DNA of 63,394 nucleotides, counting the filler, from Globobulimina sp. (lineage: Eukaryota), in NCBI GenBank assembly GCA_003354225.1. It is 43 parts of 43 records of this genome, joined end to end, with 100 filler letters (N's around TTAATTAATTAA, not from the genome) between each part and the next. Parts side by side here need not be neighbours in the genome. Positions count along the whole stretch, not along the records: positions 36,931 to 38,306 come from PIVH01017680.1; 42 more parts are not named here. The stretch is one strand, 5' to 3'. The notes below the pieces were generated by a model, which was not told where the DNA came from, did no database searches, and worked only from the letters and a program-made list of their open reading frames with translations. Made by a program: the position numbers and the translations under genes. Positions 1-63,394 of the stretch are shown here, one piece after another. Position 1 is the first letter of the stretch, and the number at the start of each line of letters is the position of its first letter.

Positions 1-7
1 CACTGTT

Positions 8-361
8 TTAATATACCATCGGTAGTTTGGAAAGGGCACATAATCCATTTTGTGAGTGCCACAATTCACATAAAAAATCTATGGTTAAGTTATGCTCCCA
101 TTTTCTTAATTTTGATGCACTGTTTAAAGTCTGTAAATGTCCACGTGTTGTTTGTCTATTTTTACGAAGATAGGCGTTCTGGCACACTTTGCATTGCCAA
201 TCAAAACCATCCATTGATCTCCTGCTTAAATGATAACATGCTGTGGATTTAGTTTCTTTACAATTTGAACAATGTTTAATTCCATTAATATTTGCGGCCA
301 CATAAAACCTGCTCACATAAAATAAGCGATGATGTGGTAATCTTAGCCACTTACTGAACAT
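8..361 (-). CDS. Zn-finger/HNH-like endonuclease-family protein with presequence-like N-terminus, antisense within a formin intron; 3' end truncated or interrupted
   Basis: ATG at 361 gives MFSKWLRLPHHRLFYVSRF, then CSNC...CKVC, LTIDFLCELWHSQNGLCALSKLPM. Visibly homologous to the repeat unit of 37326..38306. Confidence 0.7.
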   Translation of the reverse strand: MFSKWLRLPHHRLFYVSRFYVAANINGIKHCSNCKETKSTACYHLSRRSMDGFDWQCKVCQNAYLRKNRQTTRGHLQTLNSASKLRKWEHNLTIDFLCELWHSQNGLCALSKLPMVY

Positions 362-405
362 TTTCAAATATTTTACCAAACAGCTGCATTTTTTGATATA
401 CACAG

Positions 406-1270
406 TTGGATAAATTCCCACGTCGTAGAAATGCGGATGGATCGGCAGTACCAACCATGTTAGAATATATATACACATTAATTCGCGATAAATATCCAGA
501 TTCATTATCATGGACAGATAATTTACAAATATTAAATCAAGCAATCACCATCGATCTAAGCGTAATTAATGCGAATCTGAAAAAATTTGAACAAAATATG
601 GGTTTATTACATGACAGAATACAAACATCTGACGAGAACCAACCCGGCGGCAAAAATTTTGTACATAAAATGTCGCCATTTTATAGCCAATCATGTAAAC
701 AGTTGGAAACCTTTACTAATTCTGTAAAAACATTAAACAAAGAACTAAAGAAATTGGGCGAATGGTTTGATGTCGAAGATAGTGACAATTTAGAATTCTT
801 AAAACAAATAAATGCATTCAGGAAAACATTTAAATCCATTGGACAAAGATTAGATAAAAGGAAAAAAGAAACAGAAAGAAAAGCAAAAAAAGAGAAAAAA
901 GCCCAATCGAAGCGTCAAGGAAAAGGAAGAGGGAAAAAAAGGAAAACGGGAACAGCAAAACCGATACAAATTGAAGTCTCAAATGACGGGCGTGATAGAA
1001 GAGGGACTATTTTGCGCGCTGTGTCTCAAAAACAACCGTTATTTATAATATATTATATATATATACTGTATATACAAACAAATATCTGTTATGTTTGCAT
1101 TTAGATTGTTGAATGCGACGAATAGTTTGGTGCCTGGTAGTTTGGTGCCGCAATGGTCCAAAGGAAGTGGAGGAAGAAGTAGAGTTCCGTCAGTAAGTAT
1201 GGGTGGAGGTGGATTGAAAATTGAATTGGCGAGATTTGCGTCTTATGTTGACTCAAAAATCAAAGTATAG
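406..1270 (+). CDS. Formin, C-terminal FH2 domain and tail (partial; intron 1038..1104)
   Basis: LDKFPRRRNADGSAVPTMLEYI resembles the FH2 L.KL.D.K..D...TLL.Y motif, followed by helical FH2 end (LGEWF...EFLKQINAFRKTF). Acceptor CACAG at 401-405. Splicing out 1038..1104 keeps the frame open to TAG at 1268-1270. Confidence 0.8.
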
Positions 1271-1378
1271 AAATGTGTGTGTTTGTTTCTTTGTAAATTG
1301 TTTGATGTATAGATCTTTTGGTTTAGTTTATTTGAATTATAATTCTCTGAGTTTTGTTAATGTAGAAGCACCAACGTT

Positions 1379-1478
1379 NNNNNNNNNNNNNNNNNNNNNN
1401 NNNNNNNNNNNNNNNNNNNNNNTTAATTAATTAANNNNNNNNNNNNNNNNNNNNNNNNNNNNNNNNNNNNNNNNNNNN
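1379..1478. other. Synthetic contig linker (44 N + TTAATTAATTAA + 44 N); first of 42 identical linkers
   Basis: The same 100-bp block recurs every ~1,477 bp and its core has stops in all six frames. Contig lengths fall monotonically from 1378 to 1375. Confidence 0.98.
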
Positions 1479-1607
1479 TCTCCAGTGTCAATACTGAACG
1501 TTAATATTATACCAAGGCAACTTGTCTGGCTATGAGGTTGATTATGTTATTATGAGTGATTGATAACTACAATAATTGCTCAACCGCTGCAATAATAATA
1601 CATTCAT

Positions 1608-2567
1608 ATGGCTAACGCGAGTGATATGGACTTAGAGACATCGTCAGTGTCACAATTATCGCATGATAAATTAATGGAAAGATATGGATTTCCGACAAAC
1701 GAAAGGGAAGTAACAGATATAGACGATACATAGTCAATGCATTCATTTCAATCTTTTCAATCCGATACATTGAGTATTAAATCGACACAAAGTGAAAGTA
1801 AACTAATTTTAAATGATTTAAAAACAAAACTAAATCAACAAAAAACAGTATGGAATGATATCAAAAGTAAAACAAATAAATACATTGAATTGTATTTGTT
1901 GAATGGTTCATATAAAAATCCCAACGTTAACGCAAACATAGAAACGCAATCCGTGCAAACGCACAATAATGAAATGGACGAAAAACAAAAACAACTATAT
2001 ATCAGATTGCAAAACAACTTAATCGCCGATTTGATGAAAGAAAAAAATAAAATAAACGATCAATATGTAAAATCACAAAACGACAATGTTGAAAATATTA
2101 AAATGAATAAATCATTAAAACACGAAATCTTTGAAAAAAATGAAATGATAAATGATTATAAAAAATTATTGTCAAAAACAGTAAACGATATGAATAAACA
2201 GAATAAATTACAAAACGAGATTGATATTTTAGTGGAAAATATTGCTGTTAAAGATACCCAAATTAATAAAACAACAAAAACATTTACAAAAATATCAAAC
2301 CAGATAACTGATTTTATAAATCATATCGACCATACTCAGAATTATATTAATTACAAAATAAACAAAGTGAATCAAAATATAAATAAAATACAACGAAAAC
2401 ATCAAATCTTATTGCTATCCTATTCAAATACGAATATTGATCAACAAAAAATAAAAGATAAAGATGACATTATACAAACTTTGATCAACGACAAAATAAA
2501 ATTCATAAATGAAACATCGACACAATTTAATTTACAAAGAACAATAATTATGAAATATCAAAAATAA
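1608..2567 (+). CDS. Coiled-coil hypothetical protein with one in-frame TAG at 1731-1733
   Basis: N/K/Q/I-rich heptad ORF 1737..2567. The in-frame ATG at 1608 reads through except for one TAG. Confidence 0.55.
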
Positions 2568-3042
2568 CGAATTCAACAAAATAAACGCTTTTCTTTTTGT
2601 CATTAATTTATTTAATTAATAATATCCTCACTCTCATTCTTTTCCGTTTTTGGTGCTTTATTTGGAGGACAATTAGTATCAACTTACAGAAGAAAGAAAA
2701 CTGTCGGGGAGTTGTTGAACATAACTGTTTTCTGTACAGTTTTCCCAACAAAACATGGCAATGATGTCATGGTCTTTTCATGTTTTGTTATTCTCAATGT
2801 TTAATATTCTGAATGGTAGATTCAAACTTGAGTCAAGAATAGTACATGGAATTGCGNNNNNNNNNNNNNNNNNNNNNNNNNNNNNNNNNNNNNNNNNNNN
2901 TTAATTAATTAANNNNNNNNNNNNNNNNNNNNNNNNNNNNNNNNNNNNNNNNNNNNTTTTCAATATTTCAATATCAACTTATAAAAGTTCAGTAAAATTT
3001 ATTTCTTGTTTATCATTGATAACTTGTATTGTATTTCTAATA

Positions 3043-4334
3043 ATGAGTGCACAAAAGAAAGGTGTGGTAACGCGTTCCTTGAATGCCTTAAAAACGGAAA
3101 TAAATCATCATGAAAATGATGCCCTTTTAGCCATTGAAGGGGATATACATTTATGCGATGTACCAACTACTCAAAATCATTTGCTAAAAGTGGGCAAAAA
3201 ACTTTCGTTACTTACGACCAAATTTAATAAATTAGAACTTGCTACGACCGAGTATGCAGTTGCTATCGAAGGAGATGTACCTAAAACTAATGAATTTGAA
3301 ACATTCCAAGATGACGAAGCTCCCTCATGGGCTAAAAGTAACGATTTAATTGCACGTTTTTCAATATTAAAGGAGCAACTTTCGGAGCATAAAAAAGATA
3401 AAATCGCCGAGTTAGAAATTCAAAATCAGTTAGCTCGCGATAATAACGATTTACGGCGTCAACTTGCAGCACAGCCCAATGTTGCAGCACTTCCGGTACA
3501 GGCAAATATCGGTCCACCCCCAGCAGTGCAAATAAATGCACCCCCTGTTACTACTTCCGTTCGTCTGTCAAAATTGGAAATTGCCAAATTTGATGGCAAT
3601 ATTTTAAAATGGAGCGAATTTTGGGATAGTTATGAAGCTTCAGTACATAAAAATGCTAATTTATCGAATGTTGAAAAATTTGCTTACTTACGGACAAAAT
3701 TATTAAGTACAGCTTTAGACGCAATTTCGGGTTTACAACTTTCAAATGATAACTATCCGGTCGCTCTGGAAATACTAAATTCTCGTTTTGGAAATAAGCA
3801 AAGAATTATTGATGCTCATTATATTAGTTTAACCGATTTGCCGACTTCTCCAAATCAAATTATTAAATTACGTACACTCTATGACAGCATGGAGAAGCAT
3901 TTTCGAAGTTTAGAAGCAGTCGGCGAAGAAGTTAACTCACAGCGTCAATTAGTATCTTTAGTTAAGACAAAATTACCGGAAGAAGTTATGCATCAATTAA
4001 ATATGCAAATCGATGACGACGAAAATTGGACTGTTGAAAAACTACGTAAACTTTTGGGAAGGTATATTCGTTCACGTGAATCAATAGTCCCAATACCTAC
4101 TACACCTAAAAATGCATCGGCTTCGAGTTATGATTATAACTCACAAAATCGATTTTCTCATAAACCTGATAATCGCGGTTTTTCTACTCCCAATTTTCGT
4201 AAACCTAATTCATTTGATTATTCCCGTCCTCGCAGTTTCCCATTTCCAAAACAATACACTGGTAGTGCATTAATGTCTGCCCAACCTAAAAGAAACTGCA
4301 TTTTTTGTGACAAATTGCACTGGTCTGACGAATG
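3043..4334 (+). mobile_element. BEL/Pao LTR retrotransposon gag (DUF1759), 3' truncated at the start of the Zn knuckle
   Basis: VRLSKLEIAKFDGNILKWSEFWDSYEASVHKN..LSNVEKFAYLR..L..A..AISGL..NY..A..IL..RFG and CIFCDKLHWSDEC; intronless. Confidence 0.9.
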
Positions 4335-4434
4335 NNNNNNNNNNNNNNNNNNNNNNNNNNNNNNNNNNNNNNNNNNNNTTAATTAATTAANNNNNNNNNN
4401 NNNNNNNNNNNNNNNNNNNNNNNNNNNNNNNNNN

Positions 4435-4556
4435 GTCAGCAAAACAGAAAAAATATACGGAAAATTTCCCAGGTGCTCTAATTGTAGACATGTGTCTTAC
4501 TGTAGAAAGTGTCAAAAATATGAAGACACTTTCGAAAGCAAACAGACTTTTAATTA
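4435..4556 (+). CDS. 3' fragment of a degenerate MYND-type zinc finger gene
   Basis: Reads KFPRCSNCRHVSYCRKCQKY then stops before the final W..H...C ligands. Confidence 0.35.
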
Positions 4557-4747
4557 AAAACAAACAGATTTCGCATTGAATTGCATTGATAATTGATTGT
4601 TGTCAATTCTGCATTGTTTTTAATTTACCCTGGATTGAATCGCGACAACAAAAATATATTAATAAAATAATAATACAAAATGAAAAACACAATTAACAAT
4701 ATATCTGACTATGAATATAATTTGACTGCATAAATCTGAATATTTTC

Positions 4748-5635
4748 TCAAGAATCGATTGTTTGATCAATATGCGTCGATTTAATTGGTCTGCTTTGAA
4801 ACAAACCAGAATCCGCAAAAAATTCAGTGTGATGATATAATTTCTTTTGCTGTTTTATGCTTAATTCCTCCCATTGTTTAATATCAAAATTAGTTAAAAT
4901 ATTCTTATTTTCATTATCAACATTTGCATCATTAATAAATCCAAAAAAGCCATCTTGCCCAATATACAGTTTCTGTTTACATAAATTTGCATACATTTCC
5001 TCATTACATTTAATACCAATTTTTGTTTTATTAATATACTGACTATCATTCATATCGTCCATTGCTCCAAATTTCGTTTTTCCGTTTCCAATGTTGTCAT
5101 CATCTGACTGTTCATCATCAGACTGTTTTGGTTTTGGTTTTGATACATAATTAATATAAAAAGAAGATGCTTTTTGTTTTGAATAATTTGCAATAATTTC
5201 ACTCTTTGCTTTGGCATAAAATTCCATACATTCAATTGAACGATGTGCGCCGTACATACATTGTATTATAAATGTACATTTACTATGATATTGTGCAACT
5301 ATTTGAGGTATTGCATGGTAAAATTTTTCATTTGATATATTGATTGATTTTGTGATATGACCACCAAGATAATCAACAGCGGTATCACGGACATCAATAA
5401 TTATATAATTTGGAGAGTTTGTGTTTAATAAAGATAATATTTGTGGATTTGTTATAAATTCAGTATCATCTGCTAATTTCGACTGAGCATTGATATCTAG
5501 AATGGATTGGGAGAGAATAAATTGTGATTCAAATTCTTTTTCATCACTTTTTTGTTCAGTCACCATTTCTCGTTTGATCACTGCTCGCACAGATTCTTTG
5601 ATGAGATTAAAGGCTGATTTGTTTTGTTCTGTCAT
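4748..5635 (-). CDS. Rhodanese-fold Cdc25/Acr2-like phosphatase or arsenate reductase
   Basis: IIIDVRD..DYLGGHITKSINI and a CX5R loop, QCMYGAHR. Confidence 0.8.
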   Translation of the reverse strand: MTEQNKSAFNLIKESVRAVIKREMVTEQKSDEKEFESQFILSQSILDINAQSKLADDTEFITNPQILSLLNTNSPNYIIIDVRDTAVDYLGGHITKSINISNEKFYHAIPQIVAQYHSKCTFIIQCMYGAHRSIECMEFYAKAKSEIIANYSKQKASSFYINYVSKPKPKQSDDEQSDDDNIGNGKTKFGAMDDMNDSQYINKTKIGIKCNEEMYANLCKQKLYIGQDGFFGFINDANVDNENKNILTNFDIKQWEELSIKQQKKLYHHTEFFADSGLFQSRPIKSTHIDQTIDS

Positions 5636-5685
5636 ACTGATATTTTAGTTTTTTGGGTTTTTTTTTAAAGTTTTATATATAGAGA

Positions 5686-5812
5686 ATGTCAACTTGGCTG
5701 TGTGGCTGTTGTGGTTTATATAATAGTTATACACGCCATAAATGCAAAGCATGTTTTCATGAAATAGATGAATATGAAACAATTCTAGTCAACAATTATC
5801 AAAGCAAGCATG
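5686..5812 (+). CDS. RanBP2-type zinc finger protein (5' partial)
   Basis: MSTWLCGCCGLYNSYTRHKCKAC fits W-x-C-x2-C-x3-N-x6-C-x2-C. Confidence 0.6.
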
Positions 5813-5988
5813 NNNNNNNNNNNNNNNNNNNNNNNNNNNNNNNNNNNNNNNNNNNNTTAATTAATTAANNNNNNNNNNNNNNNNNNNNNNNNNNNNNNNN
5901 NNNNNNNNNNNNAAACAGAGAAACGGTAGTCCTGTGGCGAGATCGCAACAGTAGCTACCGTTTCCCGTGTTTCAATCTAACTGACGCC

Positions 5989-7290
5989 GAGTATTGGCGT
6001 TGCGCCATCAACGCGGGTCTGGATATCGACGATGTAGCTCCGAGGTTCAGTTTCTTTTGGGGAGTGAGCATGAACTTTTATATGGAAATCGCAAAGTTGC
6101 GCGCCGGCAGACGGATTTGGGCCAAGTTGATGAAGGAAAAGTTTGCGTGCAGCAATGAGAAATCGTTGTTGCTGAGGACTCACTGTCAGACATCCGGATG
6201 GTCGCTGACTGAGCAACAGCCGGTGAACAATGTGATTCGTACTACAATGGAAGCGTTGTCGGCGGTGTTTGGAGGCACTCAGTCGTTGCATACCAATGCT
6301 TATGACGAGGCCTTGGCGCTGCCGTCTGTGAGCAGTGCGAGAGTGGCGAGGAATACTCAGCTGATCATACAGAATGAAGCCAGCATCACCAATGTGATTG
6401 ATCCCTGGGCTGGTTCCTATTTAATGGAGCAGCTAACCGACGAAATGGAGGAGAAAGCGATGCTGATTATCAATGAAATTGAAGATGAGCATAAAGGCAT
6501 GACCCAGGCCATTGAGTGTGGAATGGCAAAACTAAGAATTGAAGAGGCGGCGGCAAAGAAGCAAGCGCGGATTGACAGTGGCAAGGACATTATTGTTGGA
6601 GTGAATAGATTTGAATTGGAGTCTGATGAAGTGGAAGAAACGGAAGTGCTGCAAATTGATAATACCGCAGTTCGAAGGGCACAAATTGAAAAGTTAAATA
6701 AAATTAAGCAAGAGAGAGATACTGAAAAATGTAAGAAAGCATTGCAAGATTTAGAGAATGCTGCAGTGGGAAATGGTAACTTATTGCAATGTGCAGTGAT
6801 AGCAGCAAAATATAGAGCCACTGTGGGTGAGATAAGCGATGCGATGGAGAATGTTTTCGGGAGATATACGCCGCAAATACGTGTAGTATCCGGCGCATAT
6901 CGGAAAGCTTACGGTGATCAGACAGAGATTGAAAGTATTATCAGCAAAGTGGATGAATTTGAAATAGATTTTGGTCGTAGACCAAGAATTTTAGTGGCAA
7001 AAATGGGTCAAGATGGACATGACCGTGGCGCCAAAGTTATTGCGTCGGGTTTTGCCGATTTAGGCTTTGATGTGGATGTTGGTCCACTATTTGCGACACC
7101 GAAAGAAGTGTCACAGCAAGCATTGGATTGTGATGTTCATGCAATTGGTGTATCTTCGCAAGCGGCTGGACACTTAACATTGATTCCAGAGTTAATGACT
7201 GAATTAAAGGCACAAAATGTTGACGATTTATCAAATGTTATTGTGGTGATTGGAGGTGTTATACCACCGCAAGATTATGATAAATTGAAA
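5989..7290 (+). CDS. MMUT: Methylmalonyl-CoA mutase, C-terminal two thirds (partial)
   Basis: [44 protein letters not shown] and the B12-binding motif [10 protein letters not shown]. Confidence 0.96.
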
Positions 7291-7394
7291 NNNNNNNNNN
7301 NNNNNNNNNNNNNNNNNNNNNNNNNNNNNNNNNNTTAATTAATTAANNNNNNNNNNNNNNNNNNNNNNNNNNNNNNNNNNNNNNNNNNNNGCTT

Positions 7395-8048
7395 ATGTTC
7401 CTGTCCCCAAATATTGGAATGACTATAATTTATAGGCGTAAATTCATTAAAAAAGTGTTACAGTTCAATAATATAAGAAAGGATTCATTTTTTGGCTCGT
7501 TATACGATGCAATGGATAAAACAAAAGAGAATGAAAAGAATAAAAAACAATTTAAATATGAGATGGAAGCCGTCGATGCATTGACGGAGAGAATAAAAGA
7601 AACCACAAAAACAATTAAAATGACAAAGAAATTGCAATATGATATTGGAATGAATACAAAAAATATAAAAGATGATATTAGCAAAGACTTTGATGCATTA
7701 ATTAAAGAATTAGCATTGCGGAAAAAAGAAATATTGCAAACCATTGATAGGAAAAATAAGATTGTTATGGATCGATTAGGTGAACAGAATAGAAATATAT
7801 GTCAAACAGCAAAAACATTAATAATTACACAACAAGGAACACATAAACAGATGATTGAAAATGATGCATCGGAACAAAGAACAAATGAAGTTATTGATTT
7901 GATTGAATCCACATTTGAAGAATGCGATAAGTATACACCGATTCAGTATGATTATGTTTTAAAAGCAAGTTTCAAATATAACGCTGGGAATAGTGCTCAG
8001 ATTAAAAATTATGCGAAATTATTTTTTAATGACGAGCAATTAGTTTAG
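7395..8048 (+). CDS. Coiled-coil hypothetical protein (similar to post-B-box coiled regions)
   Basis: 217-aa ORF with heptads (IKDDISKDFDALIKELALRKKEIL). Confidence 0.5.
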   Translation: MFLSPNIGMTIIYRRKFIKKVLQFNNIRKDSFFGSLYDAMDKTKENEKNKKQFKYEMEAVDALTERIKETTKTIKMTKKLQYDIGMNTKNIKDDISKDFDALIKELALRKKEILQTIDRKNKIVMDRLGEQNRNICQTAKTLIITQQGTHKQMIENDASEQRTNEVIDLIESTFEECDKYTPIQYDYVLKASFKYNAGNSAQIKNYAKLFFNDEQLV

Positions 8049-8400
8049 TTTGATGTTTCCAATTGTTAGTGTTTTTTTGTTAGTATATTATAAACATTTG
8101 ATATATAATATTATGACTGTTATATGACATTAAATCCATTTTGTTTTGTGCTTATGGGTCAACTTTAAAATCGTACACAGTTAAAATAACATGAGTTTAA
8201 AAATAACTTATATATATTCATGGTGGATTATATTTACATCGGTTGCCAATAAGCTATTACGTTTATTAATATTTTGAGCGAAATAAACAATTATGTGCAC
8301 ACCGTATTTCATAATCGATATCGAATCGTTACGAATTGTATTTCATAATTGTAATTTGTAATTTTATACATTAATAATTTAATAAAGTTGTGTATGAATC

Positions 8401-8691
8401 ATGGATATCACCGACGGACAAAAGAGTTTTTGGATGATAATCTTTGTGACCCTATTTTTTGTTGGAGTGTTATGCTGCGGATTTTGGGGATTCATCATGA
8501 TGGCAAATGTTAAGTTGTTTTCTCTACATTCTGAACGCAATAATATTGTTGATTTGTTATTAAATAAAAATAGAAAAAAGATGTGGAACGAGAAGAAGCG
8601 TTCAACGAGTATGGAATGGAAAAAAATACACAAGTTACAACGTCTACGAGCCAGTATTCTCGAAATGGAAATTTTGTTTGATTTAAACTGA
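8401..8691 (+). CDS. Small single-pass membrane protein
   Basis: ATG start, hydrophobic FWMIIFVTLFFVGVLCCGFWGFIMM, basic tail. Confidence 0.45.
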   Translation: MDITDGQKSFWMIIFVTLFFVGVLCCGFWGFIMMANVKLFSLHSERNNIVDLLLNKNRKKMWNEKKRSTSMEWKKIHKLQRLRASILEMEILFDLN

Positions 8692-8868
8692 TTTGATGAT
8701 TGTTTTCAATAAATAAAAATACTGCAGCTGTGCTTGAACATTTATTTTTTTTTCAACATCGACAGACANNNNNNNNNNNNNNNNNNNNNNNNNNNNNNNN
8801 NNNNNNNNNNNNTTAATTAATTAANNNNNNNNNNNNNNNNNNNNNNNNNNNNNNNNNNNNNNNNNNNN

Positions 8869-9794
8869 CTATGTTTTTTTTCCTTTTTCACCTTGTCATT
8901 ATTAGTACTTTCGACATCCGCATCGCCGTCATGTATCAACTCAAACTTTGTGCCATCGTTGCCTTCAAACGATTTGACCTGATACAGATTTGCATTCACA
9001 TTCCCTTCGTCCGGATTCAATGTAAACACTGACTGTGTCTCACACTTATTTTTCTGCGATTTGCTCTCAATTATATCCATATCCTCGCTCCCATCATGCT
9101 CGTATCTCTCTAAATGTTTATTTAATAACTTCGACTTAATCTGATACAGTGGATCGTGTTTATTCTCCTTTACTTCTGGCTTAACATTGCCGTTGTCTTT
9201 GTTATACGGATCATACTCATTCATCTCACACTCTCTGTCATATATTCGATGTCCCCATTTGCCACATTTTATGCATCGAACGTTGCGGATCAATTTACCA
9301 AACGGTTTATGCGTAACTTCCATATTTTTGACATAATCAGCCACCATCGGAGCGTTTTTCAGGAATTCAAAGCGGCGCACATTGCGTTCGTGAACGGATA
9401 AACCGTTTTCCATTTCTTTCTCCGCAAAGCGGCGCTCTTCCCTCGTCATGGAGGCCATGGCTTGCTGCCATTCTGTTAATCGCTTTTCTTCCTCGACTTT
9501 GGCGCGTTCTTTTTCAATCTGCTTTTTTAAGCCTGGCGGCGCATTGTATATCCACGCTATTTGCTCTTTTTTCAATTCTTTGCGATATTCATGCGAATCT
9601 GCACCTAATTCTTGCTCAAATAGCATTTTACGTGTCTCATGTAATTGTTTTTCTTGATTTAATTCGGCTTCGCGTTCTTTCACTTTGCGTTGTCTCTCGG
9701 CGTCGCGCTGCAAGGCTTCCCATTTCCGGCGTTGGTTCTCTTTGTTGCCGGGATGGAAAAATTTAAGATTTAAAAAGGCGAGACCTTTGCCCAT
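8869..9794 (-). CDS. CIR1: CIR1-like splicing factor/corepressor (Cir_N + zinc knuckle), 3' truncated
   Basis: FLNLKFFHPGNKENQRRKWEA (Cir_N), WIYNAPPG, FEFLKNAP, KPFGKLIRNVRCIKCGKWGHRIYDREC. Confidence 0.88.
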
Positions 9795-10373
9795 GGTTCA
9801 AAGCAAAATGTTTTAATATTGAATAAAGTTTTTTTTTCTTCAAAAATTTTAATATTGAATAAAGTCAAAATTTTAATATTGAATTTATGACCAAAAATCC
9901 AAAACCAATTAATAGTAAAAACAAAAAAGAAAGAAAAAAAACAAATTCAATTAACTATTAAACAACAAAAAAAAAATAATAAATATATAAATTACAAGCT
10001 TGACACACTTAGTGATGATATATAATCATAAAACCAATCAAAACAAAAATACGCTGTTCAGCAGTAAAATGTAAATCTAATATCATCACAATTAAAACAA
10101 AAAAAACAAAAAAAATAGAGAAAAAATGTCTATATCAAAAGCAGAAAATACAATATTTCCCCATACCATTTTTATAATTTCCACAAAAACCAACAAATAG
10201 CAAATGCAAGTAAAGGTGTATCGAAATTTAAAAATGCATCAATGGANNNNNNNNNNNNNNNNNNNNNNNNNNNNNNNNNNNNNNNNNNNNTTAATTAATT
10301 AANNNNNNNNNNNNNNNNNNNNNNNNNNNNNNNNNNNNNNNNNNNNAGATACAATAAAGTCTGAAAAGTGTAA

Positions 10374-11527
10374 TCAAGAATAATAAATAATCACAATTCC
10401 GCTGCCACCATTGCCTCCCGATGCATCTGTCCAAGTTCCACCACCTCCTCCAGAACCAGAGTTATGTTTGGCATCAGCATATGATGATGCTTTGCCATGC
10501 CCATTTCCAGAAAAAGAACTGCTTCCGCCATGGCCACCAGTGTCCCCACTATTTCCATACGGATTATATGAACTTAATCCCATTGCACCTCTCGCATTTA
10601 TGTTACCCCCAATTGCCTCACCACCCATTCCTCCCCAATCGACTCTATCATTGTTTTGCGAGCTCCCTCCATACGCAATGCAATATGATCCAAATGATGA
10701 CGTTCCACCATTTTGATTGGAACTGCCTCCGTTTCCAACAGTTACAGGGATTTGTTCACTTGGTGTGACACTTATAATTCTTTCACAGTAACCACCAGCA
10801 CCGCCACCTCCTCCTGGACCAATCCCTGTATCTAATGGCGCACCGCCGGCTCCTCCACCTTGCACAACAACGCGAATAGATGCGGTGTTTTGTGGTACTG
10901 TGAAAGTGCCAGACGAGGTAAATATTTGCCAATTAATCGGATATGTAGCTAATGTAGGTGATGATGTTGGTGCTTTAGAAGGTGTTGGCGTTGGTACAGT
11001 TGTAGGTGATGGCGTTGGTGTTTTAGATGGATATTTCGACGGAGCTGTAGTTGGATTCTCAGTCGGTAATGTTGTTGGAGTTAAGGTGGGCGCCGATGTA
11101 GACACTGGAGCTGGCGTTGGACGCGTCGTCTTTTGTATTTTTATATTGGTTGCAAGTTATGATATTAATGGAAAAGTAAAGTTTAATACGGAACGTTGTG
11201 GAAGAAACAGTCAGGATCATTATTGGTATTATTATTGATTGCATACCAACAGCAACCTTGGTCTACGCATTGTGCCTCATTAATACCGTGATATCCACAA
11301 TCTACTTTGGCATCATTTGTGATATTGACCTCAGAACAATTGACAGTTGCTGGTACATGGACAGGTTTTGCTGGTACATGCAATGTAGGAGAAACAGATG
11401 GATTGGCTGTGTTTGGTGATTTTGTTGGAGAAGATGTTGTGTGACTGAATTGTAATACACGTTTTGTCATTGACTGACTGCTCTTATTTGCAATATGTAT
11501 CACATAACTTTGTGTTTGCATTCGCAT
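10374..11527 (-). CDS. Trefoil domain + PT repeats + C-terminal glycine-rich domain protein (intron 11130..11194); 5' part frameshifted
   Basis: Trefoil KVDCGYHGINEAQCVDQGCCWY...PDCFF. A phase-0 GT-AG intron joins it to a PT stalk, then FTSSGTFTVP...GGGGGAGGY...GNGGSGIVIIYY. Confidence 0.75.
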
Positions 11528-11824
11528 TTCCCATTGCCGTCAAGCATGAACACGGTTCATTTTTTCTCAGAAATACCAAATAAGTCACCCCCAAAATACA
11601 ATACAACAACAATAAATGTAATAATACAGAATGCAATGCTTTACAATACAGTTTGGCTCCTATTTGATTATGATTAGGGTTTTGTGCCGGAACCGGTTGA
11701 TATATTACATGAGGATTTGTTCGTNNNNNNNNNNNNNNNNNNNNNNNNNNNNNNNNNNNNNNNNNNNNTTAATTAATTAANNNNNNNNNNNNNNNNNNNN
11801 NNNNNNNNNNNNNNNNNNNNNNNN

Positions 11825-12177
11825 AACGATTCTCCGCTAAGATTCATTTTTCGGAAATTAATTTTCTTCAATTTTGTGCATTTGTAGCCAATCTGTTTCC
11901 TATTTGATGATATTGCTGATCCTTTCTGATCTTTTTCGAATTTATTTATCCGATACAGCAATTGCTGCGTTACGTTCTCCAATGTATTGAGTCTTTGTGA
12001 TAGTTGATTGACTTTATATTTATCATTTGATTCACTTGGATAGCCAATCAAACACCATTCTGGATCATAACTACTATCTAATTCCGATATGAATGTAGTT
12101 GTCGAAACTACTGATCGTTGTAAATCATGTTCACGAGATAAGAATTCTCCCAATGAAATTTGATTAACACTCGACAT
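11825..12177 (-). CDS. Hypothetical protein (3' truncated)
   Basis: ATG-initiated ORF with a short coiled segment; no recognised motif. Confidence 0.4.
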
Positions 12178-12435
12178 TATCTCAAAATAGGTTTTTAGCA
12201 GTTCAGCTACCTAAATGCTACCAAGTTGACGTCAGAAACGATAATTTGATTGTAATTGATAATTGCATTGATCATGAGAGCAAGAAATGGTTCAATGTTC
12301 ATAATCGAATGAAATTAAATTTCAAAAAAAAAAACAACGGTAAGGATTAATAATATAAATATAAACACATCGAAAAAACCAAAATTAAATCACGCTCACT
12401 TATTTTATTACATTTAATACAAAAAAACACCTCTG

Positions 12436-13163
12436 TCAATAATCTTCCTCATGATATTGTTGCAATGAATTTTTTATTGTATCATACCACCGATCCGCAT
12501 CTGCCTCATTTTTAGCAACAAATAATACAATCCGATCTACAAAAAAAACAAAACTGCAAACTATAAAAATACATATAAAACGCACACATAACTTTGTCCG
12601 ATGATCTTAATCCATATATTTTTATATTTACCCGGTAAATGTGTCATGATCTCCTGATTCCGGTGCGAAATAAACGTCACATTAATCAACTTTGTGTCAG
12701 CATCATCGAGCTGCGAGTCTGAATAATACAGCTTCCGTTTCGTAGGTACATACATCACATACTTCAGTCTCGGCGCCTTACTGAACTTAATATTATTCAT
12801 CCCATCGCCAATAAACTTCCACAACGTGCCATCAATATAACTGTTTTTCTTCCGTTTCTCATTATTATTCTTATAACTGATCAATTCCTGTATGGCCATA
12901 TTGCTCGCAGACGACAACTGCTTCAATTCCATTCTCTTATTTTCCACTTCATTTTGGATTTGCGCATACAATTTGGTCAAAGTCAATATCTCATTCTGCT
13001 GATCCTTTATTTTATGTTTATATTTCTTCTCTTTCCCCTTCAATTTCACCTCCATTTTATGCTGATTCCGCTCAAATCGGTTCGCCATATCTTCCCATCG
13101 ATGTGCTTTGCTTTGCCACAGAAACATTTGTTCCCTCAACAGATTGTATTCATCCATGCTCAC
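12436..13163 (-). CDS. Coiled-coil + PH-like domain protein (intron 12537..12592)
   Basis: IDGTLWKF...KYVMY...LYYSD; the spliced C-terminus RIVLFVAKNEADADRWYDTIKN is a typical PH terminal helix. Confidence 0.7.
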
Positions 13164-13460
13164 CGTACCTACATCGGCTTTATTACTCTTATAATTATAT
13201 TNNNNNNNNNNNNNNNNNNNNNNNNNNNNNNNNNNNNNNNNNNNNTTAATTAATTAANNNNNNNNNNNNNNNNNNNNNNNNNNNNNNNNNNNNNNNNNNN
13301 NTTTATTAATTGTAATGAAAGGCAATATTCTAACAATGAAAAAACAATTTTAGTAGCAACTTTATTAATAACACGAAAGAAATTGAAATTACAGTTGTGT
13401 GCTTACATCACTTACTATGAAAAAAACTGTTTCCCATAAAATATTTGTTGAAATGTTATT

Positions 13461-14060
13461 TTACATATATTTCAATAAATATTTCGGTGTGAAAACGTTT
13501 TTTTTGAGCAATATGCAATGTGGCACATAAGATGTATAAATATACCATGCAGCAGCCACTCCGCAAACAGTACAATGGCATAAATTTTTGAATGTTTCTA
13601 AATTCCAATACAGTGAGATCATCAAAACAAAGTAAATGACGTACGATTGAGTGATATTCTGCGAACCCAACAATATTGCAACAGAACCGCCCCATATTAA
13701 TATCCATACAATCTGCGCAGCCATCATTAGCAAAGCCACCCATATGATGCCCGTGTACTGTTTGATAATATCGCTGGCGATGGCTATCAAAGCCTGCGCG
13801 AAAGGGATCCGATGCCATACTCTCCACATATAAAACGCAAAAAAAACTGTATTATTAATTCTACAAAATATAATAAAATTATTAGCAACAATAAAATTAC
13901 GCCATTGATAATCAATCACTAAATGATAAGCATATAACTAAATTTGCCCATCGTAAACTTAATAATAATGCCAGCAGATCTCCGTAATATTATGATCCAT
14001 AAATTTCACATAACAGCACCCATTGCACCACAAACAAAAATAATTAATAGCTGTTGGGGG
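13461..14060 (-). CDS. Choline transporter-like (CTL/SLC44) fragment, possibly degenerate
   Basis: RIPFAQALIAIA, ISLYWNLETFKNLCHCTVCGVAAAWY. The upstream hydrophobic segment contains stops. Confidence 0.75.
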
Positions 14061-14289
14061 AGGAATTTGTCCCACTGAATCTGAGCCAAACCATATAATA
14101 TCTTTGTATAAATGATGATATGTTTGATTTTCTGATGCATAATAATTGATTCATATTCCTGTATATAATTAATTGTTGTGTATATATCGTCAAAATAATA
14201 AAACAGAGACCAAAGAACATGTCAACCTTAACTTCATAAAATCTGCTGCTATAAAAGTGATTGAAATTGCTTGTAGAGCTGTCTATATT

Positions 14290-14367
14290 ATTCGCTTAGC
14301 TCAATAAGAGCACTGGAATGGATGTATATGCCCAGAAGATTCAGGTTCAAATCCTGAGGCGACCCCA
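14290..14367 (+). repeat. tRNA-like element (tRNA pseudogene or SINE head), copy 1
   Basis: A-box TAGCTCAATAAGAGC; T-arm TCAGG-TTCAAAT-CCTGA; 3' GGCGACCCCA; anticodon loop abnormally long. Confidence 0.75.
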
Positions 14368-15581
14368 AAGACTCAAATTAATTAATTGATTGGGAATGAA
14401 AATGGAAAAATGTATTTGGTGGTAATAATTAAGTATGTAACAAACAACCTGTTACAACCACCAAATACAAACAAAGAAAGAATATGATTTGGAGTTGAAT
14501 TGATATGATGATGCCTTGTACCTGGACATGGTCATCATCATCATATGATTTTATTGGATGGATAAATAAAAATTTGAGATGGATGAAAATTAGATTGAAT
14601 TGTATGGGATTAGATTAGAAAAAAATAGATTTGGATGAATTGGATGAAAATGAATGTTTGATGGTTTTGATGATGGCGNNNNNNNNNNNNNNNNNNNNNN
14701 NNNNNNNNNNNNNNNNNNNNNNTTAATTAATTAANNNNNNNNNNNNNNNNNNNNNNNNNNNNNNNNNNNNNNNNNNNNTTAATTTTTTGTTTGCACTCCA
14801 ATCCCCTCTCAGTTATAATTAAATTTGTCCCCAATATGCAACTTTTATTTAAACCCCTGTTTCTCCCCTACCCCAACCACTGTTTCTCCACTATTTTGTT
14901 GATTATTGCACTGTTTTACTTTACCGATTATGTGTTTTCCCGTCAGTGCCCTCAGAACTTATATAGCATAGACCTATATTTTTCAGCAACAATCAAATTT
15001 TTATTTAATTTACTTTAGTATTTTTTTTTGTGTATGTTTTTGATTTCTGAGGAAACACAATCTGAGCAATTGTTTATGTATTTTATGGCGATGGATTATT
15101 AGCAAGTAAATATTCTCTTGTTTTTTTAAATAAAAGTTGTCGATTAATTTTACATTCTTATTTGTTTTTTCAATTATTAAATTACTCCTATTATTTTTTC
15201 AAATTGTAAAAGGCTATTTAGCAAAGTCCTTAAACCCAATATTAACCCTTTGCTCCCTACAAGGACCCTAGATGGACCATGGTGCGAAGACCAATATTAC
15301 CCTTGCAACTGTACCATATTCCATATTGTTTTTGAAAAAAATTTGAAAAAAATCTAAAAATTATGTGTAATTACTAAAATATTTGATATAAATAACTAAA
15401 TATTAATATTGTTGTTTTGAATGTAGCTGCTGACGAATGTAGCGGCGATAAGTTGTTGCGTGCAATGCAATAATAACAAAGAATTTCTGACTTTTTATTG
15501 TACAGTGATAACTTTGCTTCATGAAAACTTTTCTTTAATTTTAGTGAAGAAAGCTTCCTTCAAATGTTAAACAAAAGTAAA

Positions 15582-16155
15582 ATGAAGCAAATGATGGTTT
15601 CTATAATAATTACTTATGTGATGTTAATGAATGCAACACAACTTCGGACAAACAGTTCTTTATCAGAAATACCACCAGAAATCGTTACAGAGATTACAAA
15701 ATTTATGAATGTAAAACAAATTTCAAGATTGTTGATCGCCGATCCAAGCTTACAAACAACAGTTCCTCAGACATTTCATCCTCAATCATGTACGGAAGCA
15801 ACTGAATATTTACTGACTACCATGTATTCGATATCAACACGATTCACTCCAAATATTAGTATTCTGACGTCTCATTTAAGGCAATTGGCATTACCGCAAA
15901 AGGAATTTCGTGCCTGGCAAATGTTGGCAGGGTTACATTTTATGTTTATGAATAAACTCACACATCACATCAAATTATTTATGATGGATCCAACAATGGA
16001 TTTTGATGTATTATTAAGAATAAGAACAGATTATTACAGAAATCGGGTGGTAAAAGAAATTGGTCGTCGAATGCACGCAACACAGAAAATGCATAATTTG
16101 CGAAATTGGTTGCAAATTAATAACTGTATTGACGTGAAAACACAACAAATAAAAA
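15582..16155 (+). CDS. Putative signal peptide + F-box-like motif protein (3' truncated)
   Basis: MKQMMVSIIITYVMLMNA followed by LSEIPPEIVTEITKFMNVKQISRL. Confidence 0.5.
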
Positions 16156-16255
16156 NNNNNNNNNNNNNNNNNNNNNNNNNNNNNNNNNNNNNNNNNNNNT
16201 TAATTAATTAANNNNNNNNNNNNNNNNNNNNNNNNNNNNNNNNNNNNNNNNNNNN

Positions 16256-17473
16256 AGCTATGAGATGGATTTACTTCTCATCACCACAAAATTCATACAC
16301 TGCAATATTTGACAAAATTAATCAACTTATTGCACACAATCATGATGAAGTTAAATTTGATTTATAATATTAAATTAATATAAGATTTTCAGTCAAGTGA
16401 AGTTTCATATTTTTATTGTCATATCATGTGTCTTGGTAAATCATTCGCGCCTAAAAACTGGCAAATTGCATACGAATTACATGGCTTTCGCCGTGTTGGT
16501 TTGTACGGATTAACACAAATTATATTCACATTGATTGGAATCTTAATCATATTTTTTGGGCATTCCGTATTTAATCTAAAATTGCCATACCAAATATTAC
16601 TCGGTGGGTCAATAATTATCTTATTTAACATAATTCCAAATGGGAAACCATTTATATTCAATTTGTATAAAATTGGGCGTGAATATATAACATTTGATGC
16701 AGATAAACGTGAAATATATGTATTATCTACAAAGTTTGCAGGTTTTTTAAATAGAAAAAAGTTAATTTGTTCCTACTCACAATTCCGTGGTGTTGCAGTT
16801 CATTATAAAACAAAGGAAATATTATTTTTATGCAAACGCAGAGAATCATTGCTACTCAAATCTGTCGGTGAGGTATTACCAAACAACCATAGTAACATGG
16901 AACATATTTTAGGTATAAACTATAATTTCATTCTAATTAAAATCTATGTTTTTGCATATTGCTTTACAATGGATATAAATGTGAGGTTATTTGGAGGAAA
17001 AAGTAACAACTTAGTTCTCAGAATAAATCATAACAATGACATTTATATCCATTAATATTCTAAAACAATGTATCATTTTCGTGTTTTGTTTTGATTGCTA
17101 TTTAGAGGAATTATCATTATTTTGGTTTACAACAATTAATGATGAAAATAAATGTTTTTTCGGTGTTACATATATTCCGTTTGAAGGTATTGCATTACAT
17201 TGGTTTAATTTTGTTTTGCTTTGCTTATATCTCTGTAATTATATATTACTTAATTCAGATGGAATTGTGGCAGAAGGAAATGTGCGAATAGATACTGATT
17301 ATGATTATTATTTAAAAAGTAAGAAAAAAAGCGTTTATGTGAGTGCAAATGGGAAAGATGAAGGAGTCTATTTACAAGAAAATGAAGATATTTACATGAA
17401 GGATATCGAAGGCGATTCTATTAATGTTGAGTCGGATGAAGGTGAACATCAACATATTGTTGATTATGTTTGA
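16256..17473 (+). CDS. Multi-exon hypothetical membrane protein
   Basis: Two hydrophobic helices in 16426..16910; GT/AG-bounded AT-rich interruptions; acidic C-terminus ending at 17473. Confidence 0.5.
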
Positions 17474-17732
17474 TGCTTTTTGTTATCATCATTGTACTGT
17501 TTCTATTTAACATTTTACGACGAATAAAGTCTTTGGTGGTATTGTTCGATCAGACTTTATATACTTGTTAGTAGACTTTTTTTTGCAAAAAAACAATGAA
17601 AGCCGACTAATGTCGAATCTAATACAAGATTTNNNNNNNNNNNNNNNNNNNNNNNNNNNNNNNNNNNNNNNNNNNNTTAATTAATTAANNNNNNNNNNNN
17701 NNNNNNNNNNNNNNNNNNNNNNNNNNNNNNNN

Positions 17733-18177
17733 GTTCTCCATTATATCTTTGTTTATGTCGATACAATGCTAATACTTTGCTGTCACACCACTGATTTGTG
17801 CAACTTTTTATTTTCCCCACACCGTAATCCATAATAATTTTAGCTGTTTTTGAGGACAATCCTTTTGCTAAGAACTGCTGAAACAGTTGTTTGAAAATCA
17901 AGTAATCTGAGTTATGAATGCAATTTGAGGCAGTAATACCAAACATTGTGTTAAACGCATCCGTAATGTCCGTAATTTGTGGTTTGGATAATTTACGTTT
18001 TTTAAAATCGTTACAATGGATCTGACCATCTGATGTAATTAATATGCGGTTTATTTCTTGAATTAATCTTTTTTTGGTTCTTCCTTTTCCGGTTTGCTTA
18101 ATGAATTTAAAGACGGCATTTGATTTTAACATATTCCGCACTTCTTTCATGGAGCTGTCTGCTCTTAATTCATCCAT
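17733..18177 (-). CDS. Hypothetical protein, paralog A of an inverted pair (3' truncated)
   Basis: Shares MFGITASNCIHNSDYLIF...RYNGE with 18559..19109. Confidence 0.6.
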
Positions 18178-18558
18178 TGTGTTTGTTGCAAATATTGGGT
18201 TTAACCGGAGATAACTTCCATAATTTAATTGACATAATTACAGTGTTACATTGCAGCTGATCTAAAAACAAGTGTTTCTAACTCTAATTTCTTGTATTTC
18301 ACTGCAATACCACTTGAGAAAAACTGTGGACATTTAATAATGCATGGCACTGATGGCAGAACCAATAAAGGCATTTAAAATTGCTGTATTAATTGATTCA
18401 GTGGTTGTCAATCAGATTGATCATTTTCATGTTGGTTTTCTTCTTCTCGATCATTGCCGATTATGTAATAGAAATAGAAATTAATTCTTCCATATTTAGC
18501 AATCATTAACTATCTCTACAACAATTTCCATATCCACTCAGCGATAATTAAAAACCTA

Positions 18559-19109
18559 ATGGATTTCTCACAAAAACACCACATGTTTGGTATTACTGCC
18601 TCAAATTGCATTCATAACTCAGATTACTTGATTTTCAAACAACTGTTTCAGCAGTTCTTAGCAAAAGGATTGTCCTCAAACACAGCTAAAATTATTATGG
18701 ATTACGGTGTGGGGAAAATAAAAAGTTGCACAAATCAGTGGTGTGACAGTAAAGTATTAGCATTTTATCAACGTAAAGCAAGATATAATGGAGAACAACA
18801 TTATTGTCAAAGTTGTTTGAGTCAGAAACGGAAATGTACATATTTAATATATGAAAATGGACAAAAACAACAATGTAATAACAACATTTGGTGTACAACA
18901 AATAAGTTCAAATTATGTGAGGTTTGTGGGACGACATTGATATGTTCAAAACACTTTGATGACTTAATCAGATGTTCGACATGTGGCAGTATAGCATGTT
19001 GTAGTAATGACAAATGCGATTTTATTCATTGTGAAAGATGTGAAAGCTTACTTTGTAACAAATGTTTGCAATCTGCTGATGATTTATATGGTGGATATAA
19101 AAGATGCAA
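18559..19109 (+). CDS. Cys-rich (multiple CxxC) protein, paralog B of the inverted pair, lacking A's N-terminus
   Basis: CQSC, CEVC, CSTC, CERC, CNKC motifs; 214-bp near-identity to 17733..17946. Confidence 0.6.
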
Positions 19110-19209
19110 NNNNNNNNNNNNNNNNNNNNNNNNNNNNNNNNNNNNNNNNNNNNTTAATTAATTAANNNNNNNNNNNNNNNNNNNNNNNNNNNNNNNNNNN
19201 NNNNNNNNN

Positions 19210-19430
19210 AGTTCCTCCATTCGTTGATACACATTCTCTTCTTTTACTTCCTCCCTTTCTTGTTTTGAATTTCTTTTTTCTTTTTCTACAAATTCCATAC
19301 ATTTCTCAATATTCCCACCATATTCAATAAAATCCTCATATGATATTTCATAGCCAGTCGATAAAAAAAATTCGTATTCTTTCAACCACTTTAAATTGCT
19401 ATCCACGGTTTTACTGTTCGTATTACCCAT
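19210..19430 (-). CDS. Protein with putative N-myristoylation signal (5' partial)
   Basis: Starts MGNTNSK (MGxxxS). Confidence 0.5.
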
Positions 19431-19563
19431 TTCACACAGAAATGAACACTTTATTTGTTTGTCAAGGAAGGATGCGGTTTACCAGCTGGCTATTTAAGTG
19501 CAAATAAATGTAGAAAAAAGTGAGTAAAGCTTTCTGCTGAAAAACAGTGTTACTGTCAGAGCT

Positions 19564-20586
19564 ATGGCAGAACAACCAAAGCCACAACGATTTGAAACAA
19601 TATATAATGTAGTTCGAAGATCAAGAAAAAGATACAAATTAATTGACAGTATTGTTGAGAAAAAAACAGCACCGCCACAACATTGTGATGAAGAAAAGAA
19701 ACAAAGTGAACCAAAACAAAGAAGAACACGCAAACATGCTTGGTCTCACACAGTGTCACGTCAAAAGGCAGCAGAATTATCACGGGATCGTTTACTATGC
19801 GGAAACAAAGAAAATAGCGACAAATTAGTAACAAAATATATACGCGATTTGGATAAGGAATTAAATTTATCCATTCCAGACTGCATAATTGCAATATGTT
19901 TGCATTGTTTTTATGAAGCAACAAATGTAATATTTAGTGATTATGATCATAGAATATCTCATTATGTCTCAATCTCAAACAAAGGCAAAATGGTGGATAT
20001 ATCCGCACGAACAATATACGTATTCAGTGCTGATGGATATATGTCAGGTCATCATATTTGGCACATTAAATGTCACCGAGTTTATAACTGTCAGGCTTTG
20101 GGGATTTGTGAACATAAAAACAGTGACTATCGATATGGAGAGAATATATTTGATGTCACATTGAATCAACAATTGGGTCAATATATAGTTGTCTTTTTAT
20201 TATAAACCAACACCAAAACAAGTAAGCTGTTGGAAACACTGTTGTATAAATAATAAATTATTACTTTATAATACTTCGTACTTGTTTTGGTGTTGTTGTC
20301 TGTGATTAGGTGATCGGTATATTTATGCCGGAGATAGCGGACATTCATGGAAAGGAAGTGATGAGTTGAGGCCCTATGTTTGCTCAGTTATCGGTGATAA
20401 GGAATATTATTCAAAGCAATTAAAATTACGAAATTCTCGATGGTGTGTTGGTGATATAATTACTGTTGAAATGGATTTGGGTGTCGGCCGCAAAGATGAT
20501 AACACAAAAAAAAGTATTATGTTTTATAAAAATGGTAAGGCGTTATGTGAAACAATAAGAATAGTTAAACAATGTGTGTATTATCC
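19564..20586 (+). CDS. SPRY/B30.2-like domain protein (intron 20177..20309)
   Basis: SGHHIWHIKC...ALGI...GDIITVEMDL...IMFYKNGK; the splice keeps frame. Confidence 0.7.
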
Positions 20587-20686
20587 NNNNNNNNNNNNNN
20601 NNNNNNNNNNNNNNNNNNNNNNNNNNNNNNTTAATTAATTAANNNNNNNNNNNNNNNNNNNNNNNNNNNNNNNNNNNNNNNNNNNN

Positions 20687-22063
20687 TCTCTATTTTTTTC
20701 CCCAGTGAATGCAAGTTCAATTTTCTCCTTTTCTCTCTTTACAAAGAATACTGGCAAGAAATATTTAATATCCTCCACAAAAAACCTTGTCCCCCATCCA
20801 TTATTGCATAAATATACTCTGATTTCATTTGCAGAGAAACACTGAAATGAAAATGTTAAACCAAATGGTTTTTGTGTATTTATATTTATATCCTGTTTCT
20901 CGTTTAATTTCGGCAATGTACTGATTCTTAAATTTTGTATCAACGATTCATTTAACAATTTTCTTTGATTTGCTTCAAAACATTTCCCTTTGTCATTTAA
21001 TTGAAATGCATAACATTTATCCGTTGCTTTGCCACCGCCATACCTTCGATCAATGACTAATATTCCACGCTGGTTCCGCTTCCCTGCAAATATTGTATTT
21101 ATCGCTTGCAACATTGTACGGTTTGCTGTACCAAGCGAAATATCCATACAATCCATCTTATTTTTGATTTTTGATAACCTTTTACTAATATCTCCAATAT
21201 TTACAACTGAATTCGTTTTTTCTTCACAAAATGTATCTTGTTCATCATCACTGTTCTTCGCATCATCAATATCATCCTCATCCTCATCATCCCAATTAAT
21301 CAATTTATATTTTCTGGGGATAATAATCACATCAATTTGGGCCGGCATTGTCTGCGAATTCTTTTGCTGCACAAATTCCTCAATAAATGTATAACACTGC
21401 AATATATATTCACTAATTTGCATAATATCATCGTCAACTTAATACAGTACAATTTACAAAATAAAATATGTATAAAATAATATAAATATACATATATACC
21501 GAAAGCCATGCGTGCTTTCATAGGAACATTATGTAATAACCGCCGTGGAAATACAGTGATCGCCGCTTGGCACATTTCCAAAAACTTCCTCTGCTGCGAC
21601 TGTGTATAGTCGCTCAACCAACTCACAATTCCTTTACATTTCTCCTTTACAAATTGTGCGGGCTCAATTGCCAGCTCTTGAAAACTTTGATTGAATGCCA
21701 CCTCAAACTCTTTACCAGTGTACTGCTGCCGCTTTAATTTTAATATTAACCGCTTTCGTTTCTGTATTCGATATCTATTAAAGGCGTCGTTTAAATATAT
21801 TAACAAAGGTTGATTACGGTTTTGTTTCCCGATGGCGATGACGGCATAGGTTGCTTTATCTAATTCTTTATCAACGTTGCAACCGCCACCCGCTGGCATC
21901 AAATCGGGACAGTATTTCAGTAATTGCTCTTTAATAAATTGCAAATCCGCATCCTTCACTTTGATGTTATATTTTTTAAATATCTCTGCAAAGCCAACGC
22001 CTTCATCAATGATGCCATTATCCGCAGTCTGCTCTGCTTTGCCATCATACTTTCCTTTAATGG
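20687..22063 (-). CDS. Two-exon hypothetical protein (both ends truncated)
   Basis: Two long ORFs joined by an AT-rich intron-like block near 21400-21495. Confidence 0.6.
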
Positions 22064-22353
22064 NNNNNNNNNNNNNNNNNNNNNNNNNNNNNNNNNNNNN
22101 NNNNNNNTTAATTAATTAANNNNNNNNNNNNNNNNNNNNNNNNNNNNNNNNNNNNNNNNNNNNGGATAGCATTCCATTTGATGTTTGTAATCAAATGCCA
22201 TAATTTAATTAACAAACTAGGAAAATGTCAAGTCTGAGATAAAGTTTTTTACAATTCGCATTTCCATCTTGTCATTAACGACAACATCGAACAAAAGAAA
22301 TAGAGCCATACATACATTCAATATACCATCAACTCACCACCAGCTAACCTAAA

Positions 22354-23186
22354 ATGCCAAGTTATTCAGTACGTAGACAACGCATCAAAGAATTCAAGGA
22401 TATCTGTGCCGGCGCCAGCGACAATATCGCCCAACAAGTGTTGGAACATAACGTATGTGGCTTCGCTACGCAATATCGCATGTACACCACCACTATAATC
22501 ACACTATAACAATACTGCAGACCTGGAATGTGCAACAAGCCATCAATCATTTTTTCAATAATCGGCATTTATATCCCGAGTTAAAGCAAGGAAATAAGAA
22601 TAAATTAAGCCGAATCTGGCGGGACTACGCCGACAAAGAGGATACGACCATAATGAGTGAGAACGGGATGATATTATTTTTTCGAGAGAATGGCATCAAT
22701 CCGGAATCGCACGAAACGTTGGCCATTGCGTGGCATTTACAGTCGTCTGAAATGGGCTTATTTCAAAAAGATGAGTTTATTTCTGGCTTCTCCAAATCGG
22801 GCTGTTCCGACAAACGCGACATAAAAAAGCAAATCGGACAAGTTTGCCGCTCACTTTCTGACGCCACGCAATTTAAAGCTTTTTATAAATGGGTCTTCCA
22901 TCACGTTAAAGAAGACGATAAGAAAAAGACTGTGCCCACGCCTTTGGCGGTGCAGTTATGGCAAATTGTGCTACAAAAACATAAGAATCAAATGGCGCTT
23001 CTTCGGCCCTGGTTGGAATATTGTACGGCTGTACAGGACGGAGCCATGAAGGTCATCTCCAGGGATGTATGGGAACAAATATATGATTTTTTGAGGGAAA
23101 CACAGAGCATTAAAGACTATGACGACAATGGGGCGTGGCCGGTGGCTATCGATGAGTTTGTTGAATATTTAAATGATCAAAAGTAA
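22354..23186 (+). CDS. DCN1: DCN1-like cullin neddylation E3 (UBA-like + PONY domain; intron 22453..22520)
   Basis: WNVQQAINHFF, LAIAWHLQSSEMGLFQKDEFISG, FKAFYKWVF, ISRDVWEQIYDF, YDDNGAWPVAIDEFVEY. The 33-codon first exon is spliced in phase 0. Confidence 0.92.
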
Positions 23187-23641
23187 GATAACATATATAA
23201 TCCATAATTTTTTTGTTTTTTTTTTGTTTTGTAATAACGTACCCATTCCATCTCAAATATAGAGCTTTGTTTATAACGGCAGTTTATAATTTTTAAGCAA
23301 AAAAAAACTTGTGCCTTAAAAAAAATAATAAGCCCGAAGTTTTTTGGAATTTGTGCGATGTGCGATGTCTGTTTATTTATGTGCTGATATCAATTCAATT
23401 GAAGAGCCTTTGCCATAAATAGTGACTGCTGCTCTGTATTTGCTTTTTTTTATATTGAATGCCTTTCCATAATCTTTATTATTGATATTAAATGATAATA
23501 ATAACGCATCCAAATCAATATTCATTGTAATAATATCACCNNNNNNNNNNNNNNNNNNNNNNNNNNNNNNNNNNNNNNNNNNNNTTAATTAATTAANNNN
23601 NNNNNNNNNNNNNNNNNNNNNNNNNNNNNNNNNNNNNNNNG

Positions 23642-25017
23642 TACTGGCAAAATGATGTATCCATCCTCAAAAAGGCATTGGAAATCTACCAAGAGCGTAT
23701 GATGGAACTATTTGATGGACTTCCCCCATTGGACCATGTCACTCTACCCTCATACTGCAAGTACGTCTACAGAAAGCTCATGATGCCTGAAAACTCAATC
23801 GCTATACTTCCACCAAATGGTTATGGCAAATGCAAATATTCGAAAACTGGTATTGCCTGGCTGGAGTGGCAATCATATCAACGTGGAATGCATATCAAAC
23901 ATGCCCTGAATAGCAATGAAGTCAAAATTGGAAAGTATCTCGTGGATGGCATGGGATTCGATCCTTCTGGCCAACCAACTGTATTTGAACATAATGGATG
24001 TGTAAGCAGCTGTTTATATATTACATGCTGAGATGATATGTATTAATTTCAGTACTTTCATGGTCACGATTGTATTTTGGACCGTCAGAAAACGTGTAAT
24101 GGAATGACCATGGATGAAAAAGATCATGAAACCATTGAGAGAGAGAAATTTCTGCGCAAAGCTGGCTACAAAGTCATATCAGTCTATGAATGTGAAGTAA
24201 AAGCTGAGATGGAAGCTGACGCTGAAATGAAACAATTCATGAATTTGGTCAAAAAGAATGCAACACCATTGAATCCCAGAGACGCCCTCCATGGTGGTCG
24301 CACCAATGCCATCAGAAAATGTTACAGACCAAAACCTGGAGAAGAAATTCTATATTTTGACATAAATGTAAGTTGAGATACCTGATGACATATACTGAGA
24401 TACATTGGTTTTCAGTCGTTGTACCCATCGGTCAACTGGTCAACAAATGGTGAACTATGGCCCATTGGCCACCCCCAAATCTACCTGCACGACTTCCCTG
24501 CCATGGACGATATTTTTGGTTTGATCAGAGGAACATTCAAACCACCTGACCAACTCTACCATCCAGTGCTTGGTGTTGCATCCAGTGATGGTCGTTATGT
24601 CTTTGGACTCTGTGGAAAATGTATTGAGGATCAAGCCACTGAACACTGCAACCATTCTGATGAGGAGAGGTATTATCAAACTAATCTTAACAATAAACTT
24701 GCATGATTGTTTACAGATACCTCAAAGGGACTTTTGTCTCAGAAGAAGTCAAACTGGCATTGGAGAAAGGCTATGAAATTGTCAACATTGAGCAGGTGTG
24801 GCATTGGCCTGAAGACCAGAGAGTTACCACTCTATTCAAAGAATACATATCAAGGGCTTACAGAGAAAAGGTTGAAGCATCTGGTGAGAGTCATAACTTT
24901 CCAAATCTATCACATATAACTATTTCAATTTTTCAGGCTGGCCTGCTAACATAGAGCAGCTTATCACTGAAAATGGAATGGCCCATCCTGACACTCAGAT
25001 TGCCATCAACTCTTGGT
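23642..25017 (+). CDS. Polinton/Maverick (adintovirus-type) protein-primed DNA polymerase B, partial, with four spliceosomal introns (24002..24052, 24368..24415, 24670..24716, 24884..24936)
   Basis: The spliced frame restores YWQNDVSIL (ExoIII), VDG..VFEHNGC|YFHGH, DALHGGRTN, YFDIN|SLYPS (motif A), PIGHP, GTFVSEEVKLALEKGY and KVEAS|GWP. Confidence 0.92.
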
Positions 25018-25117
25018 NNNNNNNNNNNNNNNNNNNNNNNNNNNNNNNNNNNNNNNNNNNNTTAATTAATTAANNNNNNNNNNNNNNNNNNNNNNNNNNN
25101 NNNNNNNNNNNNNNNNN

Positions 25118-25461
25118 CGTTTGAACCATTGTTTTATAAATATAATGTGGACTTATATATAAGTGGACATCTTCATTGTTATGAACGAATGTATCCAATC
25201 TTTAAAGGAGAAGTCACAACCACAGATTATACGAATCCGTTGTCTACCATTTATTTAATTGCTGGGATGGGTGGGAGCACCGAAGGACATGTTGGGAATG
25301 TTGCAGAATTGAAAAAATATACTGCTGTTTATAATAATACAAAATATGGCGTCACGCGGGTTACTGTTGCCAATGGAACACATTTGTTGTGGCAGTTTAT
25401 TGAAGCGGAAAATAAATCTATTATTGATGCTGTTTGGATTACAAAAGGACATTGGGCTTAA
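25118..25461 (+). CDS. Purple acid phosphatase, C-terminal part
   Basis: EPLFYKYNVDLYISGHLHCYERMYP, YLIAGMGGSTEG. Confidence 0.9.
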
Positions 25462-25614
25462 GATTCGTATTTTTGTTTGTTTGTTAATATATTGTGTAGT
25501 GTTAGATATTGAAGGTTTCTTGAAGTGAGCTAGTCCTCGCTCAAAATGATCAAGTAACCTAATCGAAAGCACAAGTAAAACAATTGTATGTATCAGAAGC
25601 CATGTAAAGAGAGA

Positions 25615-26250
25615 TTATGGTCTCCACAAAATCGGATGTTTAAGTTTTAATTTTCCCAATGGAAACGCGATCGAGTTTGTACCTTTCCACGGTTGATTGG
25701 TGATGATGTGATGATTCCTTTTCAATGGTCGTTCATAAATTTGCGGATTAATTCTATTCTTCAGTTTTATGTTTTTAACTGATTCAATTCTATGGTATAC
25801 CTCAGGATGTTTAGCCGAATCATACTGCTTTATTTGCTGTCCATGTTGTTTTTGTTTGTGTATAATATGATGATACAAAAAATTGTTTTCTTTATTTCTA
25901 TTTGCCGTCGCAATCCGTTTATTTCCATCTGAAATTTCAATATCTTTAATCTCATTTTCTTTTTTTGGCTCCTTCCATTTCCCTTTAACATGGTCATAAG
26001 GCGTTTTTGTGTAAAGTTTAGTTAATGAGTTATTATATTCGTATATTCGATCAATATGCTTTTTATGTTTATCTTGTTTGTAGTAATTATTTGAAATAAT
26101 ATTAAACTCTCTCCATGTTTTGGATGATGTTTTGGATGTATTTGGGATGATAGCATTTGTTACTAAGTCATGAGACAAAGATATCGAGTCTTTGGGTTTT
26201 GTAGAATGTTTTATTTGCGGTGCATCGTACTTCTTTCCGGTTACTGTTTA
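25615..26250 (-). CDS. Hypothetical basic protein, last exon
   Basis: Long open frame with repeated FNIISN/HIITN motifs. Confidence 0.45.
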
Positions 26251-26594
26251 AGTAAAACATAATCAATGAATTGATGGCAAAATAGAAATATTTGGTAATT
26301 AATTAACTTTTATGTTTATTTGTAATCAAATTAAATTCCCACGTATTAAACTTATTAGATTCTTCAAAAGGCATTTTCTTTTTTTGTTGTTGAGTATTTG
26401 CAACGTCAATTGAATTATGCAATCACCTCAGTCATCAACATATCATAATCATCTGTGTCCAGCACCAATGGCAATACCAAAAAAAGAATATGAANNNNNN
26501 NNNNNNNNNNNNNNNNNNNNNNNNNNNNNNNNNNNNNNTTAATTAATTAANNNNNNNNNNNNNNNNNNNNNNNNNNNNNNNNNNNNNNNNNNNN

Positions 26595-27971
26595 AATTGG
26601 CGGCTATTTGTAGCATTTTTATTTCATTGGCAACATTGTGTCTCGCATTTGCTTCAAATTGCTGTTTAAATGGAGAGGTAAAATACAATTCTTTCCGATC
26701 CAAAAACATTTGCATTATTTGTGCTCGTTTCTGCTCAAAAACAGGCGATTCAATGTGAATATATTCCTTTCTTACATTCTCCGCATACACTTTATAAGCA
26801 TCTTCCTGTTGAGCTAAAACCGATAAATCCAAATCTAAAAACAATCTCAAATCCATATCATTTCCATATTCCTCTTTGATTTGATGTTTAACCGTCGCCT
26901 CAATAAAATAAGTAACTTTCTGCACCAAATCAATATTATTCGGCAACAAAACATCACCAAATATCCTTCTAAAATGAGCAACAAATACGTTAAACACTTG
27001 AATGCTCCGCAACTCATTGTCTTTCCTTCTCGGATCATACACAATATCATGAAACCAGATTGCTAACAACATCACAGTTACATCACTAATCATATTCGAA
27101 TACTTAATGCATTTCTCAATTAAATCATAAATGTGATTCAAACTATGATAAAATCTGTGTTTTTGCTGATAAAAATTAAATAAAACGTGCCACCATTCCT
27201 CAATAAACTGCATATTCATATTTGTATTTCTTGCAATTGTATTTGTAGAAAGCAACTGCAATATCAATCTGTTCCATTGGCTGTATAAAAACTGATATTT
27301 TTCATCCAAACACCGAATGGCAGTGGAACTGATTTTATTTTCTGAGCTCACTATAAAATCAACAACAATCAGTTCCAACGGTGCTCTCTTTAATTCTTTC
27401 CGTTTTTGATTGACCGCATCGCCTCCTTTTACAGTCTCCTTTGAGATCACCAAAACCTCAATCGATTCATATATGGACGGTCCATACAAATCGTTTAAAG
27501 GTTCGAGCATAACTTTTAAATCCGGCTTGATAAAACTTATGAAGTTTAATAAGATTTCCCTTCGTTTCTCAAAGGATTGTAACATGTGCGCATATTTTTT
27601 GTTTGCTAATAATTTGTCGACACTCAAACCAATATACAACGCATTCGAAGCCAATAAGCAAGCAATGGATATTAATACTTTATGGCCAGAATGTAAGTGA
27701 TCAAAAGTTCCACCAAACACTGATTCTCGATATTTGTTTAATAACTTACATTGTGTTTGGCCGCTTGCTGTTTGATTTAATGATTCCACGTCAATGTGAT
27801 GAGAGATTGGCAGTTTTGTCAGGTTGGAGTTGCATAAATATTCACCAGTTAATGTATGATATATTTGTGGATTATAAATGATAGCAATGCGTGAATCAAA
27901 TGTCAATCCATGCGTTTTGGAGGAGAGGTTGTCGATGATCTGGTAAAGAGACAGTAAAATATTAATGATAT
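26595..27971 (-). CDS. Fusion of eukaryotic/archaeal-type phosphopantetheine adenylyltransferase (PPAT) with an HD-superfamily phosphohydrolase (COG4339-like)
   Basis: PPAT: FGGTFDHLHSGHKVL, LNDLYGPS, LVISKETVKGGDAVNQKR, KISSTAIR. HD: RFYHSLNHI, LAIWFHDIVYDP, DNELRS, FLDLDLSVL, NVRKEY. Confidence 0.88.
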
Positions 27972-28161
27972 NNNNNNNNNNNNNNNNNNNNNNNNNNNNN
28001 NNNNNNNNNNNNNNNTTAATTAATTAANNNNNNNNNNNNNNNNNNNNNNNNNNNNNNNNNNNNNNNNNNNNCATTTGTAATTCGCTGAGTGCCATGACGA
28101 AAGCAAAATGTTATGTTTCTAAATGACAAAAGTTTTTTTTTCTTCAATTATCAAAGCGTTC

Positions 28162-28221
28162 ATTGAAGAAATGAACTAAAAGCAAAAACCATATTGAAGA
28201 AATGAACTAAAAGCAAAAACC
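28162..28221 (+). repeat. 29-bp direct repeat x2
   Basis: ATTGAAGAAATGAACTAAAAGCAAAAACC at 28162 and 28193. Confidence 0.9.
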
Positions 28222-28305
28222 CTATGGGTACGGGTCACAACGTGAGGAGAGTTTTTTGCAAACTGAGAAAAGTTATTTATCTAATTATGATGGACACAGG
28301 AAAAG

Positions 28306-29448
28306 TTAGTTGCTGCTTTGTTCACTGTTCACTGTTTTGGTGAACCTTCCTTTGTGAAAGGCCAGATTTAAACTAGCCCTCATCTTTTCTCTTCGTATTG
28401 TCCATAACCGATAGTCCCATTCAGTGCCAACGCTCAAACTCGGATATTCTACAATTAATTCAAACAATCGTTTATCACACAACTGCCAAAACACTGATAA
28501 TTTATCAAATGTTTCTAAATCACTTAACAAATATTCATATCTATCTTTTCTACCATACGTATTATCCATCAATTTCTTTTGATTCCTTTCATCCATTATT
28601 TCATTCATATTCTTTTCATAATATTTTCCACATTCTTCCATTTCCAAATTCGAATTGCAATCTGCAGCCAAAACAATACAATGTACAAATCTCGCAGCTC
28701 GCAATAAATTGGTATACAACCATTCAGATTGAATGATTTTCAATTTTGAATATCCATATTCGACATTATAAACCGATGACATCTTCTTATATAACAATAC
28801 GTTTATATACGGACACAAATCTCGGAAATCAATCTGAAATGGCGACGGTATCTTATTTTTGGTACTGGGATAATTCAAATACCACCAAATAATGTCATCT
28901 CTTATCTGTTCCGTTTGGGTTCGGTTTTTTAATAAAGGCAGCAAACCAAACTGCACTCTCTCACTCTCAATCTCGTCCAAATATAATTCAAATTGCTCAT
29001 TAAAATATAACTCGCTGTCTCTAATTGTATTTCGTAAGCCTTTGTGGAAGTTTTTAGCTCTCGAATATTGCTGCGTTGCTTTCTCACGAATGGAATATAA
29101 TAATATCGTTTTCGGAAATAATGTGGCAAAGATTGCCGGAACATATGGTACGTAGATGTATGCCGAGCATCTTTCTGCGGAGAAGTGGCTTAAAAATGAG
29201 GATGCTGAATCTTGCAGAATCATTGATTTGTAATCATCGATTCTGCATTGAATTGTATGATTTACTTGTTTTATTTTGTTGTATTGCGGATTGCAGAGAT
29301 TATATTGTGACACATTCCAATTATAAAAATTAGTGCTTCTGTTTGGATATTCATCGCATGGAATACATCTGGACCAATAAAATGAATCTCTGCGTTTATA
29401 ATCATCGGTGAATGAGTCAAGAAAGAATGAGTAGATATCGTTTAATAA
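28306..29448 (-). CDS. Divergent sulfotransferase-like protein (partial)
   Basis: DSASSF...FPKTILLYSIRE..QQYS and KIIQSEWL resemble the PAPS-binding 3'PB region and downstream motifs. Confidence 0.45.
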   Translation of the reverse strand, partial: LLNDIYSFFLDSFTDDYKRRDSFYWSRCIPCDEYPNRSTNFYNWNVSQYNLCNPQYNKIKQVNHTIQCRIDDYKSMILQDSASSFLSHFSAERCSAYIYVPYVPAIFATLFPKTILLYSIREKATQQYSRAKNFHKGLRNTIRDSELYFNEQFELYLDEIESERVQFGLLPLLKNRTQTEQIRDDIIWWYLNYPSTKNKIPSPFQIDFRDLCPYINVLLYKKMSSVYNVEYGYSKLKIIQSEWLYTNLLRAARFVHCIVLAADCNSNLEMEECGKYYEKNMNEIMDERNQKKLMDNTYGRKDRYEYLLSDLETFDKLSVFWQLCDKRLFELIVEYPSLSVGTEWDYRLWTIRREKMRASLNLAFHKGRFTKTVNSEQSSN

Positions 29449-29548
29449 NNNNNNNNNNNNNNNNNNNNNNNNNNNNNNNNNNNNNNNNNNNNTTAATTAA
29501 TTAANNNNNNNNNNNNNNNNNNNNNNNNNNNNNNNNNNNNNNNNNNNN

Positions 29549-30877
29549 ATATTTAAAGCCATCATTGTGTTCAGTAAACATAAAGGTGATTATACCCCAA
29601 ATGACGAAAACGAGATTGTTTATGATAACCAAGAGCATTGTTTCTGTGGTGATATGGAATTAGTAGAAAATTCAAATATAAATATATCGATATCTTCCTC
29701 TTTAATCACGGAAGGGGATAAACTGTATTTTGGTCGCTTATATTTTCGGAATGCACCGGGGATAAAGCAACAATTATTGACATGCACACCGAAAAAACCA
29801 GAGATTCATATTGATGTTTATCAGCATAATATGTCAACAACGTATTATAAATGTGACATAGCGGCGTTGTTTATGAGTTTAAACCATACTTTTAAAGCTA
29901 AACAATGGTGCAAATATTTATTGAGCTGGGATAGAAACAGTCATTTTGGCGACACATCAAAATCGTTAATGTATTCTGTGAAAAAGTTGTTATATTTTTA
30001 TTCAAGTAATCCATTGATAAAAGATAGTAAAAATAGTGATTATCATCGGGCAGCATTAAAGAAAGTAAAATATGGAAATATTTATTTATTGACATTACTG
30101 AAAACGTTTGGTATCGGTTGGAATCCAATCAGTGTTTATTACTGTTTTGATGAAACAAATACAAATTTACTTTGTATACTGTTTGAAATGATAAATGTGC
30201 CTTGGTCTAAAAGACATGTTTATGTGCTTCCAATTCAACAATTTGCAATCTATAATGATGAGGAAAAACAATGGATCATTGAATTTATGAAAATTTGTCC
30301 ATTTTCACCGATGGATTTTACATATTTTAATGGCAAACCAAATGGATATAAAATAACTGCAAATAATCCGTTGAACAGTGCGCAAAATAATGGCATTTTG
30401 CAGATTCATGGACATGTTTTCTCATTTCTTAATTATACACAACATAAAGATAAAGATAATAATATAATATATCATCATAAATGGGGTACATCATCATGCA
30501 TAATACCAATAATACCAAATAATAATAATAATAAAGCCTCACCAGTCATCGAATTTGGTCTTCACAAATGCATAGAAAGTGAATTAAATTCATATAATTT
30601 ATTATATTTATTAATGTGGTATCCATTCTCTTCGTTCGTGTTAAGGTTTCAATTATATTTGTTTTGTGTGGTAAATTGGTTTCAATCGCAAAATAATAAA
30701 AAATATTCAAACAAACCATGTCATTCAATGCATTTTAAAAAAAGATTATCGTATTTTGAATTAACTGCGGAGTTATTCAAAATTTGTATTGGCGCATTTT
30801 GTTTCTTATTTATTACAATCTGGAATATTATTGAACAATGCAGACACACTATGGAGAGAAAACAATCTAATTCATAA
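29549..30877 (+). CDS. DUF1365-family protein with hydrophobic C-terminus
   Basis: IYLLTLLKTFGIGWNPISVYYCFD, FEMINVPWSKRHVYVL, ICPFSPMD. Confidence 0.78.
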   Translation: MFKAIIVFSKHKGDYTPNDENEIVYDNQEHCFCGDMELVENSNINISISSSLITEGDKLYFGRLYFRNAPGIKQQLLTCTPKKPEIHIDVYQHNMSTTYYKCDIAALFMSLNHTFKAKQWCKYLLSWDRNSHFGDTSKSLMYSVKKLLYFYSSNPLIKDSKNSDYHRAALKKVKYGNIYLLTLLKTFGIGWNPISVYYCFDETNTNLLCILFEMINVPWSKRHVYVLPIQQFAIYNDEEKQWIIEFMKICPFSPMDFTYFNGKPNGYKITANNPLNSAQNNGILQIHGHVFSFLNYTQHKDKDNNIIYHHKWGTSSCIIPIIPNNNNNKASPVIEFGLHKCIESELNSYNLLYLLMWYPFSSFVLRFQLYLFCVVNWFQSQNNKKYSNKPCHSMHFKKRLSYFELTAELFKICIGAFCFLFITIWNIIEQCRHTMERKQSNS

Positions 30878-31025
30878 CTCTCTGACTCTATAAAAAAAAA
30901 TCTTTGTAATTAATATAATTTTTCTNNNNNNNNNNNNNNNNNNNNNNNNNNNNNNNNNNNNNNNNNNNNTTAATTAATTAANNNNNNNNNNNNNNNNNNN
31001 NNNNNNNNNNNNNNNNNNNNNNNNN

Positions 31026-31409
31026 TTGTAAATATTGTATGTCTGGCGGGGAAACGGATTGTTTCTTGTTTTCTTTTTTTAATTCAAAGCTTAACACTTT
31101 GGCAAAGAGTGTGCATTTTTTCATTGTGCTCTTTGTTGTGGTGAAGATTTCGCCGCCGACGTTTATAGACAACATGTTGTTGTCAGTAAAATCATGGAAT
31201 AGGTTCTCTGGTCGACGAGTATGCAGATTGTTGCTTTGATGGTTGTAATGATTGGTATGATTGGTATGCGATTTTGCGATCTTTCCATTGTTTAAACGAG
31301 GCGCTGTTGCTGAGGATAGGTGTAATGTTGGCAATAAACGATGATCAACACATGGTTTACAGTTGTCACTCATCGAATGATTTAGGGATTTGAATGTAGT
31401 TTGTAGCAA
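31026..31409 (-). CDS. BTB/POZ (KCTD/T1-type) protein, 5' part
   Basis: LSINVGGEIFTTTKSTMKKCTLF. Confidence 0.7.
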
Positions 31410-32099
31410 GTTGGGGGAATGTTCTTTGGACGCCTCTGTTTTCGACCACTAAAATACGGCTAGTAACAGTTGACTTTAGGATTAAAACCAGCTTCAAAAC
31501 ATAATATTATGGGTTTCTGATCTGTACTGAATTTTTGAAAATCTTTTGTATACATTTATGGGAGCTTTATCATTTGTGTTAATATATTCCTAATTTTTAT
31601 ATACTTTAGAATAGGACGTGTTAGAAACACCTTGTTTTAAAAATTCACACATTCGCAATCTGTTTTAAAAATAAATTATAGTTTAATAATAATAATAACA
31701 CATTTCTCTCTCAATCTCTAGTAGTACAGTAATCCATATTTTGCATGATCTCTTTGTATGTTATTTGAAATTATGGTATACACAAAAGGCCACGAAATGA
31801 ACGACTATGGAAACATACAATAGTTATGTGCTAACTAATCAGGTTGCATGCCCAGCCTCTTTTTTTGGAGCTTGGTGATGAGATCGTCACCAGGCCAAGT
31901 GGTTCATTTTTCCAAAAATGTTTTAACGAAGTGTTTATATTACAACAGATGCGCGACTTCTATTCTTGATATAGGCGCGATTTCGAATTGTTTTGATGCT
32001 TTACAAAAAAACTCTACTCTTAATCCCTACTCCTTTTTTCATCTCTTGCTGTCAACTCTACTTAAAATTAACAGAAAATAACAACATAAATTATTAAAT

Positions 32100-32402
32100 A
32101 TGTTATATTTAGCATTTTTAGGTGTGTATCGTTATTACTATACAACCAAAAAAATGTAATAAACAACAAAAAAAACAATAAAGGTTTATTATGTATAAAT
32201 CACATATCAGCAACAGCATGTAACTATGCATCATATGAACTATGTGTTGGCAATTCGTGTTTATGGGAGGATTCAGCGCTTTGCTGGAGTCCTGATGCAA
32301 ATGGTCTTGATTGTTGTTATCCAAGACCACCAACCACCGAGAACCCAACCACCGAGAACCCAACCACTGCAACACCAACCACCGCATCGCCAACCTCCGC
32401 AT
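32100..32402 (+). CDS. Secreted Cys-rich PT-repeat protein (intron 32122..32183; absent from the ORF track)
   Basis: Spliced product MLYLAFLGLLCINHISATACNYASYELCVGNSCLWEDSALCWSPDANGLDCCYPRPPTTENPTTENPTTATPTTASPTSA. Confidence 0.75.
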
Positions 32403-32502
32403 NNNNNNNNNNNNNNNNNNNNNNNNNNNNNNNNNNNNNNNNNNNNTTAATTAATTAANNNNNNNNNNNNNNNNNNNNNNNNNNNNNNNNNNNNNNNNNN
32501 NN

Positions 32503-33259
32503 AGAATTATTATTATCCAATGGTGTAACTCATGTTATTGCAATTGGATGGAATTTAGAGAAATATTATGAAGATGAATTTAAATATTTATTAATAAACA
32601 GAATAGAGGATAGCCCCGAATGTATCATATTGAATCAGTTTGAGAAATGTTTCAATTTTATGGACGAATGTTTTAACAGTAAATATGGCAAATTATTTGT
32701 TCATTGTCATAAAGGCTTATCACGCTCAGCAACGATTGTCATCGCATATGAAATGTTTCAAACTAAAACGGATTTTGACACGGTATTAACTAAAATACGC
32801 GAAAATCGATCATTTATAATGCCAAACATCGGTTTTCAAGCACAACTCGGCGAATTTTACAATCAAAATTATTCATTAAATATGGACATATATAAAGATT
32901 TTGATGTGATATTATTCATTAAAAATCGATTGCCATTCATGAATAACAGAATAAAATATAATTATAATGCGTATGAAGAGAATGTAGAGGATGTTGACGA
33001 AAATGAATTATTTGAACTCACCCTTTACACGCATCAGGTCAGCAAATTAAAACAAAAACATAAATTAAATCAAAATGATATCAACATATTAAATGAGTCC
33101 ATCGATACTCTCAGAAATATACAAGTTAAATTTGTTAAAAATGAATCATCGATAAAACGATTTGATATCATGTTTAGAACAACAGCAACAACAAAATATG
33201 TTATAAACCATACCAATGCGGAATGCAATGAGTCACAAAAATTGATATCAACCTCATGA
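32503..33259 (+). CDS. Dual-specificity protein phosphatase (5' partial)
   Basis: VHCHKGLSRSATIVIAY, IMPNIGFQAQL. Confidence 0.92.
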
Positions 33260-33304
33260 CAATTTCTTTATCCTTGCACTCACTTTTCTAAGTTTTTACT
33301 TTGA

Positions 33305-33878
33305 TTATTTTTTTCTCGCTGCTTTATAACCTTTGGCATACGAAATGGATTGAAATTGGTTCAAAACATCATGCACTTTTCCTACTAACTTATCCAAATT
33401 ATCTTTCTTCATATTTTTAATACTTTTAATATCCAAATCATTGAGTACTAATTCAATGATTTCCTTTGAAAATGCAGTTCGATCATCCTTTTCATCAACT
33501 TTTGCATCATCAAAATAACATTCTTCTTTTTTTGCTTTTTTTGAATCGATTGTTTTTATTTTGACTTTAAATGAATAATAAATTTCTAGAACATTTTTGT
33601 TTGATTTAAAGTTACATTTTAATATTTTAAAATCACTCAATAAACCTACACAATATCAGTAAAATATCAATATCAATGTTAACATAAATATAAATATAAA
33701 TATAATTAGAATTATAATTAATACCTAGATTATTAATAGATATTATTGGAATATGTGAAACACCGAAATTATCATTAATTTTAATTTCAAATAATTGCAA
33801 ATTGCCATTTAGCCCTTTTGGGATTTTGCAATCATTATTTTTATCAAACTGTGAACACAAAACTGTTGTATTGGATTT
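33305..33878 (-). CDS. Two-exon hypothetical protein, 3' part
   Basis: Two ORFs joined by a GT-AG intron at about 33646-33724. Confidence 0.45.
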
Positions 33879-33978
33879 NNNNNNNNNNNNNNNNNNNNNN
33901 NNNNNNNNNNNNNNNNNNNNNNTTAATTAATTAANNNNNNNNNNNNNNNNNNNNNNNNNNNNNNNNNNNNNNNNNNNN

Positions 33979-34647
33979 TATGAATTTGGAATAAGAATTG
34001 AAATGAATGTAAATAGTTTATTTTGGAATGAATTTGTTTACAATGGATACAATGACCCAAAATATAAATTTATTGATCAAAAAAACGAAAATATCACGTT
34101 TCGCACATTTTGTTTGTGCAGAAACGGAGTGGTTATTAAAACGGATACGTTTGGAATAAATATGTTTTCTGGAAGGACTGATTCCAAATCAACAATGTTG
34201 AGCAATTTTGGATTTAATGCGAGAGTCTATAACAATAACAATAATATGCTACAACAAGAGATATTAAATTGGTCCGAATCTGATCATACATTCATGTCTC
34301 AGCATGTAAATATTGTTGAAAATATGGATGAAATCGAAGCATTGTTAACAAATAAAATGGGATTACAAACTGGACGCATTCTAACAAGAGGCTTACATCG
34401 GTTGTCCTCATATTTTCCATTATTAAATGATGCACAGATAACAATATATGGACCTACATTGGAGGGAGTCGGTAATTATCCGACATTGGAAGCAAATACA
34501 TTGGCATGGAAATCGAATAAAAGAAATAACAATCAAAGGTTGTTTTGTGCTGGTGACTGTACTGGCATTTTTCGAGGTATTGTCTCCTCAATGACCAGCG
34601 GTAATTATGCTGCACGACAAATAATTAAACAAATAACAAACAAATGA
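33979..34647 (+). CDS. FAD-dependent oxidoreductase (COG2509-like), C-terminal part
   Basis: RTFCLCRNGVVI, SNFG, LFCAGDCTGIFRGIVSSMTSG. Confidence 0.75.
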   Translation, partial: YEFGIRIEMNVNSLFWNEFVYNGYNDPKYKFIDQKNENITFRTFCLCRNGVVIKTDTFGINMFSGRTDSKSTMLSNFGFNARVYNNNNNMLQQEILNWSESDHTFMSQHVNIVENMDEIEALLTNKMGLQTGRILTRGLHRLSSYFPLLNDAQITIYGPTLEGVGNYPTLEANTLAWKSNKRNNNQRLFCAGDCTGIFRGIVSSMTSGNYAARQIIKQITNK

Positions 34648-34938
34648 TTAGTAATTGTACAGTGATTCAGATGCAACTTTTCATTTACTTTCCTATGCTT
34701 GCTTCGATATAATTTTCAGATGGTACAGATTGGTGATAATGCAACCACCAATCTGAACTATCTGAAAATAGTGCCTTGTAATGGAATACCACCAATCTGA
34801 ATAATGCGATTTATTTTCAGAAGTGTGGATTGGTGATATTCTGAAACCAAATCCTTATAATCCAATCTACAGCGATCGAAAGTAAAAATATACAAAAAAA
34901 ACATCTAAAAAAACATTGTTATTTAAAAAAAATTTGAT

Positions 34939-35354
34939 TTACTTTCGATCTATTTTCTCTTTAACCTTTTCAAATAATTTGCCATTTTTAAATCTATTAA
35001 AACTGTGCCGCATCAATCTTTTCATAATCAAACAACAATCGTCAAATATATCTCTCATTTGGCTCAAATCATTATTTTCATTGTTACCATTTAACCATTC
35101 CTCTTTATTCTCAAATAAATATTTATATCTTGACCTTAATTCATAGCTTATATTTATTTCATGCTCTGATCCGATTCGAATATATTTAAAATATAAATTA
35201 TATGCTTTTAATTTTATTTCAGACAAAAATTCCTTTGCATCCAATTCATTCACTTCAATCTCAGTCTGTATCTCTTGTATTTGCTGTGATTGTGGCTCAT
35301 TATCACCACTTAAAGAGCCCGCGCTCGACGCTGATATTTGCCTCAACAATTTTA
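34939..35354 (-). CDS. RGS domain protein, C-terminal part
   Basis: LYFKYIRIGSEHEINISYELR, IFDDC..LMRHSFNRFK. Confidence 0.82.
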
Positions 35355-35454
35355 NNNNNNNNNNNNNNNNNNNNNNNNNNNNNNNNNNNNNNNNNNNNTT
35401 AATTAATTAANNNNNNNNNNNNNNNNNNNNNNNNNNNNNNNNNNNNNNNNNNNN

Positions 35455-36830
35455 TCCAATACAAAATAGGAATAATTGACACAAAACACGTTATTAGCAC
35501 TACAAACGGACAGTACATAATCAATGAATTTCCAATCCATAAATTTTGCAATCACTTGTTTTTTGAGCAATATTATGTCTGCTCTGAATGTGTCAAATGC
35601 TAATAATTCTAAGATGAATGAGTTCAAATTACCATGATCTAAGCAACAAAACACCGCAGATTTCAGTAAGAGTTGAATGGTTTTATTATTTAATATGGAT
35701 TTGTACAATTTGTCCGTATATTTATTCAATAAAACATCACAGATAATGCGCGCGTGGAAGGCATTGCCTTTTGAGTCCTTATGATAACAGGCCAAGGAAT
35801 GTAATATTATGTCATCAAAATGCATGGTAATAAACGCATCCATCAAGTCTTGATCATCGGTGATTAATTCCATTAAATTGAATGATAATTTCGAGTCATT
35901 GTCGTTGTAAAAACTGTATACAATCGGTTTATAATCAGGTAGGACATCATTTATTTTCTTTAGTTTGTTAATATGTATTCTCGATATAAAACCCAACAAA
36001 TAATTGACAAACCAGTCCTGTTTAATGTATCTATTGCTTATTTTTAATATATTTTGCACATTTTTCAACTCAATAAAGTACTTCAGCACTTTTTTGGTGT
36101 CGTTTTTTTTTTCTATATTAAATACTTGTTTTGTCTTAAGATTGGCATAGAAATTGTCCTCGTTTATATTAATAACCATCGTATCCTGTGTTTGTTGTTT
36201 CAATTCAAGTATTTTTTTGATAAAATAGATTTTCTGTTTTTTAATTTTAAATGACGCACATAACGATTCAATGTCGTCTGATTTCAATAAAATCAATTGA
36301 TACAAACTATATTTATTCTCCTTCAATTTTAGATATATATTAGACGATATATTATGATGTTTGCACCACAATGATAGCAAATCTTTCGTTTCTGGCGTTT
36401 CTGATTTCAATTTTAATAAATATAACGTGTTTATAATGGCAGACCACGCTTTTTTGTTTTTTTTCTGACTGATACACAGCAAATCATTCACCGTGAATAT
36501 ATTCTTAGTCTTATGATTCGAATTAATGTCATAGTGTTGGTTCAATATATCGAGGAACAACGCAATGCGTTGAATGTCATATTCCTCCTCATTCACTTTC
36601 TTATTCATCATTCTTTTGTCAATTAAATTCGGTTTTAATTTATTGATTAATTTCAATAATAACTGTCCATTACATAGCATACTTTTGGTCATATTTATGT
36701 TGTTAATGCGCAATAACTCTTTGCCCATTTTCTTATTTATCCATTTCAAAACTTGTTTTTCTTTATTCACATTGACCGGCGCCGGTATTATCACTTTTTG
36801 TTCTTCTTTCTCTTCGTTCTTATTGCCAGG
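35455..36830 (-). CDS. Calponin-homology + SAM-like domain protein (partial)
   Basis: VLKWIN...LCNGQLLLKLINKLKPNLI...IFTVNDL...IINTLYLL, then WCKHHNI..LKENKYSL..LILL..DDIESLC. Confidence 0.7.
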
Positions 36831-36932
36831 NNNNNNNNNNNNNNNNNNNNNNNNNNNNNNNNNNNNNNNNNNNNTTAATTAATTAANNNNNNNNNNNNNN
36901 NNNNNNNNNNNNNNNNNNNNNNNNNNNNNNAT

Positions 36933-37112
36933 TTGGATTTAAATCAAGTGATACAATTGTTTGTGGACGCAAATAAGTCCATGTATAAATTACTCGGTTA
37001 TTCATTTACGAGATTTAAAGCAAAAAAAGATTTTGAACGATTGTGTGAGCGTTCATTTTCGAATGCGAGGTCTGGATCAACTCTACATAAATTGGGTAAT
37101 GTTGATGAATAA
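36933..37112 (+). CDS. C-terminus of an RGS-domain protein (not in the ORF track)
   Basis: IQLFVDANKSMYKLLGYSFTRFK, TAA at 37110-37112. Confidence 0.55.
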   Translation: MDLNQVIQLFVDANKSMYKLLGYSFTRFKAKKDFERLCERSFSNARSGSTLHKLGNVDE

Positions 37113-37325
37113 ATATCAGTTTTGTTTTGTGATTTTATGCTTTCAAAAATTGAATGTTTTATGCTGTGTGTCTTGCGTTGTGTAACCTTGTTTTGTTTAT
37201 TGTTTTCGATGCCATAGATCATTTTTTAATATGATTATACATTTTTTAATTGTCATGCGATTTGCAGTAATATTAAACCACACTTTTTGTGAAGGAGAGA
37301 GGTTTTTTGTAAAATTAAAGATATA

Positions 37326-38306
37326 ATGTTGTTTGGTAAAAGATGTACTTTGTTTTATGTTTCCAGGCGATTCTGTGCACTGTACAGATGTAGAAAATGC
37401 GAGCTTGATCAAACTGTTTCTGGATTTTACAAAAACAAAAGGACAAAATGCGGATTGGATATATCATGCTGCAAAAATTGCCGATATAAGAGAGTATGCA
37501 CTCCAATTGCGTATTTCCAGAAATTAATAGGTAATGCAAAATCAAATCAAAAAAAAAGATACCACAAAAAAGGCATTGATCCTCCAAACTTTACTTTGAC
37601 GTACCAATATTTACATGATATGTATCGCAAGCAAAATGGAATCGGATTTTATAGCGGTATACAATTAGAACTAAAACCATTATCTGACTGGCAAACATCT
37701 CTGGAACATATAGATCCTGGTTGTGATTATGTTGAGAGCAATGTTGTGTTGGATGCAATGGAGTTTAATGGTGCATGTCAATGGACCACAGACAAAATCA
37801 TGCAAATACCATCCTTAATTCACGCATCAAATAATATTGCATTAGCTGATGTCAATAAAGCCAGAATAAAACCATCACACAAAGGAGAGCAAAAGCGGAG
37901 AATAGCACAAATCCAAGACAATACATGTTACTGTTATGACTGTGAGACATGGATATCGTGCAACGAATTCTATGCAAGTCATCGGACGAGATGTAAAATA
38001 TGTTGTATTGTAAAGTCAAGCAGACACATAAAAACACTTCGCGAATTCATGATGAATCTGTTGTGTAATGCGGGCAAACATGCTAAAAGGCGACAATCTA
38101 CCAAGAAAGACATAAGGAATGAATTTACAATATCTTTAGATGATTTATTTGATATTTTAAAGGAACAAGAGTTTAGATGTAAATATTCTGGAATTCCGAT
38201 GACGTTTCAACCTAACACTCATTGGAAGTGTTCACTCGAAAGGTTAAATAATATGAAAGGTTATACTCGAGATAATTGTGTATTGATATGTTGGGAATTT
38301 AACTCA
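37326..38306 (+). CDS. Tandem Zn-finger/HNH-like endonuclease-family protein with presequence-like N-terminus (3' truncated)
   Basis: Two units of CxxC..CxxC + helix + Q..xxxSGI + W..SLE(H/R)(I/L)....Y...N.VL...EFN; intronless. Confidence 0.78.
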
Positions 38307-38406
38307 NNNNNNNNNNNNNNNNNNNNNNNNNNNNNNNNNNNNNNNNNNNNTTAATTAATTAANNNNNNNNNNNNNNNNNNNNNNNNNNNNNNNNNNNNNN
38401 NNNNNN

Positions 38407-38955
38407 ACAAAACCTCGTTCGCTGGGTAGTGGTGCAGCAAAAAAATTAGATAGCAATATACAACAAATAGCATTATCACCGCGGATAACTTTAGTTGAAT
38501 GCATTGCGGCTGAACAAGTGACAGAAACTATTGTTTATTATTTAAAATTGGCCTCGAAGACAAATAAGAATAATGTAATTGGCGTGCCGTTATGTCCAGA
38601 AATAGAGGATATAAATGAGAAAAAGTTGCAATATTTATCATGTCTGCCACAGATTGGTTTTTGCGAAGCAGTGTGGTTGCTTCGTGAGTTCAATTTTAGT
38701 ATTTCAAATATAATTAATTCGACAGCGAAACAATTAGCAAAAGCTGTACCTTCCTTAACATTTAATGACAGGCATATTTTCATTAAAACATTAATGACTC
38801 ATAAATGGCAAAAAAATGAACAAAATGAAAATAAATACCAATCGTACATGGAATTGTCGAGTGCTGTAAAATTAAAACAAAATATGCAACGAAATCAAAA
38901 AAAGGATAACGACAATGAACGTGATAATAATTCTGCCAGTAATCCATATTTATAA
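38407..38955 (+). CDS. ERCC1/FAAP24-like protein with (HhH)2 domain, 3' part
   Basis: LSCLPQIGFCEAVWLLREFNFSISNIINSTAKQL. Confidence 0.55.
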   Translation, partial: TKPRSLGSGAAKKLDSNIQQIALSPRITLVECIAAEQVTETIVYYLKLASKTNKNNVIGVPLCPEIEDINEKKLQYLSCLPQIGFCEAVWLLREFNFSISNIINSTAKQLAKAVPSLTFNDRHIFIKTLMTHKWQKNEQNENKYQSYMELSSAVKLKQNMQRNQKKDNDNERDNNSASNPYL

Positions 38956-39167
38956 TTGTTTTCTTCCACAAATAAATCATTAATATGTCAAACAATCGTC
39001 TTCATGCAAATACACATTCCTTGTATCAAAATTATCCTTACCGTTTTCTGCATTTCCCATCCAAAAACTCTAGTAAGTAAACTAGTGTCAGTAGTGATCG
39101 AATACTACGAACATTTTTATTTTGTATTAAAAAAAAGCGTGTTAAAAATAAATATGTTTAGAATAAA

Positions 39168-39782
39168 CTAAATTATATTATTAATACAATTATATTTTCT
39201 CTGACGATGTTGTTGGTGTTGATGATGATGTTGATAACCACCAACTAATTTATATTGATAAACGATTTTTGATTCAATCTCATTCATTTCTTGTTGAGAA
39301 ATACCATTTCTTTTTTTAGTCACAAACACTTCACAACATCTTACATCGTGATTAATATTTGGATCATCATCAACATACAATGTATTATTCGGCGAAACAT
39401 TATATTGTTTACATAACATTTGAATCACCATATTTTTTGAATACTTGACGCCTTTCGCGGATGTATACGCATGGACTTTATTTAAAATATTATGTTCATT
39501 ACCTATTATTACATCAAAGTAATGATTAATGTTTACATTAATTGCATTAAATACTTTATGTAAAGTTTCCTTTTCATGAAATGAATGCAAAACAATGCCT
39601 AAATTTGGTTTATATTTACTTAATGTATTAAAATGATTTTTTATGGAATCAATGCGTTTTAATTTCCAACCAATCCGTCTGATTTGTTCAACACTTAATT
39701 CTGAGAGGTATTTATTTGGATTTACTTGTGATTGACAGTCTCGATACAATCTCTGTGCATAAACAGTGCCATCAAAATCATA
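39168..39782 (-). CDS. HAD-superfamily phosphatase (5' truncated)
   Basis: Motif I YDFDGT at the contig edge, Lys in YSKN, motif IV LYVDDD. Confidence 0.75.
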   Translation of the reverse strand, partial: YDFDGTVYAQRLYRDCQSQVNPNKYLSELSVEQIRRIGWKLKRIDSIKNHFNTLSKYKPNLGIVLHSFHEKETLHKVFNAINVNINHYFDVIIGNEHNILNKVHAYTSAKGVKYSKNMVIQMLCKQYNVSPNNTLYVDDDPNINHDVRCCEVFVTKKRNGISQQEMNEIESKIVYQYKLVGGYQHHHQHQQHRQRKYNCINNII

Positions 39783-39935
39783 NNNNNNNNNNNNNNNNNN
39801 NNNNNNNNNNNNNNNNNNNNNNNNNNTTAATTAATTAANNNNNNNNNNNNNNNNNNNNNNNNNNNNNNNNNNNNNNNNNNNNATACTATGCTATATAATG
39901 ATATAAATATACTTATATAATTCTTACTTTCTCAC

Positions 39936-41139
39936 TCATATTCTTATATAAAAATTCTTAATGCTCTTACTGTACTTAAATAAAATATGGTGTTGCCTTG
40001 CCCCATCTGGTGCCATTGAAATATTTGTATGCATTGACCGCACGGCCCCTCGTAGGGTGTCGCGGAGAAGCCCTATTTTCGGTTTACATGTCTTCCCAGA
40101 CACGAAAATAAAAGTTTCGAAAAAATAAAAAAAAATAAAAAAAATTTTCCCATAGCGGGGATCCAACCCCTCCGAGATGTTGCGATAGAGCTTAACTGAT
40201 ATTACCATCGTGTCGGGGATGTAAAATAACCCCTACGTTCCAATTTTTAGCCCAAACGAGCAACTATTTAGAATTATATGGCAATTGTTCTATGTGATTT
40301 TCTAGTAAAACATGAATTTTTTACAAAAATCGATTTTGGCCGGGCAGAAAAAAAACTTTTTAGGGGACATGCGATATACGGTTCGATAGCTCTTGATGAG
40401 CTCTATCGATCTGTGTGGGCTTTTAATTCTGCGCCTCTTCGTTTGGGCGCAATACTAGTTTAAAGTTGATCGACTAGACGTCTTCGGTGTACCTGGTTGT
40501 GTTGAAATTGTCGATTTGGCTCCGCGTGTAATCGGTTAGGTAAGTTTCGCATAGGAATGGATAGAGTGGATCATGGGGATTATTTTGAGCTTTTTTCGGA
40601 CGAATTTCGACCATTTTTCGAATAGTTGTGTCGATTTTTGTGAAAAGTTGATGTTGGCGAAAAAGTCGATTTTGGACGAAAAACGCAAACGAGTGTAACT
40701 TGACCAAAAATCGAGCGACGGGAAAATTTTTTTTTTGAAATCGAAAGTATGGGTCGAGAGGAAGCTAATGGTGTCATTCCCAGGTCTCTATCATGTTTTG
40801 GGGATAAATGGCGCACCTTTGAAGTAGGTGCCCAAAATGGACCCCAGGTTTTTATTGGATTTCGAATTGTCTCCCACCCTCAGGGCTGACCCGTAGGACG
40901 GGGTAGGTGGTCCAGTGTAGCAAAGTGTTACCTCTACCCAACCACCAAGTTTTATTAGCCAGGCTCAATTGGTTGGTGCAGGAGAACTTTTGAGGCTAGG
41001 TGGGACATCGCATATTTCAGCCATATATGCTAGTTGGGCCCCCCCTGGTTAGGGACAATCTATACATTATCAATTATAAATAAAACAAACATAAAATTAT
41101 TGGGCCATATCGTTCCGCGAAGCGGAACGGGTTGACTAG
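39936..41139 (+). mobile_element. Putative non-autonomous Helitron
   Basis: 3' hairpin CGTTCCGC-GAA-GCGGAACG (41111-41129) then CTAG|T (41136-41140). Candidate 5' end TCATATTCTTATATAAAAA is less certain. Non-coding interior. Confidence 0.65.
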
Positions 41140-41714
41140 TGTCACATGACCAGAAAAATCTATCGCCAAGACCCCTAAATTCCCCTCTAGTCTCGCTCAC
41201 ATTAATTATTATTTAAGAATTGTGTAAGGCGCACTGCCGTATTTAAGCTTGTTATTGTNNNNNNNNNNNNNNNNNNNNNNNNNNNNNNNNNNNNNNNNNN
41301 NNTTAATTAATTAANNNNNNNNNNNNNNNNNNNNNNNNNNNNNNNNNNNNNNNNNNNNATATTGTTGTGCTAAATAAGCTTGCGTTAAAAGCCCACAACT
41401 CAGGTCTAAATTGCAATAAATTGCAATAACCATATACCTAGGTCCTAGGTCCAAATTATATTGCGCAATATAAGAACGACCCCTTAAAAAGGTTGATATT
41501 AAAAAAAATGCAGCATTTATGTGCAGAAAAAACATTTTTATAATATTTTATCAAACGCAAAGTCCTTGCAAACAAGTTTTAAAACAAGCACCATTCCAAC
41601 TATATTCAATTTCTTAATTTGGTGCACCTGCTTTCTATTTAGTTTTCTTTTTTGTTGTAGGCCATACAGAAGGCCATCATTTTCTTAATCGCAAATTCAT
41701 TTAATTCATCTCTC

Positions 41715-41861
41715 AAGAGCATCCGGTTTTCAGCGTCAGATTTTTATTGGGGTAAGGTAGATGCAAACCGTTTCTGGTGACTGACAAAGGCAAAAATTAT
41801 ATAGGTTTGCCTTTGTTTCTACAAAACAATAATAATCTGACGTTGAAAACAGGATGCTCTT
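41715..41861. mobile_element. MITE-like element with 28-bp terminal inverted repeats
   Basis: AAGAGCATCCGGTTTTCAGCGTCAGATT vs AATCTGACGTTGAAAACAGGATGCTCTT (2 mismatches). Confidence 0.6.
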
Positions 41862-41976
41862 TACAATTCATGTAATTTATTTATATAATTCATTTCTTAA
41901 TTTCCAATCATTTGCAATTTGCTTAATTCCCAATTCATTTATATTTCATTATATCCATTTCCTTGCTTGTATTGGT

Positions 41977-42044
41977 TGGAGTTGCCTCAGGATTTGAACC
42001 TGAATCTCTGGACGCATCCAGTGCTCTTCTTGAGCTAGGCGACG
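41977..42044 (-). repeat. tRNA-like element, copy 2
   Basis: CGTCGCC-TA-GCTCAAGAAGAGC-A-CTGGA-TGCG-TCCAG-AGAT-TCAGGTTCAAATCCTGA-GGCAACT-CCA; the anticodon loop is only 4 nt. Confidence 0.75.
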
Positions 42045-42227
42045 GCATTGAAACCATATTTGTTGATACCTTTTGTCTCCCCTTTGTTGTCCAGGCAGTT
42101 TCTTTATGCATGAAATTTCTGACAACATAGATGCTTCAGCACCGTGGATTTTTTTTTAATTCTTCTAATATGCATAGATATGCATAAGCAACAACACCTG
42201 AGCTCGGTAGGTGCTGTACTCATACCA

Positions 42228-42326
42228 TACTCAAAGCGAACCAGGTTTTCAGCTTGGTTACATATTCTTGTTATTTTAGTATTCTTGAATATGTAGCCAA
42301 GTAGAAAACCTGGTTCACTTTGAGTA
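42228..42326. repeat. Foldback: 40-bp arms, 19-nt spacer
   Basis: 42228-42267 is the reverse complement of 42287-42326 with 4 mismatches. Confidence 0.8.
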
Positions 42327-42834
42327 CCGAGTAAGTATATCTGTCAAAACAAAACACATTATAAAACAACACAAAACATGATAAAACAGTGATGAAACCA
42401 AGGCTGCAATAATTTGACGAAAAACAAGGCTGCAGTAACACTTTCCAACTCATCTGTCCTTAAGTCAGGAATTGATGAATTATCTGTCCTTAAGTCGAAC
42501 AAATTTTTAGAAAAAAATTGATACTAGGAAAATCAAGAGTTTTGAGCGACAAAAAGCAGACAACAATCTCGATATAACACATTATCATTTCCCATGTGTT
42601 TTTCCAACTAAGTGTTTTTCGAGACCGTTACATTTAAAGTCTACTTATGTCTAAGAGGATTGCTTGCCAGCAGCGTGGATTAATTAAAAGTCCTCACTCT
42701 ATTGCCTCTACTGTCTCTCCATATGGTTTATAATNNNNNNNNNNNNNNNNNNNNNNNNNNNNNNNNNNNNNNNNNNNNTTAATTAATTAANNNNNNNNNN
42801 NNNNNNNNNNNNNNNNNNNNNNNNNNNNNNNNNN

Positions 42835-44210
42835 AAGATGCCCTCCACTGTGATGACAAATTTAAAAGTGAATGACGACGGATGTATAATCATTAAAAAC
42901 GAGGATATCAACACTTTGTATAATAATATTCATGTTATTGCAGTGGATGATTGTGTGAGTAAATACAAATCACATTCATTATATGCCTCCATTGCGGATA
43001 TTAAACAAAAAGATGTACAGAAATATAGAGATAATCGACAGATTATTAATGAAGAAAGTATAGAAAATCTGGATAAAGTTGTATTAAAACAAGAGAATCG
43101 ATCGATTATTTTATTGGAGAAAGATGTGAAACATAGAATTGATGATTTTAAATCGTGTGAGATTGAAAGTTATGACACAGTTAAAGATATTTTTAGTTTA
43201 TTATCGGCATTATCAAAGGAAAACGGATTGGAATCTGATTTAAAGAAATGGTCGTTTTTGAGTGATTGGGATGGATTGGAACAACAACAAAAATTAAACA
43301 AATATGATGAGTTTTTCTGTCACGAATTAAACTTATTTTTATTGCTTAAAGATCGCGCATTTTTTGATGAAACTGTACGGCCATTAATTGCTGCAAAATT
43401 AAGGAAAGATTTGATGGATTATTTCTTATTGAATGACACTGCAAAGTTACAGAAATATGCGCAAAACCATTTATTTAAACAATTGAATCCGTTGGAGAAA
43501 ATATTGTTAGCCTTTACATTGAAAGATGATGGATTACGTAAGAAGACATTGGCATATTTTGAAAATCAACAGAAAATATTAAAAGTCAGTCCTCAGAGAC
43601 TTGATAAATTATTCCGTACAGCCTTAGCAGAGAAACAATTGGCACAATCCGCGGAAGATGAAGATGAAAGAGGTGAAGAAGATGATGACTCTCGTAATCG
43701 CGCCACATTAATGCAAGTTATTAACGTGAACGCACTAAACCCAGCAGCACCACAAAGCAGAGCGATGTTTGGTTATGGAGGTGGAGGTGGAATGCAACTG
43801 CAGTCACTTGGTTTTGCCGCACAACGCGCACCGCCACAAAGAAAGAATTTAATGTCGACGAACACCGCTATGAATGAATATGAGCCCACCATCGAGGACT
43901 CATACCAAGCAATGGATGTCAGTGCAATTACCATGTTTAAGGCAAAGAGTTCAGGCTTGAAAAGCCAGAAAATGGGTGGCTTATTTAGAAAGAAAAGGAA
44001 GCGACGCAGTAAAAAAGAAAAGCAGAAAAATGTATATAGAAAACAATGTGCATACTCAATGGAGATGGAGATGGAGGACGAGAAAATTGAGATGGATATG
44101 ATGAGGGATATAATGGATACACCACAGTTATATCAGGAGATTGCGGCAACAAAAGAATATCAGGAAACGTATTGGTTTGCGGTTAAATATGAAGACGATA
44201 CGAGTGACTT
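42835..44210 (+). CDS. Large conserved hypothetical protein (internal fragment) containing a Ras switch-I-like peptide
   Basis: Conserved-looking block W..L....K...Y..F.CHELNLFL..KD..FF...V.P....K..KD..D..LL; EYEPTIEDSY at 43876-43905. Confidence 0.75.
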
Positions 44211-45272
44211 NNNNNNNNNNNNNNNNNNNNNNNNNNNNNNNNNNNNNNNNNNNNTTAATTAATTAANNNNNNNNNNNNNNNNNNNNNNNNNNNNNNNNNN
44301 NNNNNNNNNNGTTTCATGAAAATATTAGTTCGAATTCCAATCCTGTGTTTGCATACATAATTTTTTTACAATAAAATAAAGATATTAATTTTAGCAATTT
44401 TTGTTTTTTCATGGCAACTTCAAATGTACGGTTTGGTTTGTTTATGTATTTTAATTGGTGAATGAGTTAACCGTCGCAAATGATGTAAATGCAAAGTAAG
44501 AAATGTATGTTGAGGACAGTGATGATGGCGACAGTGATTTATAGAGAGATGGCGAATTTAAAGGATTGTTTTTTTTCTATATGTATTGATTATTTTGAGA
44601 TTAAAAGCACACAAATAACGCATACACAAATTACCAACAGAATCGAAAATACGCATTATTTAAAAAAGTGGAAAAAAAGCAATTTACTTCACTTTGGATT
44701 CAAATCAAATCAAATAATGCCTAAATATTAACATTTAAAGCACATGATCACGTACACAAAGTGCCGTATTTCCGTATTTCTGATACAATAAACACTCATA
44801 AAATGAAAATACAGCAAATGCCTCTGACGTGAAAATAATGGCTTTAAATACAATGGAAAATAATGAAAATTTAAATAAAATACCAAATGAGAAAATTATT
44901 GAAATACAGCATATTGCATTAGCATAAAACAGCAATTGACTGCCAAAAAACAAAAAAATAATGAATATCATATGTGTATTAATAATCAATTTTACAATGC
45001 AAATGTATGCAAAGTACATAAACGGTGCAAAAAAAAAGACTGAGCTAACAAAGCAAACCTTCCTTTTCGCCAAAAAAAATAGAATCACAACAATTAAATA
45101 TTGAATGAGACTCAGTCGTAATCCCAAATCGTCACAATAAAGAACACAAAACGGTCAAATCCCCGAAACAAGGGAAGGTTTGCAAAATGAAACGGTTTTC
45201 ACAACTAAAACTTCAACTAAATACGAAGCAACTCGCCAACTCTTACTATTCGTACTACCAATATCAACATCA

Positions 45273-45686
45273 ATGTCTTCAGGTTTCTATATATATCTCA
45301 ATCACAACAAAATCAAACACATATAAATAAATAAAGGAGACCGAAGAAACAGAGGCAGGGACCGGGTATAACACATAAAACTATAATATACAAATAAACA
45401 ATCTCCGATACAAACATACACACACTCAGCGGACTGATAGTCGCGACTCAGACCCAGACCGCAGACAACGTCAATACTCCCCATCGCATGTTCGCGGACA
45501 TCAACAAGCTCGCGGTATTATTCTATCCGCATACAAAACATATACACATACAAATTACTACTGTACAAGGTGCCAGATACGATCCTTTCGGAGGTACTCG
45601 CGGTGGACGCGATTTTCGATCGCAACGGCATGATGACAGAGGCCGTGGTGGATACCGTGGAGGTGGTGGTGGCAGAGGCAGAGGCT
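45273..45686 (+). CDS. RS/RGG-rich RNA-binding protein, first four exons
   Basis: Three short GT-AG introns give MSSGDRRNRGRDRRTDSRDSDPDRRQRQYSPSH...RGRGGYRGGGGGRGRG. Confidence 0.7.
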
Positions 45687-46245
45687 NNNNNNNNNNNNNN
45701 NNNNNNNNNNNNNNNNNNNNNNNNNNNNNNTTAATTAATTAANNNNNNNNNNNNNNNNNNNNNNNNNNNNNNNNNNNNNNNNNNNNGTACCGGGCGCTTT
45801 TCACCACATATGGTGAAAATAAACATGTACACATTCACCTTTTTTAAACTGCTGAAATGAATTAATATATTACATGTTGGTCGATGATATGAAGCACCCA
45901 ACAACGTATATAATACAAAACGATGCATATCCTGCATTTATTATACATTATCGATTGAGATGAGATGAGATTAAGTATTTTCAAGTGGAAGAAGTGCCAA
46001 CCATCACGCCACTTGTTTTGAATTTTTGTAGTTTTCGTGTTTTTGTTGATTTAATATTTTAATTTGAATATTATTTTAAGTAAGAGAATTGTAAGAGGTG
46101 CCAATGTCTGAAGTATGGAAGTATTTTTAATCAAGTAAAAAACCAGGATTTACAACTTTGTGATTTAGTCAATGTAACAGCAAAGCTGTAAATCCTCTGA
46201 CATGCCAAAGAGACAATGAGTTTTGTAACCAGTTTAATAATTTGG

Positions 46246-47162
46246 TTATTGTTTCATTTGTTTGATTGTTTTCATTTTAAAAGAACAGAAATGGAATTTA
46301 TCCTCAATTTTTATTGCATTTCCATAGCTATCCCTTGGAATATATCCATTAAAATAGAAATTTAATGTTTTTTTATCCAATTCAGACCAAAAAGCAAGTT
46401 GTAAATTCAATTGATTTAATATTGTTTTCAATTTCCAATTACAAAATTGCCCTTTTAACAATAAAATATGTATTTCACCGTTCTCACTCAAACAATTGCA
46501 AATCGATCGCAATATCTCCAACAACAATGCGTAATTCTCTTCATTATATCTGATTTGACTCCAATATTCTTCGTGAATGCGCGGCAATGTAAATAGGACC
46601 ACATCAAACCTATTTATTGTCTTAAGCTTTTTATTAATATTCCATTTCTCCCCCGTCATTGCTAAATATTTAGCATCAACTCCAAATGTTATCTTTGCGC
46701 CTGCATTTTTGCAATATTTTAAGTTATCCAAAAACGATGAAAATTGTGCCAAACCAATCTCGTGTGGAATGCCGTTGTACCATTGGGAGATATAATAATA
46801 CCACGACGTCGAACACAGATTATTGCCGCCGCCACGTTTGCATATCAATGATTTTGTAAATGAAAAATCACATTCCCCACAAATCAATGTAGAGCCATTC
46901 ACATTGTAAACAAAATTATCTATGGACACCTTCAAATTCCCATAATCACTCAATTTCTTAATCTCAAACTCAAACTCAGTTAATTGAGTTGGTGGAATAA
47001 TGGAATTGCATTCATTATAATTTATATTATTTATCTGTGACAGTGACATTAATGCTGGATTGACGCCTAAATAAATAAATCGATTGGTTTTACTAAAACT
47101 AATGTTATCAGATTGGTCCAAGAATGAAGCTATTTCACCAATTGACCTTTTTGGTAATTTTT
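46246..47162 (-). CDS. DUF2431/BMT5-like rRNA (uridine-N3) methyltransferase domain protein
   Basis: LICGECDFSFTKSL, ITFGVDA, FDVVLFTLP, LSENGEIHI. Confidence 0.75.
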
Positions 47163-47262
47163 NNNNNNNNNNNNNNNNNNNNNNNNNNNNNNNNNNNNNN
47201 NNNNNNTTAATTAATTAANNNNNNNNNNNNNNNNNNNNNNNNNNNNNNNNNNNNNNNNNNNN

Positions 47263-47962
47263 TATGAAATGGCAAATTAAATTAATTGAAGAGATGATAG
47301 AATGCAAATGCAATGGTAAAGATATTGTGGGCTTACAATCTCCACAAGAAATTGGCGAGGCATTTGAATCAATATCAAGGAATAAAAGATTATGTGATGA
47401 GTTATTTGTAAATATCAAATTACTGAAATCAAAACAATCACAAAAAGGCAATAAATTCAAAATCAACATATCCAGCCACGATAAGAGAATAACATTAAAT
47501 CGGAGAGTAGCCAAATATGAAACTGTTGGAGAAATTAAAAAATTATATAAAGAACAATATGGTGTTGAGGCAAATTTAGACGATATTCAGCTTTATTCAA
47601 AGCGAAAGAATTTGCCAACCTGGGTATGTTTTGTTTTTTTGATATCAGAATATGTAGTTTTTATTATGTATATACTGCATAATAATAAATAGAAAACGCT
47701 CCAACAAGTCGGTATTACAGATGATCGACATTTGATTACTGTGAAATTCACAACGAATGGCGTAGTTGCACCTAAATGTCCGTGCGGGATGCTTTTACAA
47801 CAAATGTTGTCATCAACATGTTATGAGGGTGGTGGAGTTATTTGTGATGTATGTTTGAAACCTATTGGAGGCAATGAATATGCGTATCATTGTGCTGCAA
47901 AAAAAACTGAAGCGCATGGAAATGGATATGATATTTGTGTAAAATGTACAGCTAACCTTTAA
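47263..47962 (+). CDS. Ubiquitin-like domain + C-terminal Cys/His zinc finger protein (intron at about 47624-47692)
   Basis: ETVGEIKKLY..IQLY..L..KTLQQVGI; CPCG..CDVC..YHC..H..GYDICVKC. Confidence 0.65.
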
Positions 47963-48426
47963 ATACGATATGATCAATAATACACTCGTAAAATATAAAA
48001 AAGATGTATCATGTACGTTTTCTCACCTATGTAAAATTTTAATTGTTGCATATATTATTATACATTTAGTTATTAGTTAAGTAGCTCTTGTACAATATGT
48101 TATAGTGCATGTTTTTCAATTATTGTATTGCCGTTCATTTGGAAACCGTTTCTTTCTAGTTCAAAATCAGCACATTCATTCGTTAAAGTATGAATTTAAG
48201 AGCAATTATGGTTGCAATTTGCGACAATATCTATCCACCACAACATCTTCTCGACCGGAGCTAAATCCTTAAAGAAATTGATAACAATTCATCCGTGATA
48301 TTAAAATCTAGGTCTTGCTCAAATGTTGTGATATTATAACAATTGTTGTAATAACTGCGAGAAAAGAGTAGATTGACAAAGCAGCATTGTTCACTAAAAC
48401 GTTTTTTAAAAAAACGCGTGTCGGAC

Positions 48427-48531
48427 TATATACTTTCCCCGTACTTTGGTTTATATGGATTATCTTTTAGATTATCCTCGCACACCAAGAGATGATGATA
48501 ACAATACATAGGCTCTACGGGAAAGTATATA
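48427..48531. repeat. Small MITE-like element, ~16-bp inverted termini
   Basis: TATATACTTTCCCCGTA ... TACGGGAAAGTATATA. Confidence 0.5.
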
Positions 48532-48738
48532 AAATAGTATTGTATATTATAAAATTAATACAACTTTTCATTGCAGTCTATGTAGTGGCTAGGCAATGAA
48601 CTGTTGGTTTGTCACTTTGTAGAAGCTGTTATTTATTTNNNNNNNNNNNNNNNNNNNNNNNNNNNNNNNNNNNNNNNNNNNNTTAATTAATTAANNNNNN
48701 NNNNNNNNNNNNNNNNNNNNNNNNNNNNNNNNNNNNNN

Positions 48739-49696
48739 CTACAAATGTTTGATCAGCTGTAACCCCTCCAAATTCTGTGTACTCCCCAGTAGGAGAATAT
48801 TGTGATCGCGTTCTCGATGTTCGGGCACTTCGCGGTGATCGCGATGTTATAGATCTTCGTAAAAATCTGCATCTTTGTCTCCAGCTCGACGCTGCTGATT
48901 TAGGTGATGATTTTGGCTCAGATCGCATTTGTGATGTTCCTCTTGCTCTGGTTGATGATGCCATTGATAATGCATTTTGTTGTGCAAACTCATCGGTTAA
49001 TGCTTCTGTCAGTAATTTTGGATATTGTTTATAATAAGCAATGAAATTCAATATTTTCTTTCGATGAAACTCATGATTTATTCCCATTCTTTGTAATGCA
49101 GCATCAGGCTCTGTCAGATCCAACAGTTGTTGTATGAAATGAATATCTTTGCTCTTAAAGGCATCCACCAAACCACTTAAATGAATGTGAGATAGAAATG
49201 TCTCAATTCTGCCTGGTTGATCTTGCAGACTTGGCGTAATTGATACGGCGAAGGATGTAGTCGGACGGAAATTCAATGGGTCAATGATTGATATTGATGA
49301 TTCCACAGAATTCGGTGTTAAACTACTTAAATGAGCATATTCGTGGGTATCACCAACGTTCATATCACTGTTGATATCAGCAACAAATGATGGAGGCGGA
49401 TCGGGAGATTTTCCTGACATTCTTGATAATCTTGATATTGATGGTATTCTTGATAATATAGATGAGCTTCTTGCTTTTGAAAATATCGATGAGGTTCTTA
49501 CTTTTGTTGAAGAATCAGAGGGCATTCTTTGGTATGGACTATCACCGCCATCACCTTGTATTGTTCCTGGCTCACATCCATCATCAGCCGTTGTTGCAGA
49601 ATTTACGCAGCAACACAGCCTTTTTATACAATTTGTGCAGTTGCCCGCATTTATTGTATGGATGATGCATAATAATGGCAATAATTTATAGAACAT
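48739..49696 (-). CDS. Signal peptide + Ser-rich linker + SAM domain protein (3' truncated)
   Basis: MFYKLLPLLCIIHTINA-GNC; SAM IETFLSHIHLSGLVDAFKSKDIHFIQQLLDL...LQRMGINHEFHRKKIL. Confidence 0.75.
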
Positions 49697-50220
49697 TGAG
49701 ATAGCTTCAATCAACTTATTAAATGGAGATAAGATGGTTTTAGTAGTGACTAATCATAAGATGGTTTTAACAGAGATAAGATGGTTATTAAATGTTAGAA
49801 TAAGGATTTAATGACTAATCATAGCGGAGATATGTAAAGCGAATTAGCGTAAAATTCATATAATGAATATACAGCTGCATTATCCAATACTTATTTTATT
49901 TCTTGCGCACATAAAGCCTGCAATCAGTCGTTGTTACATATGAAAATCCATATTGTCTTTGAAGTTGCCATTATTTGAGCGTTTTAGTAGTGGATATTAA
50001 CTAACTTAAGGAGTGAACTTAAAGTCTAAAATTATAATTTAGAAGGAATATTTTTCTTGATTTTGGTAAGATATCGTTTATTATTTCCGAAATCATAAAA
50101 TGGAAACCAACAAANNNNNNNNNNNNNNNNNNNNNNNNNNNNNNNNNNNNNNNNNNNNTTAATTAATTAANNNNNNNNNNNNNNNNNNNNNNNNNNNNNN
50201 NNNNNNNNNNNNNNGCGAAT

Positions 50221-51391
50221 TCTTGAATGACTTGAATAACATTTGATTAATTTGTATATTTACAATCTGATTATAAAATAAATTGAGTTATAATAAATAG
50301 ATTGATAAATAAATTGAATTCCTAATGAATAGATTGCATCGCATTGACATTTGCAATGTGAATCAGTACATATCGGACACCCCTAATCAACTGAATATCC
50401 TTTCGATCTAGAGCATTTTCCCCACGTAGAGTATAGATATTCATACAATAATATTCAAGTTGGAATCAGTATTAGGAAAAGCATTCCATATATAACATAT
50501 GTTACCATTCCATACCATTATTACGCATAACCGTCAAGAGCGTTTTGTATATGAAATGATTAAAATTAATAGAATATGAAAAAAAACATTTAAAATATAG
50601 AGACAATAATATAGACACAATAATATAGACACAATAATAAAATAAAAGCTATATATATATTACTCAAAATTAACTTGGTCTTCATTCATATCAGCATTAT
50701 ATTTGCTTTCTATGTTGAAAATCACATTTAATTTTGACTTTATGCATTTGCAACCACAAACATAATCACAACGATTACAATGGCAATACAAATGGAAATG
50801 GCAATAAGTTTACCAACAAATTTGGCAATCCATTTGCCGATTGGTGTATAAAACGTAAACGATATAACAGCAACACAAAAACCAGCAAACTTTACCACAA
50901 ACTCTGTCGATTGTAGTGGCGCACTCAGTGAGTCTAAATCATAATCTTGTATTAGCTCAACCGTATCGTAAACAGCCAATGCGCCCCACAATATCGCATT
51001 GAAGAAATTTAACATTTTCGCCGATGTCTTTTCATATAAATTATTTTTTTTGTTAGTTGATACTTGATACTTGATACCATGGCAGTTGATACCTGTTACC
51101 GCCGTCGTTAATGCGGAACACGGTACCATCACTACACTCAGTCACTAAGTCGAACACGAATCCACAACAGCCGTTGCCTGGACACAAGTCATCGAAACTA
51201 AAAGCACAAATCTCAAGCAAAAGCAAAAAAAGAACAAAGAAAAGACATTATTACATGGCAAATGTCAATGCGATGCAATCTATTCATTAGGAATTCAATT
51301 TATTTATCAATCTATTTATTATAACTCAATTTATTTTATAACTCAATTTATTACATACAAATTAATCAAATGTTATTCAAGTCATTCAAGA
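50221..51391. mobile_element. ~1.17-kb cassette bounded by ~134-bp inverted repeats
   Basis: 50221-50354 is a near-perfect reverse complement of 51258-51391. Confidence 0.75.
50740..51248 (-). pseudogene. Frameshifted membrane/secreted protein gene inside the inverted-repeat cassette
   Basis: Frame breaks in a T-run of the signal-like segment and at a triplicated GTATCAA. Removing one 7-mer joins LPWYQ to VSTNKKNN. Confidence 0.5.
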
Positions 51392-51744
51392 CACAAATAA
51401 TGGTTCAATCGAATTATTTGTTTCAAAATCAAAGCAATTAAACTCAAAATGCTGCGAATCTCATTATCAACAATTATAAGATTGCATATTTCAATGCGAA
51501 TTTGCGTTGAGTTCTATAAGCGATATCATTGTATTTTTGTTGTTTTGTTTTGTGTTTTGATTTGTTTTGTGTTTGTTTATTGTGTTTGTTNNNNNNNNNN
51601 NNNNNNNNNNNNNNNNNNNNNNNNNNNNNNNNNNTTAATTAATTAANNNNNNNNNNNNNNNNNNNNNNNNNNNNNNNNNNNNNNNNNNNNATGTAAAAAG
51701 TTTTTGCTTTTCATTTAATAGTCAAAACCAGACTGCCAAGTACA

Positions 51745-52587
51745 ATGCGAGCGTTACGCAGAATCAGTGTAAAATCACGATTCCAACATGCATCATTATC
51801 ACAAGCAACAGCTAGCGCAACAAAAAATGTGTTATCTTCAGATAAATGTGTAACAAATTCAATTATAACAAGAGCAGATGATGACAATAAAGATAAGATA
51901 ATGAAGAAATCGACGCTGACCTTTGCAACAGTCTTAGCAGCCGCAGCCTTAACACCCGCAGGCTATGCAATACCACCACTCGGTGTAACAATATTATCTA
52001 ATTTGCCGTTAGCAGCATTCGCCTTTGTTCAGGCATCCGGTATATCGCCACTTAGACAAATATTAAAGGATAAAGGCACCGGCGATTTAAGTCCATTTCC
52101 CTTCGTGTCGTTATATACTAATTGTGGAGTATGGTCGTTGTATGGTGTATTGCAACAGGACCAAACCTTAATAGTTGCAAATTTCGCAGGATTTATAGCT
52201 GGAGCAGCATATACTGGAATGTTTGCAAAATATACGGATCAATCCATGATGAAATTTTATGCTGGTTCTGGTGCGGTGTTAGGCATATTTTTGTCATCGC
52301 CGATGTGGGCTCCAATGGTAGGGACTGATGCTGTGACTGTTTTAGGTACATTTGGTATGACCACTGCTGTTGTACTGATGGCCTCACCTTTGGCTGTGGT
52401 CGGAACTGTAATAAGACAAAAATCAACCGCAGCATTGCCATTTCCTGTATCGCTCGCAATGACATTAAATGGATTTTGTTGGGGTGGCTATGGATGGTTT
52501 GTAACAAATGATTTCTATGTTTATGTTCCAAACGTATTGGGATGTGCGGCGGGATGTGCTCAGTTGGCACTGTTTGCTATTTATTAA
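51745..52587 (+). CDS. SWEET (MtN3/saliva) sugar transporter with N-terminal extension
   Basis: GTGDLSPFPFVSLYTNCGVWSLYG, MASPLAVVGTVIRQKSTAALPFP, DFYVYVPNVLG...QLAL. Confidence 0.92.
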   Translation: MRALRRISVKSRFQHASLSQATASATKNVLSSDKCVTNSIITRADDDNKDKIMKKSTLTFATVLAAAALTPAGYAIPPLGVTILSNLPLAAFAFVQASGISPLRQILKDKGTGDLSPFPFVSLYTNCGVWSLYGVLQQDQTLIVANFAGFIAGAAYTGMFAKYTDQSMMKFYAGSGAVLGIFLSSPMWAPMVGTDAVTVLGTFGMTTAVVLMASPLAVVGTVIRQKSTAALPFPVSLAMTLNGFCWGGYGWFVTNDFYVYVPNVLGCAAGCAQLALFAIY

Positions 52588-53166
52588 TTTTATGTAAAAT
52601 AATATAATTATAATATTTGTGAATCCTTGCACTGAAGAACCATGAGAAAGTCTAAAATCAAAATGACGTACATTGACATTGTTGTAAATATTGAATTTTT
52701 TACTTTTGTCGCCTCCTAAGTTTTGAAGAAGAAGAACTATTCTTGATTTCTTTGAGGATTCTCAAAGTAGTCTAATCAATAAACAATGCTCGCTCAATCT
52801 CAAGCTCTCGCAGAATGCGCTAAATGTAATGGACAGAAACCTGTACTATACTAACCATTAGGCAATATTGGAGTATATGTTTCAATCTGTTATATTATTG
52901 TCAACCATGTAGAAGTGTAATGTTAGGAGATATTAATCATAAATAATATTAATATTAATAATAGTGATTAAAATGATCTCGTTTGTTGCAAAAAATGACG
53001 GACATTTTCTGTTTTTTTGTATAGTATACAAAAAATGACGGTCATTTTTTTTTTAACAAAATTCTANNNNNNNNNNNNNNNNNNNNNNNNNNNNNNNNNN
53101 NNNNNNNNNNTTAATTAATTAANNNNNNNNNNNNNNNNNNNNNNNNNNNNNNNNNNNNNNNNNNNN

Positions 53167-54542
53167 ACTTCCATTCCATTGACATCTACCCTCACAAATT
53201 CATCAAAGGTCAAGAAGTCTGACAACCAGAATTGTACAGTTAATCGGGGCTGATAACATATATTCTCTCGAATATAAAACAATGAATGTGTATAACAGCC
53301 CACACCTACGAATTACATTCAATTTATAAATGTGATAAAATTATAAATATATAAAAGTATACCTTGACATTCAATTGATATTATTTGTTGTTTTAGCAGT
53401 TTAACACTTGGATATATATCAACAGTGTTAATTTTATCATCATGCACCCGATCATAACATGTTAATTTAGCAATGGCGTTGACTAAAAACCCATTTTTAT
53501 TTGCATCCAATCCATCCACATACGACGAAGCATTGATCAATAATTGCAACTCATTGTTCCCATTAACATCCCAATCCACCCATTCCTCCACATCTGCCTC
53601 ATACAAACATTGATACATTTCAGTCAATGCCTGGTCGCCACCTCCATCACCATCACACCATCCATACAAATGATTGTTAATAAAAACCGATAAAAACTCA
53701 TTCCCAATGCCAAAATCAGTCAAATAAAACCACAAATCCAATTTCGGAACTTGGCATTCCTCAAAACCAACATCTAAAACGAACGAAACTTTACTGCTGC
53801 AACCCGCATACACACAATTCATTGCACTCATACCGTACGGGTACGGCTGTCCGTCACCGACACCATTATCATGATCAGGGTTGACATGGACACGCTCGTT
53901 ATCCTTTATCTGTGTTTCTGTTTTGCAATTTAAATTTATAAACAAATGAGCTACAGAACCATTAACGATCCCATCCAATTCATCAATTTCAGTCAATGCC
54001 ACTCCAAACTGAAATGAATTAAATATCGCATCGGCATTGCCGTTGAAATCCGCTCTCGAATTCCATGTCGTACCTAACAATTCGTACAGCTCCAACCCTT
54101 CAAAACAAGTACGTACATTTTCAATGCCATATTGCGTGTTTAATGTGATATTGTCCCCCGTATCAGTGGTCGGTCCACAATGTCCAAACACAAGGTCATT
54201 GACACGTATTTCCAGCATAGAGTCTTCATAATGGTGCGCGAAATAATACAATGATAAGATTGGATATGCACAATGGCCCAACACTTGCCATTGCCACATT
54301 GCTCCACATTCGACTTCTTGGCAATTAATACTGATTTCGTGCGGATATTTGGGGTAATTTGAAGAGGTTGTTTTGCGGTCATAAGTCATGAGCGACGGCA
54401 CAGATTCGTCCTGGGTGTGTTCACCGCATTGTATTTGCACCATTGCGTCTAATAAATATGGTGTGGGCGAAGCGAGTGCATCCAAGAAATGTCTGTCGAC
54501 GGTTTGTTGGACGGCGATAACAACGAGCTGCGATTCATCATA
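53167..54542 (-). CDS. Multi-repeat Cys-containing extracellular protein (internal fragment, spliced)
   Basis: Repeated ~130-150-aa unit C..P.L.(L/V).(F/Y)...DF....E.(L/V).V.VN....G.C; the motif recurs after introns at 53170-53260. Confidence 0.65.
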
Positions 54543-54819
54543 NNNNNNNNNNNNNNNNNNNNNNNNNNNNNNNNNNNNNNNNNNNNTTAATTAATTAANN
54601 NNNNNNNNNNNNNNNNNNNNNNNNNNNNNNNNNNNNNNNNNNTTCAATGAAACATCAATTTTTTAAAAGTCTTTTTTATTTTTCAATCTAAACGCAAATA
54701 CAAAATGTAAAAGAACTTAAAATACATAAATACAATTTAATTACATAAATACATTTTAATTAAAATAATACGAATTGATAAAAATTTGTTAGTAACATAA
54801 AAAATTTTCATAATACACT

Positions 54820-56018
54820 TCAATAGTTGGGTGCATGATAATCATCGGGTTTCTGAGCCCGGTATGCAGTCAATTCGCTATATTGGTGTTGGACTTCATC
54901 TTGTTCTATTTCTGAATTACCTTTCGTTTGTGTACTTGCATTTCTCTGATCTTGTTTTTTCTTTCGATAATGTCCATTTTTGGCACTATTCTTGATCTGC
55001 TTAATATGATGTAAATCTCGAGGTGACAAATGATCGGCTTCGTCTTCACTGTCTTGTGCATTCTGTTGAAGTCCTGACATCTCAGGCCATGCTGCTGCAT
55101 AACTGGCAGATGTGCATTTAGCACGTGATCGTCCCAATGGGTGCTTTTGTCCATACATGTCAATAGTTGATTCCATAAAATCAAATCCGACTTTGTGGCG
55201 TTGCAGAAAATCTACACCCAAAATAACCAATGGTAAATGAGGGTCATCTGGCACAACATGTACTGTTTGTTCAAATACCGTATCGCCGATAGTAAAAGAC
55301 ATGACGACTTTACCCAAAATATCAATTGAACCCCCAAAACCGGCCATTTTATTGTGATGACAACTACGCAATTTGGACATGGGAACGCGAGCAATTTTGC
55401 AAACTGATTTTTGTGCAATGGTAAGCCTTGAGCCAGTGTCGGCTAATGCGGCTAATTTGCATACTGGAGCGCGCTGTCGCAATAAATAAAGGGCTAATTC
55501 CATAGGTTGTAATACCATAACGGAATTAGGGTCAACTTCACCCTTAGGCGAAGCAGTCAACACAGTTGCATTCATAGTATCCTTATCCAACCGATTCGGC
55601 CGGACTGCACATAACTCTGGCACTGGGGAAACAAGCTTATTGGTCACCCAATCATCATTGATAGACTCAACCGACTCAGGTAATAAAGGTTGTTTGTCGG
55701 TCATTTTGGTGTGACATGACCCAAAATTATCATTTGCCAATTTAGGCATACCCGGTTCTACTTTAGGTGTTTCCATAAACTCTTTCTCGAGTTTTGCCAC
55801 CATTACATTATAACTATTTATTTGTAATTGACTCATTCTTAATGCTAAATCAGTTTTACGTTTTTCATACCTCTCTTCCTGTTGTTGTCCTTTCTCGCTC
55901 CAATGAGTCCATATGTCATAATCAGTCTTCAGTTCGGGATAATCCGCAGTTGGTACCAAATTAGGTACGAATGTTGGTAAATTGTCCCAATTATCGATTG
56001 GATATGATCTTCCTGTCT
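54820..56018 (-). mobile_element. Retropepsin (Ty3/Gypsy-like aspartic protease) ORF ending without reverse transcriptase
   Basis: AALADTGSRLTI and VILGVDFLQRH; stop at 54820 followed by AT-rich DNA. Confidence 0.78.
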
Positions 56019-56118
56019 NNNNNNNNNNNNNNNNNNNNNNNNNNNNNNNNNNNNNNNNNNNNTTAATTAATTAANNNNNNNNNNNNNNNNNNNNNNNNNN
56101 NNNNNNNNNNNNNNNNNN

Positions 56119-57494
56119 TTCTGCACCAAAAACAAAAACAAATTATAATCAAGCACTACCTTTTAATAATAATAATAACAACAACAATATAAATATAAAT
56201 AATAATAATAATAATAGTAATCGTGGTCCGTTCCAAGCAATGGCTGGCTTTCAACCAGCAGCCGCCACTGGATTACAAGCTAAAAATATTGAACAAAAAA
56301 TGGCTCCACAAGGTCTCCAACATAAAGCTATACAACAACCACACCAAAATCCATGGAATAAGCCGCAACCACAACAACCAGCGCAACCACAACAACCAGC
56401 ACAACCACAACATTCACAACCACAACCACCACAACATGCACAGGCACAGACACCCAAACATAGCCACAACAGTTATAATTACATGAAGAATAATAATAAT
56501 AACAATAACAATAATAACAAGGCATATCGGCCGCCACCACCAAACAATGCATTTCGACCGCAATATCAAGGACAAAAATATGATCATAATTTTAAGAATA
56601 AATCTTATAATAAAAAACAAGTTCGACAACGAAATGCCCAAAGACAGCAAAAAAAGCAAACTCAAAAGGAAGATAAAAAGAAATGGATGGCGCAAAAACT
56701 AAATGAAATGGACGGCACTCAGTATGATTCGGATGAGTCTGTATTTGTGACGCAAGCCGCGATCGCACGAGAAAGCCGGCGGCATTCCTGGGGCTCCTCC
56801 AGTTTGGAGCCAAGTGCTAAACAACAGCCATTTGGGAAACCCGTCTATGTGAATCAGGGGAAAAAAGAAGGCACAAAAAGTGCAAACACAAATTCAAATA
56901 CAAATGTCTCATTTAATGATATGAATGAAGCCGCGCAATATAGCACAAAACAGTTAGTGTCGGAGCTAGAATTAAGTGAGCAATCGTTTTATAAGAAATA
57001 TTGGATTGAGGATGGTACGGTGGGTACGGGCTCCTTTGCAAAAGTGCGCAAAGTGACTCGTAAAAAAGACAAAAAAGAGTTTGCGCTGAAGATGATCAAA
57101 AAAGCCGGCAAATCGGCGGAAGATTTGGAAGCGTTGCAGCGAGAGATTGGAATCTTGGCGCGGTTGTCGCATCCGAATGTGGTGCCGTTGGTGGCGTGGT
57201 GCGAGACAAAAAAGAGGATTTATATGGTGGTGGAGTTTTGCAGCGGAGGCGATGTGTTTGAACGCATATTGAAACAGAAAACATTTAGTGAGAAAGAGGC
57301 GGCCCACGTTGTCCGCGCCGTAGCCGAAGGATTACACCATGTCCATTTGAACCATATCATTCATCGAGACTTGAAACCGGATAATTTGATGTATCTGACA
57401 AAGGACCCCGACAGTAACATTTTGTTAATTGATTTTGGCTTAGCCGGTGATGCCTCGTTGGGGCCATTATCGACGCCCTGCGGCACTGCGCATT
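56119..57494 (+). CDS. CAMK1-like Ser/Thr kinase with long Q/N/P low-complexity N-terminus (partial)
   Basis: VGTGSFAKV, FALK, HRDLKPDN, DFGLA, TPCGT. Confidence 0.93.
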
Positions 57495-58268
57495 NNNNNN
57501 NNNNNNNNNNNNNNNNNNNNNNNNNNNNNNNNNNNNNNTTAATTAATTAANNNNNNNNNNNNNNNNNNNNNNNNNNNNNNNNNNNNNNNNNNNNGTAGGC
57601 CATATCGGTATGTTCTAAAAACCGTTTGCAGTCGAAATTTTTTTTTCTTACTTTTCGAGAAAACTGAATTTTTCGAAAATTTTCGATAATTCCCTATGCT
57701 TCAACATTGAAAATTTTGGTCGGCTAAAGGCAAGCCAATTCAAGCGCTAGAAGATTTTCCTTCTGGGAATTAATTGACCCTTCAGATGTCTTTAAAAAAC
57801 CGTTTGCAGTGAAATGAATTTTTTTCTTTTTTTATGAAAAAAACGAATCTCAAATTTGTTCGACCACCTTTAGTAATAAAAAAATTCGAAAAATGAATAA
57901 ACTTCGGTCAATATTTATAGTATAGGATCTAAACTTAATCTTAGAAATAAAAATAAACAGCTCAACTTACCACAAAAAATCTCAAGTGAAACCAAATCGA
58001 ACCCGAAAAAACCGCGCACAAATCATACTGTATCCGTTATACACAAACAGCGCCCGCCGCCTGCTCATGAAAGTCGCTACCTTTGTGTTGGCCTAGTGTA
58101 GTCTTGTGTGTTATTGTTTTACTTTGTTGTATCCCTCACCCCACCTGTGTATGCATCGTTTGGTTGTGTTGTGCGATGGGTGCTTTAGAAAATATATAGA
58201 TGATATCTAAAGCTCTATTGCACGGCATATTCTGACGGGTGTTTTTACCAAGAAACAAGAATAATAAT

Positions 58269-58733
58269 TTGGTCGTCGATTACCGTGATTCCACAGTCTT
58301 TAGGCAATTTTGAGACCTAAGACTGTTGTTATCATGGTGATTGATGATCGATCAACGTCAAAGATTATTGGTGATCGATCAATAAAGAAATATTTGGTCG
58401 TCGATTACCATGATTCCACAGTCTTCTAGGCGATTTTGAGACCTAAGACTGCAGGTATCATGGTGATTGATGATCGATCAACATCAACATTTTGGTGATC
58501 AACAGCAACGTTTCAAGAAAAATATTTGATTGTCGTTTATCGTGATTCCCACAGTCTTTAGGCGATTTTGAGACCTAAGAACTGTTGGCATCATGGTGAT
58601 TGATGGTCGATCAACGTTTCGGTGATCAAGAATGAGTACACAAGAAACAATAAGTTTGTTTGAGCCCGTAAGTGAACAGTCTTAGACAGTATTTGAGCTC
58701 TAAGGCTGTTATACTTATGGTCTTAAAACGAAC
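58269..58733 (+). ncRNA. Cluster of four paralogous ~80-nt stem-loops (pri-miRNA/hairpin-RNA-like)
   Basis: Hairpins at 58271-58349, 58396-58475, 58528-58608 and 58654-58733; ~34-bp stems, ~11-nt loops, G.U-rich pairing on the + strand. Confidence 0.55.
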
Positions 58734-59069
58734 TAAAACACCGTATATTATGATGGTAATCGCTGAAATTTGGAATATAGGGTAAGGAGATATGCTCTTT
58801 TCCGTACATTATACAAAAATTTGAAAAACTACAGTAACTCTGGTCCCAGTACGAAAATTTTGTTTTTGATCAATTTGCCGAAAAGGCGTTTTTGCGATAA
58901 TTTTTTGTCAGAATGAATTACAAATTTGGAATGTAGGCCCTTATATTAGTCTAAAAGCATGTTTGCAAANNNNNNNNNNNNNNNNNNNNNNNNNNNNNNN
59001 NNNNNNNNNNNNNTTAATTAATTAANNNNNNNNNNNNNNNNNNNNNNNNNNNNNNNNNNNNNNNNNNNN

Positions 59070-60225
59070 AACAGATGTATTCTGCCATATTGCTGTGGAA
59101 GCAGGCACAATTACACCTGCAATGACCCCAAAGATAAAAAAACTTGCAGCTAAACAAGACAAACCTGCTGGAAGTGAAGCGACGTAAGATTTGATTGAAG
59201 TGTTTCTTCTCTTGTGAATCTTCTCTATTTTACCTTTTTAGTGTCAATACACATGGAAGTGTCTCAGATGTAAATTCGCCCAGGTCGGCTCATGGTGTTG
59301 GTCTTCCTGAAGATCATGTGGGATCATCGGATAGATTCTTCCAAGACCTTGAAGAAGGAGATAAAGCTCGTCAGGAGTAAGTGGATATTCTGGAATAAAT
59401 AACCCTTTCTTAGTGCAATCAGATGGGTATTCTAGAATAACCAAAAGTCGATGCAACCAGTCATTGTTTAGTCATTGGCTATTTGCAACTGGATGCAGTT
59501 GTAACATCTATTGGTTGCCTCCAACTTGGTGGCTAATACCGTATATCGCAAGAACTGTTAGCTAGGAATAGGTTATTCTACTTGTTATGTGTGCTATGGA
59601 TCTAGCTACGGTATTTAGTATTCTAGAATAACCAAAAGTCGATGCAACCAGTTATTGTTTTGTCATTGGCTGTTTGCAACTGGATGCAGTAGTAACACAT
59701 CTATTGTTGCCACCAACTGGATGGTTTATACCATATTATCGCAACAACTGTTAACTAAGAATTGGTTACTGTACTTGTTACATCTGCTATAAGTCTAGCT
59801 ACGGTTTTGGGTATTCTAGAATAACCAAAAGTCGATGCAACCAGTCATTGTTTAGTAGTCATTGGCTGTTTGCAACTGGATGCAGTAGTTACACATCTAT
59901 TGTTGCCACCAACTGGATGGTTTATACCGTATTATCGCAAAACCTGTTAGCTAGGAATAGGTTACTGTACTTGTTACATGTGCTATAAAACTAGCTACGG
60001 TATTGGGTATTCTAGAATAACCAAAAGTCGATGCAACCAGTCATTGTTTAGTAGTCATTGGCTGTTTTGCAACTGGATGCGGTAGGCTGAAATTGTATTG
60101 TTGGCAATTTATTGGTATTCTGTATTCTGGCTGGAATCAGTGTGATATGGTGTGAATCCATCACTTTCTTTTGCAGGAATGAGCGTCTAAAGGCTGAATT
60201 GGTTGCTCAACAGCAATTGGTCACT
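59070..60225 (+). CDS. Eukaryotic hypothetical gene, three exons (introns 59184..59241 and 59377..60176)
   Basis: Splicing gives ...PAGSEATVNTHGS...GDKARQENERLKAELVAQQQLV with GTAAG donors and pyrimidine-rich AG acceptors. Confidence 0.6.
59427..60081 (+). repeat. Intronic tandem repeat, ~191-196-bp unit x3.4
   Basis: GTATTCTAGAATAACCAAAAGTCGATGCAACCAG at 59427, 59618, 59811 and 60007. Confidence 0.92.
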
Positions 60226-60444
60226 AATCTGATCGTCGGCAATTCACTGCTTACCGCCGCGGGTTTTCCCATGTGCGGCGAGTCCGATTTGAAGACCTGT
60301 ATCGCCATGTTGATAATGGATCGGTTGGATATCGGAGGAAGCTTCGCGGAATTCCATCCCATTGATTTCAAAGAGGGGTTTGTCCTTGTGGGCCATGACG
60401 GACCGCATCATATCAACATCGCCGAGGGCAAACCGGCCCTGCGC
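60223..60444 (+). CDS. Bacterial L-arabinose/L-fucose isomerase-family fragment (probable chimeric join)
   Basis: NSLLTAAGFPMCGESDLKTCIAMLIMD..GGSFAEFH..GHDGPHH; abrupt rise in GC content. Confidence 0.75.
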
Positions 60445-60544
60445 NNNNNNNNNNNNNNNNNNNNNNNNNNNNNNNNNNNNNNNNNNNNTTAATTAATTAA
60501 NNNNNNNNNNNNNNNNNNNNNNNNNNNNNNNNNNNNNNNNNNNN

Positions 60545-61448
60545 ATCGTTGAAAGAGTTTCTAATTTTACCACTTAAATTCCCGCAACTATTTAGAAACA
60601 AAACACCACAAAATGTACTTTTATATGGAGCACCTGGTTGTGGCAAAACATTGTTATCAAAAGCTGTTGCAAATGAAGCTGAGAATGCGACATGTTTCAG
60701 GGTATCAGGTTGTGATTTGGTTTCTAAATATTTGAGCCAATCGGAAAAGTTAATTGCAAATCTTTTTAGCATGGCAAGAGACAAAAACCCATCGTTAATT
60801 GTTTTTGACGAAATTGACTCATTTTGTGGCAGTCGAAGCAGCTACGAATATGATTATCCGCGGAGAAATCGCACTGAATTTTTGGATCAAATGCAAGGAG
60901 TTGGTCGTAAATGTAATAAACAGTTATTTGTGATTGGTATTACAAACTGTCCATGGGATTTGGACCCGGTCATTCGGAGGAGATTCCAGAAACGAATATA
61001 TGTTGAATTGCCTGATAAAGAGGCGAGGCGGTATATATTTGAAATGAATGTTGGTGATACACCAAATAAGTTATGCGATTCAGATTATGTGAGGTTGGCA
61101 GAGCTGAGTGAAGGTTTTAGCGGAAGTGATATCAGTTCGCTTGTGAGAGATGCAATGATGACACCTGTACGGAATATACAGAATGCTACACATTTTAAAC
61201 GAGTTATGAAGTGTGACAGTGATATTGAAAATGATTATAAATTGGTTCCATGTAATGCTATGGATGATGGTGCAATGGAAATGAGTCTGATGGATATTTC
61301 TGTTGATGAACAAAACAAAATAGATGTGCTACAGTTGGAAATTGAGCATTTTTTAGCAATCTTGGAAACGTTTCGTGCAACAGTTGGTGCTGAAGATATT
61401 CAAAGGTATATTGATTGGGGACGAGAGTTTGGCGATGAAATGGAATAA
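60545..61448 (+). CDS. VPS4: VPS4-family AAA ATPase (5' partial, divergent)
   Basis: LLYGAPGCGKT, FDEIDS, TEFLDQMQGVG, RRRFQKRIY, SGSDI..VRDAMMTPVR.IQNATHFK, EFG at the C-terminus. Confidence 0.88.
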
Positions 61449-61520
61449 TTGTCAATTAAATTAATGAACCAAATAACACTTGTGTCAAAGGCAAGTGCAA
61501 GGATAAATGTTAAAAGTCAA

Positions 61521-61919
61521 CTACGTGGGTTGCCACTTGGCATTCTTGAATTGAAGTTTAACCAAATCGTGAATCTGTCTTGGTTGTGAATAACTGCTAA
61601 GATCGTTTAATTGAATGGGATCAAATATTCTCCGTTCATGCTTTGGTTTATTCGATTGCTTGTTGAGAATTTCAGCAATTTTAAGTAACTTTTCATCTCC
61701 TTTTAATCCAAATAAGGTTCCGGCGGTACCGATTGATTTTGATAGCATTGGTTGCAATTTAGATAGTAATTGGTCATATTTTATATTGTTAGCCCATTTT
61801 TGTCGAATAAAATCAACGCCATAATCATTATCAACAAATGGTACATTATTGCTTTTTTTTGATGCATCTAAATGAAAATAGGAAAAACATATTAAAAATA
61901 TTAAAATCCAAATTGTCAA
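61521..61919 (-). CDS. Putative secreted hypothetical protein
   Basis: TIWILIFLICFSYFHLDA signal-like segment at the contig edge. Confidence 0.45.
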   Translation of the reverse strand: MTIWILIFLICFSYFHLDASKKSNNVPFVDNDYGVDFIRQKWANNIKYDQLLSKLQPMLSKSIGTAGTLFGLKGDEKLLKIAEILNKQSNKPKHERRIFDPIQLNDLSSYSQPRQIHDLVKLQFKNAKWQPT

Positions 61920-62019
61920 NNNNNNNNNNNNNNNNNNNNNNNNNNNNNNNNNNNNNNNNNNNNTTAATTAATTAANNNNNNNNNNNNNNNNNNNNNNNNN
62001 NNNNNNNNNNNNNNNNNNN

Positions 62020-63394
62020 ACTTCAAAATGTGAGTTATACTCAACAAATGGATAATACCACATATACACAGCGAATAGAAGCTGAATTAAAACAATTTAA
62101 AATAGAAAATGAGGCACTGAATCAACAATTAATTGATTTAAAAACAGGCGATAAAGCAAAAGATAAATTATTACGACACAAATCAGACGAAAATATAACA
62201 TTAAAACGAGAAATTGAGCAATTAAAACAAAAGTTATTATTACTATCTAGCAACAATAATAAAAAGAGTAAACCGCATAAAAAATTTGGAAAACGCAGGA
62301 AAAAAAATGTAAATGAAAACAACATTAAAAACAACAATCTTCTCATGATTACTGAAGAAGGAAAAGAAAAAAAGATATTTGAAGGATATATGCTTAAAAA
62401 AGGCAAATTTAGCACAGAATTTCAAAATCGATACTTCATATTATATGCAAATAACATATTATCATATTATCAAAATAATGCTGACTGCTCTACTCATTCT
62501 AGCATTGGTGACATAAATTTATACACAATCATAAATATCAAACAACAAATACACGAAAATGGCAATATATTTAGCTTAATTACACCAAAACGAACATTCA
62601 CATTAAAAAGTCACACAAACGAAGCACATAATCGATGGATACAAATAATAAAATTAAGAGTTTCACCGAAGACTATTTGTAAAGGTTGGTTGCATAAAAA
62701 AGGAGAAAAAAACAAGTCGTGGAAATTGAGGTATACTCCAACATAATTTGTACTGTATACGCATACAAAACGCGTTGCCGTTTCTACATTTTGTTATATA
62801 CAAACACAAATTCGTTGTTTTTAAGATATTGCATATTATGTGAATTGGTAGAAATTGGTAAACCATATTACGAAATGCGATATTATGAAGACGAAGAATG
62901 TAAGAAATATAAAGGAAATATAAATTGTAATTACATTCACGAAATAAAGATTTTGCCAAATACATCTGTACAGAAATACGGTAAGGATAAAATAATGGAA
63001 TTAATCACAACCAAAAGAACTTATGTGTTGGCTGCGGAGGATGCTAAATCTAGAAACATATGGTATAAATCATTAAAAAAAGCACTATTCGACCACGATG
63101 TTCCTTTATTAAATCCACAAATACAAAGACCTCATTTCACAACATCCACATCGCTGCAATCCATATCATTGCCTTCGTTTCCATCGAATGACGAGTCTGA
63201 CGAAGAAACAGTAAAATGTAATAAGGACCTTTTAATACGTGTTTTAGAGCCAATATCGGAGAAACACAGCAGTTTCAATGCGAATGCAACCACACCAGTT
63301 TTAATGACCAGTGATAATAACAATGACATCGATAAAAATGAATGGAATGAATACTTTGCGTCGATATCAGCGTCGCCGCCAATGAATACACTTC
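62020..63394 (+). CDS. Coiled-coil + tandem PH domain protein (spliced, partial)
   Basis: FEGYMLKKG..FQNRYFIL...RWIQII; second PH CKGWLHKKGEKNKSWKLR...RTYVLAAEDAKSRNIWYKSL across introns. Confidence 0.85.

Follow-up and report, generated by a model that had tools for sequence, protein, structure and literature searches.

A Polinton-type DNA polymerase B gene fragment interrupted by four short GT-AG introns

Results

The window, which is the whole 63,394-base stretch of DNA analyzed here, consists of 43 separate and unrelated contigs that are sorted by length (1378 to 1375 bp) and joined by artificial linkers. Within it, a single contig, at positions 23641-25017, matches a DNA polymerase of family B that is primed by protein (pPolB), and the gene runs off both ends of this contig. 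As the polymerase fragment makes up one entire contig between artificial linkers, it has no genomic flanks. Removal of four GT..AG segments of 51, 48, 47 and 53 nt leaves 392 stop-free codons spanning 23642-25017. A previous reading of the DNA from the sequence alone (hereafter the sequence-only reading) had given the same coordinates, intron lengths and single stop-free frame, and these hold; its description of four joined ORFs has to be corrected, as the coding pieces number five. The features of the contig and its surroundings are the following:

23541-23640 and 25018-25117: examples of the joining linkers, N44-TTAATTAATTAA-N44, artificial
23641..25017, + strand: whole stand-alone contig, 1377 bp, GC 0.41; internal pPolB fragment
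23642..24001, + strand: exon piece a, 120 codons, phase 0; opens with ExoIII Y..ND, then the first half of a Vsr-like insert; ends ..NGC
24002..24052, + strand: intron 1, 51 nt, GTAAGC..AATTTCAG, phase 0; inside the Vsr GC..H motif
24053..24367, + strand: exon piece b, 105 codons; second Vsr-like half (..HGH.C .. GYKV..YEC) and GGRTN block; ends ..YFDIN
24368..24415, + strand: intron 2, 48 nt, GTAAGT..GTTTTCAG, phase 0; splits polymerase motif A (D..|SLYPS)
24416..24669, + strand: exon piece c, 254 nt; motif A SLYPS; ends ..DEE(R)
24670..24716, + strand: intron 3, 47 nt, GTATTA..GTTTACAG (TTACAG end), phase 2
24717..24883, + strand: exon piece d, 167 nt; corresponds to positions 316-363 of the PF03175 profile
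24884..24936, + strand: intron 4, 53 nt, GTGAGA..TTTTTCAG, phase 1; interrupts a Gly codon (EAS|GWP)
24937..25017, + strand: exon piece e, 81 nt; still open where the contig stops, in the direction of polymerase motif B

The introns, in phases 0, 0, 2 and 1, have a GC content of 0.26-0.35 against 0.428 in the exons, and three of the four end in TTTCAG. In exon piece c, the SLYPS residues are followed by a conserved PP..LYHPVL segment and a C..C .. C.H cysteine/histidine block. The assembly in the window as a whole looks mixed, with the GC content of its contigs ranging from 0.26 to 0.45, and an ORF on another, unrelated contig points to a Ciliophora-labelled cluster. Rfam yields zero matches within the window.

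The gene encodes a family-B polymerase with full-length homologs. Searches with exon piece a return 998 representative proteins at E<=1e-3, of which 125 reach E<=1e-10 and none E<=1e-30. With exon piece b, the 25 candidates include the three proteins P0001 (190 aa, 71% identity), P0002 (1183 aa) and P0003 (1377 aa). The joined product aligns with P0002 over 390 residues (38% identity, E 7e-68) and with P0003 over 375 residues (34% identity, E 1e-62), both of which are uninterrupted. The alignment with P0002 is gapless at all four junctions (NGC|YFHG, DIN|SLYP, EER|YLKG and EAS|GWP); that with P0003 is gapless at junctions 1-3 and for the residues up to junction 4. The Pfam profile DNA_pol_B_2 (PF03175), a search against which the sequence-only reading had proposed as a check, is scored by all five full-length homologs scanned (P0002, P0003, P0009, P0025 and P0037) at E values of 1e-28 to 1e-53 (146.9 bits for P0002), but the single exon pieces of the window stay below the cutoff of 25.8 bits. 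Two of these pieces match the profile at 18.6 and 13 bits in collinear order, over positions 210-238 and 316-363, the 18.6-bit match (E 0.00094), at 316-363, belonging to exon piece d; exon piece b displays weak matches to DUF559, RAP and PF03175.

Conserved polymerase motifs are found at the expected positions. The ExoIII motif (Y...D) is present, with the Y..ND at 23642-23656 aligning with Y626/D630 of P0002, and exon piece a aligns with the invariant residues Y626/D630/V631 and G744/C745 of the same protein. Motif A, D-I-N|S-L-Y-P-S, extends over junction 2 and aligns with D851/S854-P857. The positions of ExoI, ExoII and polymerase motifs B and C are beyond the 1377-bp contig, and of these only the beginning of motif B is visible, in the related copy L004. 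Within the span of the fragment, ten full-length homologs have 39 invariant columns, and the fragment keeps 35 of them. Alignment artefacts seem to account for three of the four missed columns, all at the N-terminal edge of the fragment: one column is not covered by it, and the ExoIII tyrosine is correctly paired by BLAST.

Between ExoIII and motif A the family contains an insert with invariant G-C..H-G..C and ..W-E-C residues. A profile of the insert retrieves three E. coli Vsr structures (1ODG, 1CW0 and 1VSR) as its top matches at E 1.6e-4. A structural model of the insert from a relative (pLDDT 88.2), compared to the PDB with Foldseek, also places 1VSR first (E 0.012, prob 0.98, TM 0.43) and 1CW0 third. 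The insert resembles E. coli Vsr (1VSR, 1CW0, 1ODG) in its GC..H..C motif and in a ..WEC.. strand, and differs from it in sequence (~18% identity, with TM-scores of 0.43-0.51) and in its location inside a polymerase. Of the Vsr motif, the fragment in the contig retains the residues G, C, H, G and C, and intron 1 directly follows the GC of this motif. Judging from profile and predicted fold, this PD-(D/E)xK-type segment is Vsr-like. Its recognition as PD-(D/E)xK-like in the sequence-only reading is thereby refined, but such an insert is not typical of Polinton pPolB in general, as that reading had assumed: it is published for one subgroup, pPolB2, only. The gene in the contig carries the Vsr-like domain insertion that marks this subgroup. 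A search with the alignment of the window's own clade also finds stand-alone Vsr-like genes in giant-virus contigs.

To evaluate the gene model, we searched for open paths through the contig, permitting at most four GT..AG skips, each 40-60 nt long, and using 200 dinucleotide-preserving shuffles as controls. The real contig opens with exactly four skips, and none of the 200 shuffles can be opened. This result and the gapless junctions against uninterrupted homologs sustain the earlier claim that the splice pattern is unlikely to be due to chance. Openness alone leaves junction 4 ambiguous, with the path search also producing a 65-nt alternative; the junction is settled because P0002 and P0083 read through ..ASGWP.. 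and a closely related record, L004, continues the frame into motif B. The other contigs of the window were considered as natural controls for open paths and rejected, as the paths there consist of weak, arbitrary GT..AG pairs in non-coding sequence.

All four segments have the GT..AG ends of U2-type introns and restore both frame and collinearity upon removal. They display no mutual similarity beyond splice signals and AT-richness. Signals of the form GT[AG]AG..TTT[CT]AG (40-62 nt) occur three times on the + strand of the pPolB contig; the remaining 42 contigs, both strands counted, contain three altogether, and the intron style of the pPolB contig is unlike theirs. The four introns are genuine features of the gene structure. 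No spliced joints occur among the contigs matched from four sequencing runs, none of which is on record as RNA. One run that is possibly RNA provides a single 219-nt contig (24182-24400), which has its last 33 nt within intron 2 and is uninformative. We infer splicing from the gene structure only. The description of the introns as nematode-like agrees with the TTTCAG acceptors in three of four cases and with the labels of the nearest Atlas clusters for the pPolB gene, Mollusca and Nematoda; these labels are a lead only, and a nematode host is not established by them.

Introns at the same sites are recognizable in close relatives. L004, at 93% nucleotide identity, retains introns 3 and 4, the former with one substitution and a 1-nt indel relative to the contig, the latter with seven substitutions and a 3-nt indel. 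P0161 (90 aa) is an ORF of the size of exon piece c, with 80% amino acid identity over the whole piece; it begins with ..CFQ|SLYPS, equivalent to TTTCAG read through, and ends with ..EER. P0001 (66-71% amino acid identity) contains a 19-residue (57-nt) in-frame insert, VS...CFQ, exactly at junction 2, and also ends at ..EER, which is junction 3. Both proteins would be expected to terminate there if the stop codon lay in a GTAA donor. Three fragments with 43-53% identity (P0006, P0010 and P0142) end shortly after ..GC, with tails that begin with VS; as a lead only, these tails could fit read-through of a GTAAGT donor at intron 1. P0150 contains a 25-residue insert one codon before junction 1.

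Distant relatives, by contrast, show no introns in any case where DNA could be examined. In L003, L005, L006, L014, L016, L022 and L023 the pPolB gene is a single ORF of 1006-1537 codons. A single HSP covers residues 1-368 or more in 12 genome_contigs loci, and there the difference between the aligned span and three times the query span ranges from -15 to +30 nt; in the other eight genome_contigs loci, which are partial or frameshifted, no interruption of ~50 nt is found at a junction. The introns are therefore common to the close relatives L004, P0161 and P0001 and absent from every distant relative with DNA examined. This distribution makes them look like gains on the branch of the window lineage.

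In a quick IQ-TREE phylogeny of 77 rows, midpoint-rooted and with rows containing stops or HSPs of <300 residues left out, the gene of the contig groups (SH-aLRT 98) with P0009, P0018, P0028, P0052, P0057, P0080 and P0117. Five of these seven proteins measure 1105-1451 aa; P0052 has 617 aa and P0117 has 1342 aa.

The genomic surroundings of distant relatives reveal the type of element to which the family belongs. Relatives with hallmark genes beside the polymerase are uninterrupted and 31-42% identical to the fragment. An Adeno_IVa2-like ATPase lies directly downstream of pPolB in L002 and L003. A Pox_A32 ATPase is present in all three of L005, L006 and L009, an rve integrase in two of them (L006 and L009) and a double-jelly-roll (DJR) capsid also in two (L005 and L009), with L005 containing a PLA2-like gene as well. 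L022 encodes an ATPase, an integrase with rve and chromo domains and a weak match to adenovirus protease; L016 has an ATPase and rve, and L014 an ATPase. The pairing of pPolB with rve thus recurs in L006, L009, L016 and L022. Because distant relatives adjoin rve integrase, packaging ATPase, double-jelly-roll capsid and protease genes, the family is of Polinton/Maverick type. These neighbors, together with the PF03175 domain of the full-length homologs, confirm the initial assignment of the gene to the protein-primed family-B polymerases of the Polinton/Maverick/adintovirus kind. All six context-checked loci included in the tree lie across the midpoint root from the eight-row group that contains the contig, and DNA was not found for this closer group, so the Polinton context is established for the family and not for the window's own clade. 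Three scans of a viral contig collection, run with exon piece b, an alignment of piece c and an alignment of piece a, find zero close relatives, and the closest match to the alignment of the window's own clade has only 27% identity.

The one other copy of the gene with DNA is a decayed one. L004 is a 1562-bp record from a metagenome collection, 93% identical to positions 24537-25017. It carries the frame of exon piece e some 30 codons further to ..LAKLVLN, which aligns before the consensus ..LNS.WGKFGQ. A 2-nt deletion in exon piece c shifts its frame, and homology is lost shortly after motif B, where the gene fragment is fused to unrelated AT-rich sequence. The record ends with a repeat of its first 124 bases and so has a period of 1438 bp, in a tandem or a circular arrangement. 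No tRNA is detected in the filler of L004, and no repeats tie L004 or the pPolB contig to other contigs of the window. Further variants are present in sequencing run X1, where 25 contig pieces match the stretch in four identity classes (6/9/6/4), and a loose end matches the L004-type repeat junction. The source sample thus appears to contain several copies of the family, of which one or more have decayed, although the variants may derive from several organisms if the sample is mixed.

Comparison with L004 over 381 aligned exonic nucleotides reveals 19 substitutions, 11 synonymous and 8 non-synonymous; the counts are 8 and 3 for exon piece d, and 9 and 4 for pieces d and e combined. Across 100 intronic bases there are 8 substitutions and two small indels. 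Without constraint, synonymous and non-synonymous changes are expected at a ratio of about 1:3. The synonymous excess, albeit in a small sample, indicates past purifying selection on the coding sequence. The ongoing selection proposed in the sequence-only reading is accordingly narrowed to selection in the past: the 11 against 8 changes speak for the latter, but the copy compared is frameshifted and truncated.

Discussion

The intron-split fragment of a Polinton-type pPolB is genuine, with introns specific to its lineage and common to its close relatives. With moderate confidence, we favor the explanation that the contig holds an inner part of the replicase gene of a Polinton/Maverick-type endogenous virus-like element, into which four GT-AG introns were gained within the lineage. 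The gene would reside in the nuclear genome of a eukaryote with introns of ~50 nt, and the four canonical short spliceosomal introns would have been acquired after the split from the intronless relatives. Such elements multiply at the DNA level, so each copy would carry the introns along. Production of the polymerase would then require nuclear transcription and the spliceosome of the host. We infer that the copy sits in a complete element and that its transcripts are spliced; the lineage might still move, and yet, given the broken L004, the family could be on its way to extinction instead of active. The presence of several copies, one of them decayed, makes us lean towards an element family.

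A different fate of the same gene is domestication. Here the pPolB and its Vsr-like nuclease would have been captured as a host gene or small gene family, furnished with host-type introns and selected for a host function, and the close relatives would be orthologues or paralogues in related species. Intron positions conserved among relatives at 66-80% amino acid identity are in line with this explanation, as are the synonymous excess against L004, the retention of 35 of 39 invariant residues and a density of ~3 introns per kb, which resembles host genes, while the core genes of Mavericks are intronless in the available published descriptions. The several diverged variants within one run and the frameshifted, rearranged copy are, however, a better fit to a repeat family, and purifying selection between copies is also seen in active element lineages. 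We regard domestication as fairly unlikely. Its specific form, in which a cellular, intron-bearing gene family arose from a Polinton polymerase and kept the Vsr-like fusion for host use, with introns conserved among species, we consider unlikely. A literature search did not find a host-domesticated pPolB described.

The gene could also belong to an exogenous, adintovirus-like genome in a mixed sample rather than to a chromosome. The mixed look of the assembly (contig GC 0.26 to 0.45), the intron style unlike that of the other 42 contigs and the presence of a related record in a metagenome collection would agree with a free virus or contaminant. Against it, L004 is frameshifted, fused to AT-rich sequence and arranged in a 1438-bp repeat, as is typical of chromosomal decay, and three scans of the viral contig collection found no close relative, making this origin quite unlikely. 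We find it very unlikely that the contig is a dead fossil, an unexpressed endogenous remnant in which the four segments are short insertions with GT..AG ends by chance. The broken state of the sister copy L004 and the fact that no run on record as RNA covers the stretch would be compatible with a fossil, but all four segments have GT..AG ends, fall in the 47-53 nt class, have a GC content below that of the exons and, when removed, leave the gene exactly collinear with its homologs. An open path occurs in 0 of 200 shuffles, P0001 and P0161 are interrupted at the same sites with GTAAGT-like and TTTCAG-like read-through, and 392 codons remain open and show a synonymous excess. Transposon-derived introns are typically far longer than 47-53 nt, which counts against an origin of the introns as introners. 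A burst of one intron-generating transposon, comparable to the dinoflagellate polinton-like elements, where introners populate eupolintoviral elements of the genomes (Gozashti 2025, in the part available), is highly improbable, since the four introns are mutually unlike and share only splice signals and AT-richness.

In comparison with known systems, the Polinton pPolB and its Vsr-like insert are already familiar, and the unusual feature is the presence of four short host-type introns within pPolB. The closest published counterpart is the pPolB2 subgroup, for which a VSR domain is reported in marine molluscs, Batillaria and Elysia among them, and in a marine nematode, Trissonchulus latispiculum (Jeong et al. 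2023, Mol Biol Evol, PMC10748475, as far as the available text goes). The protein-primed PolB with Exo/Pol motifs and an added Vsr-like nuclease described there is also the make-up of the contig's family; relatives of the contig's gene are likewise linked to rve integrase, and the Atlas lead points to Mollusca and Nematoda as well. The length criteria stated in that paper (ORFs of >=900 codons and tBLASTn matches of >=650 aa; Jeong 2023, PMC10748475) imply that all its members are uninterrupted, whereas the contig's gene has four introns in 1.4 kb, the comparison being one of descriptions.

The alpha adintovirus PolB, defined in the accessible part of Starrett et al. 2021 (PMC8502044) by an OTU domain and pfam03175, is similar to the full-length homologs, in which PF03175 is accompanied by zinc-finger-like cysteines and by a Cys/His block in the N-terminal part, and L005 resembles alpha adintoviruses in having a PLA2-like gene along with a DJR capsid. 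The corresponding N-terminal region lies outside the span of the contig fragment. The available description of adintoviruses makes no mention of introns (Starrett 2021, PMC8502044).

Mavericks of nematodes and vertebrates belong to the same element class and have the same core gene as the contig, but the core genes of their intact elements are described as intronless in the texts available. Vertebrate Mavericks are said to have "intronless ORFs", in agreement with Kapitonov & Jurka 2006 (Barreat & Katzourakis 2021), and in nematode Mavericks the core genes are given as intronless, with introns in cargo genes only (Widen et al. 2022 preprint). Protist endogenous viruses "do not contain introns" according to the relevant part of Bellas 2023, where a prokaryotic gene finder was chosen for this reason. 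For cryptophyte PLVs, the available report has only group I introns. These descriptions, as far as they are accessible, agree with the premise of the sequence-only reading that Polinton pPolB is usually uninterrupted. A literature search did not find spliceosomal introns in Polinton pPolB described, and an earlier description is possible. Some Repbase Polinton entries are reportedly listed with exons.

Surveys of Polintons and polinton-like endogenous viruses presuppose uninterrupted genes and would miss a lineage that is rich in introns at conserved positions. This blindness may explain why the relatives of such a lineage turn up in protein databases only as exon-sized fragments of 86-190 residues. 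The existence of an intron-rich lineage, to which the 1.4-kb fragment points, is a lead rather than a result. If true, it would imply a long residence of the element in one host lineage, where it has adopted host gene structure and become dependent on the spliceosome, or else its domestication.

Composition of the window and features of its other contigs

The window is an artificial construct in which 43 contigs, ordered by length, are strung together with a linker of the form N44-TTAATTAATTAA-N44 at each join (for example at 23541-23640 and 25018-25117). Any inference that the sequence-only reading drew from sequence across a linker is void. Within individual contigs, the following features were recorded outside the polymerase fragment.

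Features in other contigs of the window
2957-4334, + strand: long ORF, retroelement-like by eye from its translation
54643-56018, - strand: long ORF, retroelement-like by eye from its translation
21440-21501, - strand: candidate intron of 62 nt (GTATAT..TTAAG) between two same-strand ORFs
17733-17946 / 18583-18796: inverted repeat pair, 214 nt, 97% identity, within one contig
50221-50359 / 51253-51391: inverted repeat pair, 140 nt, 94% identity, within one contig

In translation, the long ORFs resemble putative Gag and aspartic-protease regions of retroelements, with a knuckle of the form C..C..H..C and the motif D-T-G-S. The 62-nt segment could be an intron joining the two ORFs of a neighbouring contig; its style is unlike that of the introns in the polymerase contig. 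Inverted repeats are spaced by about 1.0-1.2 kb in each of the two contigs, and the pairs may represent small elements with terminal inverted repeats. Direct repeats with 83-92% identity and periods of ~190 nt and ~125 nt are found inside two contigs, at 59424-60085 and 58256-58629.

Repeat unit of the metagenomic record L004

The initial 124 bases of L004, the metagenomic record closely matching the end of the polymerase contig, reappear at positions 1439-1562. The resulting period of 1438 bp reflects either tandem repetition or a circular assembly. In each unit, a frameshifted polymerase piece is fused to ~860 bp of AT-rich sequence unrelated to it; a search of the unit for tRNAs found none. 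In the sequencing run X1, a loose end shows the same junction as the L004 repeat, and word depth is higher at the L004-type junction (~24) than in the window-type copy (5-7.5).

Relatives in genome and virus collections

Loci L013-L032 of the genome_contigs collection lie on contigs filed under bacterial MAGs, yet carry Polinton genes of eukaryotic type, namely pPolB, A32 ATPase and rve integrase. Twelve of these loci, on 11 contigs, belong to a single MAG labeled Rubritalea sp.; the other labels are Leptonemataceae, Dysgonomonas, Photobacterium, Aquimonas and Epulonipiscioides. The contigs appear to be DNA of eukaryotic or viral origin that was binned wrongly.

The database protein P0150 carries an in-frame insert of 25 residues between YEFQ and GC, one codon upstream of the window intron 1 site. 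The insert may represent an intron that was retained at an adjacent site.

In the viral_contigs collection, genes from giant-virus and other large viral contigs (L037-L052) match just the Vsr-like nuclease segment, at query residues of about 713-823. Viruses therefore carry relatives of the insert as separate genes.

Follow-up and report, generated by a model that had tools for sequence, protein, structure and literature searches.

A reading frame in DNA assembled under Globobulimina sp. encodes a protein that represents a new eukaryotic, probably organelle-targeted branch within the PacI-type HNH nuclease family. The protein carries two homologous units, and the evidence supports for each of them a Cys4 zinc ribbon that a helical linker joins to a beta-beta-alpha-metal core of the PacI type. 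The account that we favour, at somewhat less than an even chance, is that a nuclear, foraminifer-like gene specifies a single-chain, two-unit PacI-type endonuclease that is led by a presequence and cuts mitochondrial DNA.

The window, i.e., the whole stretch of DNA analysed (63,394 bases), consists of 43 fragments of 1375-1378 nt each, with a spacer of the form N44-TTAATTAATTAA-N44 between one fragment and the next. Mean G+C across the window is ~0.31, and almost no DNA is shared between fragments. Long ORFs are open under the standard code in many fragments, and several span an entire fragment. An Rfam scan of the whole window gave no matches. A methylmalonyl-CoA mutase is encoded at 5914..7290; its best database entry matched at 81%, the best named entries were from Ammonia sp. 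(78%) and Sorites sp. (66%), and non-foraminiferal eukaryotes reached at most 66%. By this one gene, the source is probably a foraminifer or something closely related.

The main ORF (37326..38306, plus strand; its protein is called P0001 below) comprises 327 codons from the first ATG at 37326. The frame is open from 37293 and runs into the spacer at 38307, so the ORF is truncated at its 3' end; homologues extend ~35-55 residues further, with a conserved tail G-S-x-Q-W-S-x-E-K-F. The fragment bearing the ORF begins at 36931, is 1376 nt long, and has a G+C of 0.33, similar to the remaining fragments. Upstream of the main ORF, the end of a 59-aa ORF (36933..37109) had no Pfam match. The features of both family members in the window are as follows.

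37326..37373, plus strand: N-terminal leader (residues 1-16, MLFGKRCTLFYVSRRF) with 3 Arg, 1 Lys, and no acidic residue; putative mitochondrial presequence
37389..37481, plus strand: zinc ribbon of unit 1 (C22, C25 ... C49, C52), from the 46-sequence alignment
37632..37769, plus strand: nuclease core of unit 1 (Q103 to N148), with YSGI, W..SLEH, GY (Y135), N139, and E146-F-N148, from the alignment and the AF2 model
37932..38003, plus strand: zinc ribbon of unit 2 (C203, C206, C223, C226), all Cys invariant in the 46-sequence alignment, and matched by the PacI alignment
38166..38306, plus strand: nuclease core of unit 2 (Q281 to N326), then the fragment end, from the alignment, PacI, and PHROGs
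Within 38166..38306, plus strand: core residues of unit 2, namely C285, YSGI, W300, S303-L-E305-R306, Y313, N317, and E324-F-N326
8..361, minus strand: second, divergent copy with leader, zinc ribbon, and helices only, from the family HMM; TAA at 8-10

The first-pass annotation had read the main ORF as two homologous units, and this was borne out: residues 22-148 and 203-326 are 30% identical over 127 aa (E 8e-17, pairwise search with composition statistics off). The CxxC/SGI/SLE/EFN signature that it quoted is present in both units as CxxC...CxxC, Q..G..YSGI, W..SLE(R/H), and GY...N..L...EFN. Residues without any variation among the 46 aligned family sequences are C22, C25, C52, Q103, S125, E127, Y135, N139, and E146 in unit 1, and C203, C206, C223, C226, Q281, W300, S303, E305, and R306 in unit 2. 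C49 is nearly invariant, Y313 is at least 90% conserved, and N148/N326 and E127/E305 are either invariant or at least 90% conserved. Position 128 is a nearly invariant Arg in the family; P0001 has His there in unit 1 (H128).

Pfam returned nothing above noise for either window protein, NCBIfam returned no families for four proteins, and phmmer with the single P0001 sequence found no hits among PDB sequences. The Stc1 domain (PF12898, cut-off 24.8 bits) did not match P0001; it scored 18-23 bits, under the cut-off, in 3 of 30 relatives, and the Stc1 structure 2luy gave E 0.11. The family itself is large, with 1759 representative proteins at E<=1e-3 and 126, mostly two-unit, at E<=1e-30. With a profile of 46 members (A1, hmmsearch against PDB sequences), the best match was PacI (3ldy) at E 4.9e-5, in two colinear stretches; the similarity is remote, as it is seen with the profile but not with the single sequence. 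The CxxC...CxxC ribbon of unit 2 aligns with PacI chain residues 2-48, and the core l-E-R-l-d...g-Y...N..L.c.E-F-N aligns with PacI 91-116 (V-D-R-S-D...G-Y...N..L.C..C-N). PacI D92/R93/Y100/N104/N113 thus stand opposite E/R/Y/N/N in the family; E127/E305 align with D92, Y135/Y313 with Y100, and N148/N326 with N113.

In the parts of the literature available, PacI is described as lacking the catalytic His and using a Tyr in the loop between the strands (PMC5714182), and as binding one metal through Asp and Asn (PMC4081073). We take Y100 as the catalytic Tyr of PacI since that source places it as "located in the omega-loop" (PMC5714182, in part). Each PacI subunit holds two zinc ions and one motif, and the enzyme is a homodimer, according to the available part of PMC3384342. 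P0001 likewise has no catalytic His; the position is occupied by S-L-E-R/H, with no conserved His. R.PacI (PDB 3LDY/3M7K) and P0001 share an N-terminal CxxC...CxxC ribbon followed by a beta-beta-alpha-metal core without that residue, and the D/E-R, the loop G-Y, and N...N can be aligned residue for residue. They differ in that the metal-ligand Asp of PacI is Glu in P0001, and in that R.PacI is a 142-aa single unit acting as a homodimer (PMC3384342, in part), whereas P0001 has two diverged units in one chain. P0001 also has an additional N-terminal leader and a eukaryotic host. For the other zinc site of PacI, conservation is wide at just two positions, C285 and the C of L-I-C, and PacI C112 lies opposite a Phe.

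The AF2 model of the whole ORF had a pLDDT of 92.0 and a pTM of 0.80, the latter suggesting a defined arrangement of the two units; unit 2 modelled alone had a pLDDT of 90.7. Strands were predicted at E123-128 and E140-144 and at E301-306 and E318-322, followed by a helix in each case. Foldseek against PDB gave no match at E<=1e-3 with either the full-length or the unit-2 model, and the top two were axonemal chains. With the full-length model the best match was an axonemal chain at E 5e-3 and PacI ranked 11th; with the unit-2 model PacI ranked third, over the whole chain (140 columns, probability 0.93, E 1.4e-2). Most of the other PDB matches were HNH domains, those of Cas9, ScoMcrA, McrA (EcoKMcrA), Gme, and Cap5. 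Among PHROGs, the matches were phrog_1035 "endonuclease VII" (2.2e-23), phrog_3322 "endonuclease" (2.1e-19), and phrog_3118 "HNH endonuclease" (9e-19), with weaker matches of unit 2 to the "Srd anti-sigma factor" (2e-12) and "decoy of host sigma70" (7e-13) families. The earlier proposal of beta-beta-alpha-metal (HNH-type) units is supported by the PacI profile match, the PHROGs, and the HNH matches in Foldseek, and can now be sharpened to the PacI type. Counting against the favoured account are the lack of a PDB Foldseek match at E<=1e-3, H128 in place of Arg, a second PacI zinc site that is not evidently conserved, and the truncation of the gene.

The Srd-type matches (2e-12) also weigh against a nuclease, as the known action of Srd is other than DNA cleavage. 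They would fit a protein that had kept a degenerate HNH scaffold for binding DNA, RNA, or a partner uncut, as an inert nucleic-acid-binding or regulatory protein like T4 Srd or SMAD MH1; the available part of PMC7430671 reports T4 Srd as a stimulator of RNase E, not a DNase. The absent catalytic His points the same way, but PacI is active without it (PMC5714182 and PMC4081073, each in part), and the residues that align with the PacI metal ligands and loop Tyr vary little or not at all in either unit among the 46 sequences. We hold such an inert role to be very unlikely.

When all 1302 six-frame ORFs in the window were searched with the family HMM, exactly two matched, 37293..38306 (E 7.7e-111) and 11..544 on the minus strand (E 1.3e-14), which agrees with the earlier count of family members in 2 of the 43 fragments. 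This does not bear out the expanded, high-copy family that had been proposed from that count: the two copies are very divergent, and two protein libraries yielded no relative above 59% identity. The claim that the contig at 8..361 encodes the same unit is only partly true, as the second copy is a true family member by its E-value but ends at a TAA before any nuclease core, covering profile positions 6-107 of 356. It is only ~27% identical to the first copy. Its TAA, which faces a CAA (Gln) codon of the first copy, is separated by seven bases from the edge of the fragment; a pseudogene, a nonsense allele, and an assembly error are all plausible readings of the second copy. Its start at ATG 361 was picked by likeness, with further in-frame ATGs upstream at 511, 505, and 478 in the same open frame. 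A ciliate-type code with TAA as a sense codon was ruled out because the 327-codon ORF and several fragment-spanning ORFs are open under the standard code.

In the same 1378-nt fragment, an ORF adjoining the second copy (397..1101, plus strand) matches formin FH2 from profile position 244 of 372, and an acceptor-like site (...tttttgatatacacag/TTGGAT) at 405/406 precedes the FH2-matching stretch. Because the FH2 match begins so far into the profile, next to an acceptor-like site, the second copy seems to lie antisense within a formin intron, just upstream of an FH2 exon. Such a location would tie the family to the nuclear genome; an antisense intronic position might also resemble that of a decaying mobile gene.

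The nearest structural relatives are giant-virus and phage proteins, consistent with the likeness to their nucleases seen at first pass. A BFVD structure search gave 86 matches at E<=1e-3, with giant-virus proteins best and across both units: Yasminevirus A0A5K0U6L6 (E 1.7e-25, TMq 0.74, 326 columns, 28% identity), then Edafosvirus A0A3G4ZVL9 (E 1.9e-22), followed by Fadolivirus, Pithovirus LCPAC, Klosneuvirus, and Pandoravirus. A protein language-model search likewise gave viral clusters. These giant-virus two-unit proteins match both P0001 units at full length, and some are annotated "HNH endonuclease" or "Zn-finger protein"; they are viral and uncharacterised, whereas P0001 is eukaryotic. 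By tblastn, single units were found in nine phage records annotated as HNH endonuclease, endonuclease, or NUMOD1 protein. The phage families phrog_1035, phrog_3322, and phrog_3118 and the T4 Srd-type phrog_1400 and phrog_4592 have the ribbon and the S-L-D/E-R...GY...N...N core in common with P0001 (2e-23 to 2e-12), but they are single units in bacterial viruses. A scan of bacterial and archaeal genomes with a profile of close relatives (A2) gave 24 pattern matches, none of which was confirmed as a clade relative. The closest sequence relatives, at 59%, 52%, and 51% identity, include entries of a eukaryote protein set. A virus-derived origin, as first proposed, is not supported, since the tree of 92 two-unit rows is unrooted and gives no direction of virus-host transfer.

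The best structural matches, with their identical two-unit layout, could also mean that giant-virus DNA, present as contamination or inserted recently, makes up the fragment, which would then hold no working host gene. The 1376-nt fragment has no recognisable host gene beside the main ORF, and the lack of a Pfam match for the short upstream ORF can be read in the same way. We nevertheless regard this as highly improbable, given that the closest relatives include eukaryote entries, that the clade has a leader of its own which most other relatives lack, that a paralogue is linked to a formin exon, and that the G+C is like that of the other fragments.

The leader is the part of P0001 on which the proposed destination depends. 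The first-pass description of both leaders as Arg-rich and acid-free, with an identical LFYVSR, was correct: 21 residues precede the first zinc ligand in P0001 and 30 in the second copy, each with 3 Arg and 1 Lys and no acidic residue, and the first 20 aa of P0001 carry a charge of +4/-0. LFYVSR is encoded at 37350..37367 (plus strand) in the main copy and at 325..308 on the minus strand in the second, and its codons differ at 3 of 6 positions (TTG/TTA, GTT/GTG, TCC/AGC). Among shuffled leader pairs, 8 of 200,000 shared a 6-mer. The DNA flanking the two leaders is dissimilar save for 12 nt (TGTTTGGTAAAA, 37330-37341 versus 382-371). A recent DNA copy as the source of the shared leader was rejected, since this sole 12-nt match lies in another frame in the second copy.

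Conservation of the leader in relatives, a check proposed with the original claim, was found in the nearest ones. In the 92-row tree, the eight rows nearest to P0001 form one clade (SH-aLRT 94), and all eight members have a leader of 16-42 aa before the first Cys with 0-2 acidic residues. Fewer than 15 residues precede the first Cys in 34 of the 92 rows, and across the family 94 proteins start with the first ribbon. We applied a crude, home-made leader criterion, under which the first 20 aa must contain three or more K/R but neither D nor E and which 69 of 99 full-length mitochondrial mutase precursors passed, as did five of the eight clade members. Among the other family rows, 5 of 82 passed, three of them in a neighbouring group with long extensions that sits inside the same 14-row, 95-supported set as the P0001 clade. 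Within the window, 4 of 28 ORFs passed, including P0001 and one antisense ORF, and the background was 11-14%. That three of the eight clade members fail and that this share of background ORFs passes count against the favoured account, and the composition and clade distribution of the leader are suggestive of targeting, not decisive.

In the alignment of close relatives (A2), Arg is the majority residue ~9 positions ahead of the first Cys, followed by F/Y and then C/S/A; in P0001 an R-R-F motif immediately precedes the folded part. Presequence processing sites have Arg at -2/-3, and the conserved Arg with F/Y ahead of the ribbon resembles such a site, as far as the sequences can tell. The R-10 or octapeptide motif, another presequence processing motif, was dropped as a general account, as it misfits P0001 and most clade members; by eye, the R-10 pattern fits the second copy (R-L-F-Y-V-S-R-F-Y-V). 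Taken together, the leader is consistent with a mitochondrial presequence. Of the original mitochondrial claim, what stands is a clade-specific, basic, acid-poor extension in eight of eight members, while the conservation of LFYVSR is unusual for a plain presequence: this hexapeptide and the recurrent R-F-C are kept between paralogues that are ~27% identical, which exceeds the conservation seen in ordinary presequences. The segment could thus remain in the mature protein and have a function there.

This conservation beyond the needs of import is one reason to consider a tandem PacI-type nuclease that is not mitochondrial, its basic N-terminus staying in the mature protein, e.g., as a DNA-binding arm or an interaction motif. 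It would act in the nucleus or cytoplasm, for instance as the product of a selfish free-standing endonuclease gene or as an enzyme that attacks foreign or viral DNA. The AF2 pLDDT of the leader rises from 51 in residues 1-10 to 75 in residues 11-20, the latter value favouring a retained segment. Fusions to modules of homing endonucleases (NUMOD1, NUMOD4, or an I-HmuI NUMOD-like module) in 3 of 30 relatives scanned, the NUMOD1 annotation among Vibrio phage matches, and a second copy that is antisense in an apparent formin intron and has a premature stop, like decaying mobile genes, speak for this alternative. P0001 itself, however, has no NUMOD module in Pfam and no other extra domain, and the acid-free, Arg-rich extension occurs in one clade alone, most of the remaining relatives having the ribbon at their very start. 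We consider a non-mitochondrial role possible, though not probable.

Under the favoured account of a mitochondrial nuclease, E127/E305 and N148/N326, which align with the metal-binding Asp and Asn of PacI, would hold the metal, and the loop Tyr (Y135/Y313) would stand at the place of the PacI Tyr that replaces the usual catalytic His. Each unit would then form a working nuclease site with one metal, in which the Tyr serves as base or nucleophile. As the PacI homodimer has one site per subunit, the tandem fusion may be expected to form a pseudo-dimer; with the fused pair replacing the homodimer, a single chain could recognise a DNA site that may be asymmetric and cleave both of its strands. The leader, 16-20 aa, acid-free, and Arg-rich, would serve as a presequence removed near the conserved R-(R)-F motif, which would leave the mature N-terminus a few residues ahead of the zinc ribbon, as in the leaderless relatives. 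The double-strand breaks that the enzyme would make in mitochondrial DNA would serve recombination, rearrangement, or DNA clearance. Foraminifera are a group with rearranged, reduced mitochondrial genomes. A bolder extension, which we think rather unlikely, is that a PacI-type nuclease, of a kind also found in giant viruses, was taken up by Foraminifera or their relatives, fused into a single-chain pseudo-dimer, given a presequence, and is now a nuclear-encoded, host-controlled, sequence-specific cutter of the mitochondrial genome and a source of the breaks behind those genomes.

Among known systems, EndoG/Nuc1, the beta-beta-alpha-metal nuclease of eukaryotic mitochondria, resembles the proposed protein: it is a His-Me finger enzyme whose gene is nuclear and whose N-terminal presequence directs its import. 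It belongs to a different family, the Serratia-nuclease type, with a DRGH motif and a catalytic His; it is sugar-nonspecific and lacks both a zinc ribbon and a tandem layout. Single-chain LAGLIDADG homing endonucleases, compared with homodimeric ones, show how a tandem pseudo-dimer frees its halves for an asymmetric site; they differ in having an unrelated fold and in that their genes lie within introns or inteins, many of them in organelles. Plant MSH1 and octocoral mtMutS, as described in the available parts of PMC3166940, PMC8438181, and PMC11275761, are organelle DNA-maintenance proteins with an endonuclease domain and giant-virus relatives. They are MutS-based repair proteins with HNH or GIY-YIG appendages, according to the same partial sources, and neither PacI-type nor tandem nucleases.

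Within the His-Me finger superfamily, the domain family has already been described as the PacI group: PacI is placed in "group 20" of Jablonska et al. 2017, whose members number 78 from giant viruses, 4 from bacteria, and 6 from eukaryotes (PMC5714182, in the part available); in the supplement of that paper, neither "Reticulomyxa" nor "Foraminifera" occurs. A description of the tandem, leader-bearing eukaryotic clade was not found in the literature, mostly outside subscription journals. To our knowledge, only one PacI-type nuclease, a bacterial enzyme, has been studied; the type is otherwise known from uncharacterised genes of giant viruses. Should the leader prove to be something other than a presequence, what remains is a new branch, in eukaryotes, of a family of viral nucleases. 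If the single chain cuts specific sites, it would, at ~370 aa, be a small new scaffold with which to recognise asymmetric DNA sites, and if it is organelle-targeted, it would be an addition to the short list of organelle DNA-maintenance factors with giant-virus relatives. A tandem eukaryotic clade with a presequence-like leader would give the first indication that the PacI-type family has a role in cells.

Features of the window other than the nuclease genes (coordinates, strand, description)
397..1101, +, formin FH2 exon; the FH2 profile match begins at position 244 of 372
2959..4332, +, retroelement piece, DUF1759 Gag-like ORF (3e-31)
10377..11156, -, Thr/Pro-rich protein with a Gly_rich_2 domain at its end (4e-16)
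17734..18237, -, and 18478..19107, +, head-to-head ORF pair in the same fragment with a 71-aa stretch in common at 93% identity
51745..52584, +, SWEET/MtN3-type transporter (1.3e-34)
54823..56016, -, retroelement piece, ORF with a weak gag-linked aspartyl protease match (4.5e-4, below the cut-off)
59365..60152, +, tandem repeat of a coding-like unit of ~190 nt in a single fragment, the ORF pieces being mutually 55-96% identical

The head-to-head ORF pair is an inverted gene duplication. Its plus-strand member (18478..19107) runs on into a Cys-rich region, and a Pfam search with this ORF returned no match. The SWEET/MtN3-type transporter has a long N-terminal extension starting MRALRRISVKSRFQHASLSQ, and this extension is picked up by the same crude presequence criterion (no D/E and at least three K/R in the first 20 aa) as the nuclease leader. 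At all 42 junctions, for instance at 38307..38406, the fragments are separated by the spacer N44-TTAATTAATTAA-N44, which is an artificial all-frame stop linker and not biology. The PacI recognition site TTAATTAA happens to occur inside this spacer.

The second, divergent nuclease copy (8..361, -) lies antisense within a presumed formin intron, the exon being 45 nt away, and an acceptor-like site was found at 405/406, just before the FH2 exon. The 5' regions of the two nuclease genes have a 12-nt exact match, TGTTTGGTAAAA, at 371..382 (-) and 37330..37341 (+), with an E-value of 0.019 in a tiny search. In the main ORF (P0001, the tandem two-unit gene), TGTTTGGTAAAA falls within the first codons (M-L-F-G-K); at the second copy it is located just upstream of the ATG and reads M-Q-L-F-G-K in a different frame. 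The match could be what is left of a former start codon after a frameshift, or it could be due to chance.

Some members of the nuclease family have three or four units per chain (P0012 with 852 aa and P0017 with 827 aa), and others have N-terminal NUMOD1, NUMOD4, or C2H2 modules. The AF2 models of the whole main ORF and of its unit 2 alone were compared with the PDB using Foldseek, and the top match of both was a chain of the axonemal 96-nm repeat (8j07_c2 and 9fqr_Ij, human or bovine chains of 520-631 aa), with alignments of ~133 columns, probabilities of 0.98-1.00, and E-values of 4e-3 to 1.5e-2. It would be of interest if an axonemal protein did carry an HNH/zinc-ribbon-like module.
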